Assembly (NCBI RefSeq): GCF_006345805.1 | Contig: NW_021826044.1 | Location: 1-13,914 of the forward strand | DNA from: Octopus sinensis | Lineage: Eukaryota | Reading direction: 5' to 3' | DNA length: 13,914 nt | Part shown: positions 1-13,914 of the stretch, piece by piece | Numbering within the stretch: position 1 is the stretch's first letter | Layout of the letters: each line of letters begins with the position of its first letter | Made by a program: the position numbers and the translations under genes | Notes under the pieces: model-generated | Told to the model about the DNA's origin: nothing | Database searches by the model: none | What the model saw: only the letters and a program-made list of their open reading frames with translations

Positions 1-37
1 CACACCCACACACACACACACACCACACACACACACA
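1..37. repeat. (CA)n microsatellite, truncated by the window edge
   Basis: Imperfect CA dinucleotide run. Confidence 0.95.
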
Positions 38-45
38 TTTATATA

Positions 46-277
46 CAGAGTTGGCCAAAAGTTACCTGACAGTAAATCAAAACTATTTAATTCCAAGATT
101 TATTTTTATATTCAGCAACTGAACGAATTTAATAAAAGCGTCTAAATATGAAACATCATGAAAATTGTTCAAACTGAAGTCTTTGAGCAACACATTTTTC
201 CATTTGAGTAAATACAGAATTACAGATAGTAATTATGGAATTTCGATTTACTGTCGGGTGACTTTTGGCCAACCCTG
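46..277. mobile_element. Tc1/mariner-type MITE (232 bp)
   Basis: 37-bp TIRs: left CAGAGTTGGCCAAAAGTTACCTGACAGTAAATCAAAA (46-82); the right end 241-277 reverse-complements to CAGGGTTGGCCAAAAGTCACCCGACAGTAAATCGAAA (4 mismatches). TA at 44-45 on the left, AA on the right (decayed TA TSD). AT-rich non-coding interior. Confidence 0.85.
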
Positions 278-291
278 AATATAATGATTTC

Positions 292-503
292 GGCTGTGTG
301 CTGGTAGAGTCGTTAGCACGTGGGGCAAAATACCGGTATTTCTTCCGTCTTTATGTATCGAGTTCAAATTCTGTCGAGGTTGACTTTGCTTTTCATCCTT
401 TCGGATTCAATAAAATAAGTACCAGTCGAGCCCTGGGGGCTGATGTAATCGACTTACCCCCGGCCCCGAAATTGCTGGCCTTGTGACAAAGTTTGAAACC
501 AAT
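292..503 (+). mobile_element. tRNA-derived SINE, family A (label used in this answer)
   Basis: A-box-like TGGTAGAGTCG, B-box GAGTTCAAATTC and central motif GACTTTGCTTTTCATCCTTTCGGATTCAATAAAATAAGTACCAG. Aligns with the copy at 3376-3593. Possible decayed TSD ATAATGATT (281-289) / ATAACGATT (510-518). Confidence 0.85.
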
Positions 504-540
504 ACATAAATAACGATTCTTCCAGCACCGCCCTAAATGA

Positions 541-1010
541 TATTTTCGAAACTAGTAACAAAGCAATTTTGGCAGGAGGGAAATTTCACTTAAAAATGGT
601 ACTTTATTATATATTATAAATGGTACTTTATTATGTGGAGGCGCAATGGCCCGATGGTTAGGATCGTAGGTCGTAGGTCGTAGGATCGTGGTTTCGATTC
701 CCAGACCGGGCGTTCTGAGTGTTTATTGAGTGAAAACACCTAAAAGCTCCACGAGGCTCCGGCAGGGGGTGGTGGCGATCCCTACTGTACTCTTTCGCCA
801 CAACTTTCTCTCACTCTTTCTACTGTGGGCCTGCTCGCTTAGCCAGCGGGGTGTCGTCATTTGAAGGCTAAAAACAATGCGAAGCGCATTGTGACCAGCG
901 ATGTATAGCAACATCTGATAGTCTGGTCGGTGACGTGATCATGTGATTATATATTATATATGGTACTTCCGTTCAACCTCCGGAAAGAATGGAAGACAAA
1001 GCTTATCAAA
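541..1010 (-). mobile_element. Old degenerate family A SINE remnant, split by the 635-945 SINE
   Basis: 961-1002 (TGGTACTT...CCGGAAAGAATGGAAGACAAAG) and 545-582 (TTTCGAAAC...GCAATTTTGGCAGGAGGG) loosely match the reverse complement of the family A centre and tail. Confidence 0.4.
635..945 (+). mobile_element. tRNA-derived SINE, family B
   Basis: Head GGAGGCGCAATGGCCCGATGGTTAGG...GGTTTCGATTCC (A and B boxes) and a GTGATC-type tail. Full-length match to the inverted copy at 4888-5197. Flanked by a 23-bp direct repeat, 606-628 and 946-968 (1 mismatch). Confidence 0.9.
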
Positions 1011-1532
1011 GAAAATTAGTTTTCAGTTTGGAAAACAAAACACCGGGGTAAATTCTATGACATAAGCATGTTGCTCGAAGCTCCACCGATTTTACCAACC
1101 AGCCAACCAGCCAGACTGAAAACTGTCACCAGTGACGAAAGTAACAAAATGGCGTCGATTCAACAATTGATTCGAGACTGTCTTTTTTACAAGTTTTATT
1201 CACAATGAAGATTTAGTTATTGAATAATGCTATTACACAATAAATGTAAAATAAGATAAAATTACACTGGAATCTGAACTGTGATAATCTTTAATTGGTT
1301 GACTTGGTAAGAGTAATTTGAAGACATCTGACACGTTAGTCATTGGTTGTTTGTAAACATGAACTACAGACGGCCGTCGTTTTAACTCATCGTTGAAAAC
1401 GGAATCCTCCCGAATAGCTATTTTCATAGAAAATCAATTCAGATACTTGAAAGCCTCATTGTAGGTGAAATACAAATGTAAATTGATTCTTTTTGTGCTC
1501 CTAAAGTGCAGAATATCAGGAAAAGAGTTTCT

Positions 1533-1939
1533 GGATCTTTTCGGTTTGAACGGTAGTTTTTCTAGCGATGTCATATGAAATTGTCACCCATAATTATGAC
1601 CCTAGAATCGATCTATTGCATTTCAATCTGTTTTAGGGTTAGGGTTAGGGGGGTATCTTTTTTTCTTCACAAATGTAAATAAATCCAATCTGTTTTTTAA
1701 ATGAGGGACATATTCATACGGCACAGAGTGTTGTTTACCTCAATGGACGTCAGTGATTGGCTGAAATTGCAGAAATTGAAGAAAAAACAACAACAAATAT
1801 CTTACAAACCATAGAATTTTCTCAATAAAGCCAAGAGAAAAAGATGTTTTATAAACACATTCTACCAGTATACGAAGTTTAAAATCTTTTAGTTACCTAG
1901 AAATTATGTTAAAAACTGCTGTTCAAACCGAAAAGATCC
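1533..1939 (+). mobile_element. Merlin-like non-autonomous DNA transposon (MITE), copy 1
   Basis: TIR GGATCTTTTCGGTTTGAACRGYAGTTTTT at both ends and a perfect 8-bp TSD GAGTTTCT (1525-1532 / 1940-1947). GG termini with an 8-bp TSD fit the Merlin/IS1016 superfamily (assignment inferred). Strand is arbitrary. Confidence 0.9.
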
Positions 1940-2313
1940 GAGTTTCTTGGCAGACTGCTTCCTCTTTTGTTGAATGTTTCTCAGTGAAGACTAACCAAGC
2001 TTCCTTATAGAATAAAAAAAAGTACAGATCTGCTTCTAAATTAAAAAAGGTCATAAATTAAACTAGATCCATAGTGGATAGCTTAATTTGCATGCTTGTG
2101 CATTTGGCGGTTTGTCATTAATTAAGCAATATCTATAACACAGCATAAATCATAAAAAGTGAAATAAATTTGAATATGACAAAGCCTCAAGTGTTTAAAA
2201 ATATTAATATAAACACATTTTTTCTATGCTGTTGATGGATGAAAAAAGTGGGATGGTGTCTCGTGACGGACCGATTCACGATTTACTGACTGCTCCTCAA
2301 ATCAATGTCCCAT

Positions 2314-2737
2314 GGATCTTTTCGGTTTGAACGGTAGTTTTTTTAAATAATTTCCACGTAACTAAACACTTTAAACTTCGTATACTGGTAGAATGTGTTT
2401 ATAAAACATCTTTTTCTCTTGGCTTTATTGAGAATATTCTATAGTTTGTGAGATATTTGTTGTTTTTTTCTTCAATTTCTGCAATTTCAACCAATCAATT
2501 ACGTCTATTGAGGTAAAAAAAACATTCTGTGCCGTATGAATATGTCCCTCGTTTAAGAAACAGGTTGGGTTTATTTACATTTGTGAAAAAAAAAAGATAC
2601 CCTTCCCCCCACCCCTAACCCAAACCCTAACACTAAAACAGATTGAAATGCAATAGATCGATACTAGGGTCATAATTATGGGTGACAATTTCATATGACA
2701 CCGATTGAAAAAACTGCCGTTCAAACCGAAAAGATTC
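2314..2737 (-). mobile_element. Merlin-like MITE, copy 2, inverted relative to copy 1
   Basis: Same TIRs, perfect 8-bp TSD TGTCCCAT (2306-2313 / 2738-2745). The interior is the reverse complement of 1533-1939 with scattered substitutions and indels. Confidence 0.9.
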
Positions 2738-2989
2738 TGTCCCATTTTAGGCAACATTTAGCCACTTTTTTTTCCCCAAAGTCGGATACGAAAATCGAAA
2801 TTTGTGTTCATGGAACAAATCTACGAACGACATCACTACATAAAATGTTGAAATACATGCCAGAAAACCAACGGAGACGACTGTTAAATCGGGCTGTCAG
2901 ACAGTAGGAGCAAGTAAAGAATTTGCAACCCAGCACTTAGAGAAGCAGATTTTGAGAGGATACAAGGTAAGTGTAGCATAGGCAGTAGC

Positions 2990-3200
2990 TTTCACGTTGC
3001 CCTGCCGCTAGCCGTCGTCACCAGCAGCATTGCGAACACGCAACCCACCCGCTCGCAGTTCGTCGTCACGTGCCAGCGTCGTTGGCCGGCCGGCCGGCCG
3101 GTTTGGTGTCAGGATTTTACGCGCGTGTGCAATGATGAAAAAACCGCCATTTCCTTTGTTTTGCATAGCGTCATGTATCGTTGGGCGAACAGACTAATGG
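2990..3200. promoter_or_regulatory. Small CpG/GC-rich island of unknown function, possibly regulatory
   Basis: Locally CpG-dense in an AT-rich window. Contains CACGTG (3067-3072) and (GGCC)4 (3084-3099), and follows a consensus donor AAG|GTAAGT at 2967/2968. Confidence 0.25.
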
Positions 3201-3375
3201 TCAAACTGTCTCACAGCGTTCGAGTATTTGAATAGTTGTGTGTGTGGGGGTGGGGGAGTTATGTCCATCAGCTGTTGTCACATTTAGAAGGGATTCAGAG
3301 CTATGAGCCGCACTTTTCATGAAGATCACTGAACCGTCTTCCTTTAACTGGGAATGGTAAGCAATCTTTTTATAA

Positions 3376-3593
3376 GGCGGCGAGCTGGCAGAAACGTTAG
3401 CACGCCGGGCGAAATGCGTAGCCGTATTTCGTCTGCCGTCACGTTCTGAGTTCAAATTCTGCCGAGGTCGACTTTGCCTTTAATCCTTTCGGGGTCGATA
3501 AATTAAGTACCAGTTACGCACTGGGGTTGATTTAATAGACTTAATCCGTCTGTCTGTCTTTGTTTGTCCCCCTCTGGGTAGTATAAAGAAAGA
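3376..3593 (+). mobile_element. tRNA-derived SINE, family A (subfamily with a TTGTTTGTCC tail)
   Basis: GGCGGCGAGCTGGCAGAAACG head, GAGTTCAAATTC B-box and GCCTTTAATCCTTTCGGGGTCGATAAATTAAGTACCAG centre. 17-bp TSD GGTAAGCAATCTTYTTA (3356-3372 / 3594-3610). Confidence 0.92.
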
Positions 3594-3929
3594 GGTAAGC
3601 AATCTTCTTAGTGCTCTAGCGGTTTGCACTTGTAATGTCTGATCTGATGAATGGTTATCTTGCGGACAAAAGCAAAATGGCCGAGGACCGACAATTTACT
3701 CTTTGGTTAAGTACATACTCAAGTACTACTTAAAGAGATAGTAAGGGTGGGAAGCAAGTACTAGAAATATGAGTAAATATGGAAATAATACTTAGATGTT
3801 CGAGGGTCCCATGTCTCGACACTGAATACGAGAAGACCAGTTTCTAAATCCCTTCACTGCCCGAAAACTTGTAGCAGAAACATGACTCCGGAAGCAACAA
3901 CAGTAGTAACGTCGGTGCCCAGCTTGCCT

Positions 3930-4497
3930 GTATATGTATGTATGTATGTATGTATATATGTATGTATGTGTATATGCATGTATGTGTGTATGTATGTATG
4001 TATATATGTATGTATGTATGTATGTGTGTGTATGTGTGTGTATGTATGTGTGTGTGTGTATGTATGTATGTATGTATGTATGTATGTATGTATATATATA
4101 TATATATATATAAATATATATATATGTTGTATGTTTGTGTGCATGTGTATGTATGTATGTGTGTATGTGTGTATGTATGAGTGTATGTATGAATGTATGT
4201 ATGTATGTATCCATTTATGTATGTATGTACACATGTTATGAATGCATGTGTGTATGTGTGTATTTACGTATGTATGTGTGTATGTATGTATATGTGTATG
4301 TATGTATGTATATGTGTATGGATGTATGTACAAATGTTATGAATGTATGTGTGTTTATTTATTTATGTATGTATGCATGCATGTATTTATGCATGTATGT
4401 ATGTATGTATGTATGTATATAGATGTATATATATATGTATATATATGTATGTATGTATGTATCCATGTAAGTATGTATGCAATGTATGTATGTATGT
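3930..4497. repeat. Compound (TATG)n/(TG)n/(TA)n microsatellite
   Basis: About 570 bp of TATG-dominated repeats. It is the source of the YVCM/HTYI pseudo-ORFs. Confidence 0.97.
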
Positions 4498-4575
4498 GTC
4501 TAGCCTAATTGTGCTTATCTGTAGCTCTACCTCTATATCAGCTGATCTTGGATTTTTCTTATAGCCACTCCGCAA

Positions 4576-4868
4576 GCGTCGGGCTTACAGTCGTGAGGTT
4601 GTGAGTTCGATTCCCGGACCGGGCTGTGTGTTGTGTTCTTGGAGCAAGGCACTTTATTTCACGTTGCTCCAGTTCACTCAGCTGTAGAAATGAGTTGCGA
4701 TGTCATTGGTGCTAAGTTGTATCGGTTTTTGCCTTTCCCTTGGATAACATCAATGGCATGGAAAATGGAAGCTGGTATGTATGAGTGACGATAAACAGCT
4801 TTGCCCGGATGTGTGCCTTGGAGAGTAACTTTCTAGGTGCAAACCAAAGGGGATCTTTGCCCTTACCC
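4576..4868 (+). mobile_element. CORE-like tRNA-derived SINE (family C), 5'-truncated
   Basis: B-box GAGTTCGATTCC followed by TTGTGTTCTTGGAGCAAGGCACTTTATTTCACGTTGCTCCAGTTCACTCAGCTGTAGAAATGAG, which resembles the MIR/CORE domain. The same domain occurs at about 13390-13455. Confidence 0.8.
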
Positions 4869-4887
4869 CATATGTATATTTATATAT

Positions 4888-5197
4888 CACCGTGATCACC
4901 GTGACCGACCAGGCTATCAGATGTTGCTATACACCGCTGGTCACAATGCGCTTCGCATTGTTTTATTCTTCAAATGACGCCACCCCGGTGGCTAAACGAG
5001 CAGGCCAACAGAAGAAACAGTGAGAGAAAGTGTGGCGAAAGAGTACAACAGGGATCGCCACCACCCCCTGCCGGAGCGACGTGGAGCTTTAGGTGTTTTC
5101 GCTCAATAAACACTCAGAACGCCCGGTCTGGGAATCGAAACCGCGATCCTACCACCGCGAGTCCGCTGCCCTAACCACTGAGCCATTGCGCCTCTTC
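4888..5197 (-). mobile_element. tRNA-derived SINE, family B
   Basis: Reverse complement of 635-945 with an intact head (GAGGCGCAATGGCTCAGTGGTTAGGGCAGCGGACTCGCGG) and a (CACGGTGAT)2 tail. TSD ATATTTATATAT (4876-4887 / 5198-5209). Confidence 0.92.
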
Positions 5198-5223
5198 ATA
5201 TTTATATATATATGTATGTATAT

Positions 5224-6026
5224 CAGGGATGTGCCACCTGAAGGTAGGCAGTGCCTACCCTGAATAAAATAGATCAATAGTAACCTTTTCCTTTTATGGC
5301 AAAATGTGCACCTAATTCAATAAAATCATGAAGGTTACTCTGATAACTATGCAAAAAATGCAAATTATTTTGTTGTTTTGTAGATTAGATTGGCATAATT
5401 TGCTCCTGCCTTTCAGTCCCAGTATTAAAGCTACGTACAGAACTGCTGTAGTACACATGCTGATGGTGGTTCAATGGCCCAGTGGTTAGGGCAGCGGACT
5501 CGCGGTCATAGGATCGCGGTTTCGATTCCCAGACCGGGCGTTGTGAGTGTTTATTGAGCGAAAACATCTAAAGCTCCACGAGTCTTCGACAGGGGATGGT
5601 GGTGATCCCTGCTGTGCTCTTTCACCACAACTTTCTCTCACTCTTACTTCCTGCTTCTGTTGTACCTGTATTTCAAGGGGCCGGCCTTGTCACTCTCTGT
5701 GTCACGCTGAATATCCCCGAGAACTACGTTAAGGTTACTCGTGTCTGTGGAGTGCTCAGCCACTTACACGTTAATTTCACGAGCAGGCTGTTCCGTTGAT
5801 TCGGATCAACCGGAACCCTAATCGTCGTAACCGACGGAGTGCTTCCATTCCAGTACACATGCTGCGTACATTCCTACAACAACGTTTTCTTTACGCGATA
5901 TAAAGGCAGAAGTAAACCTGCCTTCAACTCAGTCACACGCCTGTGTTTCGCTTTCTTTTTTGTGTGTTTTACTACATAAACGTCACCAACTGCCTACCCT
6001 GAGTGATTACTAACGGCACCTACCTG
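5224..6026. mobile_element. hAT-like MITE (about 400 bp) interrupted by a SINE
   Basis: Termini CAGGGATGTGCC and GGCACCTACCTG (imperfect TIR). 8-bp TSD ATGTATAT (5216-5223) / ATGTATAC (6027-6034). Subterminal TGCCTACCCTGA near both ends and a hairpin GGTAGGCA-G-TGCCTACC (5243-5259). Confidence 0.65.
5463..5851 (+). mobile_element. SINE with the family B head and a different 3' half (family B2)
   Basis: The first ~185 bp align with the family B 5' part, after which the sequence diverges. TTCCA-type tail and a perfect 13-bp TSD AGTACACATGCTG (5450-5462 / 5852-5864). Confidence 0.9.
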
Positions 6027-6036
6027 ATGTATACAC

Positions 6037-6038
<2 letters not shown>

Positions 6039-6065
<27 letters not shown>
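6039..6065. repeat. (GT)n microsatellite
   Basis: Pure GT run. Confidence 0.97.
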
Positions 6066-6067
<2 letters not shown>

Positions 6068-6530
6068 TACTTGCTTACATCTGTTCATGTATGCATGACA
6101 TTTTTTTGCTTTGCGTTATATTATAGTTCTTCTTGAGAGAGTTCAAGTCGGCCGCTAACGAAGCGACAAGACTTTTGGAGTTTGGAGAGTTCTCGGTTTT
6201 TGTAAATATGTAGTTGAGTTGGTGTGTTGGTGGAGCTGTCGATGCACATCCAAGTGTATGCATCTTTTCACCTAAGACTCTCAGACGGAGAATCTTTGGA
6301 ATGCCTTACAGATCTTCACTGTGCCACCAACAGATTGAATTTGGAGAATCCACGACAGTTTCTTTTGTTCGTTCTCCGTGAAGCCGAATATTTCTACATG
6401 TTCGCGAAGTTTGTTAGTACATAATCTAATGTACCTATCTAACGTACATAATCTACATAATCTAATGTACAAATGAGAAATCCTAGTCAAGGTAAAAGAA
6501 CTATAAGTACTGCATTAATTCGCCATAAAA

Positions 6531-7201
6531 ATGTATGTATGTATGTATGTATGTATGTATGTATGTATGCACGCATGCATGTATGTATGTATGTATGCAT
6601 GTATGTATGCATGTATGTATGTATGTATGCATGCATCCATGCATGTATGTATGTATGTATGTATGTATGCATGTATGTATGTATGTATGTATGTAAGTAT
6701 GTATGTATGTATGTATGCATGCACGCATGCATGTATGTATGTATGTATGTATGCATGTATGTATGTATGTATGTATGTATGTAAGTATGTATGTATGTAT
6801 GTATGTATGCACGCATGCATGTATGTATGTATGTATGTATGCATGTATGTATGTATGTATGCATGCATTCATGGATGTATGTATGTATGTATGTATGTAT
6901 GTGTGTATGTATGCATGCATGCATGTATGTATGTATGTATGTAAGTATGTATGTATGTATGTATGTATGAATGCATGCATGTATGTATGTATGTAAGTAT
7001 GTATGTATGTATGTATGTATGTATGCACGCATGCATGTATGTATGTATGTATGCATGTATGTATGTATGTATGCATGCATTCATGCATGTATGTATGTAT
7101 GTATGTATGTATGTATGCATGCATGTATGTATATATGTAAGTATGTATGTATGTATGTATGCATGTATGTATGTATGTATGTATGTATGTATGTATGTAT
7201 G

Positions 7202-7230
<29 letters not shown>
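6531..7230. repeat. (TATG)n array with CATG/CACG/TAAG variants and higher-order periodicity
   Basis: 700-bp tetranucleotide array in which variant motifs recur about every 212-240 bp. Confidence 0.95.
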
Positions 7231-7232
<2 letters not shown>

Positions 7233-7672
7233 GGAGATTTGTATGTTTTGCCTTATGTATGTATTCTCGTGCATGTACTTGCATGACTAGACTTGCTCAT
7301 ATATACTTAAATGATAAACTTCTGGAAAGTTTTACAGATTTTTACAGTTCCAGTGATGGACTGGATCTGTAGTCTTCGAATTAGCTTTCTCCTTTCTGGT
7401 TTTGAGAAGCCTAATATCTCAAGGCTAGTATTTAGGCAGTATGTATGTATGTATGTATTCATATGTATACCCACGCCTAAACATTATATATATATATATA
7501 TTTACTATTAGTTATCGCCATACTAATATGGCATTCTTATAAAAATAAGAATAAAGCTGTCCGCTTATTAGCTCCATGAGGCCATCGCCTTAAGTTAGCT
7601 ATTTGATACACCAAACTGTATCCATAACCTTTGAACAAGGGAGGTCAGTCGCTCCACACTACTTGGCCGGCA

Positions 7673-7714
7673 GCTACAGACGCGTTTCGGGGTATTGCCC
7701 CTTTTCAATGCAGC
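7673..7714 (-). ncRNA. Type I hammerhead ribozyme, U3-A8 core variant, minimal palindromic stem III
   Basis: Minus-strand RNA: GCUGCA (stem I), UUGAAAA (7708-7702), GGGG-CAAUA-CCCC (stem II), GAAA (7688-7685), CGCG, UC, predicted cleavage at 7679/7678, then UGUAGC (stem I partner). Stem I extends into a rod spanning 7626-7762. Confidence 0.85.
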
Positions 7715-7803
7715 GTAGCCAGACCAGTAGGTGTCGCTTCTGACAATCTCTGTTCAAAGGTTTTATTTACCTAGCTTCGGTGGAATACATCCACTTGTTT
7801 TCA

Positions 7804-7868
7804 ATAATAGAAATATTAAAATTACTAAGTCTCTTAGAGAGACTTAGTAATTTTAATATTTCTATTAT
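7804..7868. repeat. Perfect 31-bp inverted repeat with a 3-nt spacer
   Basis: ATAATAGAAATATTAAAATTACTAAGTCTCT (7804-7834), TAG, then its exact reverse complement (7838-7868). Confidence 0.97.
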
Positions 7869-7871
7869 ATA

Positions 7872-8107
7872 TTTACTCTTTTACTCTTATTTGTTTCAGT
7901 CATTTGACTGCGGCCATGCTGGAGCACCGCCCTTTAGTCGAGCAAACCGACCCTAGGAGTTATTCTTTGTAAGCCTAGTACTTATTCTATCGGTTTCTTT
8001 TGTCGAACTGCTAAGTTACGGGGACATAAACACACCAGCATCGGTTGTCAAGCGATGTTGAGGGGACAAACACAGACACAAACATACACACCACCACACA
8101 CACCAAT

Positions 8108-8141
<34 letters not shown>

Positions 8142-8240
8142 ATATACACATACACATACACACATATATATATGTATATACATACACACCACACAATATA
8201 TATATATATATATATACATACATATATACGGCATATATAT

Positions 8241-8277
<37 letters not shown>

Positions 8278-8565
8278 GTCGTATATATGTAATATATATA
8301 TATATATACATACATATATACGGCATATATATATATATATAATATATATAATATATATATGGTCGTATATATGTATATATATACATATATATATATTAAC
8401 ATATATACGACGTCTTCTTTCAGTTTCCGTCTACCAAATCCACTCACAAGGCTTTGGTCGGTCCGAGGCTATAGTAGAAGACGACTTGCCCAGGGTGCCA
8501 CGCAGTGGGACTGAACCCGGAACCGTGTGGTCGATAAGCAAGCTACTTACCACATAGCCACTCCT
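7872..8565 (-). mobile_element. tRNA-derived SINE, family D, with an expanded internal (TA)/(TG) microsatellite
   Basis: Minus-strand head AGGAGTGGCTATGTGGTAAG...GGGTTCAGTCCC, then ACCCTGGGCAAGT (CORE-like start). Internal simple repeat at about 8070-8408, 3' body 7890-8070, (AGAGTAAA)n tail. Confidence 0.85.
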
Positions 8566-9043
8566 AAAGAATACATACACAAATACACGTTACATTCGTG
8601 CTCGCATATTTAACACATATTTAATACATCGAACATTAAACTAAAGCCCAAACTAGAAATATATATACGTGAGCGCTGTGCAGAAAAGAAACCGATATTA
8701 AGCAGTTGAATGGCCAGATAATATTTTTCATTTTTCTGGCAAGTTTCAGGAGACAATAATACGACGAAATATTGAAACAAAGTCCAAGAACCTAGACTTT
8801 GTGTTTTCTCACCCTCCATTATCTTCACTAACAATTTACTACAAGCTTTTGTGGTTGTTGTTGCTGTTATTTTTGTTGTTATTGTCTTGTTTCTTTGCCT
8901 TTCTTTTACATTTTCTTTATTCGTTTTTTTTTCTTCCTTCTTCTTCTTCTTCGAAAATCTGAAATATGATACTTCGACGTTGTTAAACAGTAGACAATGA
9001 GAGCTAAAGAACACGGATGTTGTTTTGAGGACGTTATTGTGTC

Positions 9044-9051
9044 GTTTTGTC

Positions 9052-9084
<33 letters not shown>

Positions 9085-9852
9085 GTCGCTTTTGCTGTTT
9101 TCATCTTTTTTTTCTTTTGTGGTTGGTTGCTTTGTTGATGTTGTTAATATTGCTGTATACGTCCTCTTGTGGTTACTACGGTTATTGTTTTAGTAAATAT
9201 GTTTGCTGGTGGCGATGGTGGTGGTGGTGGTGGTGGTGGTGGTGGTGGTGGTTGTAGTGTTGGTGGTTGTGGTGGTAGTGATGGTAGTAATGGTGGTGGT
9301 GGTTGTGATGGTTGTGTTGGTGGTTGTAGTTGTGGTGGTGATGGTAGAGAAGGTGATGTGGTGGTGGTGGTGGTTGTAGTGTTGGTGGTGGTGGTGGTGG
9401 TGTGATGGTAGTAATTGTGGTGATGGTGGTGGTGGTGGTGGTGGTGGTGGTGGTGGTTGGTGGTGGTGGTGGTAGAGAAGGTGATGTGATAATGGAGGTG
9501 GTGGCTTTGGTGGTAGTGGTGGTGGTGATGGTGGTGGTTTTGGTGGTAATGATGGTGGTAGAGATGGTGATGGTGGTAATGGTGGTGGTGTTGGTGGTGG
9601 TAGTGATGGTGGTGATTGTGGTGGTAGTTGGGGTGGTGCTGATGGTAGTGGTGCTGGTAGCGGCAGCGGTGACGACGGCGGTGACTCGGTGGCAGCGGCA
9701 GTGATGGTGATTGTGGTGGTGGTGGTGGTGCTAGTAGTGGTGGTATTGGTGGTGGTAATGGCGTTTTCATTGTCGGTTTTTTGTTATTGTCGTCATCGTC
9801 GTCATCGTCATCGTCGTCATCGTCATCGTCATCATCGTCATCGTCGTCGTCG
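9044..9852. repeat. Graded trinucleotide low-complexity tract (GTT)n, (GGT)n, (CGT/CAT)n
   Basis: GTT repeats at about 9044-9090, GGT/GAT/AGT at about 9207-9758, CGTCAT at about 9790-9852. Confidence 0.95.
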
Positions 9853-10037
9853 ACTCATTTATGTTTCATAGCGGGATCAATGGACGAGACTTACTCTCAA
9901 TGGCGACACGATTGATCTACTTCCGGTGCCAGTGAAAAGCTGTTCCCAACGTCTAGACGTCTAAATAGATTACGTTCACAGTGTAACAACACCAACAACA
10001 ATAAAAACAATATGCCTCTGTCTCATATTGTGTGTTG

Positions 10038-10054
10038 TATGTATATATATATAG

Positions 10055-10096
<42 letters not shown>

Positions 10097-10256
10097 ATAT
10101 AATATATATAATATATATATAAATTTTCCATGCTGACGTTAAACATAGGATAATTCATTCACCTATTTATATATATTATATATATATATATATATTGTAC
10201 ATATATTATACATACATCCATATATATAATATATATATATATATTATATATATATA

Positions 10257-10295
<39 letters not shown>

Positions 10296-10300
10296 CATCC

Positions 10301-10332
<32 letters not shown>

Positions 10333-10585
10333 GTATGTATGTAGAGAATATATATATGTGTATATATATATATACACAAAACATGAATTCATGCATGTAT
10401 TAATGTTGCGCACACATATATTCATACATGTATATTTGTGTATGTGTACTCATATATATGTACATATGTATGTACATGTACGTATATATATGTGTGTGTG
10501 TGTGTTTATGTCTATAGATATGTGTCGATATGTCAATATATCTATATATCTATCTATATATACATACATATACGCATATATATGT
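10038..10585. repeat. (TA)n/(TATG)n compound microsatellite
   Basis: Long imperfect TA-rich tract with a short unique spacer at about 10121-10165. Confidence 0.93.
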
Positions 10586-11373
10586 GGTCCAGAGAACAAG
10601 GTGTCATCATTCCACTTTTTCCTTCTTTGTACGACCACACCTCGAATACTGCTGTCCCTTGTGGTCTCCCCATGCAAAACAAAGCATCTCGAAGATTGAA
10701 TCACCCCAGAGGCTACTCACTAAACGAATTGAAAGGCATGACTGATCACGATTACTGGGACCGCCTTAAAGCCCTGAAACTCTACTCTCTAGCGCCGCCG
10801 CGAGCGGTACATCATTTGCACGATGCGGAGAATATACCTATTTCTTTACTACCCTCAAGGGGCTAAACACAGAGAGGACAAACAAGGACAGACATAGGTA
10901 TTAAGTCGATTACATCTACCCCAGTGCGTAACTGGTACTTAATTTATCGACCGAATACACCGCCAGCATTCCCCCAAATGACCTGATCATTGGTTTTAAG
11001 GTTCATCCAAGGCTGAGACCACGGGCCATACGTCCCCTGCCCAATTCGGAATCACAGCTTATAGGTACACTGCGACATAAATTTCTTTTCCTCAACAGGC
11101 CCTGTCCTGTTTAACATTGTCCCAAAACTGATCAAAGAGGACATGGATCCCATTACCTTTAAACAGAGTCTGGACTGGACAAACTTCTACAACGAATACC
11201 AGATAAGCCACCCATACCCGCATACAACTCAACAAGAACTCACTACTTGAATGGATCATAATACCACAAAACCTAACTTTAAAAGGATTTAGATAATCCT
11301 ATCAGGTGGTGCTATTAAGTTAGACATGGCCTGGACCAATCTCTGGTCGAAACATATCTAAGTTTTATCTAAG

Positions 11374-11375
<2 letters not shown>
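10586..11375 (+). mobile_element. 5'-truncated CR1-type LINE fragment (C-terminus of reverse-transcriptase ORF2 plus 3' UTR), frameshifted
   Basis: Translation across frameshifts gives FVRPHLEYCCPLWSPH...KIESPQRLLTKRI.GMTDHDYWDRLKALKLYSL.RRRERY...GPVLFNIVP...FKQSLD...IPDKP, typical of the CR1 ORF2 C-terminus. 3' stem-loop GACCA-ATCTC-TGGTC and a TATCTAAGTT tandem tail. Confidence 0.92.
10839..10952 (-). mobile_element. 5'-truncated family A SINE inserted in the LINE
   Basis: Reverse complement matches about 3493-3593 (GGTCGATAAATTAAGTACCAGTTACGCACTGGGG...TTGTTTGTCC). TSD GAATATACC (10830-10838) / GAATACACC (10953-10961). Confidence 0.88.

Positions 11376-11376
<1 letters not shown>

Positions 11377-11441
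<65 letters not shown>
11377..11441. repeat. Pure (TA)n microsatellite
   Basis: About 32 uninterrupted AT units. Confidence 0.97.
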
Positions 11442-11445
<4 letters not shown>

Positions 11446-11959
11446 AAATCCTCGGGTATAGTCGCCCTTGAGTATAAAACGCAGGGGATTTTTAAGGGGC
11501 TGTACTACTGAAAAACCTAAACCGTGTGTATAATACGCACCCCTTCTCTAACTTGAGTCAAGGAGGTCTATATAACGCCCTTGGTTTGTAAAACTGTGTA
11601 CGTTAACGTCCTTTATTATTATTGTATATATAACATAATGCAAACGTGTAACTTTTTTGTGCATTTTGTTTGCAGAAAATAAAGAAATAACAGTAATAAC
11701 GTTTAATAAATGTTGCTTCCTGCAAGTTATGGATGATTCTTTTATGACTTCATTGCTTTCAGGCTTAGCTTAAGGTATTTTCGCGCTCGACATCAAAAAA
11801 TGCGTCCGAATAAAAATTGACGGACAGCAGATAGAGACTCGGACATTGCTTAGAAAATATTTTTCATTTTTAACCTCGTATATAGTACCTTTAAATTCAA
11901 CCTCGTATGTTTGACCTTTAAATTTTAGGGGGAAAATGCGGATTATACTCAGGATATAC
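11442..11959. mobile_element. Tc2/pogo-like MITE inserted in a (TA)n tract
   Basis: Left end TA|CCTTAAATCCTCGGGTATAGTCGC; right end TGCGGATTATACTCAGGATATAC (degenerate TIR of the CCGTAAAT type). Subterminal repeats of GTATAA.ACGCA, with TA runs on both sides. Confidence 0.65.
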
Positions 11960-11994
11960 ATATATATATATATAATATATATATATATAATATA

Positions 11995-12025
<31 letters not shown>

Positions 12026-12026
12026 A

Positions 12027-12085
12027 GCGCAGGAGTGGCTGTGTGGAAAGTAGCCTGTTTACCAACCACAGTGTCTTCTGCTATA
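12027..12085 (+). mobile_element. Internally deleted head fragment of a family D SINE
   Basis: GCGCAGGAGTGGCTGTGTGGAAAGTAGCCTGTTTACCAACCACA is joined directly to GTGTCTTCTGCTATA. Compare the reverse complement of 8468-8565. Confidence 0.8.
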
Positions 12086-12097
12086 TATATATATATA

Positions 12098-12345
12098 AGT
12101 TATGGTTGTTATCACCTTAATGAGGTTGTTTCATACAGAACATTGTTACTACGCTTTTTAACCCCAGGAGGACACCTCCAGCTAGTTAACGACACACTAT
12201 CTGTGTCCGTTATATTGCAAACATGGGGCCGTACAACTCCCATCTAGCGGTGACAGAAACCAGTAGACTAGTTGCATTCTGGGCATGACCCTTCATCGAT
12301 ACTGGTTGTTTTAAGTTCCTTATATTCCGTTTGTCCACTGACTCA
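12098..12345 (-). mobile_element. Second short structured element with a hammerhead-like motif, ending at (TA)n
   Basis: Several hairpins (GGAGG-ACA-CCTCC, GACAC...GTGTC, ATGGG...CCCAT), a hammerhead-like motif at 12258-12307 and a 3'-end motif shared with 7501-7868. Confidence 0.5.
12258..12307 (-). ncRNA. Divergent or decayed type I hammerhead-like motif
   Basis: Minus-strand RNA: AACCAGUA, UCGAUGA, A-GGG-UCAUG-CCC-AGAAU, GCAA-C-UA-GUC, UACUGGUU. Perfect 8-bp stem I and palindromic ACUAGU stem III, but the core deviates at positions 3, 4 and 13. Confidence 0.55.
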
Positions 12346-12353
12346 TGTATATA

Positions 12354-13071
12354 CGCAGTTTGATCAATAAGTATCCGCGCTGTTGTCATAGTGACAAAGC
12401 TAAAGCACAGAGAGTGAAGCCGCTTGGTACAGATTGACCTTGGACTCTGCTGTGCATGCGCATTAAGTTTTAACGTTCTAGCTCACTTCCGCTATTTACA
12501 GCAGTGCTTGGAAGGAACGTGTGTAGCGTGTGATCGTCGCATTGACCATGACAGAGAAAGTTCTCATGGCGATACTTGCTCAGAGGCTTTCACAAAGTTG
12601 CAGGAAGTGTATGGAGAGGAGTGTATGAGCCGCACACAAGTGCACGTGTGTTTCAGAGGTTTCCAAGATGACAGAAAAAATGTCGATGTTAACGAATGTT
12701 CTGCTGCAACCAGCAGAACTGAGAAACACATCGCAGATGTGCGTACAGCTATGAAGGGAAATCGTCGTATCACCATCCCTGAGTGATCGGAGGGTGTGCA
12801 GGTAAGTTAAAGTTCAGTTCAGTGCAATAGCACTGAAGATTTGGGCGAGACGCGTGTCTACCATGTTTGTGCCAAAACTACTTTCAGTTGACCAAAAAGG
12901 CAATTGTGTCGAGAACGATGAAAAGTTTTTGAAAACTGTGCGTAAGCCCCTGAGCAGGTATCGCCAAGCTTTTAGTAAAATTTGATGCAAATTCTCTGCT
13001 CATCTTTCTGTCATTGTCAATGTGACGATCACTCGCTACACACGTTCCTGATAGTTATTGATCAGACCACG
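12354..13071 (+). mobile_element. Mariner-derived non-autonomous foldback element (718 bp)
   Basis: TA TSD (12352-12353 / 13072-13073). TIRs CGCAGTTTGATCAATAAGTATC and (reverse complement) CGTGGTCTGATCAATAACTATC, enclosing transposase remnants. Confidence 0.92.
12548..12935 (+). pseudogene. Mariner transposase N-terminal (HTH) remnant with stops, deletions and no catalytic domain
   Basis: MTEKV...GDTCSEAFTKLQEVYGEECMSRTQV...F..FQDDRKNVD...TSRTEKHIADVR...NRRITI.E...EDLG.RRV..FVPKLLS.DQK (WVPHEL-equivalent)...ENDEKFLK. It ends before the first catalytic Asp. Confidence 0.9.
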
Positions 13072-13234
13072 TATTAATGTTTAAGGCGTATCTCATACGA
13101 TTTCATATTTGACTACATTGTTACTCAGAATATAACACAAAAGTGATGTGTACTGACTCTGTAACGATTCGTAATGTCTTAACAGGCTCTAATATGGGAG
13201 TTATAAACTGTGAGATACTATTTACCTTGTCCTT

Positions 13235-13670
13235 AATATTTATTTCGAATTTTGGCAGAATTTTGGGATGGGGAATTTAGTCGACTACATCCACTAACTA
13301 CTTGACTGTGGAGGCACGTGGCTTAGTGGTTAGGGTGTTGGACTCATGATCGTAAGGTTGTGGTTTCGATTCCTGGACCGGGTGACACGTTGTGTTCTTC
13401 AGCAAAACACTTCATTTCACGTTGCTCCAGTCCACTCAGCTGGCAAAAATGAGTAATTCTGCGACGGACTAGCGTCCCATCCAGGTGGGGAATTCCTACG
13501 CCATTGAAACCGGGAAACCGGCCCTTATGAGTCTAGCATGGCTCGAGAAGGAACATTTATTTTATATTTTTTTAACTACTTGACTGAAATGAAAAGTTTA
13601 CTTCAGTGGCATTTAAAGTCAGAAAGAAATTCCGCTAAGCATTTTGTCCGGCACACTGACGATTCCTCCA
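13235..13670 (-). mobile_element. Old family A SINE split by a younger SINE
   Basis: With 13309-13586 removed, the reverse complement reads GAATCGTCAGTGTGCCGGACAAAATGCTTAGCGGAATTTC...GATGTAGTCGACT...TGCCAAAATTCGAAA, matching the family A head and tail. Confidence 0.7.
13309..13572 (+). mobile_element. Full-length CORE-like tRNA-derived SINE (family C variant)
   Basis: A-box TGGCTTAGTGG, B-box GGTTTCGATTCC, CORE-like domain and a TTTAT-type tail. Perfect 14-bp TSD TAACTACTTGACTG (13295-13308 / 13573-13586). Confidence 0.92.
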
Positions 13671-13914
13671 AGGTTAAAAAGCTAATAGCACAAGAAATAT
13701 TTTTTTTTGAAATACAGTTTATCAATAATAGTCTGTAGAGCTAAATCTGCGCACTATAGAATGTGACACGATAGGATTATGTTGGGTGTAATGCGGGAAA
13801 TTTAACGAAATATGGTATTATCTATATAACACGATATAATCTGTCTACGCTAACACGTTCGCTTTGTATTATACATGCATCATAACGTAGTTTTTTTCTG
13901 TTGCGCGTGTCTGC

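Follow-up and report, generated by a model that had tools for sequence, protein, structure and literature searches.

The stretch of DNA analysed here, referred to as the window, comprises 13,914 nucleotides of Octopus sinensis contig NW_021826044.1. The motif on its minus strand is, as judged from the sequence, a canonical type I hammerhead in which the core, the GAA, A15.1-U16.1 and H17 are in register. Its elements were read directly from the sequence unless another basis is given:

7673 to 7714, minus strand: canonical type I hammerhead, cut predicted between 7679 and 7678 (sequence, descriptor and pair counts)
7714 to 7709, minus strand: 5' strand of helix I, GCUGCA
7708 to 7702, minus strand: core U3 U4 G5 A6 A7 A8 A9 (UUGAAAA)
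7701 to 7698 and 7692 to 7689, minus strand: helix II, GGGG/CCCC, with loop CAAUA
7688 to 7686, minus strand: G12 A13 A14
7680 to 7685, minus strand: helix III palindrome ACGCGU, its partner being the same stretch of a second unit in a double hammerhead
7679, minus strand: C17
7678 to 7673, minus strand: 3' strand of helix I, UGUAGC
7715 to 7717, minus strand: UAC bulge of loop 1, opposite U7672 (from the fold; UAC or UGC in the alignment)
7626 to 7762, minus strand: long rod that prolongs helix I and ends in a 12-bp closing helix; a domain of the 363-nt unit

The first-pass annotation had placed the hammerhead elements at these minus-strand positions, and direct reading found all of them there; the closing helix that it had described as perfect (7762-7751 with 7637-7626) is indeed matched at all 12 bp. 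The palindrome at 7685-7680 begins with the final A of GAAA, and its terminal GU is the start of the GUC triplet. The 151-nt minus strand folds at -65.7 kcal/mol (z = -7.2), and none of 200 shuffles was equally stable. A descriptor for type I motifs, which allowed C3-G8 or U3-A8 and required 6 bp or more in helix I and 4 bp or more in helix II, matched once in the window and in none of 300 block shuffles. The run against the Rfam hammerhead models that had been proposed gave no match across the whole window at E values up to 1, the motif thus being missed by Rfam; no family at all matched positions 7500-7810 at E values up to 10, and the scans of the window returned only miRNA noise driven by microsatellites. 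The missing match lowers the membership in the database, not the structural assignment. The UAC bulge at 7715-7717 is a candidate partner of loop 2 in a tertiary contact, as judged from its position. Such contacts of loop 1 with loop 2 are known from schistosome-type hammerheads.

The canonical metazoan architecture has a 6-bp helix I, a 4-bp helix II and a short palindromic helix III, and the minimal hammerheads (min-HHR) of Penelope-like elements (PLEs) show a helix I of 4-5 bp, a long helix II and an extra base between positions 9 and 10.1 (PMC4209133). A min-HHR reading of the window motif was ruled out by the 6-bp helix I with its rod, the 4-bp helix II and the lack of the extra base. The earlier framing as a minimal type I hammerhead was therefore abandoned, the helix lengths being canonical by the description in PMC4209133.

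The long RNA rod of the first-pass annotation is present but does not stand alone, being one domain of a tandem retrozyme. In the genome from which the window derives (2.72 Gb searched), near-identical copies were found 362-363 nt apart, in arrays of up to 10 units. The 363-nt unit, whose length falls within the 150-450 bp of non-LTR retrozyme repeats, has a GC content of 41% and a single type I hammerhead, and its circular form was predicted to fold with z = -7.2; depending on the subfamily, identity to the unit of the window lies between 98% and about 78%. The retrozyme loci have no terminal repeats beyond the unit itself. A frame of 38 codons over the tail in subfamily A was rejected as a gene, since both start and frame are lost in subfamily C, and no ORF with RT and GIY-YIG domains was found in the window or linked to the 50 retrozyme loci scanned. 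Since the size, the GC content of 41%, the tandem layout and the lack of a conserved ORF are as described in PMC7229834, the element was assigned to the retrozymes, and the hammerhead belongs to a 363-nt non-autonomous, non-LTR tandem retrozyme.

Compared with the non-LTR retrozymes of metazoans (Cervera and de la Pena 2020, PMC7229834), of which the mussel repeats measure 350-390 bp, the octopus family with its 363-nt unit is alike in the canonical type I hammerhead, the tandem unit, the lack of a conserved ORF, the highly paired predicted circle and direct repeats of more than 4 bp. It differs in its fixed U3-A8 core, and in its inverted arms, two fixed ends and (TA)n targeting, none of which is reported in the available part of that paper. 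Its helix III consists of the palindrome only, as in amphibian motifs that need a dimer; monomer cleavage is the rule in most invertebrate retrozymes. Canonical type I repeats of similar size in mussel, coral and axolotl accumulate as circles (PMC7229834); for the octopus family, circles are predicted. The suggestion of an overlooked family in this lineage holds insofar as no earlier description was found, but retrozymes are a known kind of element and the U3-A8 pair had been published. Literature searches found no listing of the 363-nt family; supplements, PMC5785218 and Repbase/Dfam lay outside these searches and could list it. For the giant squid, 235 Rfam hammerheads were given, with no detail in the part of PMC6962438 available. 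The hammerhead of the window is real and selected, and the retrozyme family to which it belongs is new.

The U3-A8 pair, claimed in the first-pass annotation to be selected rather than decayed, proved to be the family state. A genome-wide search with a looser pattern yielded 1752 matches with U3-A8 and none with C3-G8 in the same stem II context; the exact 33-nt core is present in 1039 copies (own genome; reversed-pattern controls 0). An alignment was made from 35 fragments of fetched loci, picked to span the subfamilies and giving 34 distinct rows, in which the 3-8 pair is U-A in 30, U-G in one and unpaired in three. The free core position 7 is A, C, U or G across subfamilies, and positions 3 and 8 stay fixed. 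A C3-A8 subfamily suggested by locus L043 was discarded when 30 relatives gave U3-A8 as the norm.

The paired positions of the 35-fragment alignment were occupied by standard pairs in 89.8% of cells, as compared with 33-44% for slid partners. Double changes were found in 70 cells against 29.7 ± 4.4 expected, with none of 500 shuffles as high (relatedness of the rows inflates these counts), whereas the number of pairs with at least one double change (13 against 11.1 expected) was not significant, being reached in 99 of 500 shuffles. Covariation supports helices I and II: double changes fall in three of the six pairs of helix I and two of the four of helix II, each helix being 95.6% paired, figures that kinship inflates. 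The helix III palindrome occurs as ACGCGU, ACUAGU and ACAUGU; its centre pair is standard in all 34 distinct rows, with five pair types, and a stretch that is always a self-complementary palindrome makes sense only as a pairing between two units. That helices I and II and the palindrome covary between subfamilies differing by about 22% implies that the active fold has been selected.

For a natural tandem dimer (locus L002), the minimum free energy fold was a double hammerhead, 4.9 kcal/mol below the forced cis form, with exchanged helix I strands and a pairing probability of 0.83-0.996 for the palindrome. The predicted fold of the tandem dimer is hence the one expected if cleavage occurs as a dimer, as had been suggested. 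Dimer cleavage of PLE hammerheads is the subject of PMC5785218; PLE hammerheads are reported to cut poorly even as dimers (PMC4209133), and in a recent preprint eight of nine retrozyme dimers did not cut (bioRxiv 10.64898/2026.07.22.740005).

That U3-A8 is a documented natural variant, as stated in the first-pass annotation, agrees with PMC3088659, where it is reported as a natural covariation already shown to act in vitro, and with the Schistosoma mansoni motifs of PMC4209133, about 1,300 matches in number. The hammerheads of PMC3088659 and of the S. mansoni PLE Cercyon share the compensatory 3-8 pair with the retrozyme; they are minimal, heterogeneous and mostly single, whereas the octopus family is homogeneous and tandem, with canonical helices. 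The pair itself is consequently not the main news, and the insertion anatomy is more informative. In practical terms, at least 1752 hammerheads of one family are invisible to CUGANGA descriptors and to Rfam.

To describe insertions, the unit was numbered from the cut; the ends lie at about 175 (the short end, S) and at about 238 (the long end, L, which includes a tail), 63 nt apart. The insertion in the window comprises:

7506 to 7834, minus strand: long arm, unit 208-363 followed by 1-174, ending at the short 3' end S
7830 to 7868, plus strand: short inverted arm, unit 200-238, ending at the long 3' end L with the tail
7495 to 7506, plus strand: left 12-bp direct repeat TATATATTTACT (target-site duplication), 1-3 nt common to the element ends
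7866 to 7877, plus strand: right 12-bp direct repeat TATATATTTACT, read from the sequence
7485 to 7500, no strand assigned: (TA)n microsatellite that served as target, read from the sequence

The long arm is 98.5% identical to a tandem unit of L002. The two arms overlap by 5 nt, which gives rise to an apparent palindrome at 7804-7868. The (TA)n tract at 7485-7500 heads a dispersed SINE-like repeat that resumes at 7869-8100, and 7856-8170 has matches of 78-89% at other loci. This copy holds a single hammerhead and no complete unit, and alone it would therefore be unable to yield a unit circle.

Most insertions of the family likewise consist of two opposite arms, in which the outer end is fixed and the inner end is truncated at varying points. 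The first set comprised 42 distinct loci after removal of seven overlapping duplicates and of L043; 30 were two-armed and 12 one-armed, and 28 of the 30 had one S and one L end (scored by eye). A second set of 40 loci, taken from core-pattern lists (on C1, with preference for opposite-strand pairs), contained 26 two-armed and 14 one-armed loci, with L+S in 23 of the 26. Both sets had been chosen for hammerhead content, which biases them to long arms. Together, 51 of 56 two-armed loci combined L with S and none combined L with L or S with S; the five exceptions had one end at another position.

A (TA)n tract adjoins 50 of 62 ends, as compared with 358 of 6147 background positions (5.8%). The flanks of 31 loci were TA-only in 23 cases; six of the eight with non-TA flanks carried a 12-bp direct repeat and two had no convincing repeat. 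In the second set, the eight repeats that were not TA-only measured 12 bp in six cases, 14 bp in one and 10 bp in one, and three loci had no direct repeat. All these lengths include the few bases common to the element ends.

A canonical 3' end is present in 136 arms, of which 107 continue across the cut and 83 are longer than one unit; five stop within 6 nt of the cut, about 4.5 being expected if stops were uniform. Since the arms run past the cut site, the template must have been either a circle or an uncleaved multimer. Both arms of one insertion are nearly always of the same sequence variant, and rare variants are shared in five of 48 loci. In L046:2921-6487 unit variants recur at period 4 and in L049:2355-4836 at period 2, which could reflect circular multimers or DNA duplication. 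A recurrent 5' truncation at unit position 302 was considered and rejected, as it amounts to only a few independent events and three copies with one LINE fusion. In these three (L158, L163 and L189) the same LINE-like 3' end is fused at unit position 302 and the 3' ends differ, so the fusion is a chimeric template copied more than once.

Three runs presumed to be RNA and one unlabelled run, all available as assembled contigs only, gave cover in 27-28 of the 28 bins of one unit. The same four runs contained no joint at a putative intron and no start or end signal, assembled contigs being unable to reveal ends, circles or absence. Loose ends in the large unlabelled run, which may be the assembly's own source, continue in ATAT at the L end. 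At L008:1595-1805 low-depth contigs of one presumed-RNA run, read without a matched DNA control, have clustered A>G differences on the hammerhead-sense strand, possibly a result of A-to-I editing of inverted-arm transcripts.

The insertion scars resemble those of PLEs. Insertions of these elements are described as partial tandems with an inverted 5'-truncated copy and a (TA)n bias, and their tail of 30-40 bp is often at one end only (PMC8557442, PMC3846280). A purified PLE protein, for which a dimer is predicted, cuts the two strands and extends them, and it begins synthesis at two sites inside the RNA which delimit the tail (PMC11167929). The endonuclease-bearing (EN+) PLEs (the Neptune clade, Adineta Pen2a and the anole Poseidon PAc) and the retrozyme are thus alike in partial tandems, the inverted 5'-truncated copy, the tail at one end, the (TA)n bias, two internal RT starts with the hammerhead upstream of them, and duplications of 8-10 bp or longer (PMC8557442, PMC3846280, PMC11167929). 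The retrozyme differs in having no RT/endonuclease ORF, a canonical hammerhead and a repeat that is the whole unit, and its tail measures 63 nt as compared with the 30-40 nt reported for PLEs. MRC1 and other non-autonomous elements of Chlamys are similar in being PLE-dependent, with multicopy head-to-tail insertions; unlike the retrozyme, they mostly lack hammerheads and have 3' sequence common with their partner (PMC8557442).

The search for a partner covered 50 GIY-YIG loci (L081-L130), drawn from 150 scored of 5029 candidates. BLAST of the unit against these 50 loci gave no credible similarity, only two weak AT-rich matches and one separate neighbouring retrozyme copy, and the likeness of retrozyme and PLEs stays at the level of motifs: U3-A8, the ACAUGU palindrome and CTATTAT-like ends. 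A young PLE at L115:2174-5874 (also L116-L119) has two overlapping ORFs, an upstream one of 479 aa without a Pfam match above cut-off and one of 781 aa, at L115:3532-5874, with RT and GIY-YIG. The latter is intact, and copies of the element are 99% identical; in Pfam its RVT_1 falls just below and its GIY-YIG above cut-off, and its CX4CxxC linker is of the Neptune/Nematis type. The element carries a minimal U3-A8 hammerhead with palindrome ACAUGU, has (TA)n targets, with TA-only flanks in all loci examined, and may bear a tail, about 40 nt long. Forty of its loci were picked for having the tail end; an inverted outer end was visible in ten of them, and it was tail-less in all ten. Its long 3' region contains repeated TGATGACGT and GATTGGTC motifs, a TATA-like box and a donor-like site. 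A Neptune-like PLE is accordingly a candidate type of partner, not a proven one.

Other PLEs of this genome vary in their hammerheads, U3-A8 being present in at least two families. The 3' region of an older family (L131-L150) has a UUGAAAA (U3-A8) hammerhead with palindrome ACCGGU and, in some copies, a tail of about 35 nt; its 3' end is loosely similar to the retrozyme by eye only. In L099, from another family, a hammerhead-like A3-U8 motif lies about 290-330 nt downstream of the GIY-YIG frame; its helix I measures 6 bp and its palindrome is ACCGGU (by eye, single copy). The PLEs of L113 and L122 have cores of the C3-G8 type. At L129:7241-7794 a copy of an older retrozyme subfamily (loop CAACAA, palindrome ACAUGU) lies in a TA tract just downstream of a PLE end.

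The best reading of these scars is that a PLE RT copies the retrozyme from an RNA template that is either circular or an uncleaved multimer, with both strands of the target serving as primers. Movement by a PLE is considered highly probable, and, given that, we incline to a circular template. The complete model, in which the hammerhead processes the RNA of a 363-nt retrozyme and a PLE (probably Neptune-type) RT/GIY-YIG protein moves this element, is held to be likely. Tandem arrays would first be transcribed. Neighbouring units would then exchange helix I strands and pair their palindromes, and the resulting double hammerhead would cut after GUC; for this step the fold and its covariation were found here, and cleavage is presumed. 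The released unit, its ends held by helix I, would be ligated to monomer or multimer circles, by analogy with the mussel, coral and axolotl retrozymes. In a (TA)n target the PLE protein would place a nick in either strand, the two being about 12 nt apart, and each target 3' end would prime cDNA at RNA site ~175 or ~238, one per strand; the DNA products of this step are those described above, and the enzyme is the presumed part. Both cDNAs would pass the cut site, extend for up to 10 units and truncate variably, and they are joined head to head with short overlaps, as seen in the insertions. Transcription, dimer cleavage, ligation to circles and double priming by a PLE dimer are the inferred parts of this scheme. 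More tentatively, and with the balance leaning somewhat against it, a dimeric PLE RT may integrate circular hammerhead RNA with each active site committed to one fixed start, primed by a 12-nt staggered cut. If true, PLE integration in general could be read from the rule of one long and one short end, and the circles of retrozymes would be the minimal substrate that it uses in nature. The lineage would also have shifted many of its retroelement hammerheads to non-standard 3-8 pairs, which Rfam and searches for CUGANGA miss.

An uncleaved linear multimer, transcribed from an existing array, could also have been the template of PLE-driven insertion, the hammerhead cutting late, needing a protein, or being an inherited pLTR module with no part in the template. 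Internal initiation requires no free RNA end, and in the anole PLE the hammerhead is dispensable in vitro, insertion being unaffected by hammerhead mutants (PMC11167929). The variants of period 4 (L046) and period 2 (L049), one of them also present in the opposite arm, indicate that templates could hold several different units, and the upstream LINE fragment of the three fused copies implies a linear chimeric template at least once. Against this stand the covariation of helix I, helix II and the palindrome across subfamilies, which implies selection on the active fold, and the circles formed by repeats of similar size in mussel, coral and axolotl (PMC7229834), and we regard a linear template as unlikely.

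A satellite that arose from a solo pLTR by unequal crossing-over at the DNA level, with the hammerhead as passenger, as sketched in bioRxiv 10.64898/2026.07.22.740005, could explain the higher-order periods of L046 and L049 as DNA duplications. Short arrays are scattered over many contigs, and every one has direct repeats, an inverted arm and fixed ends of its own; crossing-over makes none of these, which renders this origin very improbable. Just as improbable is SINE-like movement by a twin-priming LINE RT (L1/Tx1, CR1 or RTE type). Fragments of LINE ORFs are common among the fetched loci, and a LINE 3' end is fused to three retrozyme copies. Twin priming likewise gives inverted arms; in L1, it leaves one fixed end and one variable internal site. 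The retrozyme has its two outer ends at fixed sites within the unit, one end at each site; the local PLE behaves likewise, and the retrozyme copies have neither poly(A) nor a common LINE 3' end. The most improbable reading of all takes the rod, including the hammerhead that it contains, for a spliced intron that came from a PLE pLTR: a conserved donor-like AG/GUAAAU just before the rod, a conserved branch-like CUGAC and pyrimidine run immediately behind the hammerhead and a similar donor-like motif upstream of the local PLE hammerhead speak for it, but the rod is kept in all genomic copies examined and the conserved letters also pair within or beside it.

Movement of retrozymes by PLEs, the preferred reading, has precedents. 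In 2020 a PLE origin was put forward for retrozymes, and a review of that year stated that animal retrozymes show no conserved motif pointing to a partner (PMC7761336). Xenopus retrozymes have since been presented as non-autonomous PLE derivatives, the mechanism being left open in the available text (bioRxiv 10.64898/2026.07.22.740005). That preprint and the present analysis reach the same conclusion, that PLE machinery moves retrozymes, and in both PLEs co-occur; its evidence is co-occurrence and pLTR homology in vertebrates, whereas that from the octopus is the insertion scar, with no PLE sequence homology found. The available text of the preprint contains no 'tail', no mollusc and no insertion-site analysis, and literature searches, with supplements and repeat databases outside their scope, found no PLE-type scars on a retrozyme. 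The link had thus been proposed before and little tested, and the scars, as read from the insertions, point to a Penelope-type enzyme. They provide insertion-level evidence from a young, abundant invertebrate element and a testable pair, a 363-nt RNA with two mapped starts and an RT/endonuclease ORF that is intact, resides in the same genome and shares the target and the end rule. That every two-armed insertion tends to have one S and one L end also bears on the way in which PLEs build inverted insertions.

Other repeats are also present in the window. Copies of a tRNA-like SINE lie at 647-860, 5031-5188, 5472-5650, 4580-4700 and 13310-13440, one inverted pair being 91% identical over 158 nt. 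Inverted MITE-like copies at 1550-1950 and 2320-2740 have arms that are 94% complementary, and a relative lies beside L183. The fragment at 10690-10830 is like a LINE 3' coding region found in L015 and L044, which we take to belong to a CR1-like family. At 12418-12900 there is a broken frame that presumably resembles the N-terminus of a mariner-type transposase.

What the first reader, a model, noticed from the sequence alone, without database searches (positions are those of the whole stretch)
7486..12345. Two unrelated ribozyme-bearing elements share one 3'-end signature at (TA)n: candidate microsatellite-targeting retroelement system
Seen: elements 7501-7868 and 12098-12345 show no obvious overall similarity, yet they share a layout. 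Both carry a minus-strand type I hammerhead or hammerhead-like motif with a palindromic stem III (ACGCGU; ACUAGU). Both predicted cleavage sites lie about 170-180 nt from the 3' end. Both end in a small hairpin (GCCATA..TATGGC; ACCT..AGGT) overlapping the motif GGYGATAAC (plus strand GTTATCGCC 7511-7519; GTTATCACC 12108-12116), about 10 nt before a (TA)n run. Inference: the hairpin plus GATAAC may be the cis signal recognised by a shared RT/endonuclease (Penelope-like GIY-YIG type) that primes in TA microsatellites, with the ribozyme releasing the template RNA. The autonomous partner is not in this window.
Basis: partly seen in the sequence, partly recalled or inferred. Interest (0 to 1): 0.8.

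Follow-up and report, generated by a model that had tools for sequence, protein, structure and literature searches.

The report
Related retrozymes with Penelope two-end footprint
The two elements are not unrelated: they are distant cousins of one protein-free jumping repeat that carries a predicted self-cutting RNA motif and ends at two fixed points in TA repeats, a pattern that suggests it is copied by a Penelope-type retrotransposon enzyme.

Summary
Both elements and both hammerhead-like motifs are real, but 'unrelated' is wrong. Element A (363-bp unit, young, 1,417 exact ribozyme matches) and element B (358-bp unit, old) align end to end (53% identity; z=12, 0 of 300 shuffles) and share one fold with compensatory changes. 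They are subfamilies of one non-LTR retrozyme, so the shared 3' layout is inherited. GATAAC is not the shared signal: B has it in 3 of 52 segments, it is 3 nt off register with A, and it is absent near the ends of five autonomous Penelope-like families sampled. Copies end at two fixed sites, about 174 and 238 nt after the predicted cut. In 52 position-ordered A loci, 28 of 29 classifiable head-to-head insertions use one site per arm: the Penelope 'tail' footprint, also seen in Neptune-type elements of this genome. A's core is the known U3-A8 variant. A Tx1-like LINE lands in A at one site (30 of 30). The partner enzyme, self-cleavage and circular RNA are not shown. The scan reported family A, its footprint and its LINE before on other DNA; the A-B homology was not in the notes I saw.

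The parts
7506..7834 (-). Element A, main arm: 329 nt of the 363-nt retrozyme unit, from inside the 'tail' through the hammerhead to fixed end E1
   Evidence: 98.5% to family consensus; arm map
7830..7868 (+). Element A, inverted arm (39 nt) ending at fixed end E2; with the main arm it makes the 65-nt palindrome 7804-7868
7673..7714 (-). Type I hammerhead of A: stem I 7709-7714/7673-7678, U3-A8 variant core 7702-7708, stem II 7689-7701, palindromic stem III; predicted cut between 7679 and 7678
   Evidence: coordinates; fold; covariation across A, A2, A3; U3-A8 variant described in PMC4209133; cleavage not tested
7517..7532 (-). 6-bp hairpin just 5' of E1, conserved in A, A2, A3 and B with two double-sided changes
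7506..7516 (-). GATAAC plus 5 nt to junction E1 (aligns with AACAAC, not GGTAAC/GATAAC, in B)
7498..7505 (+). Left copy of an 8-bp target-site duplication, at the edge of (TA)n 7485-7501
7869..7876 (+). Right copy of the 8-bp target-site duplication
12098..12307 (-). Element B: 5'-truncated single arm (about 210 nt of the 358-nt unit) ending at E1
   Evidence: 87% to B consensus; end map
12260..12305 (-). Decayed type I hammerhead of B (family core C3-G8); predicted cut between 12266 and 12265; this copy has core changes and is likely dead
12111..12126 (-). Position of the family's pre-E1 hairpin in B; two of its five pairs are broken in this copy
   Evidence: 40 of 50 B segments keep 4 or 5 of 5 pairs
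12082..12097 (+). (TA)n target abutting B's E1 end

Best explanation
A and B are a young and an old subfamily of one ~360-nt non-coding hammerhead repeat (a non-LTR retrozyme) whose copies end at two fixed sites in TA tracts, likely because a Neptune-type Penelope-like RT/GIY-YIG enzyme copies their RNA in trans. Shown: common ancestry, tandem units, conserved fold, two fixed ends (E1 about 174, E2 about 238 nt after the predicted cut), one end per arm in head-to-head insertions, and the same footprint in autonomous Neptune-type elements of this genome. Inferred: tandem transcripts are cut by dimeric hammerheads (palindromic stem III) into monomers that may circularise; the enzyme nicks both strands of a TA tract and each nick primes cDNA inside the RNA, one at E1 and one at E2, on either side of the 63-nt 'tail'; the two cDNAs run in opposite directions, may pass several units, and are joined at their truncated 5' ends. 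The recognised signal is probably the folded E1-tail-E2 region rather than a GATAAC word. Which Penelope-like family supplies the enzyme is not determined.
For: Units of 363, 360, 364 and 358 nt (A, A2, A3, B). A vs B local alignment z=12.1 and A2 vs B z=16.0, 0 of 300 dinucleotide shuffles each; A vs reverse-complement B z=2.0. Consensus circular fold -85.2 against -22.3 +/- 4.4 for 40 column shuffles; 29 of 93 pairs with a double-sided change; each unit folds z -6.5 to -9.5 as a circle. Hammerhead covariation: U3-A8 in A/A2/A3 against C3-G8 in B, free position 7, swapped stem II pair and stem III palindrome. Ends: 79 of 86 outer ends at E1 or E2 in 52 position-ordered loci, 71 of those 79 with (TA)4 within 24 nt; of 34 two-arm loci 28 E1+E2, 1 E2+E2, 0 E1+E1, 5 with one arm elsewhere (p=5.6e-8 for 28 of 29 at even odds). 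A2 and B end at the same distances; B 35 of 44 ends at E1/E2. Autonomous RT+GIY-YIG elements with a CX4CxxC linker, intact ORFs and 97.7-100% identical copies exist; they end in (TA)n at two sites about 30-36 nt apart and 2 of 2 inverted pairs seen use one site per arm. In print: inverted copies and a tail at one end (PMC8557442); two internal RT start sites flanking the tail and extension of both strands in vitro (PMC11167929); retrozymes as PLE dependants.
Against: No sequence link to a partner: 3' regions of five autonomous families score no better than shuffles against A, A2 or B (best z=0.6). The tail is 62-64 nt against 30-40 in print and 30-36 in this genome's PLEs. The pairing rule has exceptions (A2: 9 E1+E2, 3 E2+E2, 1 other, 1 cut by the contig end among 14 two-arm loci; B: 4 E1+E2, 1 E2+E2, 5 with an arm elsewhere). 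Rfam does not recognise either hammerhead, and in a preprint 8 of 9 frog retrozyme dimers did not cleave in vitro. The consensus fold rests on four sequences, three of them 84-88% alike, and the control does not keep relatedness.
Confidence: 0.8

Rival explanations
1. A and B are solo or tandem pseudo-LTRs left by an autonomous Penelope-like element that I did not sample, not independent retrozymes.
For: The footprint is that of PLEs; only 150 of 5,029 GIY-YIG candidates were scored and five families compared; a preprint finds frog retrozymes related to pLTRs.
Against: Arms run to about 10 units with no ORF (L222; longest stop-free stretch 56-66 aa). In 186 retrozyme loci PLE protein matches occur at five distinct places; the three read and L126 are separated from the retrozyme by TA tracts or opposite orientation; L131 was not read.
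Confidence: 0.09
2. The arrays are satellites amplified at DNA level (unequal crossover or DNA circles) and the ribozyme is a relic.
For: Tandem organisation; this model is discussed for retrozyme arrays in the preprint; no RNA evidence obtained here.
Against: Dispersed short arrays on many contigs with variable 5' ends, fixed 3' ends, inversions and a target duplication; hammerhead core kept through covariation.
Confidence: 0.04
3. The Tx1-like LINE that sits in A is the mobiliser.
For: It is young and tied to A in 30 of 30 best 3' ends.
Against: It inserts into A with a 17-bp duplication at unit position 301-302, whereas A itself ends in (TA)n at E1/E2; most A loci have no LINE; its APE-RT anatomy is not known to me to give paired two-end inversions (recalled).
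Confidence: 0.04
4. One reading: unrelated elements converged on hairpin+GATAAC as the signal for a shared enzyme.
For: The 9-mer occurs twice, 0.25 expected; both lie near E1.
Against: End-to-end homology; off-register match; 3 of 52 B segments carry GATAAC; half of A ends are at E2; absent near the ends of five PLE families.
Confidence: 0.03

Closest known systems
Metazoan non-LTR retrozymes (Cervera and de la Pena 2020, PMC7229834, read part 2 of 6 and passages; Li, Clavereau and Pollet 2026, bioRxiv 10.64898/2026.07.22.740005, read parts 1 and 3 of 5 and passages)
   Same: Non-coding tandem units in the 150-450 bp range, one type I hammerhead per unit, stable self-paired circle, duplication longer than 4 bp, co-occurrence with PLEs.
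   Different: U3-A8 core in A; two fixed ends and head-to-head arms are not described there (the word 'tail' occurs 0 times in either main text); no pLTR homologue found here; expression and cleavage not shown here.
Neptune-clade Penelope-like elements and the PLE 'tail' (Craig et al. 2021, PMC8557442, passages; Frangieh et al. 2024, PMC11167929, parts 1-2 of 4)
   Same: (TA)n bias, partial tandems, inverted 5'-truncated copy, tail at one end, two internal RT start sites, hammerhead near the 3' end.
   Different: No ORF; tail 62-64 nt instead of 30-40; cut-to-end distance about 174 nt against about 65-100 nt in this genome's PLEs.
U3-A8 minimal hammerhead of Schistosoma Cercyon PLEs (Cervera and de la Pena 2014, PMC4209133, part 1 of 4)
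   Same: Same core covariation and palindromic stem III for dimer formation; also seen in two PLE families of this genome.
   Different: Here it sits in tandem non-coding units, and the homologous family B has C3-G8, so the swap happened within one lineage.
Target-specific Tx1-clade LINEs (recalled; only search listings seen)
   Same: zf-CCHC ORF1, APE-RT-zf-RVT ORF2, fixed target in a multicopy repeat, tandem stacking.
   Different: The target is a retrozyme, about 62 nt 5' of its predicted cut; clade membership not tested by a tree.

Membership tests
non-LTR retrozyme | tandem units of 150-450 bp | tested here: met
   363, 360, 364, 358 nt; arrays up to about 10 units
non-LTR retrozyme | type I hammerhead motif in each unit | tested here: met
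   73 copies with the identical intact A motif among the matches in 40 sites; 1,417 exact 23-mers genome-wide, 0 in the reversed control; covariation. Not recognised by Rfam
non-LTR retrozyme | no protein-coding capacity | tested here: met
   longest stop-free stretch 56-66 aa in unit trimers
non-LTR retrozyme | stable, highly self-paired circular fold | tested here: met
   z -7.6, -9.5, -6.5 against 60 shuffles each
non-LTR retrozyme | target duplication longer than 4 bp when present | tested here: met
   8 bp around the window copy of A; one locus only, others hidden in (TA)n
non-LTR retrozyme | self-cleavage | not testable with these tools
   needs in vitro transcription
non-LTR retrozyme | abundant linear and circular unit-length RNA | not testable with these tools
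   only contigs of runs not on record as RNA were available
non-LTR retrozyme | absence of LTR, PBS and PPT | not tested
   no dedicated search; the arm maps show no LTR-internal-LTR layout
autonomous Penelope-like element | RT plus GIY-YIG ORF within the element | tested here: not met
   none in the window or contiguous with arrays read; present in separate families
PLE insertion footprint | inverted 5'-truncated copy and a tail at one end only | tested here: met
   28 of 29 classifiable two-arm A loci; 27 of 30 two-arm loci in the best-hit set (counted by hand; 6 of its 40 loci also)
PLE insertion footprint | tail of 30-40 bp | tested here: not met
   62-64 nt in A, A2, B
pLTR derivative of a resident PLE | sequence similarity to a pLTR | tested here: inconclusive
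   none to five families; most PLE families not sampled
Neptune clade (candidate partners) | C-terminal GIY-YIG with CX2-5CxxC linker | tested here: met
   linker in L111 and L119 ORFs, Pfam RVT_1 (just under cut-off) and GIY-YIG; no tree built

The most novel reading that the evidence does not exclude
Penelope-type enzymes integrate by obligate two-site priming: one RNA, possibly a circle, is primed at E1 by one target strand and at E2 by the other, and the spacing is set by an RNA fold that has been kept for the whole A-B divergence without any sequence match to the enzyme's own RNA. The retrozyme is in turn the sole landing site of a LINE that may borrow its promoter and hammerheads to cut out its own transcript, a three-tier parasite chain (PLE, retrozyme, LINE).
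Probability: 0.35. Interest if true: 0.7.

Novelty: new member of a known kind. Interest (0 to 1): 0.42.

Why it matters
That Penelope-like enzymes copy animal retrozymes is proposed from co-occurrence and pLTR likeness, and how the inverted ends of PLE insertions form is open. Here a protein-free repeat shows the PLE footprint with a near-strict one-end-per-arm rule, and cousins only about 55% alike keep both start sites at the same distances. That narrows the cis signal to a roughly 90-nt folded region and offers natural variants (A, A2, A3, B) and young candidate enzymes for the published in vitro priming assay. It also removes GATAAC as the signal. The elements themselves are members of a described class.

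Tried and rejected
Rfam on the window and on each element: microsatellite and palindrome noise only, no hammerhead. Reading A's core as a CUG...GA core with a 5-nt insertion: rejected, since that stem I breaks in A2 while the U3-A8 register keeps it in A, A2 and A3. The 65-nt hairpin as part of the unit: rejected, it is an inversion. A look-alike small hairpin in the tails of B and of the L111 PLE family as a partner link: noticed but no alignment beats shuffles, so not used. PLE ORFs near retrozyme copies as pLTR links: three read and rejected, L131 not read. Expression: no RNA holder listed; contigs of four runs guessed to be RNA cover parts of the unit and show no clustered starts or ends, which contigs cannot show. 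No tRNA gene in the window. Census caveats: ends are alignment-defined, with windows 166-180 and 230-245 for A and 164-180 and 222-246 for B; L215/L216 and L227/L228 are each one insertion split by the LINE (each would add one E1+E2); L211 holds a duplicated insertion counted once; the script left B locus L044 unclassified, by eye it is E1 plus near-E2; duplicate loci of one site were dropped before the counts. Not in print, as far as searched: searches listed no paper on these families, on the pairing rule in retrozymes or on a LINE targeting one; Repbase and Dfam could not be searched, the preprint's supplements are closed, and I did not open supplements of PMC7229834 or PMC8557442, any of which may list these families. 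That the host is an octopus is recalled and echoed by earlier scan notes, not tested.
Full report
What is in the window. The window is a whole 13.9-kb contig of a 2.72-Gb animal genome, rich in microsatellites. On the minus strand both elements carry a type I hammerhead-like motif. Predicted cuts lie 173 and 168 nt from the TA-side ends. Rfam finds no ribozyme.

Element A. It belongs to a young family: 130 matches at 88-100% identity, nearly all 94% or more, among 40 of 1,065 candidates scored, and 1,417 exact copies of a 23-nt piece of the ribozyme, 0 in the reversed control. The unit is 363 bp in head-to-tail arrays. Sister subfamilies A2 (360 bp) and A3 (364 bp) are 84-88% alike. The window copy is a 329-nt arm (7506-7834, minus) plus a 39-nt inverted arm (7830-7868), framed by an 8-bp duplication; the long palindrome there is this inversion. 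The hammerhead core is the U3-A8 variant: with that register stem I holds in A, A2 and A3, position 7 varies freely (A, U, C), and the outer stem II pair and the stem III palindrome change in compensated fashion. This variant is described for Schistosoma PLEs (PMC4209133).

Element B. It is an old family (other copies 74-87% to the window copy; 40 of 504 candidates scored) with a 358-bp unit. Its family core is C3, U or C at 4, invariant A6 (29 of 29), free position 7, G8. The window copy spans 12098-12307 and is decayed in the core.

A and B are relatives. Monomers aligned from the cut site are collinear, 53-56% identical. Local alignment gives z=12.1 (A) and 16.0 (A2), 0 of 300 shuffles each, against z=2.0 for the reverse complement. 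A joint circular fold has 93 pairs, 62 kept in all four consensus sequences and 29 with double-sided changes, far below column-shuffled controls (four sequences only, control ignores relatedness). The hairpin before the end is homologous with two compensatory pairs. In that alignment A's GATAAC faces AACAAC in B; the GATAAC of the window's B copy lies 3 nt upstream and is a minority state (3 of 52 segments against 27 GGTAAC; 1 against 13 exact genomic matches).

Where copies end. I mapped all loci among the first 100 exact ribozyme matches on contig C1, in positional order (52 loci). 79 of 86 outer ends fall at E1 (37; about 174 nt after the cut, just past GATAAC) or E2 (42; 238 nt), windows that together cover under 9% of the unit; 71 of those 79 have (TA)4 within 24 nt. 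Of 34 two-arm loci 28 are E1+E2, 1 E2+E2, none E1+E1 and 5 have one arm elsewhere (p=5.6e-8 for 28 of 29). The best-hit set agrees (27 of 30). A2 ends at 172-176 and 235, B at about 172 and 233; B has 35 of 44 ends at these sites but fewer clean pairs and decayed flanks, and A2 has three E2+E2 loci among 14 two-arm loci.

The likely enzyme. The genome holds many GIY-YIG elements (147 matches among 150 of 5,029 candidates scored). Several families have RT plus C-terminal GIY-YIG and a CX4CxxC linker, as Neptune elements do (PMC8557442); one has intact ORFs and copies 97.7-100% identical. They end in (TA)n at two sites 30-36 nt apart, most carry hammerheads (two with U3-A8 cores), and both inverted pairs seen use one site per arm. 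In print, PLE insertions have an inverted truncated copy and a 30-40 bp tail at one end, and a purified PLE cuts and extends both strands and starts at two internal sites that flank the tail, without homology to the target (PMC11167929). The retrozyme footprint matches this point by point, apart from tail length. Against naming a partner: no similarity between the retrozyme units and 3' regions of five families (best z=0.6), no GATAAC or matching hairpin near their ends, and no PLE ORF contiguous with an array in the loci read.

Mechanism. Shown: ancestry, tandem non-coding units, conserved fold, two ends, pairing rule, TA bias. Inferred: dimeric hammerhead cutting to monomers and circles (by analogy, PMC7229834); capture by a Neptune-type protein; two-strand nicking with priming at E1 and E2; joining of the two cDNAs head to head. 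B's E1 lacks the AU run that A has, which suggests target pairing is not needed. Cleavage and expression were not testable.

A side result. A 5.35-kb LINE (zf-CCHC, APE, RT, zf-RVT) interrupts A at unit position 301-302 with a 17-bp duplication. All 30 best 3' ends read (of 93 candidates, 40 scored) are followed by that target: 28 by the rest of A and 2 by a further LINE copy. It uses A as a landing site and does not explain A's own ends.

Verdict. A real, described kind of element (non-LTR retrozyme), not a new convergent system. The value lies in the one-end-per-arm rule and in start sites conserved across about 45% divergence, which my paper searches did not find described for retrozymes. 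Earlier scan notes report family A, the two-arm rule and the LINE on other DNA; I had the two-arm result before reading them and tested the LINE afterwards.

Noticed in passing
L239:1307-6656, L240, L241; L243-L272: A young Tx1-like LINE (5.35 kb) inserted at one fixed site of retrozyme A, about 62 nt 5' of the predicted cut, 17-bp duplication, 30 of 30 3' ends read; some copies stacked in tandem.
   Followed up: yes
L111-L126, L152-L163, L170: At least five Neptune-like PLE families with hammerheads; two carry U3-A8 cores, and the L111 family has a long upstream ORF (479 aa stop to stop) overlapping the RT ORF.
   Followed up: partly
L087/L088/L099/L169 3' regions: Some GIY-YIG families (L099, L169) end at (TA)n with no hammerhead found by my pattern, only a GAAA-palindrome remnant.
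   Followed up: no
B family: Core position 4 is C in 16 and T in 12 of 29 copies; the ancestral B core may be a U4C variant eroded by CpG decay.
   Followed up: partly
window 12346-13050: Broken frames that read like a Tc1/mariner transposase (recalled likeness, not scanned) right beside element B's 5' end.
   Followed up: no
window 10581-11376: Broken frames that read like the 3' part of a LINE RT, ending in a short tandem repeat before (TA)n 11377-11441 (recalled likeness, not scanned).
   Followed up: no
window 1530-2720: Palindromic element with nested inverted arms (1557-1650/2619-2712 and 1784-1889/2364-2469, 94%) that include TTAGGG repeats; MITE-like.
   Followed up: no
window 647-940, 4880-5190, 5472-5850, 13319-13560: Several copies of tRNA-like SINE families, two of them in inverted orientation; ARAGORN calls no tRNA gene.
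   Followed up: no
L211: A complete two-arm A insertion duplicated in tandem 1.4 kb apart with identical breakpoints (segmental duplication or assembly duplicate).
   Followed up: no
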